In this document: positions 1 through 36,346 of the stretch, piece by piece
How positions within the stretch are numbered: position 1 is the first letter of the stretch
Layout: each line of letters begins with the position of its first letter
Assembly (NCBI GenBank): GCA_041483895.1
Contig: JBGPGO010000026.1
Coordinates: 1-36,346 of the forward strand
Source of the DNA: Fimbriimonadia bacterium
GTDB lineage: Bacteria > Armatimonadota > Fimbriimonadia > Fimbriimonadales > JABRVX01
Direction of reading: 5' to 3'
Length of the DNA stretch: 36,346 nt
Translations under genes and position numbers: made by a program
Notes under the pieces: model-generated
What the model was told of the DNA's origin: nothing
The model's database searches: none
What the model saw: the letters and a program-made list of their open reading frames with translations, nothing else

Positions 1-82
1 CGGCCCTGTTGGCACCAACCTGCCGCATCAACCTAACCAATTCTTCTCGTTGCAGTTCCACCGTCGATTTCCTCCATGGCAT
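1..82 (-). CDS. IS481-family transposase, N-terminal fragment (partial)
   Basis: ATG at 82 gives MPWRKSTVELQREELVRLMRQVGANRA, matching the MPW...QR.E.V.L...GAN start typical of IS481 transposases. Not in the ORF track. Confidence 0.75.
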   Translation of the reverse strand, partial: MPWRKSTVELQREELVRLMRQVGANRA

Positions 83-141
83 ACCTCCATTGTGTCAACG
101 ATGTCTCCGAACATGTGTCAACGATCTATCCAGTCTGAACA
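1..141 (-). mobile_element. Left end of an IS481-family insertion sequence (continues beyond window start)
   Basis: Minus strand begins TGTTCAGACTGGATAGATCGTTGACAC (5'-TGT end). Two 12-bp direct repeats tgtgtcaacgat at 91-102 and 114-125, followed by a transposase-like N-terminus. Confidence 0.75.
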
Positions 142-168
142 CTTGCGGGGGAGGGTTAGGGTGGGGGG
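142..168 (-). repeat. Half REP-like element (family A), truncated at the IS end
   Basis: cttgcgggggagggttagggtgggggg matches the right half of the intact copies at 19976-20012 and 20068-20104. Confidence 0.75.
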
Positions 169-174
169 AATTGC

Positions 175-239
175 GTGTTGGGGTCTGTGGGATTTTGCGA
201 TTAGATTGGCTACGGCCGGCGAGGACCCCAACACATCGG
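175..239. repeat. Palindromic element, family B
   Basis: Arms gtgttggggtc / gaccccaacac. The internal cggcgaggacccc..cacatcgg is the reverse complement of the 20017-20324 repeat unit. Confidence 0.6.
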
Positions 240-245
240 TAGGTT

Positions 246-299
246 GTCGCATAGGTCGCATAGGTCGTATAGGTCCAATATGCCCTATACGACCTATGC
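246..299. repeat. Short 9-bp tandem repeat with inverted copies
   Basis: gtcgcatag/gtcgtatag x3, followed by the reverse-complement cctatacgacctatgc. Confidence 0.7.
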
Positions 300-335
300 T
301 TCAATTGCAGCCAGCCATAGCGCGGAGCTGCGTGA

Positions 336-941
336 TCAGTGTTCATCTAGCGGGGCTAACCAGGCCCGGAGGATCGCTCGCTCCCGCCGACCTTGCAGCC
401 TTGTATCCCACACGAGCCATGCGGCGTACACGAAGGCAGGCAGGAGTGAATAGTACTCCAGCCCTCCAAGGTTGCTGCTAAGGGTAAACATCGAAAAGTG
501 AGACGGCATATAACTAGGTCGGTAGAGATACCACTTGATGGCGAAATAAAGATGAAAGTACAGCCAGATGCCGAACCCGCCGAAGGACAATCGGTACAAC
601 GAGTCCCTCACGGCGTCATTAATTGCCGGCACAGTAACGGCCGGCTTTTCCGAGACCTTTGCCACATCGGCCATTCGGGCAAGGCGGCCCTGGTGGCGGA
701 GCAGCGGGTAGATGGTCGCCGCCGCCAGGACGCCGGCAAATTTTGACAAGATTCCGATCGCCCCGACAAAGAAGGCTACCGGGCCATCAGCATTTACGGT
801 CTGAATGATGAAGAGGCCCTCAAGCATGCGACAGGTGAAAAATATCGCGATCCCGGCAATAGACATCCTCACCATAAACCTCACATTGGCTCGGTTGTAT
901 AGCCGCATGAGATCGATGTCTGGCCGGGAAATCGTCGGCAA
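336..941 (-). CDS. Hypothetical integral membrane protein
   Basis: 201-aa ORF with about 4 hydrophobic segments. It starts 2 nt after the upstream stop. Confidence 0.6.
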   Translation of the reverse strand: MPTISRPDIDLMRLYNRANVRFMVRMSIAGIAIFFTCRMLEGLFIIQTVNADGPVAFFVGAIGILSKFAGVLAAATIYPLLRHQGRLARMADVAKVSEKPAVTVPAINDAVRDSLYRLSFGGFGIWLYFHLYFAIKWYLYRPSYMPSHFSMFTLSSNLGGLEYYSLLPAFVYAAWLVWDTRLQGRRERAILRAWLAPLDEH

Positions 942-943
942 GC

Positions 944-1201
944 CTAGCTCAGCTCCTTGATGGCGGATTGAACTTCGCGGGTGGTCCGTTGATCCTCGGC
1001 GACGGCCGCAAACAGAACCGCGAGCGCGCCACCACCAAATACCAGCAACTCCGTCAGTACTTCATGAATCACGGGCCAACGGGTTGCATACCAGGACGGG
1101 GGAAAAGTCACAAATTGGAGACCGATGATATTCCAAGCGATGCCGAAGGCGCATACGACGAGCGACCACTTGGAGGCGGCCGTCAATCTATCTTCATTCA
1201 T
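944..1201 (-). CDS. Small hypothetical membrane protein (2 TM)
   Basis: ATG at 1201 overlaps the upstream TGA (ATGA). Two hydrophobic stretches. Confidence 0.6.
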   Translation of the reverse strand: MNEDRLTAASKWSLVVCAFGIAWNIIGLQFVTFPPSWYATRWPVIHEVLTELLVFGGGALAVLFAAVAEDQRTTREVQSAIKELS

Positions 1202-1860
1202 ATTCTTTCCTGAATGGCCGACAAGATGAGCAGAATGAACCAAATGCCCGCCACCTCTGTGAAGTTACGGCGCGCCGAGTACAACGCCGCAACCAGAAAT
1301 CCAATCCATATCGCTCCAGCGAGTTCGTCCACGGATCGAGGAAACCACGTCACGGCGAATGTGGCGGCCGACCCCACAACGCACCATCGCCAATCCAGCC
1401 CCATCGATTCCAAAGAATCAAGCAGGTAGGCATGATAAAACGCCGCGATCGCGACCGAGTACACCATAGCCTGGATCACCAACAATAAGGTCAGATGCTG
1501 CCAGTCAAATCGAGGATAGATGGTGGACTGACAGATCAACCCGGCAACGATGGCCATAGCGAACAACGAGGTCGGTGACAATCGGAACTGAATGTCCACC
1601 TTGCGATTTTTCCGTGCCAGTTGAATTGAGGCGATAGCCACGACGGCGGCATAGGCGGCGAGCAAGATTCGCTGGGCTAGCTTCGAAGCATGCGCGTCGA
1701 GCCAATCTGGCCAGATCCAGTAGAAAGCGATACTGTACAGCAGGATCGGACCAACCAAGAACGCGGAGTTGCGGGCGATGGCGCGGGTGGCGCGCCGCCT
1801 CTCCGTTGGTTCCGGCTTTTGGACCGGTTCGGACCAAAGCGATTCCCATGTGATCGCCAT
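1198..1860 (-). CDS. Hypothetical multi-pass membrane protein
   Basis: 220 aa with about 7 hydrophobic segments. First gene of a three-gene coupled cluster. Confidence 0.65.
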   Translation of the reverse strand: MAITWESLWSEPVQKPEPTERRRATRAIARNSAFLVGPILLYSIAFYWIWPDWLDAHASKLAQRILLAAYAAVVAIASIQLARKNRKVDIQFRLSPTSLFAMAIVAGLICQSTIYPRFDWQHLTLLLVIQAMVYSVAIAAFYHAYLLDSLESMGLDWRWCVVGSAATFAVTWFPRSVDELAGAIWIGFLVAALYSARRNFTEVAGIWFILLILSAIQERI

Positions 1861-1957
1861 TGTTACCCATATTACCGCCCGGCGGCGGCACCTGTTGCAG
1901 AATTGTAGTAGACAGCGGCGGAATGCAAGCTAAAGCGTGCGGCTACCGTTGCGGCGG

Positions 1958-2683
1958 CTACCGCTGGATTTGGTTCCATTTGCGCGGGATGGCGGCGGCG
2001 CATGGCTGGGATTTGCGCAGAACCGGATAGCGGAGGTGATCGAGGGCCTCCACGCGTTCGAGTGTCAGGCCGAGCCGATCAAGATCGATTTCAAAGGATT
2101 CGTCCGATTCTGTCCGATGCGGGATCGCGCAGCCGCCGACGGAGACGAATCCTGCCATCAACTCGGCGGCAATCTCGAACCGGCCGACCGCGCGGCAGAC
2201 GACGAGGGCATACTTCTCCCGATGCTCCGGCTGGTGCGCCACCTCTTCCGCCCGCCCATGCACAATGGAGACACCGGAAAGCCCCAGCTTCTCGATCGCC
2301 TTCGCCACAAATTCCAGCGTCTTGCCATGCGAATCCAAGAGCGTGATCGGCACGTCCGGGAACAGAATCTTGATGGGAAGGCCGGGGAATCCGGGCCCGC
2401 AGCCGATGTCAATGATTGGACTGGAAGGCCGAAAGCTGTCATTCCAAGCTTGCGAGGAATCTGGTTCCGGTTGAGAATTCGTCTGTGAGGGCAAATTCCT
2501 CGCAAGCTCGGAATGACAAAGCGCCCAAATCGGATGCAGCGACTCCCAAAAGTGCCTCTCCATAAACTGCTCCCTCGGCACGCGCGTCAGGTTTTGGCGA
2601 GCGTTAACCTCGTACAACAGGCGCTCCAACATGGCCGCCCTATCACGCGCCAAAGCATCCAATTCGGGCAAGGTCCAGGTCAC
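1958..2683 (-). CDS. rsmG: 16S rRNA m7G527 methyltransferase RsmG with an in-frame palindromic insertion
   Basis: Motifs N..QNLTR, RHFWESL, IDIGCGPGFPGLP, RAEE, CRAV. Start is GTG 2683 (preferred) or ATG 2707. Confidence 0.9.
   Translation of the reverse strand: MTWTLPELDALARDRAAMLERLLYEVNARQNLTRVPREQFMERHFWESLHPIWALCHSELARNLPSQTNSQPEPDSSQAWNDSFRPSSPIIDIGCGPGFPGLPIKILFPDVPITLLDSHGKTLEFVAKAIEKLGLSGVSIVHGRAEEVAHQPEHREKYALVVCRAVGRFEIAAELMAGFVSVGGCAIPHRTESDESFEIDLDRLGLTLERVEALDHLRYPVLRKSQPCAAAIPRKWNQIQR
2437..2518. repeat. 82-bp RPE-like palindromic element inside rsmG
   Basis: 26-bp arms tgtcattccaagcttgcgaggaatct / aaattcctcgcaagctcggaatgaca with 2 mismatches. Confidence 0.85.
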
Positions 2684-2698
2684 CGGGCCGTTGTACCG

Positions 2699-2704
2699 TA
2701 TAAT
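2699..2704 (+). promoter_or_regulatory. -10 box TATAAT for a likely leaderless trpD transcript
   Basis: Perfect TATAAT 6 nt before ATG 2711, with no SD sequence. Confidence 0.6.
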
Positions 2705-2710
2705 CATCCT

Positions 2711-3733
2711 ATGCCAGACCTGCCCGATTTTCTAGCCACCGTCGTAGAAGGCCAAGACCTCACCATCGAACAGGCCAAGGATGCAATGGGGCTGATCATG
2801 GACGGCGCAGCCACCCCCGCCCAGATCGCCGGCTTCCTGGTCGCCCTGCGCATGAAGGAAGAGACGGCGGACGAGATCGCCGGCTTCGCCCTGGCGATGC
2901 GCTCGCGTGTGACGCCCGTCCATTCCAGTCGCCCAAATCTGGTGGACACCTGCGGCACGGGCGGCGACCTGTTCAAGACCTTTAATATCTCAACCGCCGC
3001 AGCGTTCATCGCCGCCGGGGCCGGGGCCGCCATCGCCAAGCACGGCAACCGCGCGATGAGCAGCGCGTGCGGCAGCGCGGACGTTCTGGAAGCCCTCGGA
3101 GCAAAGATCGACCTGACGCCGGAACAGGCCGGGCGCGCCTTGGACGAGGTCGGCATCGCGTTCCTTTTCGCCCCCACTCACCATCCGGCCATGCGCCACG
3201 CCGGACCGGTGCGAAAGGAGCTGCGATTGCGGACGGTGTTCAACATCCTCGGCCCGCTCTGCAACCCGGCCGACACCAAGCGGCAGGTCATTGGCGTCTA
3301 CGATGTGACCCTGGTCCCGTTGGTGGCCGCGGCGCTGGCGAAACTGGGATGCGAGCGCGGGATTGTGGTGCATGGGGAACCGGAGATCGATGAGGTGTCC
3401 GCATTTGGATCGACCTCCTATGCGATGGTGGAAGGAACGCACGTCCGGCTGGGCCTTTCCACATACCACGAGTTGGGATTGGAGCATGTGGCACCGGAAT
3501 CGGTGGCGGCTGGGGACGACCCGGCGGCGAACGCCGTGATGCTGCGATCGGCGGTTTCCGATCCCGGCAGTCCCTTTTGCCACGCGGCGCTGGGGACAGC
3601 CGGCGCGGCTCTGTGGGCTGCCGGCGAAAAAGATATACAGACCGGCGTTGAGATCGCGCGCCAATCGGTTGCGAGCGGGGCGGCGAAGGCCAAGCTGGAG
3701 GAGTACATTCGATTCACCCATGAATCTGCTTGA
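2711..3733 (+). CDS. trpD: Anthranilate phosphoribosyltransferase
   Basis: Motifs DTCGTGGD, TFNISTAAA, KHGNRAMSSACGSADVLEALG, RTVFNILGPL. Start is MPDL at 2711. Confidence 0.97.
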   Translation: MPDLPDFLATVVEGQDLTIEQAKDAMGLIMDGAATPAQIAGFLVALRMKEETADEIAGFALAMRSRVTPVHSSRPNLVDTCGTGGDLFKTFNISTAAAFIAAGAGAAIAKHGNRAMSSACGSADVLEALGAKIDLTPEQAGRALDEVGIAFLFAPTHHPAMRHAGPVRKELRLRTVFNILGPLCNPADTKRQVIGVYDVTLVPLVAAALAKLGCERGIVVHGEPEIDEVSAFGSTSYAMVEGTHVRLGLSTYHELGLEHVAPESVAAGDDPAANAVMLRSAVSDPGSPFCHAALGTAGAALWAAGEKDIQTGVEIARQSVASGAAKAKLEEYIRFTHESA

Positions 3734-4505
3734 GACCATTCTCGAAAAGAAGCGGCAGGAGATTGCCGATGCCTGCGCAAAAACCCCCTTGCCGCAATTG
3801 ATCGAAGCTGCAATGAGGACAGCGCCTCCGCGAGGATTTCTCACCGCGCTGGAATGCGCGACGGGAATGGCATTGATCGCCGAAATCAAAAAGGCTTCCC
3901 CGTCTCGCGGTGTGATTCGGGAGGATTTCGATCCGGTGGAACTGGCCAAAGCCTATCAGCGCGGCGGGGCGACTTGCCTCAGCGTCCTCACGGATGAGCA
4001 GTTTTTTCAGGGCCTTCTCGACTATCTGCGAGCCATTCGAAAAGCCGTCGAACTGCCCCTGTTGCGCAAGGATTTTCTCATCGATGCATACCAAATTGTG
4101 GAGGCGCGGGTGGCGGGGGCCGATGCCGTCTTGCTCATTGTCAGGGCTTTGGATAGCGATGCCGAGAAAATCAAGGCGCTGGCCAATGTTGCCGATGATT
4201 GGGGGATGGACGCGCTTGTGGAAGTGCATGACGGTGCGGAGATGGACGTTGCAATCGAGGCCGGCGCGCGTCTGATCGGCATCAACAATCGCGACCTAAC
4301 CAGTTTTGAGACGGATTTGGCGGTGACAGAACGGTTGGGATCGATGGCCGAGGAAGAGACGTTGCTAGTCAGCGAAAGCGGGATCTTTTCGCATTCCGAC
4401 GTCGAGCGGGTCCGAATGGCGGGCGCGCGGGCCGTTTTGGTCGGTGAATCCCTGATGAAAGAAGACGATGTCGAGGAAGCGACGCGACGGTTGATGTCAG
4501 CATGA
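3720..4505 (+). CDS. trpC: Indole-3-glycerol phosphate synthase
   Basis: Motifs IAEIKKASPSRG, SVLTD, LRKDF, GINNRDL, VSESGI. Start is MNLLE, overlapping trpD. Confidence 0.97.
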   Translation: MNLLETILEKKRQEIADACAKTPLPQLIEAAMRTAPPRGFLTALECATGMALIAEIKKASPSRGVIREDFDPVELAKAYQRGGATCLSVLTDEQFFQGLLDYLRAIRKAVELPLLRKDFLIDAYQIVEARVAGADAVLLIVRALDSDAEKIKALANVADDWGMDALVEVHDGAEMDVAIEAGARLIGINNRDLTSFETDLAVTERLGSMAEEETLLVSESGIFSHSDVERVRMAGARAVLVGESLMKEDDVEEATRRLMSA

Positions 4506-5098
4506 CCCGAGTGAAGATTTGCGGCATCACCCGGCTCGTAGACGCGATCGCCGCGATTGAGTTTGGCGCGGACGCGTTGGGGTTCGTTCTCGAGCGCTCC
4601 AGCCCGCGATACATCGGCGATAATCCCGAAGCAATGGAGATACCGTTCCAACTGCCGCCATTCATTCAGACGATCGCCGTATTTGGTCACGCCGATCCGG
4701 AGCGCGATCTATCCGAATTCGATGCGGTTCAGTGCATTTCCGCAGACCATCTGGTCTCCAAACGTCTGATCTATGTGATTCGACCGACCGGACCGGAGTC
4801 GATCGAAGAGGCGATTCGCGCGCAGACGCAAGCCGACGCGATCTTGGTAGACGCGTTTCACCCGAACAAGCTCGGCGGCGCGGGAATTGTGGCGAATTGG
4901 GAATTGGCCGCGCAGATTCGGGAATCTGTGGAACTGCCCGTCATTCTGGCCGGCGGCCTTACGCCGGAGAATGTTTGCGATGCGATCCGTGCGGTGCGGC
5001 CCTATGCGGTGGATGTGTCGAGCGGCGTGGAATCCGAGCCGGGGATCAAGGACCACGTCAAGCTGCGGGCGTTTATCGAGGCGGCAAGAAGTTTGTAA
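4502..5098 (+). CDS. trpF: Phosphoribosylanthranilate isomerase
   Basis: Motifs VKICGIT, GADALGF, ILAGGLTPENV, VDVSSGVE. ATGA overlap with trpC. Confidence 0.97.
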   Translation: MTRVKICGITRLVDAIAAIEFGADALGFVLERSSPRYIGDNPEAMEIPFQLPPFIQTIAVFGHADPERDLSEFDAVQCISADHLVSKRLIYVIRPTGPESIEEAIRAQTQADAILVDAFHPNKLGGAGIVANWELAAQIRESVELPVILAGGLTPENVCDAIRAVRPYAVDVSSGVESEPGIKDHVKLRAFIEAARSL

Positions 5099-5113
5099 TC
5101 GAGACGTTTTCCA

Positions 5114-5167
5114 ACCCCCACCCAACCCTCCCCCTTTTCCAGGCTGCCGCCTGGAAAAGGGGGAGGG
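5114..5167 (+). repeat. REP-like palindrome (family A, long stem) between convergent genes
   Basis: acccccacccaa head plus a 19-bp perfect stem ccctcccccttttccaggc/gcctggaaaagggggaggg. Near-identical to 10141-10194. Confidence 0.85.
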
Positions 5168-5179
5168 CTTTATCGTCCT

Positions 5180-6139
5180 TTACTTCGGCGGCGCCACTTT
5201 CTTAAAATCCTTCACCAACACCTTGAAAATATCCCGCTGCTCGTTGTTGATTAACAACGTGTTGTTATCCACAAAACAGACGCCCTCGCATTGACGCCCA
5301 CCTGTAAAAGCCAACCTCCGAACGGTGGACGACAAAAAGTGATCCCCGGTTTTCGGTGTGTCGAAAATCCACACGGACTGGGTCGGGAACTGGCATAGCA
5401 CTGCCAGCATCTTCCCGTCCGGCGATAGGCTCGCGTCCGTCACCCACCCGCCCAGACTCTTCACTTCCTGTATCTTCGTCAGCACGTTCACCCGGTCCGT
5501 GTCCATGCTGTCGAGCCGATACAGTTTCGTTCCGGGTTCCGGGATGCCGATCTGTCCTCCGGCGCGGTGCTTTGTCAAAAAATACAGCTTGTGTCTAAAG
5601 ACGACGACCGATTCACAGTCGAAGTGCCAGACCTTGCCGGGGAATTCGGTCTGGTCGGGATATGCGATCGGAATCCACCGCAGCGCCCTCGTCTTGTCCG
5701 TCTCGAACGGGTTCGGCTCCTTGACCACATACACCCCCAAATCCCTGCGCCCGTTCCCATTGTTGCCCATGTCGCCTATATACAAAGTGTCGCCGTCGCG
5801 CGTTATCTCCTCCCAATCGTGGTTTGCCGCCAGCTCGACGGGGATTCCGGGATAGACCTTTCCTTCCTCCTTCATCCATTTCGGCACGATCACTTCACCC
5901 TTTGCATGGATGGCGAAGATGCGGGCGGTGTCTCCGCTGTCGTTGAAAACCCAATAAGCGTCGGGATACCGATGACTTTTTATGATGCCGCTCATCTCTT
6001 CGATGGGAGGATGGGTAACCTTGCCGAAAGGAGTCAGTTTTTTCGGTGACTGTTGGGCCGGCGGCGCGTAGATAAGGAATAAGGTAATGGCCAACGCAAG
6101 GAGCTTGCTCTTCCACATGCGTCCGCATTCGCCGGGCAT
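5180..6139 (-). CDS. Secreted putative beta-propeller protein
   Basis: Signal peptide and motifs EMSG, NDSGD, DWEEI, IGDMGNN, DCES, QCEG. Start may be ATG 6118. Confidence 0.75.
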   Translation of the reverse strand: MPGECGRMWKSKLLALAITLFLIYAPPAQQSPKKLTPFGKVTHPPIEEMSGIIKSHRYPDAYWVFNDSGDTARIFAIHAKGEVIVPKWMKEEGKVYPGIPVELAANHDWEEITRDGDTLYIGDMGNNGNGRRDLGVYVVKEPNPFETDKTRALRWIPIAYPDQTEFPGKVWHFDCESVVVFRHKLYFLTKHRAGGQIGIPEPGTKLYRLDSMDTDRVNVLTKIQEVKSLGGWVTDASLSPDGKMLAVLCQFPTQSVWIFDTPKTGDHFLSSTVRRLAFTGGRQCEGVCFVDNNTLLINNEQRDIFKVLVKDFKKVAPPK

Positions 6140-6165
6140 GGAGTAATCTCCTGTGGGAGGATTCG

Positions 6166-7047
6166 ATGCGAATCTTAATCGCCGGCGGAACCGGTTTTAT
6201 CGGCTCGGCGCTTTCGGCGCTCCTGATCGGCGAAGGCAATGATATCGTCGCTCTTTCGCGAAAGCCTGGTCCAAACCGATTTGTATGGCATCCCGCGACA
6301 GGGGAAATCGATGCGGACGCAATGGAGGGATTTGACATTGTCGTCCAGCTAACCGGGGAGTCTGTCGCTAGACGATGGACGGTCGATAAGAAACGCCGGA
6401 TATGGGAATCGCGCGTTGATGCCACGGCTCTGATTGCCCGGACGTTGGCCAAACTGAACCAGAAGCCACGGGCTTTCTTGAGTGCCTCCGGTATCGGTTA
6501 CTATGGCAATGGCGGCGACGCAGTTTTGACGGAAGACGGCGCCAAGGGAGTGGGCTTCCTAGCGGACCTGACGGAGGCCTGGGAGCAGGCGACGGATCCT
6601 GCTACTGAGGCGGGGATTCGAGTGGTCAAAATGCGAATCAGTCCGGTTTTCGCATCGGATGGGGGAACGCTGCCGAAGATGCTCAAGCCGTACCGGTGGT
6701 TTGTAGGAGGACGACTGGGAAGCGGCCGGCAATACATGAGCTGGATTCACTTAACGGACATGATGCGAGCGATCAAATTCCTGATTTCCCACGAAGACCT
6801 GGACGGCCCGATCAACATTACTGCTCCGAATCCGGTAACCAATGCGGCGCTGACGCGAGTGATTGCCAAGATTCTTCATCGGTCGGCGGTTCTCCCCATT
6901 CCCGTCTTCGCTCTTCGGCTTCTGTTCGGAGAGTTCGCCGACGAGGCGCTTCTTGCCAGCCAACGCGCCGTCCCACAGCGCCTGGTTGACGCCGGATTTC
7001 AGTTTCGATATCCAGATGTTGAATCGGCATTGCGGCAGGCATTGTAG
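6166..7047 (+). CDS. TIGR01777-family NAD-dependent epimerase/oxidoreductase
   Basis: Motifs ILIAGGTGFIG, SASGIGYYG, LGSGRQYMSWIH, ASQRAVPQRL..GFQF. SD ggagg. Confidence 0.92.
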   Translation: MRILIAGGTGFIGSALSALLIGEGNDIVALSRKPGPNRFVWHPATGEIDADAMEGFDIVVQLTGESVARRWTVDKKRRIWESRVDATALIARTLAKLNQKPRAFLSASGIGYYGNGGDAVLTEDGAKGVGFLADLTEAWEQATDPATEAGIRVVKMRISPVFASDGGTLPKMLKPYRWFVGGRLGSGRQYMSWIHLTDMMRAIKFLISHEDLDGPINITAPNPVTNAALTRVIAKILHRSAVLPIPVFALRLLFGEFADEALLASQRAVPQRLVDAGFQFRYPDVESALRQAL

Positions 7048-7051
7048 GTTT

Positions 7052-7193
7052 GAAACGTTGCAACGCGGGTCATGGTTGTCAACATTTGAAGGCCCCCGGA
7101 AAGACGACCCGCGCCTACAGAGAATTCGAAACGTTGCCACGCGGGTCTTGGTGGCCGGCAATTGCAGCCCTCCGGAATGACGACCCGCGGCGA
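7052..7193. repeat. Two tandem 76-bp palindromic units (family C)
   Basis: Units start gaaacgttgc.acgcgggtc at 7052 and 7128, and each is closed by gacccgcg. Confidence 0.75.
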
Positions 7194-7223
7194 CGGAGAA
7201 TTAACCATTAGGAGGTGAGGCAC

Positions 7224-7736
7224 ATGGATGTGAAAACGGCGCTCCGGGATGCAAAAACGCAGTCCGGCGAATCACTCTACGATCTTTCGAACGCGGGGCC
7301 GTTGCTGCTGGTCTTTTTGCGCCATCTGGGGTGACTTTTCTGCAAGCAGACCCTCGCCGATCTGGCCGCCGCGCGCGCTCAGATTGAGGCGGCGGGCGCC
7401 CGGGTGGCGCTCGTGCACTTGGGAAGCGACGAAAAGGCCGCAGCGCTCTTTGAAAAGTACGGCCTCGGCGATACCGCGCGCGTGAGCGACCCCACGAAAA
7501 GCCTCTACGAAGCATTCGGTCTGAAGCGCGCAAGGCCGAGCCAGATATTGGGCGCCGGAGTATTCATCCGAGGCGCGCGGGCCATGGCGGCAGGTCATCG
7601 GCAGACGGGAATAAAAGAGGACGGATATCAAATGCCGGGGGTGTTCCTCGTCCGCAACGGGGAGATTGTGCGCGAGTTTCGGCATGAATTGATTTCGGAC
7701 GGGCCGGATTACATCGCGTTAGCAAGAGGCCCGTAG
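7224..7736 (+). CDS. SelL-related/AhpC-TSA (peroxiredoxin-like 2) redox protein with in-frame UGA, a probable selenoprotein
   Basis: SD aggaggt, then ATG 7224. The frame reads ...LLLVFLRHLG-TGA(7332-7334)-LFCK and continues in frame into the 7404-7736 ORF (SDP..SLY.AFGLKR, QMPGVFLV). Confidence 0.85.
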
Positions 7737-7857
7737 CCGTGGGTCGGATTGGCTCGGGGTTATCGGCGGCCGACCACCAAGACCCACGTGATGGCCTCCC
7801 GCGTGGGTCTTGGTTATCAATCATTGGAAGGATGCGGCAATCCGACCCACGGCTACG
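7732..7857. repeat. Nested GTAG-type inverted-repeat element (family C related)
   Basis: 20-bp perfect outer IR cgtagccgtgggtcggattg / caatccgacccacggctacg, plus inner IR ccaagacccacg / cgtgggtcttgg. Confidence 0.85.
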
Positions 7858-8575
7858 AGGAACGCTGATACCCCGCTATTACGTCTGGCGTTGGGCCATC
7901 CTTCACAATTTTCCCCTCATCCAGCCATATCGTGCGGACCGCAACTCGTCCAACGGCATCCAAATCGTGGGAGACGAACAGAATGGTCCGACCGCTCTCT
8001 TGGAACTCCTCGATCTTCGCGTAGCATTTCGCCTGGAACTCCAAATCCCCAACCGCCAGAACCTCATCCACGAGCAATATCTCCGCGTCAACGTTGACGG
8101 CAATCGCGAACCCCAACCGCATCAGCATGCCGCTGGAATAGGTCCGAATCGGCGCGTCGATATACCCGTGCAGGTCAGCGAAGCTGATAATTGTGTCCAG
8201 CCGCTCCGCCACCTGCGCACGCGTAAGGCCGAGGATGACGCCGTTGAAAAAGATGTTCTCCACGCCGGTGAGATCCGGGTGGAATCCCGCTCCAAGCTCC
8301 AGCAGCGGCGCGACCCTGCCCCGCACGGAAACAGTGCCCGAGTTGGGCCGGTAGACGCGCGCAAGAATTCCCAGAAGGGTGCTCTTCCCCGCCCCGTTCT
8401 TGCCGATAACCGCCACGGTCTGACCCTGTGGAACCTCCACGTCTATTGGGCCCAGCGCGGTCAGCATCTCGGACCGGCGAGGCAGAAACGACAGCAGCAT
8501 GCCTTTCAGAGACGCAAACGCCTGATGACTGACTCGGAAATCCTTGCGTAAGCCGTGCAGCTCGATGGCGTTCAT
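7853..8575 (-). CDS. Polysaccharide/teichoic acid export ABC transporter ATP-binding protein (Wzt-like, no C-terminal carbohydrate domain)
   Basis: Motifs GKNGAGKST, LELGAGFHPDLTG.EN, YSSGM..RLGF, DEVLAVGD, VSH. ATGA overlap with the permease. Confidence 0.92.
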   Translation of the reverse strand: MNAIELHGLRKDFRVSHQAFASLKGMLLSFLPRRSEMLTALGPIDVEVPQGQTVAVIGKNGAGKSTLLGILARVYRPNSGTVSVRGRVAPLLELGAGFHPDLTGVENIFFNGVILGLTRAQVAERLDTIISFADLHGYIDAPIRTYSSGMLMRLGFAIAVNVDAEILLVDEVLAVGDLEFQAKCYAKIEEFQESGRTILFVSHDLDAVGRVAVRTIWLDEGKIVKDGPTPDVIAGYQRSS

Positions 8576-9444
8576 GGCCGCTCCACAAACTCCCATTTGC
8601 GGCGATTGAAATAAGTGTATCCGGCCCAGAAGGTGAGTATCGAGACTCCCACCGTCACACCCAGCAACCCCCGATCGATGGGCAAGGCCGGGTAGCTCTC
8701 TTTATTCTTCCCGGCGCGAATCTCCACCGGCTGTTGCGGCAGCAGCAGCTTTCGATAGGTGGTCGCGTACATCGCCATCGGGTTTAGATGATAGATCACG
8801 TACACGGTATGCCGGTCTTTCGGCTCCACCAGATGCAGTTTTGCGACGTTCTCACTGAAATAGAAAATCGGGCACAGATAGAACAGCAGGTAGAGGCCGA
8901 CGCCGAGCATGTATTTGACATCTTCATAGAACGTGTTCAGCGCCGCCACAAACAACGCCAGCCCCGCGACGAACAGAAGCTGCGGGATCATGACGAGCGG
9001 AACCAGCACAGCCTTCCACGTAAACGGGCTGACCGCCGGATTGAGCGCCCAAACAACCGCCAAGAAGCCAAAGAACACAACCAGCGCCAGGGCAAAATGA
9101 ACCAGATTGGCCAGCACCGCGCTCAGCGGCAGAATTTCCCGAGGAAAGTAGATTTTCTTGATCAGCGGCATGTGCAGCAAGACGCTTTGGGAGGCATCCA
9201 TGAGGGTCATTTGGAAGAAGATCCAGGGCAGGTAGGCGGCGAACAGATATGCGGAATAGTTGGGGTTGCTGAAGCCCATCACGTACTTGAACACCACGGT
9301 CATCACGCCGATGGTGGCCAACGGATTCAGCAGCGACCAGAAAAAGCCGAGAAGCGAGTTCTTATATCGAACGCGTAGGTCCCGAACGACAAAGGTGAGA
9401 AGCAACTCGCGATAGCGCCAAAGCTCTTTGAGTTCAGCCAGCAT
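8572..9444 (-). CDS. ABC-2 polysaccharide export permease (Wzm-like)
   Basis: Motifs RDLRVRYKNSLLGFFWSLLNP, LIKKIYFPRE, PIFY, LNPM. Confidence 0.92.
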   Translation of the reverse strand: MLAELKELWRYRELLLTFVVRDLRVRYKNSLLGFFWSLLNPLATIGVMTVVFKYVMGFSNPNYSAYLFAAYLPWIFFQMTLMDASQSVLLHMPLIKKIYFPREILPLSAVLANLVHFALALVVFFGFLAVVWALNPAVSPFTWKAVLVPLVMIPQLLFVAGLALFVAALNTFYEDVKYMLGVGLYLLFYLCPIFYFSENVAKLHLVEPKDRHTVYVIYHLNPMAMYATTYRKLLLPQQPVEIRAGKNKESYPALPIDRGLLGVTVGVSILTFWAGYTYFNRRKWEFVERP

Positions 9445-9640
9445 CGTGCGGCGTTCGGCGACTCAAGCGGGCCGGCTCCAGCAGCCCCAGCAATTCGCGA
9501 CGCTGGATCAGCACTCGCCGGCGTCCGGCCACGCGATACGCCGGCAACGCCCCCTGTCGGATATACGATCGAATGCTCGACTGACTCAATTGCAAGAACT
9601 GCGCCGCTTGCGCGACGGTCAAGAAATCATCATTTTCCAT
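9434..9640 (-). CDS. Excisionase-family helix-turn-helix (HTH_17) protein
   Basis: FLTVAQAAQFLQLSQSSIRSYIRQGALPAYRV..RRVLI. SD aaggga before ATG 9640. Confidence 0.85.
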   Translation of the reverse strand: MENDDFLTVAQAAQFLQLSQSSIRSYIRQGALPAYRVAGRRRVLIQRRELLGLLEPARLSRRTPHDAG

Positions 9641-9677
9641 GGATCCCTTACTCCCGAAAACAAAAAGCAACGTCCAC

Positions 9678-9706
9678 ATCATAGTCTAATTCTCAACGAT
9701 TGTCAA
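9678..9706 (-). promoter_or_regulatory. Sigma70 promoter for HTH-wzm-wzt
   Basis: TTGACA-17 nt-TATGAT on the minus strand. Confidence 0.7.
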
Positions 9707-9761
9707 TAACTAATCTGTGTAATCAGTAAATCAGACTGTTTGCGACTGAGTAGAATTGGCT

Positions 9762-10139
9762 ATGGAAAAGAGTCTTGACGATTTTGTGGCGGAAGCTCTT
9801 GCGGTTGTGCCGGAGCTGACTCCTGACCAGGTGAACCAACGGCTAGCGGCCGGGTATCTGCTCTTGGACGTCCGGGAGCCGGAGGAATTTGAGGCTGGGA
9901 GGCTTCCTGGAGCCATCAATATTCCCCGCGGAATGGTGGAGGTTCGGGCGGATCGGGAGCACCATAAGAAGGATGAGCGTCTCCAAGATCGGTCCCAACG
10001 GATCATTTGCTACTGCGGCGGGGGTTATCGGAGCGCTTTGGCTGCCAAGGCGCTAAAGGAGATGGGTTTTGGTGAGGTCTATTCCATGGCTGGGGGCTGG
10101 CGAGGCTGGACGGAGCGGGGATTGCCGACGGAAGAATAG
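9762..10139 (+). CDS. Rhodanese-like domain protein
   Basis: Motifs LDVREPEEF..GRLPGA, YCGGGYRS, MAGGW..W. TAGAAT lies 5 nt upstream of the ATG. Confidence 0.92.
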   Translation: MEKSLDDFVAEALAVVPELTPDQVNQRLAAGYLLLDVREPEEFEAGRLPGAINIPRGMVEVRADREHHKKDERLQDRSQRIICYCGGGYRSALAAKALKEMGFGEVYSMAGGWRGWTERGLPTEE

Positions 10140-10140
10140 G

Positions 10141-10194
10141 ACCCCCACCCAACCCTCCCCCTTTTCCAGGCTGGCGCCTGGAAAAGGGGGAGGG
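10141..10194 (+). repeat. REP-like palindrome (family A, long stem)
   Basis: Differs from 5114-5167 by one loop base. Confidence 0.85.
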
Positions 10195-10208
10195 CTTTCT
10201 GGAAATCA

Positions 10209-10286
10209 TGGTCGGGGCGACTGGACTCGAACCAGCGGCCTCATGCACCCCATGCATGCGCGCTAACCAAACTGCGCCACGCCCCG
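10209..10286 (-). tRNA. tRNA-Pro(GGG)
   Basis: cggggcg/cgccccg acceptor stem, catgc-atGGGgt-gcatg anticodon arm, ggttcgagtcc T arm and encoded CCA. Confidence 0.97.
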
Positions 10287-10341
10287 ACGCTCTATCGGTA
10301 GGATGACACATTTGGCTCCCAGTCGTCCATTGCCCGCGAAC

Positions 10342-12075
10342 CTACGGATCCCCAGTCTGGCGAAAACGAAGGAGTACGATGGCGATGTCGGCTCCCGTGA
10401 CCGCCATATCACCATCCAAATCGCCCATCAGGTCGGACGAATCGCTTGTCAGAAGGACCTCGTTCAGGTCCCTCAGATCAACGGCATTGTCGTCGGTCGC
10501 GTCTCCATTGACGAACAGGTAATTGGCGCTCAGAATATCTCCTCCGCGGGTGTCCAAAGCATGCGTGATGCGGAGCCAATGCAGGTGCTTGGATGAGATT
10601 TCCAAATCTCCAGGCGGGGCATGGATCGTATAGCGGTGGTTCGTCGCGATGGTCACAAGCCGGATATCGGCGACCGTTGCTCCATTGAACTTGACCCGCA
10701 TGCCCAATTTTGTCGGGAACGTCCAATTCGGGCTCACTTGGTCAAAAGTAATGAGGCCCGAAATCGTTCGCAGCGGGGTCCATTCGCAGACGAACACGTC
10801 ATCGACATTGTTCGTATCATTGGGAACAATCAGGCTGGTATAAGTATGAAACGCAACAAACCGGCCATCGCGGCTGATTACCGGCGAGAATCCCGTACCC
10901 TCTTCCCAGACCGTGGAAAATGACGCGTGGGCAGTGATCCCCAGGGTTCTGTCACGGACAAAAACGTCAACAGAGGTTCCGTTTGTGCCGCCAGTCACAA
11001 AATTGGTGGCCATACTCGCGAATACCACGTATCGCCCGTCCCCGTTCATTTCCAGCGTCCCGTACAGTGAATTGTTATCCCCCTGAATCCCCGTTGAGGA
11101 CACGGAAACCCGCTCTGTCGTGCCCATCAGGCGATCCCGTACAAAGATGTCATCCCGCTGATTGGAATCTCCGGGGACAAGATTAGAAGCTCGGCTCCAA
11201 AAGGATGCAAAGCGACCGTCTGCGCTCATCCCGCCGCTGTAGCTGAGATTATTCGCTTGAAGGCCGAGCGACGACAGGGAAACAAGTTCTGTGGTTCCAA
11301 GCTGCCGGTCTCGCACAAACGCGTCATCAAATCCGTTAGTGTCGCTTTGAACCAGGTCCTTGGCGTTGCTGTCGAACAAAACGAAGCGGCCGTCGGAGCT
11401 GATCCGGGGGTTATTGCTGAAGCTGTTTCCCGGACCCCCGGTAATCGAAATTGAAATCAGTTCTGTCGTGCCCATTTGGCGATCGCGCACGAAGATATCC
11501 GCATGCTGATTCGTATCGTTCGCGACGAAAATTGTCGCATCGCTTTCGAATGCAACAAATCGTGCGTCGTCACTGAGGCCAATGCTGTAATACCCCGATA
11601 GTAGATTGCCCTGGTCTCCGGTCGAACTGACCGAGACCCGCTCGGTGGTTCCAAGCTGCCGGTCGCGCAAGAATACGTCATAAGTTCCGTTCGTATCGTT
11701 CGAAACGAGATTAGAGGCCTTGCTGATGAACGCAACGTAACGGCCATTCGGGGTCATTCGGATTCCGGAAAGGTCACATGGGCCGTTCGCCTCTTGTCCA
11801 GATGTGGACACCGAAACGCGTTCTGTTATTCCCAGAACCGTATCCCGAACAAATGCGTCGAATACGCCGTTGGTATCGTTCGGGACAAGGTTCGTCGCGG
11901 CACTGTAGAATGCAATGAACATTCCGTCACCGCTGATTGCCTGATAGTGACTGGGCCGGTCGCCTTGTTCGCCGCCGCTGGATATTGAGACACGCTTTAT
12001 CGTTCCCAACTGGCCGAAGGCAGTGGAAGCAAGAAGAAACGCCATTACAAACGTCAATCCCCAAAACCGGATCAA
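10342..12075 (-). CDS. Secreted TolB-like/PD40 repeat beta-propeller protein with C-terminal dockerin-like Ca-binding repeats
   Basis: Signal peptide and about 7 repeats of S.DGRFVAF.S.A.NLV..DTN...DVFVRDR..GTTERVSV. C-terminal GDATDDNAVDLRD and GDLDGD..V...D. SD ggagg. Confidence 0.85.
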   Translation of the reverse strand: MIRFWGLTFVMAFLLASTAFGQLGTIKRVSISSGGEQGDRPSHYQAISGDGMFIAFYSAATNLVPNDTNGVFDAFVRDTVLGITERVSVSTSGQEANGPCDLSGIRMTPNGRYVAFISKASNLVSNDTNGTYDVFLRDRQLGTTERVSVSSTGDQGNLLSGYYSIGLSDDARFVAFESDATIFVANDTNQHADIFVRDRQMGTTELISISITGGPGNSFSNNPRISSDGRFVLFDSNAKDLVQSDTNGFDDAFVRDRQLGTTELVSLSSLGLQANNLSYSGGMSADGRFASFWSRASNLVPGDSNQRDDIFVRDRLMGTTERVSVSSTGIQGDNNSLYGTLEMNGDGRYVVFASMATNFVTGGTNGTSVDVFVRDRTLGITAHASFSTVWEEGTGFSPVISRDGRFVAFHTYTSLIVPNDTNNVDDVFVCEWTPLRTISGLITFDQVSPNWTFPTKLGMRVKFNGATVADIRLVTIATNHRYTIHAPPGDLEISSKHLHWLRITHALDTRGGDILSANYLFVNGDATDDNAVDLRDLNEVLLTSDSSDLMGDLDGDMAVTGADIAIVLLRFRQTGDP

Positions 12076-12455
12076 AGCCAGTCCTCCGTGTGCCGAGCCG
12101 TCCCGCCCGAATCGGGAGGTCGAAAGGTGGAGCCAAACGACCTCCCGCCGAGTCCATCCGCCGGCCCGAAGCCCTGAGTTCCGCGATATTTGACTGGTCA
12201 GAGTGAAACACGGGACACAATCTGGCCTCGAGCCGGTCCACTGTCAGGGGTTAGCCTTAGATCGGACGTTAGGTCCGAGTTGGCAAAAAAACGCATTTGA
12301 AGACAAAACGAAACAAACTTCGATTCGCACGAACTCCCACGGATTTTGACACCATTCGTATTCAGTTAGTTCCGCTATAATGTAACAAACGTATCAGTTC
12401 GAGACAATCCCAGACCTAATACCAGTTCCCTTGGGTCGGCGGGTAGAATCTTGGA

Positions 12456-13682
12456 ATGCAGGCCATTTCCGCCATCTCCGTCCCCGGTCTAACAGAACTC
12501 ACACGCGGCAAGGTTCGCCACATGTTCGATCTGGGAGACACGCTGCTGATGGTGGCGTCCGATCGGCTTTCCGCGTTCGACGTGGTGATGCCGACCGGGA
12601 TTCCGTTCAAGGGGCACGTTCTCACTCAACTCAGTGAGTTTTGGTTCGATTTCTTGAATTCCGAAGAGACCGCAAAGCGGAAAGCGGAACTCGCAGGCCA
12701 CCGATTTGTCGATCTCGACGCAATTCAAATCGATGAGACTGTCGCTCATTTGGTAGACGAGGAATTTGCAATTGCCAACGATTTGGTGCCTTTTCGCACG
12801 GACGGAGACAACCTTTGGGTCGCCATGGACAGCGCCAACAATTTGTACGCCATCGATACCGTCCGAGTGAAAACCGGAATGCGCGTCATTCCCGCAATTG
12901 CAACGAGGGAGGCAATTCAGCGAGCCATCGCCGGGCAGTCCGGTGAGTATCCGACCTCTCACCACCCGATTGCGCATCACATGATCACCAATTATTGGCC
13001 CGCTGTCGCCCAAGCCATCCAGGATGCCGGCGGAGAGCCGCTGCCTGAGTTGGCGGGTCGGTCGATGGTCGTCAAGAAGGCCAAACCGGTGATGCTGGAG
13101 TGCGTCGTGAGAGGTTATATCACCGGATCGCTCTGGAAAGAATATCGCCAGGCCGGCGGGCCGGAGCAGGCTGTCGATCTGCATGGCTACGAATTCCCAT
13201 CAGGACTGCGCGACTCGGACCGTTTGCCACGCCCCATCTTCACCCCCGCCACCAAGGCCAGCGACGGTCACGACCAAAACATCGGCGTGAAGGAGGCGGC
13301 GTATCTCGTTGGCGTGGACCTGGTGCGCGAGCTGGAAAGCCGGTCCATCGACGTTTATGCGCGCGCCGACGCCTACGCCGGATCGAGGGGCCTCATCCTC
13401 GCGGACACAAAATTCGAATTCGGACATCACAGCGGCGAACTGATGCTGATTGATGAGGTCTTGACGCCCGACTCGTCTCGCTATTGGGATGCCGAACTGT
13501 ACCAGCCCGGCAAGACGCAGCCGAGTTTCGACAAGCAGTTCGTCCGCGACTATCTGGAGACGCTGGATTGGGACAAGACCCCGCCCGGACCGGAGCTGCC
13601 GGACGACGTGGTCCGCGGCACGACCGAGCGGTATCTGGAGGCGTTTCGCCGGCTGACCGGCCACGGATTGAGGGACGTATGA
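12456..13682 (+). CDS. purC: SAICAR synthetase with an inserted GspE/PilB N-terminal-like domain
   Basis: Motifs GKVR, SDRLSAFD, ECVVRGY..GS, FTPATKA..GHD, DTKFEFG, DEVLTPDSSR, DKQFVR. About 100 extra residues at aa 68-170. Confidence 0.95.
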   Translation: MQAISAISVPGLTELTRGKVRHMFDLGDTLLMVASDRLSAFDVVMPTGIPFKGHVLTQLSEFWFDFLNSEETAKRKAELAGHRFVDLDAIQIDETVAHLVDEEFAIANDLVPFRTDGDNLWVAMDSANNLYAIDTVRVKTGMRVIPAIATREAIQRAIAGQSGEYPTSHHPIAHHMITNYWPAVAQAIQDAGGEPLPELAGRSMVVKKAKPVMLECVVRGYITGSLWKEYRQAGGPEQAVDLHGYEFPSGLRDSDRLPRPIFTPATKASDGHDQNIGVKEAAYLVGVDLVRELESRSIDVYARADAYAGSRGLILADTKFEFGHHSGELMLIDEVLTPDSSRYWDAELYQPGKTQPSFDKQFVRDYLETLDWDKTPPGPELPDDVVRGTTERYLEAFRRLTGHGLRDV

Positions 13683-13756
13683 CAAAAGTGGTCTGCGAGA
13701 TGCCCGAAGGGCGCATCATCATCTACTACTGGTTCGACGATGAAGATAGCTCCTGA
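13679..13756 (+). CDS. Putative 25-aa microprotein
   Basis: MTKVVCEMPEGRIIIYYWFDDEDSS. ATGA overlap with the purC stop, gaggga SD, and overlap with the next start. Confidence 0.5.
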   Translation: MTKVVCEMPEGRIIIYYWFDDEDSS

Positions 13757-14552
13757 GAAATGGCTCGAACGGCAGCGCCGATGCTGGGACTATGCCGCGA
13801 AGGGGTGCGCGGAGCTTGGGGATTGGCTGGAACATCACTACGAACCGGTCACCCAGGCTATGCTCCGGTTGGCCCCACCTGTCCCCGGCGGCAGCGCGGT
13901 GGAACTGGCGTGCGGGACCGGGCTTCTATCGCGGCGGCTGGCCCAGATGACCGGATCCGTCTTGGGCCTAGACATCTCACCGGAGATGATCGCACATACC
14001 CGGCCAGCCCCAAACGTGCGATACGAGGGCCGATCGGCGGAGGAGCCGATCGAAGGGAAGTTCGACCGAGCGTATTCTCGCTTTGGAATCATGTTTTGCC
14101 CGGATGTGCCGCTCGTCTTACGGAACGTTGCGGCGGCGGTCAACCCCAGAGGACTGTTCGCTTTCGCCGTCTGGGGGCCCGCGTCGCAGAACCAGTGGGC
14201 GGAAGCGGTGGCGGGTCCGCTGCTTCGTTATCACGGGCTGGAGTCGCCCGGCCCGGAAGACCCAAACGCCTTTCGGCTTGATGACCCGGCCGAGGTCCTG
14301 ATGATGCTTCGGTCTGCCGGATGGTCGCCGATAGCCTGCGAACCAGTTCTCGTGCTGGGGTGGGGAGAGGGCGGCCCGGCGATGACCTGGGAGCGACTGC
14401 AAAAGACCGCCGGACCTATCGGGACGCTCTGGGAGCGCACCCCGAATGAGGACAGGCCAAACGTGGAAAAAGAGATTTTAGCGGCGCTGGACGCCATCCC
14501 ACCCGGCGGTTTGACCGGGGTGGCGTGGGTTTATGCGGCCCAGAAATCATAG
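13740..14552 (+). CDS. Class I SAM-dependent methyltransferase
   Basis: Motifs VELACGTG, GLDISPEM, FD...SRFGIMF.PD. Confidence 0.9.
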   Translation: MKIAPEKWLERQRRCWDYAAKGCAELGDWLEHHYEPVTQAMLRLAPPVPGGSAVELACGTGLLSRRLAQMTGSVLGLDISPEMIAHTRPAPNVRYEGRSAEEPIEGKFDRAYSRFGIMFCPDVPLVLRNVAAAVNPRGLFAFAVWGPASQNQWAEAVAGPLLRYHGLESPGPEDPNAFRLDDPAEVLMMLRSAGWSPIACEPVLVLGWGEGGPAMTWERLQKTAGPIGTLWERTPNEDRPNVEKEILAALDAIPPGGLTGVAWVYAAQKS

Positions 14553-14617
14553 TCGCTACCTTGGTAATTCGATACAACGTATGCTATATTGAAACAAGAT
14601 TGAATCAGGACAGCAAT

Positions 14618-14869
14618 ATGAACCATCAAACTCACCGACAATCTTTGTCAATGGCAGGAAGAATCGGCTCATTCTTTTCGCGGCTGTTTGGCAGGCAGCC
14701 AATCAGCGCACGTATGACTGATCCAAAGGCGATCTTGAGAGAGCCGTTCGTTCAGCGCGGCATCGCTGCAAAAAGGGCCCTCGGCGACAATTTGGATGGT
14801 ATCGACGCAAGAGATTTGCTTGTTGAATTAGAGCTTCAGCGCTTTAAAAGTGAGCAAGAGCGGGGATAA
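14618..14869 (+). CDS. Hypothetical protein
   Basis: agga SD then ATG 14618; 83 aa; lower GC. Confidence 0.45.
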   Translation: MNHQTHRQSLSMAGRIGSFFSRLFGRQPISARMTDPKAILREPFVQRGIAAKRALGDNLDGIDARDLLVELELQRFKSEQERG

Positions 14870-14902
14870 CGCCGAAGTTGTGAAGGGCCGACATCGCCAG
14901 GT

Positions 14903-15196
14903 ATGCTTTGTTCGATGCAGCCTGGAGTGCCACGTTATCCGGCAGTAAAATGGACTGATCCGTCACAGGTCCAACTGATTGCCCTTTCCATGAATGATCG
15001 GGTGGAACTTGTGATTCTCTCCCTTACAATCCCCATTGACGGAATGGCGGCAAGCATTCCACTTGTCCAAACCGATGCAACGCTCGAAGGTTTTTTCTAC
15101 TTAGACGCGACGGTGAGGGGCAGTCTTTACCAATTGCTGTACTTCGCTGCTGACAATAGTTATTACATCGTGGATGCGGACTGCCGCAAGTTATAG
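14903..15196 (+). CDS. Hypothetical protein
   Basis: 97-aa ORF with protein-like composition filling the gap before the glycosyltransferase. Confidence 0.5.
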   Translation: MLCSMQPGVPRYPAVKWTDPSQVQLIALSMNDRVELVILSLTIPIDGMAASIPLVQTDATLEGFFYLDATVRGSLYQLLYFAADNSYYIVDADCRKL

Positions 15197-15203
15197 ACGA
15201 ATT

Positions 15204-16421
15204 ATGCGTATTCTCCTCCTCACCGTCTCCGATCTGTGGAAACCGCGCGGCGGATCGCCGATGTACTGTTACAACCGATGGCGGCGCATCGCGAAACGAC
15301 ATCAGATTACCGCTCTGCTCATCGACGTCGACCCGAGCGAAGCGGACCCCGGAATCGATCCGCCGGAAAACTGGTGCGAGAAGGTGTATACAATTCCCGA
15401 TCGCCCTGCAAGTTTTTTTGGGAGATTGGAGCGGAAGATTCGCCGGTCGATGCCATGGAAATCGCGTGAGATGGGATGGTGGATGAACCGCGATGTGGTG
15501 CCGTTGCTGCGACAGCTGTTGGACGAAGGCAATTTCGACATGTTGCACGTTGAGGCGTTCATGATGTGGTGGCCGGTACCAAATAGGGTCAATCTTCCGA
15601 TCAGCTTCACCGCTACCGACATAGTATCGCGCTTTGCCGACAATAATCCGCAGCCCGGCGACAACTGGCTGAACCGACTCTTCGCGAACCAACGTCACAA
15701 GCAGTTGGCGCAATTGGAACCCATCAACTGGCGGCGCGCAAGTCTGATCACAACCGTTACCACCATCGAACGCGACGAAATCGCAAAAGTGGTTCCGAAC
15801 ATACCGGTGGAAGTGATCCAGAACGGCGTGGATTTGAACTATTTCTCGCGCAGCGATGAGCCCGTCGCCGACCCGCCGGAACTGTGTTTCACTGGCATGA
15901 TGTCCTACCGCCCGAACATCGACGCGATGGAGTATTTCTGCGGCGAAATTTTGCCGTTGATTCGCAAAGAGGTCCGGGACGTTCGAGTCACGATCGTCGG
16001 CAAAGATCCGTCGCGGGAAGTATTGGACTTGGCGCAGATGCCCGCTGTCGAAGTGACCGGATCGGTGCCAGATGTCCGTCCCTATCTTCGGCGATCAACT
16101 GTGGTCATCGCTCCCGTGCGACTGGGCGCCGGCATGCGAAACAAACACCTAGAGGCGATGGCGATGGCCAAGCCGGTCGTCGCAACCACCTTCTGCGTGG
16201 AAGGCACGATGTGCACCAATGAGAAGGACATCCTGCTCGGCGACGACGCGCAATCTTTTGCAGCCTACACCATCCGTCTGCTAACAGATCCCACGTACCG
16301 GAAGCAAATCGCCGAGGCCGGTTATGAACTTGTCCAGCGCGACTACAAATGGGACGCCAGCGCGAACAAGATGGCGGACCTGCTCGAAGACTGCTTCGCG
16401 CGCTATCGGAAGACCAAGTAG
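15204..16421 (+). CDS. GT4-family glycosyltransferase
   Basis: Motifs NGVD, FTGMMSYRPNIDA, G.VPDVRPYL, GMRNK.LEAMAM.KPVVAT. Confidence 0.92.
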   Translation: MRILLLTVSDLWKPRGGSPMYCYNRWRRIAKRHQITALLIDVDPSEADPGIDPPENWCEKVYTIPDRPASFFGRLERKIRRSMPWKSREMGWWMNRDVVPLLRQLLDEGNFDMLHVEAFMMWWPVPNRVNLPISFTATDIVSRFADNNPQPGDNWLNRLFANQRHKQLAQLEPINWRRASLITTVTTIERDEIAKVVPNIPVEVIQNGVDLNYFSRSDEPVADPPELCFTGMMSYRPNIDAMEYFCGEILPLIRKEVRDVRVTIVGKDPSREVLDLAQMPAVEVTGSVPDVRPYLRRSTVVIAPVRLGAGMRNKHLEAMAMAKPVVATTFCVEGTMCTNEKDILLGDDAQSFAAYTIRLLTDPTYRKQIAEAGYELVQRDYKWDASANKMADLLEDCFARYRKTK

Positions 16422-17968
16422 GTCCCGATCAACCCAACCACGCACGCGCCGGCCCATATCGGCCATCGTTTCAATAATGGCACGCCGGTCATCGGCTCTT
16501 CCTGATACGGCGCGCCACTGTCCATCTGCGCTTGACTCGGGGCCGGCGTTGCCACGGAAACAACGACGAATAGGATGAGCGCGACAAGCGCCGCCCATGC
16601 CACGGCATAGAACGGATTCCCAAGCCAATTTGGGATAACTTGCTTCATCGCCGGGGCAAGATAATCGAGATAGAGAAGCGTTCCGACACCGCCAATATAC
16701 GCCGCGATTGCGCCGGACAGGTTCGCTCTCTTCCACCAGATGCCGCCCAAAAACAGCACAACCGCCGGCGCGGCGGCGAAGGAATAGCCCTTTTGCAAGT
16801 GGACATAGATGGATTCCAAATTCTGTAGAAACTGAGCCAACACCAGCCCAATGGCGATGATGAAAAATCCGACGATCTTGCCGATTCGAATGGACGCGGC
16901 ATCGGAAGTTTTCGGATTGATCAGTGGTATGTGAATATCCTTAACGTAGAGCGTGCTCGCCGAGTTGAGCGCCCCTTCAATGTGCGACATCATGGCGGCA
17001 ATAAACGCCGCGATCACCAGCCCTTTAAAGCCAACGGGCACCAAATGCTGTATCAGCGTCGGATAGGCCAGATCACCATTCTTCAGCGCGGGAAACAGCA
17101 CCAACGCACACATGCCCGGCAACACCAGCATGGGCGGCAGCGTGAATTTCAGCAGCCCGGCCCCCAGCGCTCCCAATCGCCCTTCATTGATCGACTTCGC
17201 GCCCAACACGCGTTGCAAGATCATTTGATTCGTCGCCCAATACCAGATACCGAGAACGAGCAGGCCTGTCGGCAAAGTCGGCCACGGCATCACCGGATGA
17301 TTCGTTGGCTGTATGGCGGAGAAATACGCATGAGGAAGTTGCTGCTGCAATGCCCCCCAGCCCCCGACCTCATGGAGCGAAGCAAAGCCCAAGTACAATC
17401 CACCGACCAAGATGAATGCGGCCTGCATGAAGTCCGCATAAATCACCGCACGCAAGCCCCCGGCTACCGTGTAGACGCCCGTGAGCACTCCGAGAACAAG
17501 AAATATCGTCGTATGATCCAAAGGGGTTACCGTGGCGAGAAGCAGAGAGGAGGCATAGAGAACCGTCGGGACTTCGACGAGAACGTAAATCAGTATGCTG
17601 ATGATGCTGTAAATGACTCGCGCGGACGGGCCGTAACGGCGGTCCAAAAACTCCGGCAGAGTAACGATCCGATTTCGCAAATAGACCGGCAGCAGCCAAA
17701 GCACCAAGATGAGGACGCAAACGACGGCAACCCATTGGAAATTGCTGAATAAAAGCCCCGACGTATAACCATTGCCCGCAGCCCCGATGAACGCCGTAGA
17801 CGACATGTCTGTGGCAAACAGCGACGCCATGATCATGAACCACGGAACCGACCGCCCGGCAAGAAAGTAATCGTCCGAAGTCTTTTGCCGCTTCCGAAAA
17901 ACCACAACACCAATTCCGGCAAGCAACACGAAGTACAAAACTATCGTCGCGATATCGCGAATGTCCAT
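16403..17968 (-). CDS. Sodium:solute symporter (SSS family, sugar-type)
   Basis: Motifs DYFLAGRS, TLPEFL.RRY, YT..GGLRAV.Y.D, WYWATNQ...QR.L.AK, AA.MS....LNS.ST. Confidence 0.93.
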   Translation of the reverse strand: MDIRDIATIVLYFVLLAGIGVVVFRKRQKTSDDYFLAGRSVPWFMIMASLFATDMSSTAFIGAAGNGYTSGLLFSNFQWVAVVCVLILVLWLLPVYLRNRIVTLPEFLDRRYGPSARVIYSIISILIYVLVEVPTVLYASSLLLATVTPLDHTTIFLVLGVLTGVYTVAGGLRAVIYADFMQAAFILVGGLYLGFASLHEVGGWGALQQQLPHAYFSAIQPTNHPVMPWPTLPTGLLVLGIWYWATNQMILQRVLGAKSINEGRLGALGAGLLKFTLPPMLVLPGMCALVLFPALKNGDLAYPTLIQHLVPVGFKGLVIAAFIAAMMSHIEGALNSASTLYVKDIHIPLINPKTSDAASIRIGKIVGFFIIAIGLVLAQFLQNLESIYVHLQKGYSFAAAPAVVLFLGGIWWKRANLSGAIAAYIGGVGTLLYLDYLAPAMKQVIPNWLGNPFYAVAWAALVALILFVVVSVATPAPSQAQMDSGAPYQEEPMTGVPLLKRWPIWAGACVVGLIGTYLVFR

Positions 17969-18156
17969 CCCTGTCCTCCCAGCGTAAATGCGGGATTCGG
18001 GACCGCCCCGCCATCTCCTTCCCTCACCGCGAAAAGAACCTTTTCGCCTTTCGCTACGTCATCTTGTATGTAGTGTAAAATAAGGACAGCCTCAACACAA
18101 GAATGAGGTAAAATAAGAATGGAGGTGATAGAGAAATAAAGGATCCAACAGACAAC

Positions 18157-18315
18157 TTGGTCGCCGGGAAGGGCGAGATCCAGAGTTGCAGCAGGGAAAC
18201 CTCCAGGCTCTGGGCGTCCGAACGAGGGCAATAGAGTTCGAAACCATTCGAACCTCCCCTCTACCAAGACGGTAAGGCGTCATCGCCAAGGACACTCGCC
18301 CCGAACGGCGACCAA
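18157..18315. ncRNA. Candidate structured ncRNA (family unassigned; 6S-like size)
   Basis: Ends pair: ttggtcgccg/cggcgaccaa, then gggcgag/ctcgccc. Internal hairpins ccagag/ctctgg, gaggg/ccctc with gttcgaa/ttcgaac, and ggcg/cgcc. Confidence 0.5.
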
Positions 18316-18416
18316 TTCAATTTCCCCCCAGCCGAACTGAACTATCCCCAGCCCCATTCGTCTAACCGGCCAGGTAAGGCCGCATCCCGGCCGTTATTGA
18401 CAAAGGAGCTGTCTCA

Positions 18417-18884
18417 ATGAAGCGATTTGCTATTGGCGCGTCAGTCGCCGCACTATTGGCCGTTACAGCCTATGCAATGGCAGGCGTAGCCTCTGGCCAG
18501 GGCGCCTTCAAGGCTTCCACCGCATCGGTCGCCCAATTCCGATTTACGGCAGCGAGCGCCGATACAGCGAAGGGCGGCGCCCGTGGAACTTTCTCCCTGG
18601 TAGAGCGCTCCCCACGTTCGGCCGACCCAATCCACAAGCTGAATGTGAAAGTTCAGCGCTTCGATGCTTCCGGGCACTCGGCGACCTTCGGCGGTCCTGG
18701 TATTTTTGATGGCAAAGAAGTATCCGTTGTCGTGGCCGTCGTTGACGGCGGGCGCCAAACAGACCGGAACGCGATCGTCCGAGATTCGATCAAAGTTGCC
18801 GTCATGGCCGGCGATCACACGGTTTACTCGGCTGGCGGCGCTGTTGCTCGCGGAGACATCATAGTACGCACCGGCGGCAGATAA
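18417..18884 (+). CDS. Secreted hypothetical beta-rich protein (paralog 1)
   Basis: aaggag SD, signal peptide, ends GAVARGDIIVR. Confidence 0.8.
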   Translation: MKRFAIGASVAALLAVTAYAMAGVASGQGAFKASTASVAQFRFTAASADTAKGGARGTFSLVERSPRSADPIHKLNVKVQRFDASGHSATFGGPGIFDGKEVSVVVAVVDGGRQTDRNAIVRDSIKVAVMAGDHTVYSAGGAVARGDIIVRTGGR

Positions 18885-18996
18885 CTCCCGCTTATTTTTT
18901 GAGGGCCGAACCAACCGGCGCGGCCTTCTTGCATTTTTGGAACCTGCCGGGGTTTTTGCTTGTATAATGCTATTGAATGTGGAGGAAGGAGCGCGT

Positions 18997-19458
18997 ATGA
19001 AACGATTTTGGATTGCTTCGCTAGGCATCATTGCCTTTGCGGCGATGGCCCTTGCGGCAGGCGAGGGGGCGGCAATTGGATTTGGCATTTACCATTCGTC
19101 CAATACCAGTTCGACGATATTCAATTTTCGGGCAAAGTACGGCAATGGTGAGGTCGCCGGGATGTTGAGTTTGGTCGATATTTCAGGCGATCCAAGGATG
19201 CCGACCGTGCATTTTCTCCGGATGAAAGTGGAGAAGTTTGCCTGCGACGCCAACCACGCTCAGTTTGCCGGACACGCCGGTTTTGACGGCAAAGCTGCTG
19301 TTGCGCTCGTTGACGTTTGGGACAACCGGAAACCAGCTGAAAATGACGGCAAACCCGACGCTTTCCAGGCTATCGTATTCAATTCCACCGGCAATGCGGT
19401 ATGGAAGACCGCCGGAGAGGTCAAGCGCGGCGACATCGCGGTTCGTTGCGCAAAATAA
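18997..19458 (+). CDS. Secreted hypothetical beta-rich protein (paralog 2)
   Basis: aaggag SD, signal peptide MKRF. Shares F.F.A, H.L..KV..F, F.G...FDGK and RGDI.VR with paralog 1. Confidence 0.8.
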   Translation: MKRFWIASLGIIAFAAMALAAGEGAAIGFGIYHSSNTSSTIFNFRAKYGNGEVAGMLSLVDISGDPRMPTVHFLRMKVEKFACDANHAQFAGHAGFDGKAAVALVDVWDNRKPAENDGKPDAFQAIVFNSTGNAVWKTAGEVKRGDIAVRCAK

Positions 19459-19470
19459 TCGAGATTGATG

Positions 19471-19499
19471 AGGCCCTGGCGACTAGCCGGGGCCTTTCT
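19471..19499 (+). terminator. Intrinsic terminator between convergent genes
   Basis: 10-bp stem aggccctggc/gccggggcct followed by a T-rich tail. Confidence 0.65.
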
Positions 19500-19950
19500 A
19501 CTTTATGGATACCAGCTGCTCGATGTGATACAGGTCGTGGCCGAGGAACAGATTGGCCATATCATAAATCGTCTGCACTCCCCGCTCCGGATGGTTGACC
19601 GATTTCGACCAATCAAACGCGGTTAGCTCCCGCAGGAATTGGGACGTCTCTTTTCTGGCCTCGGCAAACTTTCGCATCTGTTCCGCCGGCTCGGACGCCG
19701 CGTACCCATGATCGATTGCCATCTGCCCTTCGTCGATCGCTTGGATTGCCGCTCCTCCCGGCGTGTTGTAGGCGGTGCGGATTCGGCCCAACAATATCGG
19801 TTCCCAGTCCGCCATGTGGGCGAATACTTCACGCGGCGTGAACCGATTCGCGTCCGGCCTCGCGTCCATCAATTCCGGTGGAAACTCGTCCAGGATCGAT
19901 TGGAAAACCTTCGGGCTGAGCTCAACGACGGGAAGTAGGTAAGGGTGCAT
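19498..19950 (-). CDS. DinB/YfiT-family protein
   Basis: Motifs T.REV.AHMADWE and GHDLYHIEQL. TATACT lies 7 nt upstream of ATG 19950. Confidence 0.88.
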   Translation of the reverse strand: MHPYLLPVVELSPKVFQSILDEFPPELMDARPDANRFTPREVFAHMADWEPILLGRIRTAYNTPGGAAIQAIDEGQMAIDHGYAASEPAEQMRKFAEARKETSQFLRELTAFDWSKSVNHPERGVQTIYDMANLFLGHDLYHIEQLVSIK

Positions 19951-19972
19951 GGGTCGGAGTATATCCAACGCA

Positions 19973-20324
19973 ACTCCCTCCCCCGCTTGCGGGGGAGGGC
20001 TGGGGTGGGGGTGCTTCCCGATGTGCCAGGATCCTCGCCTGCCGATACCCTCCCAATCGCCTTAACTCCCTCCCCCGCTTGCGGGGGAGGGCTGGGGTGG
20101 GGGTTCTTCCCGTTGTGCCAGGGTCCTCGCCTGCAGACACCCTCCCAACCACCAACTCCAAAGACCCGGCACAGTCGCAACCCCCGATGTGCCAGGGTCC
20201 TCGCCTGCCGACACCCGCCCAACCACCAACCCCAAAGACCCGCCACCGATACAACCCCCGTTGTGCCAGGGTCCTCGCCTGCCGACACCCTCGCAACCAC
20301 CAACTCCAAAGACCCGGCACATCG
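19973..20324. repeat. Composite repeat array: two family A REPs plus four family B units
   Basis: cccg(a/t)tgtgccagg(g/a)tcctcgcctgc at 20017, 20109, 20183 and 20257 (periods 92, 74, 74). REPs at 19976 and 20068. Confidence 0.9.
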
Positions 20325-20368
20325 GATCGCGGGAGGGTTGGACCAGGGCCCTGGCGAATTCGGCGGAA

Positions 20369-21070
20369 ATGCGCGGCACCTACCTCAACACGGCCACCGT
20401 CCTGACCGGCTCCCTCCTCGGCCTCGCCTTCAAGCACTATCTTCCTCCCCAATACAACGAGATCACGATCGACATGATCGCCGTCGCCACGGGCGCCATG
20501 GGCATTCGGATGTTCCTCAAAACCGCAAACCCCGTCGTCCCCATCCTCTCCGCGCTCATCGGCATCCTCATCGGCCACGCCATTGGCATTGAGGTGGGCA
20601 TCCAGCGCCTCGGCGATTGGTTCCAAAACGTGTTTGCCCCCAAGGATAGCGGTTCGTTCGCCACCGGCTGCGTCACCGCAAGCATCCTGTTCTGTGTCGG
20701 GCCGATGACGGTGCTCGGCTGCCTGGAGGACGGGCTCCAGGGCAAGTCGCCGCTCCTGTGGGTGAAAAGCGTGTTCGACGGCATCTCGGCCCTGTTCCTC
20801 GCCGCGGCCTTTGGCGCCGGGGTCGTGCTCTCCGCCGCCGTTGTCTTGGTTCTGCAGGGCGGGCTGACACTTGCCGCCCGGCCCCTCAGCAAGGCGACCC
20901 AGAAAGAAGGCCGCGTGGAAGAGCTGACCGCCTGCGGCGGCCTGATCCTCGCCGCCATGGGCCTTCGCATCCTGCAGCTCAAACAGATCCCCGTCGGCGA
21001 CATCCTCCCCGGCCTCGTCCTGGCCCCTTTTATCGTCACCGTCTTGGCCAAAAAAGGCTGGTATCCATGA
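20369..21070 (+). CDS. DUF554-family membrane protein
   Basis: Motifs MRGT.LN..TVL.GSLLG, F.TG.VTASILFCVGPM..LG, KS.FDG. Confidence 0.9.
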   Translation: MRGTYLNTATVLTGSLLGLAFKHYLPPQYNEITIDMIAVATGAMGIRMFLKTANPVVPILSALIGILIGHAIGIEVGIQRLGDWFQNVFAPKDSGSFATGCVTASILFCVGPMTVLGCLEDGLQGKSPLLWVKSVFDGISALFLAAAFGAGVVLSAAVVLVLQGGLTLAARPLSKATQKEGRVEELTACGGLILAAMGLRILQLKQIPVGDILPGLVLAPFIVTVLAKKGWYP

Positions 21071-21164
21071 CGCGCACGCGAACAACAGATTTCATTGACG
21101 ATGCGATCGTCAATGAAAAGGAAACCTAGCGCGGGCAATCTTCGTATATTTCGGTAGCAATTCA

Positions 21165-21194
21165 CTTGATAACATTACACTCAAGTAGTATAAT
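21165..21194 (+). promoter_or_regulatory. clpB sigma70 promoter overlapped by a HAIR (HspR operator)
   Basis: CTTGATA-N7-ACTCAAG (consensus CTTGAGT-N7-ACTCAAG), and TTGATA-17-TATAAT. Confidence 0.78.
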
Positions 21195-21221
21195 CAGACA
21201 TCGAAGCAGGAGAACAGAACA

Positions 21222-23870
21222 ATGAGGTTCGACAAACTCACCCTAAAAGCCCAGGAAGCCATCCAGGATGCCCAGCAAATCGCCGAGGGCCGAAACAGCC
21301 CCTACATCGAGGTGGGCCACGTCCTCGCCGCCCTATTGGACCAGCCCGACGGCGTCGCCTCCCCCATCCTGGAGAAGGTCGGCGTACTGCAAACCACCCT
21401 CCGCAAACAGGTGGAGGCTGAGCTGGAAAGCGAAGTCAAAGTGCACGGCGCGGAATCCGGCGGCCAGGTGGGCGATGGCATGCGGAAAGTGATCGAGCTG
21501 GCCTTCGAGGAGGCCGACCGGCTGGGCGATCAATACGTCGGCGCGGAACTGCTCCTGCTCGGCATCGTCACGGAAACCAAAACCCCCTACGGCAGACTGC
21601 TACGCGCGAACGGCGCGACAAAAGAATCCATCCTCGAAGCCATCAAACAAATAAGAGGCGGGCAGAGCGTGACCGACCAGAACCCGGAAGAAAAGTACCA
21701 GGCGTTGGAAAAGTACGGCCGCGATCTGACGGACGAAGCGCGCAGAGGCAAATTGGATCCGGTCATCGGCCGCGACGACGAGATTCGCCGCGTCGTCCAA
21801 GTCCTATCGCGCCGCACCAAAAACAACCCGGTGCTGATCGGCGAGCCGGGCGTCGGCAAAACCGCCATTGTGGAAGGCTTGGCGCAGCGAATCGTGGCCG
21901 GCGACATACCGGAAACGCTAAAGGACAAGACCGTGATCGCGCTCGACATCGGCGCTTTGATCGCGGGCGCGAAGTTTCGGGGCGAATTTGAGGATCGCCT
22001 GAAGGCCGTGCTCAACGAAATCAAACAGGCCGCCGGCCAAATCATTCTGTTCATAGACGAAATGCACACCCTGGTCGGCGCGGGCCGGGCGGAAGGAAGC
22101 ATGGATGCCGCCAACCTGCTCAAACCGATGCTCGCGCGCGGCGAACTCCGGTGCGTCGGCGCGACCACCCTCGACGAATATCGCAAGCATGTGGAAAAAG
22201 ACGCCGCGCTCGAACGCCGCTTCCAACCCATCATGGTGGGCGAGCCAACGATAGAAGACACTATTGCCATCCTGCGCGGCCTCAAAGAGCGATACGAAGT
22301 GCATCACGGCGTGCGCATCACCAACAGCGCCATCGTCGCCGCCGCCACCCTGTCCGAGCGATACATCACCGACCGATTTCTGCCCGACAAGGCCATAGAC
22401 CTGATGGACGAAGCCGCCAGCCGCCTGCGCATGGAGATCGATTCCATGCCGGTGGAGATAGACGAATTGGTGCGCAAAATCAGAACGCTGGAAATCGAAA
22501 GAGAAGCGCTGAAAAAAGAAGAAGACGCGGCGAGCAAAGAGCGCCTCGCAACGATCGAAAAAGACATCGCCGAGCTGCGGGAACAGCAGTCAACCCTATC
22601 CGCACACTGGCAAAATGAAAAAGAATCGATCACCAAAATCCGCGCCACAAAAACCGCAATCGAAGAAGCCAAAGCGGAAGAGCAGACCGCCGAGCGCGAA
22701 GGCGACTACACCCGCGCGGCTGAGCTAAGATACGGCCGCCTCCTCCAGCTCCAAAACCAGTTGGAAACAGAACAAATAAGACTGCAAGAATTGCAAAAAG
22801 ATCTGCGCATGCTGAAAGAGGAAGTGGACGAGGACGACATCGCCGAGGTGGTGGCGAAGTGGACCGGCATCCCCGTCACGCGCCTCATCGAATCGGAAAT
22901 CCAAAAGCTGCTGCGCATGGAGGACCGATTGCAGGAGCGCGTGGTCGGCCAGGACGAGGCGGTGCGGTTGGTGTCGGACGCCATCCGTCGCGGGCGCAGC
23001 GGGCTGTCTGACCCGGACCGCCCCATCGGTTCCTTCCTATTCCTCGGCCCCACCGGCGTCGGCAAAACCGAGCTGGCCAAGGCGCTGGCGCAGTTCCTGT
23101 TCGACGACGAGCGCAGCATCGTGCGCATAGACATGTCGGAGTATCAGGAAAAGCACACGGTCTCGCGATTGGTGGGCGCGCCGCCCGGATATGTGGGATA
23201 TGAGGAGGGTGGACAACTGACAGAGTCGGTGCGCCGCAAACCACATAGTGTGATACTGCTAGACGAGATCGAAAAGGCGCATCCGGAAGTGTTTAATGTG
23301 CTACTGCAAGTGTTGGATGATGGCAGGCTGACGGACGGGCAAGGGCGCACGGTGGATTTCAAAAACACACTGCTAATCATGACAAGCAATGTCGGATCGC
23401 AGTTCTTTGGCGACCTTCACTCGCCCCTAGGTCCAGAATCCTCCCCCCTCGAAGAAGGGGGACAAAGAGGGGTCTCCAAGGAGGTCCGCGCACAAGTCAT
23501 GGACGTCCTCCGATCAACTTTCCGTCCGGAATTCCTCAACCGCGTTGACGAAATCGTCATCTTCAACTCTCTCGGTTTCGAGCAGATCAAAAAGATCGTG
23601 GACCTGCAACTCGACTTCGTCCGACGGCGCTTATCCGAACGCCAAATCTCTCTGATGGTCACCGACGCGGCGAAGTCGGAGCTGGCCGCGGTGGGCTACG
23701 ATCCCACCTACGGCGCGCGCCCCCTCCGCCGCGCGATCGAGCGCCAAATCCTAAATCCACTGGCGGAAAAACTGCTGTCCGGCGAAGTCCACGACGGCCA
23801 AACCGTCTCCGTGGACTACGCGGACGGAACCTTCACCTTCCGCCCCCTCCCCGCAGCGGAGATGGTTTAG
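21222..23870 (+). CDS. clpB: ATP-dependent chaperone ClpB
   Basis: Two AAA+ modules ([16 protein letters not shown]), long coiled-coil M domain with AAELRYG, and GARPL. 882 aa. Confidence 0.98.
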
Positions 23871-23989
23871 CTCCATGACTGAATTTGAGATTCACCGGTG
23901 CGATATGCTAGTGTTCGTAGTTGAAAATCAAAATCAATCGGACGTGGGACATGATCTCCGATCCCCGCTGTCGGGGATCGGCCCGAAAT

Positions 23990-24823
23990 CTAGAATAGTG
24001 GAGCCGTCGATTCGATACATACAAGCCAGCTATTGCGCTGGCGGAGAGCCGCGCAGCGAGCACCTGCAGTTCGTAGGCTGCCAATGTTATAATCAACCGA
24101 CACTTCGCCATGCTTTCCATCTGCAAGACCATCCAGCAAGTAGCTCAGGCTTCCCGGCGGAAGCACGAAGCCAATGCCCAGTGCCTTTCCCAAGGCGAGG
24201 GACGTAGACGACGATGTGACAACCAGCTTAGTAGGCTGAACGCTGGTCCTCGATGGCTCTCGTTGCGGCCGATCAAGCGACATGAATCTCAGGTACACTA
24301 AATTACTTCCGAAGCAATCTGTGATCGCATTTGAAGCGGCTGCCAAAGACACTGTACACTTCCGTGCAATTACGCCGGGCCAAAACAACTTATCATTGCA
24401 CCCACGATCACCAATTAACTCGTTTACAACCCATTCCGGTACAAGTAGTTTTGACGCAAACGCATTGCAAACGCGTTCATGCTTCCAGTAGTTAGACGGC
24501 ACAGGAAGCTCACCAGATTTTTTCCAAATTAAGAAGTGACACAATTCGTGCGCCAAAGAAAATCGCTCTCGACATGACAAAGGCGCGTTGAAATCCCTTC
24601 GATACAGTCGAATCTTGGGCCGATCAGAGAGAACGAACTCAGCCTCAACGATCGCCTTACTTCTGGCAACGGCTCCAGGATAACATCGATCCCGGCGAGT
24701 ATCAAGCGCACCAAATTCGACGAGGACTTCATACTGTCGTATCAAAGCATCAACCGGAACAGGGATCAATTGCGGATTGCGAATTTCGTTCATGTCGTCG
24801 ACCATTGATTCAAGAGTCGTCAT
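23990..24823 (-). CDS. ImmA/IrrE-family (DUF955/M78) metallopeptidase
   Basis: RERFSLAHELCH (HExxH), then E..CNAFASKLLVP and an HTH-like IARKCTVS..AA. ggag SD and ATG 24823 overlap the upstream stop. Confidence 0.88.
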   Translation of the reverse strand: MTTLESMVDDMNEIRNPQLIPVPVDALIRQYEVLVEFGALDTRRDRCYPGAVARSKAIVEAEFVLSDRPKIRLYRRDFNAPLSCRERFSLAHELCHFLIWKKSGELPVPSNYWKHERVCNAFASKLLVPEWVVNELIGDRGCNDKLFWPGVIARKCTVSLAAASNAITDCFGSNLVYLRFMSLDRPQREPSRTSVQPTKLVVTSSSTSLALGKALGIGFVLPPGSLSYLLDGLADGKHGEVSVDYNIGSLRTAGARCAALRQRNSWLVCIESTAPLF

Positions 24824-27269
24824 CGCTTGACTCCTGTAACCAAGCCCAGATGCTTGGCATTTCTGTTGGAAACCTATCAGCCAAGCCAGCCCCAGCGGTC
24901 CTCGCAGCACTTTGCTGCGGGTGAGGTCGAACATGGAGGCGCCCGGTGGGACCGACGAATCGGTCAAGAAATGGCTGGAGATGCGACAATCTGACGGCGA
25001 CCCTCTTGCCTTCAGCAAGCAACGCGGCGTCTCCACGTTTCGTATCGCCTGCACCTGGAGAAACGATTCCCAAAATCATAACTCTCACGTAGTCCCGTAG
25101 GGCATCTAGATAATCGTCCCGACTCGTTTGATCCAAGCGGCTGACGATTCGAGGATGGAAGTAGAATCCGATGCGCCACAATCTGCGAAAACGCCTTAGC
25201 TGCGCATCAAGGTGGCCGCCAGTCAATGCCGATTCATTCGCGTGCTCGTACGCTTCTAATTCATGAACCTCGCCCCCAACGAAAACCTGAACTTTGGCTA
25301 TCTTGTCATTCATCCTCCGCTCAGGACAATACACAGCCAAATCTCCTGGCACCAACCCGAAGTCGGTTTCTGCTAATCTCAAAGCCCGTTCACGATTCAG
25401 GGGAGGGTCAGCATTGTTGTTGCTATCAGCATAAAGATCCTGTACCTTCCGAATTGCATCTGGATTTGCTTCATCAAAGTTCACTGTCAGCAAATGCTCG
25501 TAATAATCGCGGACCAACAACCTGCGCGCAAGTTCTCGGCGAATTTGCTGCGTCTCAGCATTCTGTGCGCCTGCGCCGGCAATGGGGGCCGAGTCTGCCA
25601 GCTTAGGTAGTAATGCATCCTCTGGTGTATCAAGCATGAAATCTTCAAGATCATGGTTCCAACCGGTACGATCACTTTCCCACTCATTCTGAGCGGAGGG
25701 AGGCCTATTTACGTCCCCAAAAGCAAAGGCAAGGCATCTTTCAAGCATTGCAGTTGCCTTCAGCTTAGTTCTATGAAAAAGCACTGCTTCGCTCAAATGA
25801 TAGCGGCTTTCCAACAGATCCAGAATGCCAGATACACCATCGGTTCTTAGCCTCGGGTGGCGACCAATATTTATTACCAAAGAATCGTCGTATTGCTTCT
25901 TCGACTTTTGACCGGGGACGACTGTCGGCGAAGTTCCGTTCGCTGCCGGAAATGTGTCCGGTTTCGCTCTACCACGTATCTCCATGTATTGGAACAGGCG
26001 ATCTTCTAAGTACTTCGGTTTGCCAACGTGATACCAATCTCTGTGAAGGTAATCAAGTAAGTCAGCACAAATCGTATTACCGACAATGTCACTACACATT
26101 TGGAGCCGAATACCTGCATTAGCGCATCGCACGGAAAATTCCTTCTCGACATCTTCTTCCGAAGGATTCTGCAAGGACCGTCGACATTCGAATCCTAATC
26201 GGTTCACAGGGCTTCGTAATATGATTGACAAAGCGACTTCGAAAGCTCGCACTTTAGGGATCATTGTTCCATCCCAATTATCCTGCCCGAAAGCACCTTC
26301 AATGACTGATGCCAAGCATGGTACCCGTTGTCCGTACCATGTTCTCCTTAACATGATCTTGCGTAATCGAGCTTCTTTGTCGTGCTTATTAAGGAGATGA
26401 AGTTCGTCTTCGATCGAATGGCCGAAGGGTAAGTGGCCGATATCGTGTAGGAGAGCCGCAAGCCGAATATATCGCCGTTCTGTGGCGGTAGGTGGAGCCG
26501 CAAGGTCATACTGATCAACGTTGACACCGATCGCCGGCGCCCCAACTTGCTTCGCGATAGCCCGAACATGATTTTCTCTGATCGCCTTGATCATCCGTTC
26601 GGTGATTTCTACCGTACCAAGTACGTGCTCAAATCGTCTGTGAGTTGCTCCTCGGAAGACGGTGAATGCCAATCCCAACTGGCTGAGTTTGCCAAGTCGC
26701 TGGAATGCCGGATGGTCGATGATCATTCGTTCTTGGTCCGTGAACCAACAGAAGCCAACAACTGGAAGGAAGAACTCGTGGGTTAGCGGATCATCCTTTT
26801 CCTCGGGCGAGGAACCATCGCTGCGGTCGCCGCGATGAGATGCAAGTTCCTTCTGAATCCTGCCACTCGGTGAATCTTGAGGTGCCTGCCAAGCAGTTGG
26901 GGAACTCGACCGTGCGTTCGGTTGTTCGGCAGGTTGGGTAGGGTCGACTTCGGCGACCTCTGGGCTCCCGCTGTCGTCGTTCCCTTCTTGATTATAGGGG
27001 AGCCGAAAAGGCTCGGTCGCGCTTTGCTGGAGCGTTGTCGTGGACAATGGCAATAGATCACGGTGTCGACCAGCCTCCCAATCTTCAGCGAAGAGACGGA
27101 TTGCGCTGATCGTCTTCTTTGAAGGATTTCCCTTGCCATTAAGGTAGTCGCTGAGGGTGCTTGGCCCAATCCCAATCCCCTTCGAGATTTCCTTGAGATT
27201 TAGGCCCGTAGATTGCAGTCCGTTGACAATAATTCGAATCTGCTCCATTTGTCGCTGGTCCATGCTCAT
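24810..27269 (-). CDS. XRE-HTH fused to a SAMHD1-like HD-domain phosphohydrolase (putative dNTP triphosphohydrolase)
   Basis: N-terminal LKEISKGIGIGPSTLSDYLNGK..PS. HD motifs FQRL..LSQLG...VF.GATH.RFEH.LG, AALLHDIGHLPFGH, DLLDYLHRD, R......V.FH. Confidence 0.88.
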   Translation of the reverse strand: MSMDQRQMEQIRIIVNGLQSTGLNLKEISKGIGIGPSTLSDYLNGKGNPSKKTISAIRLFAEDWEAGRHRDLLPLSTTTLQQSATEPFRLPYNQEGNDDSGSPEVAEVDPTQPAEQPNARSSSPTAWQAPQDSPSGRIQKELASHRGDRSDGSSPEEKDDPLTHEFFLPVVGFCWFTDQERMIIDHPAFQRLGKLSQLGLAFTVFRGATHRRFEHVLGTVEITERMIKAIRENHVRAIAKQVGAPAIGVNVDQYDLAAPPTATERRYIRLAALLHDIGHLPFGHSIEDELHLLNKHDKEARLRKIMLRRTWYGQRVPCLASVIEGAFGQDNWDGTMIPKVRAFEVALSIILRSPVNRLGFECRRSLQNPSEEDVEKEFSVRCANAGIRLQMCSDIVGNTICADLLDYLHRDWYHVGKPKYLEDRLFQYMEIRGRAKPDTFPAANGTSPTVVPGQKSKKQYDDSLVINIGRHPRLRTDGVSGILDLLESRYHLSEAVLFHRTKLKATAMLERCLAFAFGDVNRPPSAQNEWESDRTGWNHDLEDFMLDTPEDALLPKLADSAPIAGAGAQNAETQQIRRELARRLLVRDYYEHLLTVNFDEANPDAIRKVQDLYADSNNNADPPLNRERALRLAETDFGLVPGDLAVYCPERRMNDKIAKVQVFVGGEVHELEAYEHANESALTGGHLDAQLRRFRRLWRIGFYFHPRIVSRLDQTSRDDYLDALRDYVRVMILGIVSPGAGDTKRGDAALLAEGKRVAVRLSHLQPFLDRFVGPTGRLHVRPHPQQSAARTAGAGLADRFPTEMPSIWAWLQESSDDDS

Positions 27270-27567
27270 GGCAATTCACGTTGTACCGCAAAGTTCCGTG
27301 ATGATGCATGGGCTTCGGAGGATTTCCAACCCCGATGCGCCGGGGTGGCCCACCAATGCGCCCCTTCTCTTCCGGTCCCCTGACCGACTCACTTGCCTGC
27401 AGACAGACCACGACGTGCTCATGCATCCCGCGTCCTCCCCGTCAGCGCCCCGGACCTCGGCACGCACCGCAGGCGGCCTGGACCCAATGCCGGTAGCTTC
27501 ACGGCGAACTAGAGCCGCCCGGGATTCGTCCTTATTTATGGTAGCCTAACCGATCGAGGAGGTAGGG

Positions 27568-27816
27568 ATGCCGTCCGCCAAAGCCGATCAAGTCAATATG
27601 AGCGCAGAGAAAGCAATCTATCACGGAACCGGGCAGGATATCCTGGCCCAGCACCCCGAGATCCTTCAACAGGAGCTGGAGGTTCGGGTCCTCGCCCCTG
27701 CGTCGCCTGCGCCAAAGCACAAGCAGATCACGTTCGGGATGTTTCCCCAGTTCGCCGGTGTAACCGACGAGGACATCAAGTCGGCCGAGTGGCACGATCC
27801 GGTCGAAGAATTCTAA
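27568..27816 (+). CDS. Small hypothetical protein, antitoxin-like
   Basis: ggagg SD; 82 aa with an acidic C-terminus FGMFP....VTDEDI..AEW. Confidence 0.6.
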   Translation: MPSAKADQVNMSAEKAIYHGTGQDILAQHPEILQQELEVRVLAPASPAPKHKQITFGMFPQFAGVTDEDIKSAEWHDPVEEF

Positions 27817-27846
27817 GTGCCTGCGGTAAATTGCCCCACATCCATT

Positions 27847-28155
27847 CTATCCTTCCAACAATTCGCGGACATCCCTCGCACCGTGCAGCACCCGAAAAAT
27901 GGTAACGCCGTCCTCGCGTTCCTGGTACACAATCAGATAGCTGAACTTCGTCCAAAACCGCAACGGCTTATCCGTCAGGTCCTCACGCACATGCCCGATG
28001 CCGGGAGACTTGGCGAGGCGGCCAAACTCGGCGTCGAGAAAACGGATCATCCGGTCGGCAGCGGCCTTTTCACCGCTTTCGGCCCAGACATAATCATGGA
28101 TTGCAAGAAGGTCGGCTTCCGCCGCCGGTGCTACAGTCAGCTTCTTGCGAGCCAC
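27847..28155 (-). CDS. parE: ParE/RelE-family toxin
   Basis: Motifs AEADL..I.DY, LA.SPGIGH.REDL, YLIVY, I.RVLHGARD. Confidence 0.9.
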   Translation of the reverse strand: MARKKLTVAPAAEADLLAIHDYVWAESGEKAAADRMIRFLDAEFGRLAKSPGIGHVREDLTDKPLRFWTKFSYLIVYQEREDGVTIFRVLHGARDVRELLEG

Positions 28156-28157
28156 TC

Positions 28158-28439
28158 CTACGCGGATGCCCGGTTCTTTGTGGCGTGCCGGCGTTCCGCC
28201 TCGCGAAGCAGCCCTTCAAGCCGTTCTTCCGTCCACTCGATCCCCAACCCCGCATCAATTTCGTCTATGCCCTTCTGGATCTCCCGCCGCAATTCGTCCA
28301 GACCGATCTTCTTTTGGCGATCGCGCTCATACAGCAGCCGCACTGCCTGTTCCACCACCCCGGCGGCATTTTCGTACCCGCCCGTGGCGACCTTTTCCTC
28401 AATCATCCGCTGAATTTCGGCCGGCAATTCGATGTTCAT
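28158..28439 (-). CDS. parD: ParD-family (RHH) antitoxin
   Basis: MNIELP....MIEEKV.TG.Y....VV..A.RLL...LRREIQKG. Directly upstream of parE. Confidence 0.9.
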   Translation of the reverse strand: MNIELPAEIQRMIEEKVATGGYENAAGVVEQAVRLLYERDRQKKIGLDELRREIQKGIDEIDAGLGIEWTEERLEGLLREAERRHATKNRASA

Positions 28440-28576
28440 AGGTAACCATTATATCACCCCTCCCCTTTTTCTCGGCCAAATACGATCCCCGTCGGCCCAC
28501 AGCGATCCTAGAGAAAAGGAGGAAGCGCGGCCAGGCATGCAACCATCCGTGCCAGGTAATGTACTAAAAGAGCGTC

Positions 28577-29353
28577 ATGAAAATAAGAACCCTAATCATC
28601 CTGCCAATCGCCTGTCTCGTGATCGCCGGTTGCCCTGGGAGCCATGCGAAGCGATACACCCATCGGACCGAGGCCGAAAAAGAGGGCCTGCACGGAGCGG
28701 TGGCCAGCATCCGGTTGGATAGCATTATCCAAGACAAGCGTAGGCTCCAGTCGACCGCGACCTTCGATAAGTTTGGCAACAAGGTGAAAGAGGTGGAGTA
28801 TGATGCAACCGGCAAGCCGGACCACACCACCATTGCAACTGTCGACGCCACCGGAAACGTAGTCAACGTACATGCAATCTTGATACTCCCGAGCGGCCCG
28901 CTTGAACAGAATAGCAGCCTCAAGTACGATTTCGGGGGCCATCCCCTATCAATTACATATAAGGGCGTGTTTGGCACGCCCGATGAGACGCTGAAGCTCA
29001 CGTTGGATGCACTGGGCCGGCCAGTAGAAGGGATCATGGAAGGTGCATCGTCGGATCCGACTATGCCTCATAAGCACGTATTCAAATACGACGGACATGG
29101 ATTTTTGACGGAAGATGCGGGCGTAGATGGTAATGGCACCACATGGATGCGCGATGCGTGGCAATATGATAACAATGGTATGCTGACAAAGCAGATCCAC
29201 TGGACGTTCTTGAATGGGATAGCATACACATATAGCAAGCATAAGTTTGACAAGAATGGCAGTTGGATCCGCCGCACTGTGACCGCCAGCGTCAATGGCA
29301 AGTCAAGCACAGGTTCCCGCACGGACATCAGGACGATCACGTATGCGAAGTAG
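28577..29353 (+). CDS. Lipoprotein with YD/RHS-like beta repeats (paralog 1)
   Basis: Lipobox IAGC, GL.G.V motif, repeated YD..G, FDKNGSWI.R and C-terminal RTITY. Confidence 0.8.
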   Translation: MKIRTLIILPIACLVIAGCPGSHAKRYTHRTEAEKEGLHGAVASIRLDSIIQDKRRLQSTATFDKFGNKVKEVEYDATGKPDHTTIATVDATGNVVNVHAILILPSGPLEQNSSLKYDFGGHPLSITYKGVFGTPDETLKLTLDALGRPVEGIMEGASSDPTMPHKHVFKYDGHGFLTEDAGVDGNGTTWMRDAWQYDNNGMLTKQIHWTFLNGIAYTYSKHKFDKNGSWIRRTVTASVNGKSSTGSRTDIRTITYAK

Positions 29354-30086
29354 CCTTCTCTTAGTAGTTTTGAGCGTCGCCGGGTGCGCCAAGCCGCCGT
29401 ATGTTCGCTTGAGCGAGGCCGCAGAAGATGGTCTGCGTGGACCGGTTGTAATGGCGCAGACCGAACATATCCGTGACGGCAAACATGAAGTCTTTTCGAG
29501 AGACACCTATGATCGATATGGTAATCGAGTCCGCATGGAGTTGTTCCCCACCGGAGGCGAACTTTTGGGCGTCGAAACCGAGACGATCGATTCGAAAGGC
29601 CATGTCGTGGAGAAGGCGCTCACAAACAACGGGCCGAACGGTCAGCGGCCAATAATGTTATCCAAATGCACCTATGAGTCTGATGGTAGACCGAAATCCG
29701 AAACCAAGACAATTGCAATTGGAAAGGTGACATCCGTGGTCACGTTCAAATTCGATTCAACCGGCCGGATTTCGGAAAAGACTGAAACGATGACGGGTAG
29801 TGGAAAACCACTCGGACCAATTCTCGAAACACGGAGCTACCATCAAAACGGTCAGCTTTCAAAGCAAGTAAGGGGTAGTAAACCCGGCGAGTCTGGCATG
29901 ACAAACACCGTTACATTTGATCAGCGCGGATTCGAGCAGCAATATGTGATGGCCTTCGACAATAGGACGCTCGTCACGACATATACGAAGTACAAAATCG
30001 ATTCGCATGGAAGTTGGACCAGTCGCAAGGTTGCTTCCGGCGATGACCACTATACTGAGGTCCGCAAAATTCAATATAGAAAATGA
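29343..30086 (+). CDS. Lipoprotein with YD/RHS-like beta repeats (paralog 2)
   Basis: Lipobox VAGC, GLRGPV, YD.YGN, DSHGSW..R and RKIQY. Overlaps the paralog 1 stop. Confidence 0.8.
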   Translation: MRSSLLLVVLSVAGCAKPPYVRLSEAAEDGLRGPVVMAQTEHIRDGKHEVFSRDTYDRYGNRVRMELFPTGGELLGVETETIDSKGHVVEKALTNNGPNGQRPIMLSKCTYESDGRPKSETKTIAIGKVTSVVTFKFDSTGRISEKTETMTGSGKPLGPILETRSYHQNGQLSKQVRGSKPGESGMTNTVTFDQRGFEQQYVMAFDNRTLVTTYTKYKIDSHGSWTSRKVASGDDHYTEVRKIQYRK

Positions 30087-30151
30087 GCGATTGGCGCGGG
30101 CCCGATCGGCGAAATCCCCCTCAGCCGGGCCGAGCCCGCGGCAATCCCAAT

Positions 30152-31339
30152 TTACACCGGTGCAAATTCTTTCGACCGTGTGACGGCATGCGTCGGGCCG
30201 ATGGCGGCAAGCGCCGTAGACAGGTCCTCGATCAGGTCCTCCGGATGCTCCAGACCGACCGACAGCCGCACCAGCGAATCGGTGATCCCCGCCCGGTCCC
30301 GCGCCTCCTGCGTCATCGAGGCGTGCGTCTGTTTCGCCGGGATGCACAGCAGCGACCGCACCCCGCCCAGCGACTCGCCCAGCGCGAACAGCTTCGTCGC
30401 CGACGCGAACCGCTTGGCCCCCTCGAAGTCCGTATCCAGTTCGATGGTGACGATGGACCCGAACCCGCTCATCTGCCTCTTCGCCAATTCGTGCTGCGGG
30501 TGCGACGGCAGCCCAGGGAAGATGGCGCGCTTTACCAACGGATGGCCCTCCAAGAAAGTGGCAACGGCGAAGGCGTTCTCCGCCTGTTGCCGCACGCGCA
30601 GACCCAACGTCTTCAGGCCGCGCTGAATCAGCCACGAATCGAACGGCGCCTGCACCGCCCCAATCGCGTTTTGCAAGAACTTCAGCCGCTCGAACAGTTT
30701 GTCGTCGTTGGTGAGACAAGCGCCGCCCAGAACATCCAAATGCCCACTGATATATTTGGTGGTCGAATGGATCACAATGTCCGCGCCCAATTCCAACGGC
30801 CGCTGGAAGATCGGTGTGGCAAAGGTGTTATCTACCACGGTCAGTATGCCATGCTCTTTCGCGATAGCAGATAGCGCCGCGATATCACACAATCCCAACA
30901 ACGGATTGGTAGGCGATTCCAGCCATAGCAGTTTCGTCGATGGCGTGATAGCAGCGCGGACGGCTGATAGGTCCGACAAATCCACGAATGATGCAGAGAT
31001 GCCAAACTCCTTATATACCAGTTCCAATATGCGGAACGTGCCGCCATACACACTGGCAGGGCAGATCACATGATCGCCACTCTTAAGTGTAAGCAGCACA
31101 TTGTTAATAGCAGCCATACCACTGGCAAAACAGAGCGCATATTTCGCCCCCTCCACCGCCGCCAGGCTGACTTCCAGCCGGCTGCGCGAGGGGTTGCCCG
31201 TGCGCGTATAGATGAATCCGCGATCCTGCCCGATTCCGTCCTGAACATAGGTGGATGTTTGATAGATAGGCGAAACGATGGCGCCGGTCAATTCGTCCGG
31301 CTCGTGTCCCGCGTGGATTGCGATGGTTTCCGGTCTCAT
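30152..31339 (-). CDS. metB: Cystathionine gamma-synthase / gamma-lyase (Cys/Met PLP enzyme)
   Basis: Motifs PIYQTSTY, YTRTGNP, ESPTNP, VDNTF, STTKYISGH, GESLGG, RLSVGLE. The synthase call rests on coupling to hom. Confidence 0.8.
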   Translation of the reverse strand: MRPETIAIHAGHEPDELTGAIVSPIYQTSTYVQDGIGQDRGFIYTRTGNPSRSRLEVSLAAVEGAKYALCFASGMAAINNVLLTLKSGDHVICPASVYGGTFRILELVYKEFGISASFVDLSDLSAVRAAITPSTKLLWLESPTNPLLGLCDIAALSAIAKEHGILTVVDNTFATPIFQRPLELGADIVIHSTTKYISGHLDVLGGACLTNDDKLFERLKFLQNAIGAVQAPFDSWLIQRGLKTLGLRVRQQAENAFAVATFLEGHPLVKRAIFPGLPSHPQHELAKRQMSGFGSIVTIELDTDFEGAKRFASATKLFALGESLGGVRSLLCIPAKQTHASMTQEARDRAGITDSLVRLSVGLEHPEDLIEDLSTALAAIGPTHAVTRSKEFAPV

Positions 31340-32622
31340 GATTGTTCTCCTTCGTAGATGGGAAATGCGCGAGGGGTCTCGCTGAGATACTTAAGTCGTT
31401 TCATTTCGGCCAGCGCCTGGGCTATCTGGGACCGCTTGGCGGGATGGGTGAGGATGACGATGTCGCCGCGCCCGTCCCCAATCGCCTCCACCCGGTGCAC
31501 GCCGACCTCCGCCCCGTCCAAAGCCCCGGTCACGGAAGCCAGAACATGCGGCTGGTCCTTAAACGTCACCCGCAGGTAGTAGCGGCTCAGCGAATCGGTC
31601 ACCAGGGTTGGCCGCTCCAAATCGAGCGACCGCCGCCCCGGCACGCAGGCCCGCTCCCCGGTCGCAATGCTCAAAATATCCCCCAGCACCGCCCGCGCCG
31701 TCGGCTTCGGCCCCGCGCCCGGTCCCGCGAAGAACAGTCGCCCGACCGACTCGCCGCGTAGGAGGACGGCATTCGATTCGTCGTTGATGGTGGCGAAGGG
31801 GTTCTCCAGCGGGACTAGGTGCGGAGCAACGCGAAGCTCCAGACCGTCCGCGTGGCGGCGGGCAACGGCCAGGAGCTTGATGGTGTGTCCAAAACCGGCG
31901 GCAAAGTGCAAGTCCTCGGAGGAAACTTGTACAATTCCTTCGGTCTGGACATCGGCGGGTCGGAGTGATGCGTTGAAGGCCTTGCGGGCCAAAATCACCA
32001 ATTTGCAAGCCGAGTCGCTGCCGGAAACATCCGCGGCGGGGTCGGCCTCGGCCAGCCCTTTCTCTTGCGCGAGCCGAACAGCTTCGTCGTACCCAAGGCC
32101 TGAGCGCGCCATTTTGGTCAAAATGAAATTCGTCGTCCCGTTCAATATGGCCGCGATGGAGTGGAACCGCTCCGACGCCAGGTTGTGGTCCAGCGACTGC
32201 AGCACCGGGATGCAGGAGCCGACGCTGGCCTCGTAGGCGAGCGAGCAGCCCCGGTCGTGCGCCAGCTCGGCCAGCTCCTCGCCGTGGTTGGCGAGCACCA
32301 CTTTGTTTGCGGTCACCACGCTCTTGCCCTCGCACAGGCCCTTGCGGATGGCGGTCAGCGCGGTGTCGTGCCCGCCGAGCAGCTCCACCACGATGTCCAG
32401 CTTTTGGCGAAAAACTTCATCTAAACTCTTTGTGAAGGAGAGTTTATTTTGAAGCCCGTTGCGGTCCTTGTCGGTGTCGCGGACCAGGGTTTTGCGGATT
32501 TTCAGCCGGACGCCGGCGGATTCGGCGATTTCCGCTTCCTCTTTGTGGATTAGCTCGGCGAGCGCGGACCCGACGACCCCGCATCCGAGCAGTCCCACGC
32601 TAACCTCTCTCACTTGTGCCAA
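31336..32622 (-). CDS. hom: Homoserine dehydrogenase with C-terminal ACT domain
   Basis: Motifs GLLGCGVVG, VVTANK, YEASV, ILNGTTNFIL, AEADP..DV.G.D, GPGAG. Start is TTG 32622 after ggggga. Confidence 0.93.
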   Translation of the reverse strand: MAQVREVSVGLLGCGVVGSALAELIHKEEAEIAESAGVRLKIRKTLVRDTDKDRNGLQNKLSFTKSLDEVFRQKLDIVVELLGGHDTALTAIRKGLCEGKSVVTANKVVLANHGEELAELAHDRGCSLAYEASVGSCIPVLQSLDHNLASERFHSIAAILNGTTNFILTKMARSGLGYDEAVRLAQEKGLAEADPAADVSGSDSACKLVILARKAFNASLRPADVQTEGIVQVSSEDLHFAAGFGHTIKLLAVARRHADGLELRVAPHLVPLENPFATINDESNAVLLRGESVGRLFFAGPGAGPKPTARAVLGDILSIATGERACVPGRRSLDLERPTLVTDSLSRYYLRVTFKDQPHVLASVTGALDGAEVGVHRVEAIGDGRGDIVILTHPAKRSQIAQALAEMKRLKYLSETPRAFPIYEGEQS

Positions 32623-32636
32623 TTTGTTATCCCCCA

Positions 32637-32671
32637 AATGTGAAAACCGCCCCCCGAGGTCGGGGAGCGGT
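32637..32671 (-). terminator. Intrinsic terminator (attenuator) in the hom leader
   Basis: 10-bp stem accgctcccc/ggggggcggt with one GU pair, followed by tttcacattt, 15 nt before the hom start. Confidence 0.75.
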
Positions 32672-32704
32672 CCGTAAATCGTGCGTTCGTATGTCGCGAA
32701 TCGC

Positions 32705-32812
32705 CTACCTATCGAACCCCCTGCCGAGAAGGGATGAAGCGCCAAAACTCGCCCCGTCGAGCGGGACGCCGGGCATCATCATATCGAGGTGGTAGACAAA
32801 AATATCGTTCAT
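32705..32812 (-). CDS. Putative methionine leader peptide (35 aa)
   Basis: MNDIFVYHLDMMMPGVPLDGASFGASSLLGRGFDR*, with ATGATGATG at 32782-32774. Confidence 0.65.
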   Translation of the reverse strand: MNDIFVYHLDMMMPGVPLDGASFGASSLLGRGFDR

Positions 32813-32829
32813 ATCTCTCGTTGGGGGCT

Positions 32830-32859
32830 AGTATAAACGATCGGGCCTGTGTTTGTCAA
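32830..32859 (-). promoter_or_regulatory. Sigma70 promoter of leader-hom-metB
   Basis: TTGACA-18 nt-TATACT. Confidence 0.75.
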
Positions 32860-32903
32860 GCGGGTCGGAGGAGCTTGTCAGGCTGGTCGCGGGCCGATCT
32901 TGA

Positions 32904-34295
32904 TTATTCCCGTTCTGCAGAAGCCTTCACATGCTCCATGGTAGCTGCATCGACCAAACTGCGGCCGAGCATTATCAAAATGGGATCTTCGAATCTTGCG
33001 TCGTGCCAGTTCGTATCCCGAAAGTCGGGCTGAGTGATTGGCAAAGTGGCGGACTCAATAAATCCCTTTGCCTGATGCTGCCATGGGACATCCTGCGTGT
33101 CAAAGTCCAATCCACCCAGCCAAGTACCAGTTAGATCGGAATCGCGAAAGGACGCTCCCTCAATCGAAGCGCCATGAAGACAGGCACGATGAAGCTTTGC
33201 GCCAAACAGATTCGATCGTTGAAGGTACGACCGCAGGAGGAAGCTCCCCTGCAAGTGCGCTCCCTTCATGAAGCACTCCGAAAGATCAACTCCACACATG
33301 AAGCATCCTACCATCGGGTGCGCTTCTGCCAAATGCAGGTCTTGAGATCTGTGGTCAGCTGCATATCTTGCCAACTTCCTCAGAACGCCAGCCAAAATCC
33401 AACTTGTGTCGATCAAACGGCCAGCACAGGTTGATATCTCCTTCGCTGCCGTCGCCCAATGTAATTCCTCACCGATTGTCCAATGCTTTTCAAGCGATGA
33501 GGAGAATTCGGGCACATTAATACAGAGGGCAAGAATTCGAAGGTCCATCTCTACTGTGTCAGTGAACCTCGCCAACGGAACGATGCGCTTCAAGTCACCA
33601 ATTGAGATTCGACCTGCGTTCCGATGGAGCACCGCGGCTATCGACTCCAGGAACGCCCAAAATGCGGATCTATTCAAGTCTGCATATTCGTGCAACAGTA
33701 CTTCTGTGAGCGTGTTCCAATCCGTGGATGCTGCATGTGTAAGATAGTGAAGTACCGACACTATTGCCGCCCGAACATTCTTGTCCTTCTCGCACAAAAG
33801 TGCCCTACATAGTTGCTCGACTCCTCGCCGATAGTATGGATAGTCCAAATACACCACATATGAGGGCCAGCGGCCACTAGGATATTGAGCCAGTGCTAAC
33901 AGCCGATCAGTCGCTCCAGCCCGGGTCCCCGCGTCGACGTTGGCCAGGCAATCCAGGATTTCGCTAAATCGCTCCTCCATTTGGCGTCGCCTGAAATGGT
34001 CCTCTGTTTGAGAACGATTAAGCAAGTAAGTCACTAGCACGCCGATTGCGGCAAAGAAGGTTGCCAAACCTGCTGGAAATTGCAACGCCCAAAGAAGCCA
34101 GGTCGCAATTACAACGATGCCTGCAAGTAATATCCAACCCAAATTCCGATCGATGACTATTCCGAGACTAGTAAGGAACCGTCGGAAGCGGCCACCTTCC
34201 GGCCGTCGCCACATCGCCATCATCCTCCCGGAAACCGCATCTTTACGACGAGGATTCGGAACCGAGTAACTTGAATCTGGCTTCGGCCTTTTCAT
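32904..34295 (-). CDS. Membrane-anchored pentapeptide-repeat protein
   Basis: Two TM helices, an ERFSEI...L......R.GA helical region, and A(H/N/K)L.G(A/S).L pentapeptide repeats. Start uncertain (34295 or 34214). Confidence 0.8.
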   Translation of the reverse strand: MKRPKPDSSYSVPNPRRKDAVSGRMMAMWRRPEGGRFRRFLTSLGIVIDRNLGWILLAGIVVIATWLLWALQFPAGLATFFAAIGVLVTYLLNRSQTEDHFRRRQMEERFSEILDCLANVDAGTRAGATDRLLALAQYPSGRWPSYVVYLDYPYYRRGVEQLCRALLCEKDKNVRAAIVSVLHYLTHAASTDWNTLTEVLLHEYADLNRSAFWAFLESIAAVLHRNAGRISIGDLKRIVPLARFTDTVEMDLRILALCINVPEFSSSLEKHWTIGEELHWATAAKEISTCAGRLIDTSWILAGVLRKLARYAADHRSQDLHLAEAHPMVGCFMCGVDLSECFMKGAHLQGSFLLRSYLQRSNLFGAKLHRACLHGASIEGASFRDSDLTGTWLGGLDFDTQDVPWQHQAKGFIESATLPITQPDFRDTNWHDARFEDPILIMLGRSLVDAATMEHVKASAERE

Positions 34296-34380
34296 TTGGT
34301 GGCCAAGTCCTTCCAAACATCGGCAATCACTCCGAAGATTAGAGGTGTTATCTCTTTGGCCATCTGCATTCGCGCAATGT

Positions 34381-35370
34381 TCACTTACGAAGAATGACTT
34401 TCGCCGCTTCCACATTGGTGGCCAATTCGACCTTAATATCTTCGGACATGGCCGCCCGTTGGAATAGCAAGACCGCCTGTTCAAACAATAGGATGTCAAT
34501 TTCGTGCGCGTGACTAGTGAAAGGATCCTGGAGAAAGATCACTTTCTGGCACAATTCTCTAACGACCGCAGCGGCAATCTGAACATCCCCACCGCGCGGT
34601 CCAGATTGGCACAGCCGGACCTTACTAGCGACCTCCTTCGCATCGCGACCGGCGGCGACGGCAAACTTCTTTACCCAGGCGCCAGTGGTGCCAGTCGTGA
34701 GAATGGCATCGTATTTATCAAAAATTGTGCGCAGATGCTCGACCACGAAGCAGCATAGAGCCAACTTCATACCATCATGTGCTATCAGCGCAAGCACTTT
34801 CATGTCCTTCGTGAGCCCTTCCAATGGAAGATAATCAGGAGGGGGCCTCTTATCAAATATGGGATGTTCGCGCCTCCGTAACTGGCCGAGCCAAGAACCG
34901 ACGGCAGCGCGAGCCGTATGAATATCGGATGCAATGAATACCTCATGCACATTGGCTTCTCGGCGAAGCACCATACTATCTGGCTTTCCAATTACATCGG
35001 CCCAGTCGGTCAAGTGGATAATTCCATCCAACCGACCCTCGACAAGCTCGTACGTCAACTCTATCATGCCTTCGATAGAGGACCCTACTGACACCAAACC
35101 CTCTCGAATCGTCTTTCTCCAACGAGCTAGATCGGCCTCATCGTCGATTGGGAAATCGGTTCCCTCTCGAATGGCTTCTCTATCTACATTATCCAGATCG
35201 CGTTCAACAACCGACATCACATACTCGTGCGTTCTGCCGGTACTGATTACTTCGAAGTGATTGCACAGAGGATACAAATGACGATAAATAAAGTCGTCTA
35301 CTTCACTTGGTCTATTTGCTCGGTATTGCGGTGTACTGATAAAAGCTATTCGCCCGAATTTCTGTGCCAT
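34381..35370 (-). CDS. Tandem methylglyoxal-synthase-domain protein
   Basis: C-terminal domain has ALIAHD..K, TGTTG, SGP.GGD.QI, IFLQDP...HAHE.D, LATN. N-terminal domain is a degenerate copy. SD gggagg. Confidence 0.85.
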   Translation of the reverse strand: MAQKFGRIAFISTPQYRANRPSEVDDFIYRHLYPLCNHFEVISTGRTHEYVMSVVERDLDNVDREAIREGTDFPIDDEADLARWRKTIREGLVSVGSSIEGMIELTYELVEGRLDGIIHLTDWADVIGKPDSMVLRREANVHEVFIASDIHTARAAVGSWLGQLRRREHPIFDKRPPPDYLPLEGLTKDMKVLALIAHDGMKLALCCFVVEHLRTIFDKYDAILTTGTTGAWVKKFAVAAGRDAKEVASKVRLCQSGPRGGDVQIAAAVVRELCQKVIFLQDPFTSHAHEIDILLFEQAVLLFQRAAMSEDIKVELATNVEAAKVILRK

Positions 35371-35507
35371 AGGTCCCTCCCTCAATCATCCCTTGCCTTT
35401 GCCAGCGCATCGAATATATTCCGTGCATCTCAAACAGTTGGACGTCAGACCTAACTGCTTACTGAATGCAAGCTGAAATGGTGCAAGTAGAATTACTAAC
35501 ATCGACG

Positions 35508-35536
35508 AGTTTAGCACTTTGAATCCTTCCTGTCAA
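35508..35536 (-). promoter_or_regulatory. Sigma70 promoter for the MGS-pentapeptide pair
   Basis: TTGACA-17 nt-TAAACT with an extended -10 TG. Confidence 0.65.
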
Positions 35537-35613
35537 GAATTGCCACAGATGCGTTTGCCTGAAGTACCGGCATGTCAAGAATTCGGATCTCGGCTAACGG
35601 ATCGTTTTCGTCG

Positions 35614-35903
35614 TCAGATCGCCACGATGAGGGCCAGATAGTTGCTGGCGTTGAAGGTCACCTCTTGGGTGTCGCGGGGGCGGAGGGCGCCGGTTTTGTG
35701 ATAGTGGTCGAGGACGTTGGCGAGGTTCTTGGCATTCAGTTGGCGCGGGTTGCCTGTTTGCGGGACGAAGAAAAGACCCCCACCCTCACCCTCCCCCGCA
35801 AGCGGGGGAGGGGAAACGGAACTCGGCGGCTCAACGTGTACAGCGTCGTCCCCTGTTCCGCCAATCGCCGGGCATATCGCCAGACGTCATCTTCTGTGAT
35901 CAC
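35614..35903 (-). pseudogene. Small hypothetical gene frameshifted across a REP element
   Basis: VITEDDVWRYARRLAEQGTTLYTLSRRVPF, then the REP, then in another frame FFVPQTGNPRQLNAKNLANVLDHYHKTGALRPRDTQEVTFNASNYLALIVAI*. Confidence 0.45.
35776..35813 (+). repeat. REP-like palindrome (family A)
   Basis: acccccaccctcaccctcccccgcaagcgggggaggg. Confidence 0.85.
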
Positions 35904-35990
35904 AACGCCAATATTCCGCGAGCGTTCGCGCACTTCCTGCCACGCAAATCCCTTCACAGTACGACTGTGAAGGGATAGGAGCAGCTCTGC

Positions 35991-36328
35991 CCTCCCCTTT
36001 TTCTCGATCAAATGAAGCGAACTTTGGACTGTCAGCAACTCAGAGAAAAGGGGGAGGATCAAGGTGGGGGTTCTTCATGCCTTCCGATCGGCAACCACAT
36101 AGCGCTCCGTGCAATTCCAGCCAAACGAAAACAACCCCCACCCAACCCTCCCCCTTTTTCCAGAATCGGCAAACGGCAGGAATCGGCAGACGGAAAAAAG
36201 GGGAGGGCTTCCTCTTCCCTCCCCTTTTTCTCGAACACGCACAATAACGCTTTGCCCACCACCAACCCAGAGAAAAGGGGGAGGATCAAGGTGGGGGTTC
36301 TTCATGCCTTCCGATCGGCAACCACATA
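35991..36328. repeat. Cluster of three long-loop family A REPs in alternating orientation, with a 61-bp exact direct repeat
   Basis: 36041-36101 equals 36268-36328. The opposite-orientation copy lies at 36134-36206. Confidence 0.8.
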
Positions 36329-36346
36329 TAGCCCCGGGCAACTCCA

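Follow-up and report, generated by a model that had tools for sequence, protein, structure and literature searches.

A SAMHD1-like HD phosphohydrolase and an IrrE/CapP-type metallopeptidase form a conserved gene pair and a candidate protease-switched nucleotide-depletion module

The window analysed here, a stretch of 36,346 nucleotides from a Fimbriimonadia bacterium (contig JBGPGO010000026.1), carries two overlapping genes on its minus strand. The first, P0001, codes for an HD phosphohydrolase and the second, P0002, for a metallopeptidase; we refer to the two as the module. Their features are the following.

24810-27269, minus strand: gene P0001, XRE-HTH::linker::SAMHD1-like HD phosphohydrolase, 819 aa from the first ATG
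27075-27248, minus strand: XRE-type HTH domain, residues about 8-65 (Pfam HTH_3), a clade-specific add-on
26790-27074, minus strand: disordered linker, residues about 66-160 (pLDDT below 50 over 73-151)
25062-26789, minus strand: HD core of the SAMHD1/EF1143 fold, residues about 161-736 (profile alignment to SAMHD1; VIA Z 23-25)
24900-24908, minus strand: A788-A789-R790, part of a disordered loop where the peptidase may cut ahead of the Arg (family motif enrichment; putative function)
24834-24872, minus strand: C-terminal [YF]PxGAPS-type element, residues 800-812, a family motif, ordered in the model, that cleavage would release
23990-24823, minus strand: gene P0002, IrrE/PprI/CapP-type Zn metallopeptidase, 277 aa, with peptidase, HTH-like linker and GAF-like domain
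24536-24550, minus strand: HExxH motif of P0002 (H92 E93 L C H96), invariant in 77/77
24476-24478, minus strand: third ligand of P0002, E116

P0001 may start at Met1, Met3 or Met8, and its protein database entry begins at Met8 (812 aa). The longest reading frame of P0002 comprises 354 aa from a GTG at 25054; the database form of 277 aa starts at ATG 24823, which gives a 14-nt overlap with the stop of the HD gene. A preliminary description of this DNA had reported an overlapping pair of low GC, and this holds: the HD and peptidase genes have 51.5% and 50.4% GC, against 59.9% in clpB. Moreover, GC3 is about 0.50 in both genes versus 0.72-0.76 in four housekeeping genes, and only 0.2% of genome segments of equal size have a GC this low. 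The fusion of the HTH to the HD enzyme is genuine and not a mis-assembly, since a contig from run X2 covers positions 26708-27368 (HTH, linker and start of the HD domain) with zero differences. The gene overlap is likewise covered by contigs of runs X1 and X2, of which X1 may be the source sample. Promoter, terminator and repeat signals did not exceed chance.

The domain order first described for P0001, namely an XRE HTH, a P/S/E-rich linker of roughly 90 aa and an HD set, was recovered with Pfam (HTH_3 at residues 22-57, E 3e-7; HD at 212-304, E 1e-7), the linker measuring 94 aa with 34% P/S/E. The AlphaFold2 model (pLDDT 79.9) has its best Foldseek matches in SAMHD1 and EF1143, and in VIA it aligns with human SAMHD1 over 424 residues (Z 23.1, rmsd 4.1), spanning residues 160-736. 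Hence, the long C-terminal extension initially noted is a true extra region only over about residues 737-819, the rest being the second lobe of a SAMHD1-like enzyme. Catalytic residues were assigned to SAMHD1 positions via profile alignment. The metal site (H215, H275, D276 and D403), the H284/E287 dyad and H296 are invariant in 85/85 HD proteins, as are Q197, L198, R212, H279, Y407, D411 and R489. The equivalents of SAMHD1 His233, Arg164, Gln149, Leu150, Tyr315 and Arg366 are all kept in these 85 proteins (residue roles as given in the available text of PMC7311409). Judged from its residues and model, the HD protein is of the both-lobe SAMHD1 fold and apparently catalytically intact. It stays far below the curated NCBIfam cut-offs for dGTPase families (16-28 bits versus 152-467), and the PADLOC dGTPase model matches residues 178-294 only (E 2e-7).

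Two regions of the enzyme have diverged from SAMHD1. The position of Arg145, an allosteric-site residue of SAMHD1, is Gly in P0001 and Arg in 25/171 long members versus 26/27 scored short HD relatives, a pattern consistent with a replacement of nucleotide allostery in the long form. The position of Tyr374 is occupied by Leu in 152/170 scored long members and by Tyr in 5, and that of His370 by Ala or Ser, mostly Ala (130). Since the Y374I variant of SAMHD1 is described as catalytically dead (available text of PMC5207538), the substrate of the HD enzyme may not be a canonical dNTP.

The preliminary description had proposed that the usual repressor substrate of the peptidase is here fused to the effector, so that a cut between XRE-HTH and HD would both derepress the operon and free the enzyme. 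The authentic fusion, the long disordered linker and a single F88-R89 dipeptide, whose spacing from the HTH resembles that of the CapH cut site (F82|R83), speak for this model. VIA matches of the HTH include ClgR, C-proteins and the N-terminal domain of DdrO. Nor is the fusion unique to P0001, as an HTH is present in 27/172 HD representatives, 25 of which fall in one clade of 31 that includes the window. However, the other 145 representatives lack the HTH and HTH-less members keep the peptidase, which implies that the HTH cannot be the substrate conserved in the family. In addition, F88-R89 is not conserved, and neither [FL]R (10/27 HTH-clade linkers, shuffle mean 7.9) nor [AG]A[RYKH] (3/27, shuffle mean 3.5) is enriched in the linkers. 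A search of limited sensitivity found no free-standing HTH of the same type beside HTH-less members. Altogether, the fused-repressor proposal found no support as the core mechanism, and we regard cleavage between HTH and HD as quite improbable. In models of IrrE/DdrO and CapP/CapH, the substrate HTH aids recognition, so the fused HTH may still have a role in the window's clade. Binding to the beta clamp was also considered and rejected as a family feature: Q[LM]x[LIFM] occurs in 35/172 N-terminal tails (shuffle 4.6), 28 of these 35 lying in one clade, and the canonical clamp-binding motif (available text of PMC11139829) occurs in 5/172 (shuffle maximum 6) and is absent from P0001.

The second gene is an HExxH peptidase, as first described: Pfam places Peptidase_M78 at residues 85-166, including HELCH at 92-96, followed by E116. 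P0002 superimposes on ssDNA-bound PprI (Z 16.1, rmsd 4.3, 225 aligned residues) and on CapP (Z 15.1), the two comparisons covering 221-225 residues. According to its model, P0002 has the complete PprI/CapP fold of peptidase, HTH and GAF domains, and the fold together with HExxH..E, third ligand included, which is invariant in 77/77 family peptidases, predicts that they are active. PprI/IrrE reacts to ssDNA under DNA damage (available text of PMC10904395). R85 of P0002 stands 7 residues ahead of the first His, the same spacing as R90 of CapP; across the family this position is R or K in 47% and aromatic in 25%. Further conserved basic or aromatic columns lie at 200, 213 and 262. In the stretch from HExxH to the third ligand, the family peptidases have no conserved Cys that could act as a cysteine switch. 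A word-based search with P0002 returned itself only, and an unindexed search gave 281 matches, the top one of which (P0123) was discarded as a low-complexity repeat artefact.

The peptidase gene adjoins a long HD gene in 98/103 informative loci (88 groups at 80% identity) and is found beside short HD relatives in 0/41. Even convergent pairs remain adjacent (L026, L036, L039, L071 and L190), and long HD genes have no other conserved neighbour, every other cluster reaching at most 6 loci. The co-occurrence anticipated for the two genes is thereby confirmed, and we are nearly certain that they form a functional pair. The correlation of HD and peptidase distances (0.66) is a sign of co-inheritance only. 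Hosts belong to Acidobacteriota, Actinomycetota, Armatimonadota, Proteobacteria and other phyla, yet both genes, the HD in its long form, are missing from 40/40 relatives, and the peptidase is present in 3/301 genomes of the phylum. Searching back with the peptidase profile gives no independent evidence, because all six matches above 150 bits are loci already in the set; among the weaker matches, 2/34 examined have a divergent long HD gene alongside. The module is inserted at unrelated sites, for example between mraY and ftsW (L012), broken copies are frequent, and tRNA genes occur in only 5/60 loci. By these sequence comparisons, the module is rare, patchy and horizontally mobile. On viral contigs, a single-sequence search found nothing and a profile search only 12 short, distant HD genes, 0 with a peptidase; plasmids gave no match at E 1e-30, and phages one short HD match and 0 long-form members.

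This pairing makes it probable that the peptidase acts on the HD protein itself. Alternatively, its target could lie in trans, as a repressor of the host or a protein of a phage, and the HD enzyme would then be linked only as a co-regulated effector; in the literature examined, the characterised substrates of IrrE, CapP and ImmA are indeed HTH repressors. A shared substrate in trans is unlikely because the hosts span many phyla, and the genome of the window encodes neither another such peptidase nor another such HTH. We therefore give this alternative little credence.

A precedent for a two-gene layout is RosmerTA, in which ImmA-domain proteins serve as antitoxins of diverse toxins (available text of PMC10440598 and 10.1101/2022.05.11.491447). 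By analogy, the HD protein would be a constitutively toxic hydrolase and the peptidase an antitoxin that cuts or binds it, infection removing or inhibiting the latter. The tight overlap of the genes would fit, as would the weak matches of RmrA models to 70/77 family peptidases (best E 2e-12), which lie over the peptidase motif and align only through RmrA residues ~190-260. Short HD relatives, moreover, are often followed by a gene of ~170 aa with a weak SocA/Panacea lead in 13% of one cluster, which suggests partner swapping. On the other hand, the peptidases have the GAF-bearing layout of the signal-activated IrrE/CapP type instead of the N-terminal XRE plus peptidase of RmrA, and capP is their best PADLOC model (76/77). 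Three loci (L042, L092 and L110) carry an apparently intact HD gene without the peptidase, and the genome of L042 has no match to it at E 1e-8; this is at odds with a constitutive toxin and fits an HD protein that is inert until cut. An antitoxin role thus seems unlikely.

The region beyond the SAMHD1-like lobes offers a candidate site for such a cut. A YPxGAPS-type element is present in 154/172 representatives, and 83 of these 154 tails contain [AG]A[RYKH], the mean being 18.6 in shuffles (maximum 31) and 7.0 in random windows. Arg takes the third position in 47/61 paired HD proteins. In P0001, the A-A-R loop is disordered (pLDDT below 50 over 774-795) and the YPxGAPS element is ordered in the model. 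CapP cleaves CapH at F82|R83 and IrrE cleaves at L106|R107, both before Arg. About one third of tails have Y, K or H or no clear match to A-A-R, the related sequences are non-independent, and a single clade confounds the covariation of peptidase columns with the residue that follows A-A. The motif could also be merely a structural element, and we see the chances of a cut at A-A-R as evenly balanced. That a cut would activate rather than inactivate the enzyme is somewhat favoured. In one metagenome contig (L089), HD is fused in frame to the peptidase and the tail is absent from just after A-A; if tail loss activates a toxic enzyme, this should be lethal, unless the fusion is an artefact or dead.

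From these observations we infer the following course of events. The HD protein would be a SAMHD1-type deoxynucleotide hydrolase held inactive by its own C-terminal tail. ssDNA arising from phage replication or DNA damage would stimulate the adjacent IrrE/CapP-type peptidase, which would cut before the Arg of A-A-R in the flexible loop, free the terminal YPxGAPS element and start nucleotide depletion, stalling the infected cell by abortive infection or dormancy. The XRE-HTH of the window's clade would be an added autorepressor and not the core switch. As a whole, this scheme of abortive defence by tail clipping, with the HTH as accessory, is a tentative one whose chances we put a little short of even.

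A role in defence is itself somewhat probable. Specific PADLOC matches lie within 2.5 kb of 12/39 module loci versus 1/40 among distal genes, located 4.5 kb or more from the module (Fisher p 0.0007). Loci of short HD genes had been chosen as a housekeeping control; they proved equally defence-adjacent (7/29, p 0.6 versus module loci), and distal genes were therefore added. Hence, the expected enrichment in defence islands is seen relative to distal genes but not to short-HD loci. The remaining 27/39 module loci have no specific match nearby, and many lie among housekeeping genes. This setting, the altered Tyr374 and His370 positions, the absence of the long form from the viral contigs, plasmids and phages searched and the ssDNA response of PprI/IrrE would also suit a DNA-damage response instead of immunity, in which an IrrE-type sensor turns the hydrolase to trimming or sanitising damaged or modified deoxynucleotide pools and so pauses replication during repair. 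Sporadic spread over several phyla, low GC, unrelated insertion sites, broken copies and defence neighbours are, however, typical of conflict systems, and we consider a repair function rather unlikely.

How cells restrain toxic nucleotide-depleting enzymes as long as there is no infection is under active study. Our broadest reading, a speculative one about which we are more doubtful than confident, is that the module is a zymogen-like SAMHD1 and represents an immune system that spans phyla and is not yet described. An ssDNA-sensing protease of the IrrE/CapP type would here have shifted from cutting a repressor to activating an enzyme directly, by removal of an auto-inhibitory C-terminal tail, and the HD enzyme would have lost its nucleotide allostery and changed its pocket, perhaps to accept modified or non-canonical deoxynucleotides. 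If true, proteolysis at a named candidate bond (A789-R790) would do the unlocking, unlike the nucleotide signal of Clover; the peptidase would be the first of the IrrE/CapP type with an enzyme, not a repressor, as substrate; and the SAMHD1/EF1143 branch, the bacterial HD branch nearest to the human restriction factor, would gain a defence role. The preliminary description had not recognised the architecture as a described system, in agreement with which the literature and libraries searched gave no description or named match for the HD-peptidase pair.

Among characterised proteins, SAMHD1, EF1143 of Enterococcus, BT4208 and Aquifex 2hek resemble P0001 in fold (Z 22-25 over 358-432 residues). 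The module HD shares the metal site and catalytic residues of SAMHD1 and its bacterial relatives and keeps the L150 steric gate as the invariant L198. Unlike SAMHD1, it has Leu at Tyr374, Ala or Ser at His370 and has mostly lost Arg145; it also adds a C-terminal region of ~80 residues with A-A-R and YPxGAPS, a peptidase partner (98/103 loci) and, in one clade, an XRE-HTH. With IrrE(PprI)/DdrO, CapP/CapH and ImmA/ImmR, the module shares a three-domain M78 peptidase with intact HExxH..E, and with the first two also a candidate ssDNA-groove Arg and a candidate cut before Arg. In contrast to IrrE/DdrO and CapP/CapH, it has no separate HTH repressor gene, its peptidase lacks a conserved cysteine-switch Cys, and the likely substrate is an enzyme. 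Its peptidase gene is co-oriented downstream of HD, whereas that of CapP/CapH is divergent upstream of the operon. RosmerTA (RmrT toxin and RmrA Zn-peptidase antitoxin) shares the two-gene layout with an ImmA-family peptidase by a putative toxic effector, but P0002 starts with the peptidase domain, ends in GAF and has no N-terminal XRE-HTH as RmrA does; an HD toxin is not mentioned in the available text of the two RosmerTA sources. The anti-phage dGTPases (Tal et al.) and Clover use HD nucleotide-depleting effectors, as the module presumably does; the module HD belongs to the SAMHD1/EF1143 branch and not to Dgt, with Z 10-13 to dGTPases and CloA. In Clover, the HD effector CloA is held in check by a second gene via a nucleotide signal (available text of PMC12265719), whereas the partner in the module, and its only conserved neighbour, is a protease instead of the nucleotidyltransferase CloB.

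We found that the window encodes, as the preliminary description had proposed, an XRE-HTH::HD protein (P0001) and an HExxH peptidase (P0002) in two overlapping genes. The features of the module and its upstream flank are as follows:

24810-27269, minus strand: P0001 gene, open reading frame (ORF) of 819 aa
P0001 residues 22-57: HTH_3 domain (Pfam)
P0001 residues 212-304: HD domain (Pfam)
23990-24823, minus strand: P0002 gene, ORF of 277 aa; the 277-aa form is the protein database entry
Within P0002: Peptidase_M78 domain (Pfam)
27568-27816, plus strand: unannotated 82-aa ORF, between the module and ParD/ParE
27847-28439, minus strand: ParD/ParE type II toxin-antitoxin pair, 0.6 kb upstream of the module

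The two ORFs overlap by 14 nt. At the HTH-linker-HD junction as well as at the gene overlap, spanning contigs from public sediment runs match the window without a difference. Hence, the architecture is real, and the mis-assembly that might have explained the HTH fusion can be set aside. The low GC noticed earlier also held, at 51% against 58% for the genome (0.2% of same-size windows are equally low), with a GC3 of about 0.50 against 0.72-0.76 in four housekeeping genes. The window has a second low-GC stretch (about 51%; 32904-35385, minus strand), whose products include a pentapeptide-repeat protein and another that matches MGS-like weakly. Elsewhere in the window, a SAICAR synthetase (PurC) domain follows an MshEN domain (residues 83-159, E 2.5e-16) in an unusual fusion (12456-13682, plus strand), and two neighbouring proteins of about 260 aa have lipoprotein-like N-termini, the first with a weak RHS-repeat match (28577-30086, plus strand).

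Profile scans recovered at least 172 loci with HD homologues, 129 at 190 bits or more (the long family) and 41 below 150 bits (the short HD relatives); two loci of intermediate score, L049 with a peptidase and L048 without, were left uncounted. In an unsupervised clustering of neighbours in the listed loci, the peptidase cluster stood out with 92 loci, against six for the next largest. With a peptidase profile derived from this cluster itself, the peptidase was adjacent in 98 long-family loci among the matches listed and not adjacent in five, including two whose HD gene is disrupted by insertion sequences; the remaining 26 end too soon. Among the short-HD matches listed, it was adjacent in 0/41. 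The pair therefore co-occurs, a point the preliminary description had left to be checked. The peptidase is convergent to HD in four loci and fused to it in frame in one more. Module hosts are scattered over many phyla, and locus L004 (genome G200) belongs to Armatimonadetes, the phylum of the window's host. Even so, the module is rare: the long-form HD occurs in 0/40 relatives, and the peptidase in 3/301 genomes of that phylum. At L012 (7890-10627) the module is flanked by mraY and ftsW of a cell-wall gene cluster, and the L094 locus has, upstream of the module, an additional and more distant IrrE-type peptidase (4658-5482).

All 77 complete peptidases (same-strand, 225-330 aa, non-identical) retain HExxH and E116 without exception, and capP is the top PADLOC model for 76 of them, RmrA matching more weakly. 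The P0002 model (pLDDT 85.5) covers all three domains of ssDNA-bound PprI (Z 16.1) and CapP (Z 15.1), and its R85 is spaced as R90 of CapP. Both enzymes are reported to be stimulated by ssDNA held between the peptidase and GAF domains (10.64898/2026.05.16.725639; PMC10904395).

What this peptidase cleaves was earlier presumed to be P0001 itself, between the fused HTH and HD, which could derepress the operon and free the enzyme. The HTH fusion stands and is largely confined to one clade: 25 of the 27 HTH bearers fall in one 31-member clade with the window's protein (support 0.999; FastTree, 13 short HD proteins as outgroup). However, the HTH is an accessory part of the family, present in 27 of 172 HD representatives (80% identity); in the others the protein starts with a disordered tail of about 51 aa, and no enrichment of X-R motifs was found in HTH-bearing linkers. 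As the peptidase is also intact where the HTH is missing, the HTH is unlikely to be the conserved substrate, and we give cleavage at the HTH little credence. L-F-[DE] occurs in 12/27 HTH-clade linkers; in HTH-less N-tails (e.g. P0119, P0090, P0122), a Q-L-x-[LI] motif resembling half a clamp-binding motif, carried chiefly by a single clade (28/54), sits some 10 residues after the start.

The opposite end of the protein offers another candidate. A [YF]PxGAPS-type element closes 154 of 172 HD members, preceded by about 10-15 residues by h-A-A-[R/Y/K/H] (of 154 aligned tails, 117 have the Ala and 87 the Arg). The pattern [AG]A[RYKH] matches 83/154 tails, against a mean of 18.6 and a maximum of 31 in shuffles. 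CapP reportedly cleaves F82|R83, with Arg required (10.1101/2022.04.27.489752), and IrrE L106|R107 (PMC12828697). Given that the obligate partner conserves a small-small-Arg motif within a loop that is exposed and variable elsewhere, and that these relatives cut before Arg, the tail A-A-R (A788-A789-R790 in P0001, in a low-confidence loop) would be the simplest candidate substrate. That the peptidase instead cuts a substrate in trans seems quite unlikely. In the L089 fusion (4209-6671, a single metagenome contig), the HD::peptidase junction follows directly after A-A, with neither the Arg nor the YPxGAPS tail.

In the AlphaFold2 model of P0001 (41-sequence alignment, pLDDT 79.9), the HTH and a large body are ordered, whereas the linker (73-151) and the loop that holds A788-A789-R790 (774-795) are disordered. 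Structure comparison places residues 160-736 nearer to SAMHD1 and its bacterial relatives EF1143, BT4208 and 2hek (Z 22-25) than to dGTPases and CloA (Z only 10-13). The catalytic set described earlier is complete: all equivalents of the SAMHD1 metal and catalytic residues (PMC7311409) are invariant in 85 aligned members, as is that of Leu150, a gate said to keep out ribonucleotides (PMC5207538). Unlike in SAMHD1, the His370 position is mostly Ala in the long family. The position of Arg145, an allosteric-site residue of SAMHD1, is Arg in 25/171 long members versus 26/27 scored short relatives. The Tyr374 position is Leu in 152/170 scored long members, and Y374I of SAMHD1 is reported dead (PMC5207538). 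With the catalytic set and gate invariant, the HD protein is likely a deoxy-preferring phosphohydrolase; with the Tyr374 position changed, its substrate may differ.

Tentatively, we favor a mechanism in which ssDNA would stimulate the peptidase, which would cleave the HD tail and so unlock nucleotide depletion for defence, any HTH serving as an added autorepressor. Activation by cleavage fits the apparently intact orphan HD genes and the loss of the allosteric Arg; the tail-less L089 fusion and the altered substrate pocket count against it. That the peptidase is rather an antitoxin of the HD protein seems unlikely.

Enrichment in defence islands, another check named in the preliminary description, was assessed against distal genes and short-HD loci. 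A PADLOC scan (E 1e-20) of the first 150 of 369 neighbours within 2.5 kb (L001-L039) gave 21 matches; removing four generic ones (kinase, ABC ATPase, DEAD helicase, beta-galactosidase) left 17 in 12/39 loci, including RM, AbiE, AbiT, pAgo and PDC. Among 140 genes at least 4.5 kb away, five matched, four of them generic, leaving one in 40 loci (p 0.0007). However, short-HD loci do not differ from module loci in this respect (7/29 with a match), and many module loci lie amid housekeeping genes. DNA-damage control of the nucleotide pool, as opposed to defence, is in our view a rather doubtful alternative. A hand-picked set of 93 neighbours, from which no rate is derivable, includes integrases, transposases, TA, TIR, HEPN and Schlafen. 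Short HD relatives (430-490 aa) are repeatedly followed by a gene of about 170-190 aa (L050:9580-10101, L055:9323-9841 and roughly a dozen loci like them) that lacks a Pfam match and points weakly to SocA/Panacea. These loci, too, lie near defence genes, and the two genes may form a sister HD toxin-antitoxin module.

In agreement with the preliminary description, which recognized no described system here, the pair goes unnamed in the PADLOC, NCBIfam and Pfam models, matching ESM Atlas clusters read 'hypothetical protein', and we found no description in the searchable literature; 'IrrE' and 'HTH' are absent from the main text of a 2026 dGTPase survey (PMC13519002). The HD enzyme and the peptidase are each of known kinds. 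What appears to be new is their coupling and, with it, the putative action of an IrrE/CapP-family protease on an enzyme.

What the first reader, a model, noticed from the sequence alone, without database searches (positions are those of the whole stretch)
32637..32859. Candidate methionine-sensing leader-peptide attenuator upstream of hom-metB
Seen, in order on the minus strand: a near-consensus promoter, a 35-aa ORF with three consecutive ATG codons (codons 11-13), a hairpin just after them (cgtcccg/cggggcg), a second hairpin (ccct/aggg), an intrinsic terminator, then hom-metB. The G-run in the second hairpin could pair instead with the C-rich 5' arm of the terminator. No SAM riboswitch or T-box motif is visible. 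Established: ribosome-mediated attenuation with cognate codon runs controls the trp, his, thr, leu, ilv and phe operons, while met genes usually use MetJ/MetR, SAM riboswitches or T-boxes. Inference: stalling at MMM under elongator Met-tRNA shortage allows readthrough.
Basis: partly seen in the sequence, partly recalled or inferred. Interest (0 to 1): 0.85.

Follow-up and report, generated by a model that had tools for sequence, protein, structure and literature searches.

The report
Methionine leader-peptide switch before hom-metB
A tiny reading frame with clustered methionine codons and competing RNA hairpins sits in front of two predicted methionine-pathway genes in three related uncultured bacteria, and it likely turns those genes on when ribosomes stall for lack of methionine, a type of switch already proposed in Campylobacter and Streptomyces but, in the papers I found, not tested by mutation.

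Summary
The window has a promoter, a 35-codon ORF with Met-Met-Met, a hairpin, a terminator and then hom plus a metB-like gene. Both other genomes of the family have the same layout: 35 codons, three internal Met codons, the same hairpin in the same frame, and 5 of 6 codon changes between them synonymous. None of 26 other same-order hom loci or 80 distant ones has such an ORF. It contains the leader's stop codon, and one change covaries across antiterminator and terminator. Folding predicts that only a ribosome reaching about codon 28-32 frees the terminator. Best reading: a Met-tRNA-sensing ribosomal attenuator (0.7). Caveats: there are only three full leaders and no RNA data. The switch must be kinetic. 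One relative lacks a U-tract but has a strong anti-SD pairing. metB is not firmly assigned. The idea is not new: MetL leaders are proposed for C. jejuni metBA (PMC3847290, PMC11955535) and S. lividans metNIQ (PMC8079986), and this scan noted Met leaders in other genomes before.

The parts
32830..32859 (-). sigma70-type promoter, TTGACA-N18-TATACT
   Evidence: TTGACA/TATAAT at the same place in G001 and G002; TTGACA kept, with different spacer letters, in the loose ends of contigs from runs X16 and X19
32705..32812 (-). 35-codon leader ORF (translation inferred; weak SD, about 11-nt 5' UTR)
   Evidence: 35-codon GTG-start ORFs in G001 and G002; 5 of 6 codon differences between G001 and G002 synonymous
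32774..32782 (-). control codons Met11-Met12-Met13
   Evidence: Met11 and Met13 align with Met12 and Met14 of G001/G002, which have a third Met at codon 9
32750..32768 (-). hairpin A with invariant CUCGA loop, just after the Met codons; likely an RNA polymerase pause or ribosome brake (inferred)
   Evidence: -10.8 kcal/mol; 21 of 21 cells paired in three sequences, 1 double and 1 single change, not above the shuffle control (168/500)
   Evidence: duplex with the SD region -8.9 kcal/mol here, -17.1 in G001, -19.4 in G002
32660..32727 (-). predicted antiterminator: leader codons 29-35 and the stop codon pair with the spacer and the terminator 5' arm
   Evidence: -26.9 kcal/mol, 25 pairs; lost in folds when a ribosome reaches codon 28-32; an equivalent stem in G001/G002 has a G-C to A-U double change
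32636..32673 (-). terminator-like hairpin and U-rich tail
   Evidence: -25.0 kcal/mol; 5 T in the 9 nt after the last G-C pair, with a leading run of 4; only 5 of 64 gene-end hairpins of contigs C1-C5 have a leading run of 4 or more
32629..32635 (-). Shine-Dalgarno-like site of hom
   Evidence: GGGAGGA at the same place in G001/G002
31336..32622 (-). hom, homoserine dehydrogenase (TTG start inferred from the ATG starts of the orthologues)
30152..31339 (-). metB-like PLP enzyme (cystathionine gamma-synthase or gamma-lyase), overlapping the hom stop codon
   Evidence: same order in G001 and G002

Best explanation
This leader has a conserved 35-codon Met-cluster ORF whose end overlaps a predicted antiterminator, and it is likely a ribosome-controlled attenuator that would let hom-metB be transcribed when charged elongator Met-tRNA is scarce. 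Steps: (1) shown: promoter, ORF, Met codons, hairpins, and their conservation in three genomes. (2) Predicted by folding: as the RNA is made, codons 29-35 and the stop codon pair with the terminator's 5' arm. (3) Inferred: with enough Met the ribosome passes codons 11-13, reaches codon 28-36, melts that stem, and the terminator forms. (4) Inferred: without Met-tRNA the ribosome waits at codons 11-13, the stem persists long enough for RNA polymerase to pass the U-tract, and the operon is read. (5) Inferred: hairpin A synchronises polymerase and ribosome. In G001/G002 the OFF state may act partly or mainly by hiding the hom SD.
For: Conserved architecture in 2 of 2 same-family genomes, whose hom is 68% identical. 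Same ORF length, same frame through hairpin A, and stop codon 26-31 nt before the terminator. 3 of 29 same-order hom loci (the three family members) and 0 of 80 distant hom loci have a short ORF with 3 Met in 6 codons. A pattern joining the Met codons to hairpin A hits 3 of 151 class genomes, each time at this locus. G001 versus G002: 5 synonymous and 1 non-synonymous change, where 27% of possible changes are synonymous (binomial about 0.007 by hand, ignoring transition bias). One synonymous change (codon 34) converts a G-C antiterminator pair to A-U; its partner lies in the terminator 5' arm, whose own partner in the 3' arm also changes (read). Mean pairing of the terminator 5' arm with upstream RNA is 0.6-0.8 with a ribosome at the Met codons and 0.00 with a ribosome at the stop, in all three genomes. 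In peat run X16, 2 of 5 differences fall in predicted loops and 2 change codons 3-4 to the Glu-Val seen in G001/G002. The genome uses the same design for leucine: a 40-codon Leu-rich ORF and terminator before leuB. Gene starts in G000 peak 6-9 nt after -10 hexamers (58, 28, 22, 19 against about 12 elsewhere), so the near-leaderless GTG of G001/G002 is usable.
Against: Only three full leaders, two of them from one genus, so the covariation rests on very few events (control: 168/500). Once the whole hairpin is made, the terminator wins at equilibrium in every ribosome state (0.87-0.99), so readthrough needs a kinetic trap that I could not simulate. The antiterminator is not clearly better than shuffled spacers: 52, 12 and 57 of 300 shuffles pair the arm as well, and its energy is no better than the shuffles. 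In G000 the no-ribosome and stalled states barely differ. G002 has no U-run after the hairpin and G001 a weak one, although 20 of 22 sampled gene-end hairpins in G002 also have fewer than 5 T. The leader start in G000 has only a weak SD. No MetX, MetA or ThrB over cut-off was found in the 3 genomes, and no ThrH in G000 by tblastn, so the route from homoserine to Met is incomplete and the second gene may be a gamma-lyase. The X16 differences come from contigs of depth under 3 and may be errors; one of them breaks an anti-SD pair.
Confidence: 0.7

Rival explanations
1. Same Met-codon sensor, but the output is translational: after the ribosome runs through, the big hairpin forms and brings leader codons 27-31 onto the hom Shine-Dalgarno site, which blocks hom translation (Rho may then stop transcription). 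Stalling keeps the antiterminator-like fold, which leaves the SD free.
For: Anti-SD duplex of -17.1 (G001) and -19.4 (G002) kcal/mol. SD paired 0.97-0.98 in most full-length G002 folds with the ribosome at codons 9-20. No U-run in G002. Rho is present in 3 of 3 genomes. A translational precedent exists for Cys in mycobacteria (10.1101/834739, abstract).
Against: In the window the duplex is weak (-8.9), SD pairing is about 0.4-0.5 in all states, the U-tail is among the better ones of this genome, and the X16 variant G32632A breaks one duplex pair. At equilibrium the SD of G002 is hidden in the stalled state too.
Confidence: 0.12
2. The nascent peptide itself senses a metabolite (SAM, homocysteine or Met) and arrests the ribosome near the stop codon, holding the antiterminator open so that the terminator forms when the product is plentiful.
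For: Synonymous bias between G001 and G002. Residues kept across genera with different codons: Phe5, Gly30, Arg35, and Val4 in X16. The ORF is longer than needed for the Met codons alone.
Against: Only 9 of 35 residues match between genera in a hand alignment, and BLASTP finds no alignment. Most matches coincide with RNA stems. The clustered Met codons already explain the design.
Confidence: 0.07
3. A multivalent or general sensor: Thr plus Met in G001/G002, or translation speed in general, rather than Met specifically.
For: G001/G002 leaders have 6 Thr codons, 4 of them in codons 2-11, and hom feeds both Thr and Met (established pathway knowledge). Any stall before codon 24-27 keeps the antiterminator in the folds.
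Against: The window's leader has no Thr codon. Met is the only enriched residue shared by all three leaders.
Confidence: 0.05
4. The ORF is incidental. The leader is a protein-binding or uncatalogued riboswitch-like RNA, or a fixed leaky terminator.
For: The invariant CUCGA loop could be a recognition site. The antiterminator is not clearly above shuffles.
Against: Equal ORF length, conserved frame, Met cluster and synonymous bias. No Rfam match. Little sequence conservation outside the Met codons and hairpin A.
Confidence: 0.06

Closest known systems
Campylobacter jejuni MetL before metBA (cj1727c-1726c); PMC3847290 (passages and supplementary Fig. S7 text seen), PMC11955535 (passages seen)
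   Same: Short ORF with Met codons on a leader RNA before a met operon, proposed to antiterminate when ribosomes stall. dRNA-seq shows a short RNA, and retapamulin profiling shows its start is used.
   Different: [quoted passage not shown] The passages I saw give no antiterminator model and no mutational test. Here there are three internal Met codons, a modelled antiterminator with one covarying change, and hom as first gene.
Streptomyces lividans metL before metNIQ; PMC8079986 (passages seen)
   Same: Leaderless short ORF with Met codons before Met genes, followed by hairpins without a typical U-tract, as in G002.
   Different: Controls an importer; rich in Thr and Cys; termination mode declared unclear.
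Classical leader-peptide attenuators (trpL, hisL, thrL, leuL, ilv, pheL of enterobacteria, recalled; Listeria Rli60 before ilv-leu, PMC5864092, passages seen)
   Same: Cognate codon cluster, antiterminator sharing a strand with the terminator, stop codon placed so that a finishing ribosome blocks the antiterminator. In Rli60 too the antiterminator (-10.3) is weaker than the terminator (-17.1).
   Different: Specificity is Met. In G000 no strong protector helix is predicted, so a start-codon mutant would not super-attenuate as Rli60 mutants do. The control codons lie 15 or more codons before the antiterminator.
Mycobacterial polycysteine leaderless sORFs; 10.1101/834739 (abstract seen)
   Same: Near-leaderless sORF with sulfur amino-acid codons, stalling switches downstream genes on, possible SD sequestration.
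   Different: There the stalled ribosome directly blocks the SD-hiding duplex. Here the anti-SD lies downstream of the stall site.

Membership tests
Classical leader-peptide transcription attenuator | Short ORF in the 5' leader, enriched in codons of the pathway's end product | tested here: met
   the end product is Met only if the metB label holds
Classical leader-peptide transcription attenuator | Intrinsic terminator (hairpin plus U-tract) between the ORF and the first gene | tested here: inconclusive
   Met in the window (-25 kcal/mol, TTTTCACATTT); weak tail in G001 and none in G002, whose gene-end hairpins are mostly U-poor
Classical leader-peptide transcription attenuator | Mutually exclusive antiterminator that a ribosome at the stop codon would block and a ribosome at the control codons would not | tested here: met
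   in three genomes, as predicted folds; shuffle control weak (52, 12, 57 of 300)
Classical leader-peptide transcription attenuator | Protector (1:2) helix giving super-attenuation without translation | tested here: inconclusive
   Slight in G001/G002 (arm pairing 0.10 and 0.06 without a ribosome against 0.79 and 0.73 stalled, 4-5 nt before the hairpin end); not seen in G000 (0.39 against 0.38)
Classical leader-peptide transcription attenuator | Leader is translated and readthrough depends on the cognate aminoacyl-tRNA | not testable with these tools
   needs Ribo-seq, Term-seq or reporters
SAM riboswitches and other Rfam leaders | Match to an Rfam model | tested here: not met
   RF00162 in 0 of 3 genomes
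T-box | Stem I specifier and T-box bulge (RF00230) | tested here: not met
   0 of 3 genomes
C. jejuni MetL sequence family | Sequence homology to the 20-aa MetL | not tested
   compared by eye only with the Fig. S7 text; no likeness seen

The most novel reading that the evidence does not exclude
The leader peptide is more than a codon counter: it is a bacterial arrest peptide that senses a methionine-pathway metabolite such as SAM (a parallel to plant cystathionine gamma-synthase CGS1, recalled), and the same switch has changed its output from transcription termination in one genus to Shine-Dalgarno masking in the sister genus.
Probability: 0.08. Interest if true: 0.8.

Novelty: new member of a known kind. 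Interest (0 to 1): 0.48.

Why it matters
Methionine is usually said to be sensed through SAM riboswitches, T-boxes or MetJ/MetR-type proteins (recalled). Met leader peptides have been proposed in two lineages, but I found no mutational proof. This element adds a third phylum and gives a complete, testable wiring diagram: three internal AUG codons, a stop codon inside the antiterminator, and a covarying pair. It would show directly whether elongator Met-tRNA shortage can be read while initiation, which also needs Met, still goes on. The contrast between the U-tailed version and the anti-SD version could show how an attenuator moves between transcriptional and translational output. The organisms appear to be uncultured, so tests need a surrogate host.

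Tried and rejected
The first metagenome scan confirmed none of 302 stretches; the second gave 1 contig that lacks the upstream part. A clade-specific hom pattern hit 1 of 401 phylum genomes, G000 itself; G001 and G002 were not in that sample. Ten close hom proteins (67-72%) exist, but their DNA context was not obtainable for most. RNA evidence: no RNA holder listed. Contigs of 7 runs were laid: X4 and X15 repeat the window's letters, X19 has 5 differences that were not listed, and X1 and X18 add nothing. RNAalifold on the MAFFT alignment was not used as evidence, because the alignment is out of register after codon 21. No covariance model was built, since three sequences are too few. Other Met-related genes (metH, metY-like, other PLP paralogues, thrC, trpE) showed no Met-rich leader in the 23 loci inspected by eye. 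The seven metB-hom loci of another family in the order have short leaders without one. Equilibrium folding of the full leader does not separate ON from OFF. Literature: 9 searches found proposals but no mutational test of a Met-codon attenuator; subscription papers are not covered, and the review asked for was not held. Of the supplements of PMC3847290, 10 files were not searched.

Full report
Observation. The overlapping next gene belongs to the cystathionine gamma-synthase/lyase family; its best score, 497 bits to PRK07811, is under the 513 cut-off, and solved gamma-lyases score as well as gamma-synthases. Rfam has nothing in the leader. MMM is unlikely by chance (P 0.0002 per 34 codons), and it occurs in 1 of 256 short ORFs behind strong promoter matches genome-wide.

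Context. The closest named hom relative is labelled Fimbriimonadaceae bacterium, which points to Armatimonadota. The genome set holds two other members of the family, G001 and G002, from one other genus, with hom 68% identical. Both have hom-metB with the same kind of leader: TTGACA and TATAAT boxes, a GTG start 9 nt after the -10 box, 35 codons with Met at 9, 12 and 14, the same GCTCGAC hairpin read in the same frame, the stop codon 26-27 nt before a -29 kcal/mol hairpin (31 nt in the window), and an SD 18-21 nt later. Of 29 same-order hom loci, only these three have a short ORF with 3 Met in 6 codons within 1500 nt upstream; L030 was left out because it is cut off, and one negative locus, L024, comes from the unpublished genome G036, on which no claim depends. 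None of 80 distant hom loci has one within 350 nt. A pattern joining two Met codons to hairpin A hits 3 of 151 class genomes, only at this locus. The element is therefore confined, among the genomes searched, to this small family.

Is the ORF real? G001 and G002 differ at 6 codons, and 5 of the changes are synonymous, where 27% of possible changes would be. Across genera a hand alignment keeps 9 of 35 residues, among them Met11, Met13, Leu18-Asp19, Leu28, Gly30 and the last Arg; three are kept with different codons. BLASTP sees no alignment, so the peptide is poorly conserved overall. Low-depth peat contigs (run X16) differ from the window at 5 places: one in the terminator loop, one in the apical loop of the antiterminator, one in the SD, and two that turn codons 3-4 into Glu-Val as in G001/G002. 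Loose ends in X16 and X19 keep TTGACA while the spacer changes. Contigs of X4 and X15 repeat the window's letters, so the assembly is sound. In G000, gene starts pile up 6-9 nt after -10 hexamers, so near-leaderless starts are normal in this lineage. The window's own start, 17 nt after the -10 box, has only a weak SD.

How it would work. Folding the nascent RNA up to the terminator loop gives a long interrupted stem, 32727-32660 (-26.9 kcal/mol, 25 pairs), that pairs leader codons 29-35 and the stop codon with the spacer and the terminator 5' arm. It survives a ribosome modelled at any codon up to about 24 and is gone by codon 32, in all three genomes. Mean pairing of the arm with upstream RNA is 0.6-0.8 with a ribosome on the Met codons and 0.00 with a ribosome on the stop. 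In G001 versus G002, the synonymous change at codon 34 turns an antiterminator G-C pair into A-U; its partner lies in the terminator 5' arm, and the base facing it in the 3' arm changes too (read). That single three-way change is the best structural evidence. So plentiful Met would let the ribosome strip the antiterminator and allow termination, and a stall at Met11-13 would leave it in place. Hairpin A pairs in 21 of 21 cells, with one double change, and lies where a pause hairpin would; that role is inferred.

Results against this reading. When the terminator is fully made it wins at equilibrium in every state, so the ON state must be a kinetic trap, which I could not simulate. Listeria Rli60 also has a weaker antiterminator than terminator and works (PMC5864092, passages), so this does not rule the model out. 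Shuffled spacers pair the arm as well in 52, 12 and 57 of 300 trials. G002 has no U-run after the hairpin. U-poor tails are its norm (2 of 22 sampled gene-end hairpins have 5 T or more, against 27 of 64 in G000), but G001 and G002 also have a strong duplex between leader codons 27-31 and the hom SD (-17.1 and -19.4, against -8.9 in the window), which allows a translational output; Rho is present. No MetX, MetA or ThrB over cut-off was found in the three genomes (95-98% complete). ThrH is present in G002 but was not found in G000, so the step between hom and the PLP enzyme is unexplained. G001/G002 leaders also carry 6 Thr codons. No SAM-I or T-box match exists in the three genomes; other SAM classes were tested only on the window and the leader loci.

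Comparison with what is known. It works like a classical leader-peptide attenuator and meets the sequence-level features in the window; translation and regulation are untested. The same genome has a Leu-rich 40-codon leader and terminator before leuB. A Met version is already in print as a proposal. Porcelli et al. 2013 named a 20-aa MetL before C. jejuni metBA on a short RNA (PMC3847290, passages and Fig. S7 text). A 2025 Ribo-seq study detected its start and added a Met-rich sORF before a D-methionine transporter (PMC11955535, passages). A metL was listed before S. lividans metNIQ with unclear termination (PMC8079986, passages). A 2005 survey of Actinobacteria found none for methionine (PMC1262725, passages); PMC13236596 does not mention methionine (passages). 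Nine searches found no mutational test. Earlier notes of this scan report Met leaders in several other genomes (unchecked), none as look-alikes of this sequence. Several of those notes say that no Met version is published, which contradict.

Verdict. A real, family-restricted regulatory leader, most likely a Met-sensing ribosomal attenuator (0.7). It is a new, apparently independent member of a proposed but unproven sub-type. Interest 0.48.

Noticed in passing
G000:C7:163703-163930 (+), not in the window: Consensus promoter, 40-codon ORF with alternating Leu codons, terminator, then leuB: a leucine leader attenuator in the same genome. No leuB over cut-off in G001/G002.
   Followed up: partly
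G000, G001, G002 whole genomes: No MetX, MetA, ThrB or acetolactate synthase large subunit over cut-off. G002 (and by likeness G001) has thrH-thrC followed by a 473-aa divergent sulfhydrylase-like gene (L148, L149), which may use O-phosphohomoserine; G000 has no clear orthologue of either thrH or that gene.
   Followed up: partly
G000 genome-wide: Gene starts peak 6-9 nt after -10 hexamers, which suggests frequent leaderless mRNAs in this lineage.
   Followed up: partly
G002, 400 kb sample (L155-L174): Strong gene-end hairpins mostly lack U-tracts (20 of 22 have fewer than 5 T in 9 nt), unlike G000.
   Followed up: partly
window 32904-35385 (-): Upstream neighbours: a membrane protein with pentapeptide repeats and a 334-aa protein with a methylglyoxal-synthase-like domain; not syntenic with G001/G002, and lower in GC than hom-metB.
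   Followed up: no
window 27847-28439 (-) and 24810-27269 (-): By sequence look only: a ParD/ParE-like antitoxin-toxin pair, and an 819-aa protein with an N-terminal helix-turn-helix and an HD-type phosphohydrolase region (labels recalled, not tested).
   Followed up: no
G000, many contigs: A recurring intergenic palindrome of the form CCCTTCACA-loop-TGTGAAGGG, like a REP element.
   Followed up: no
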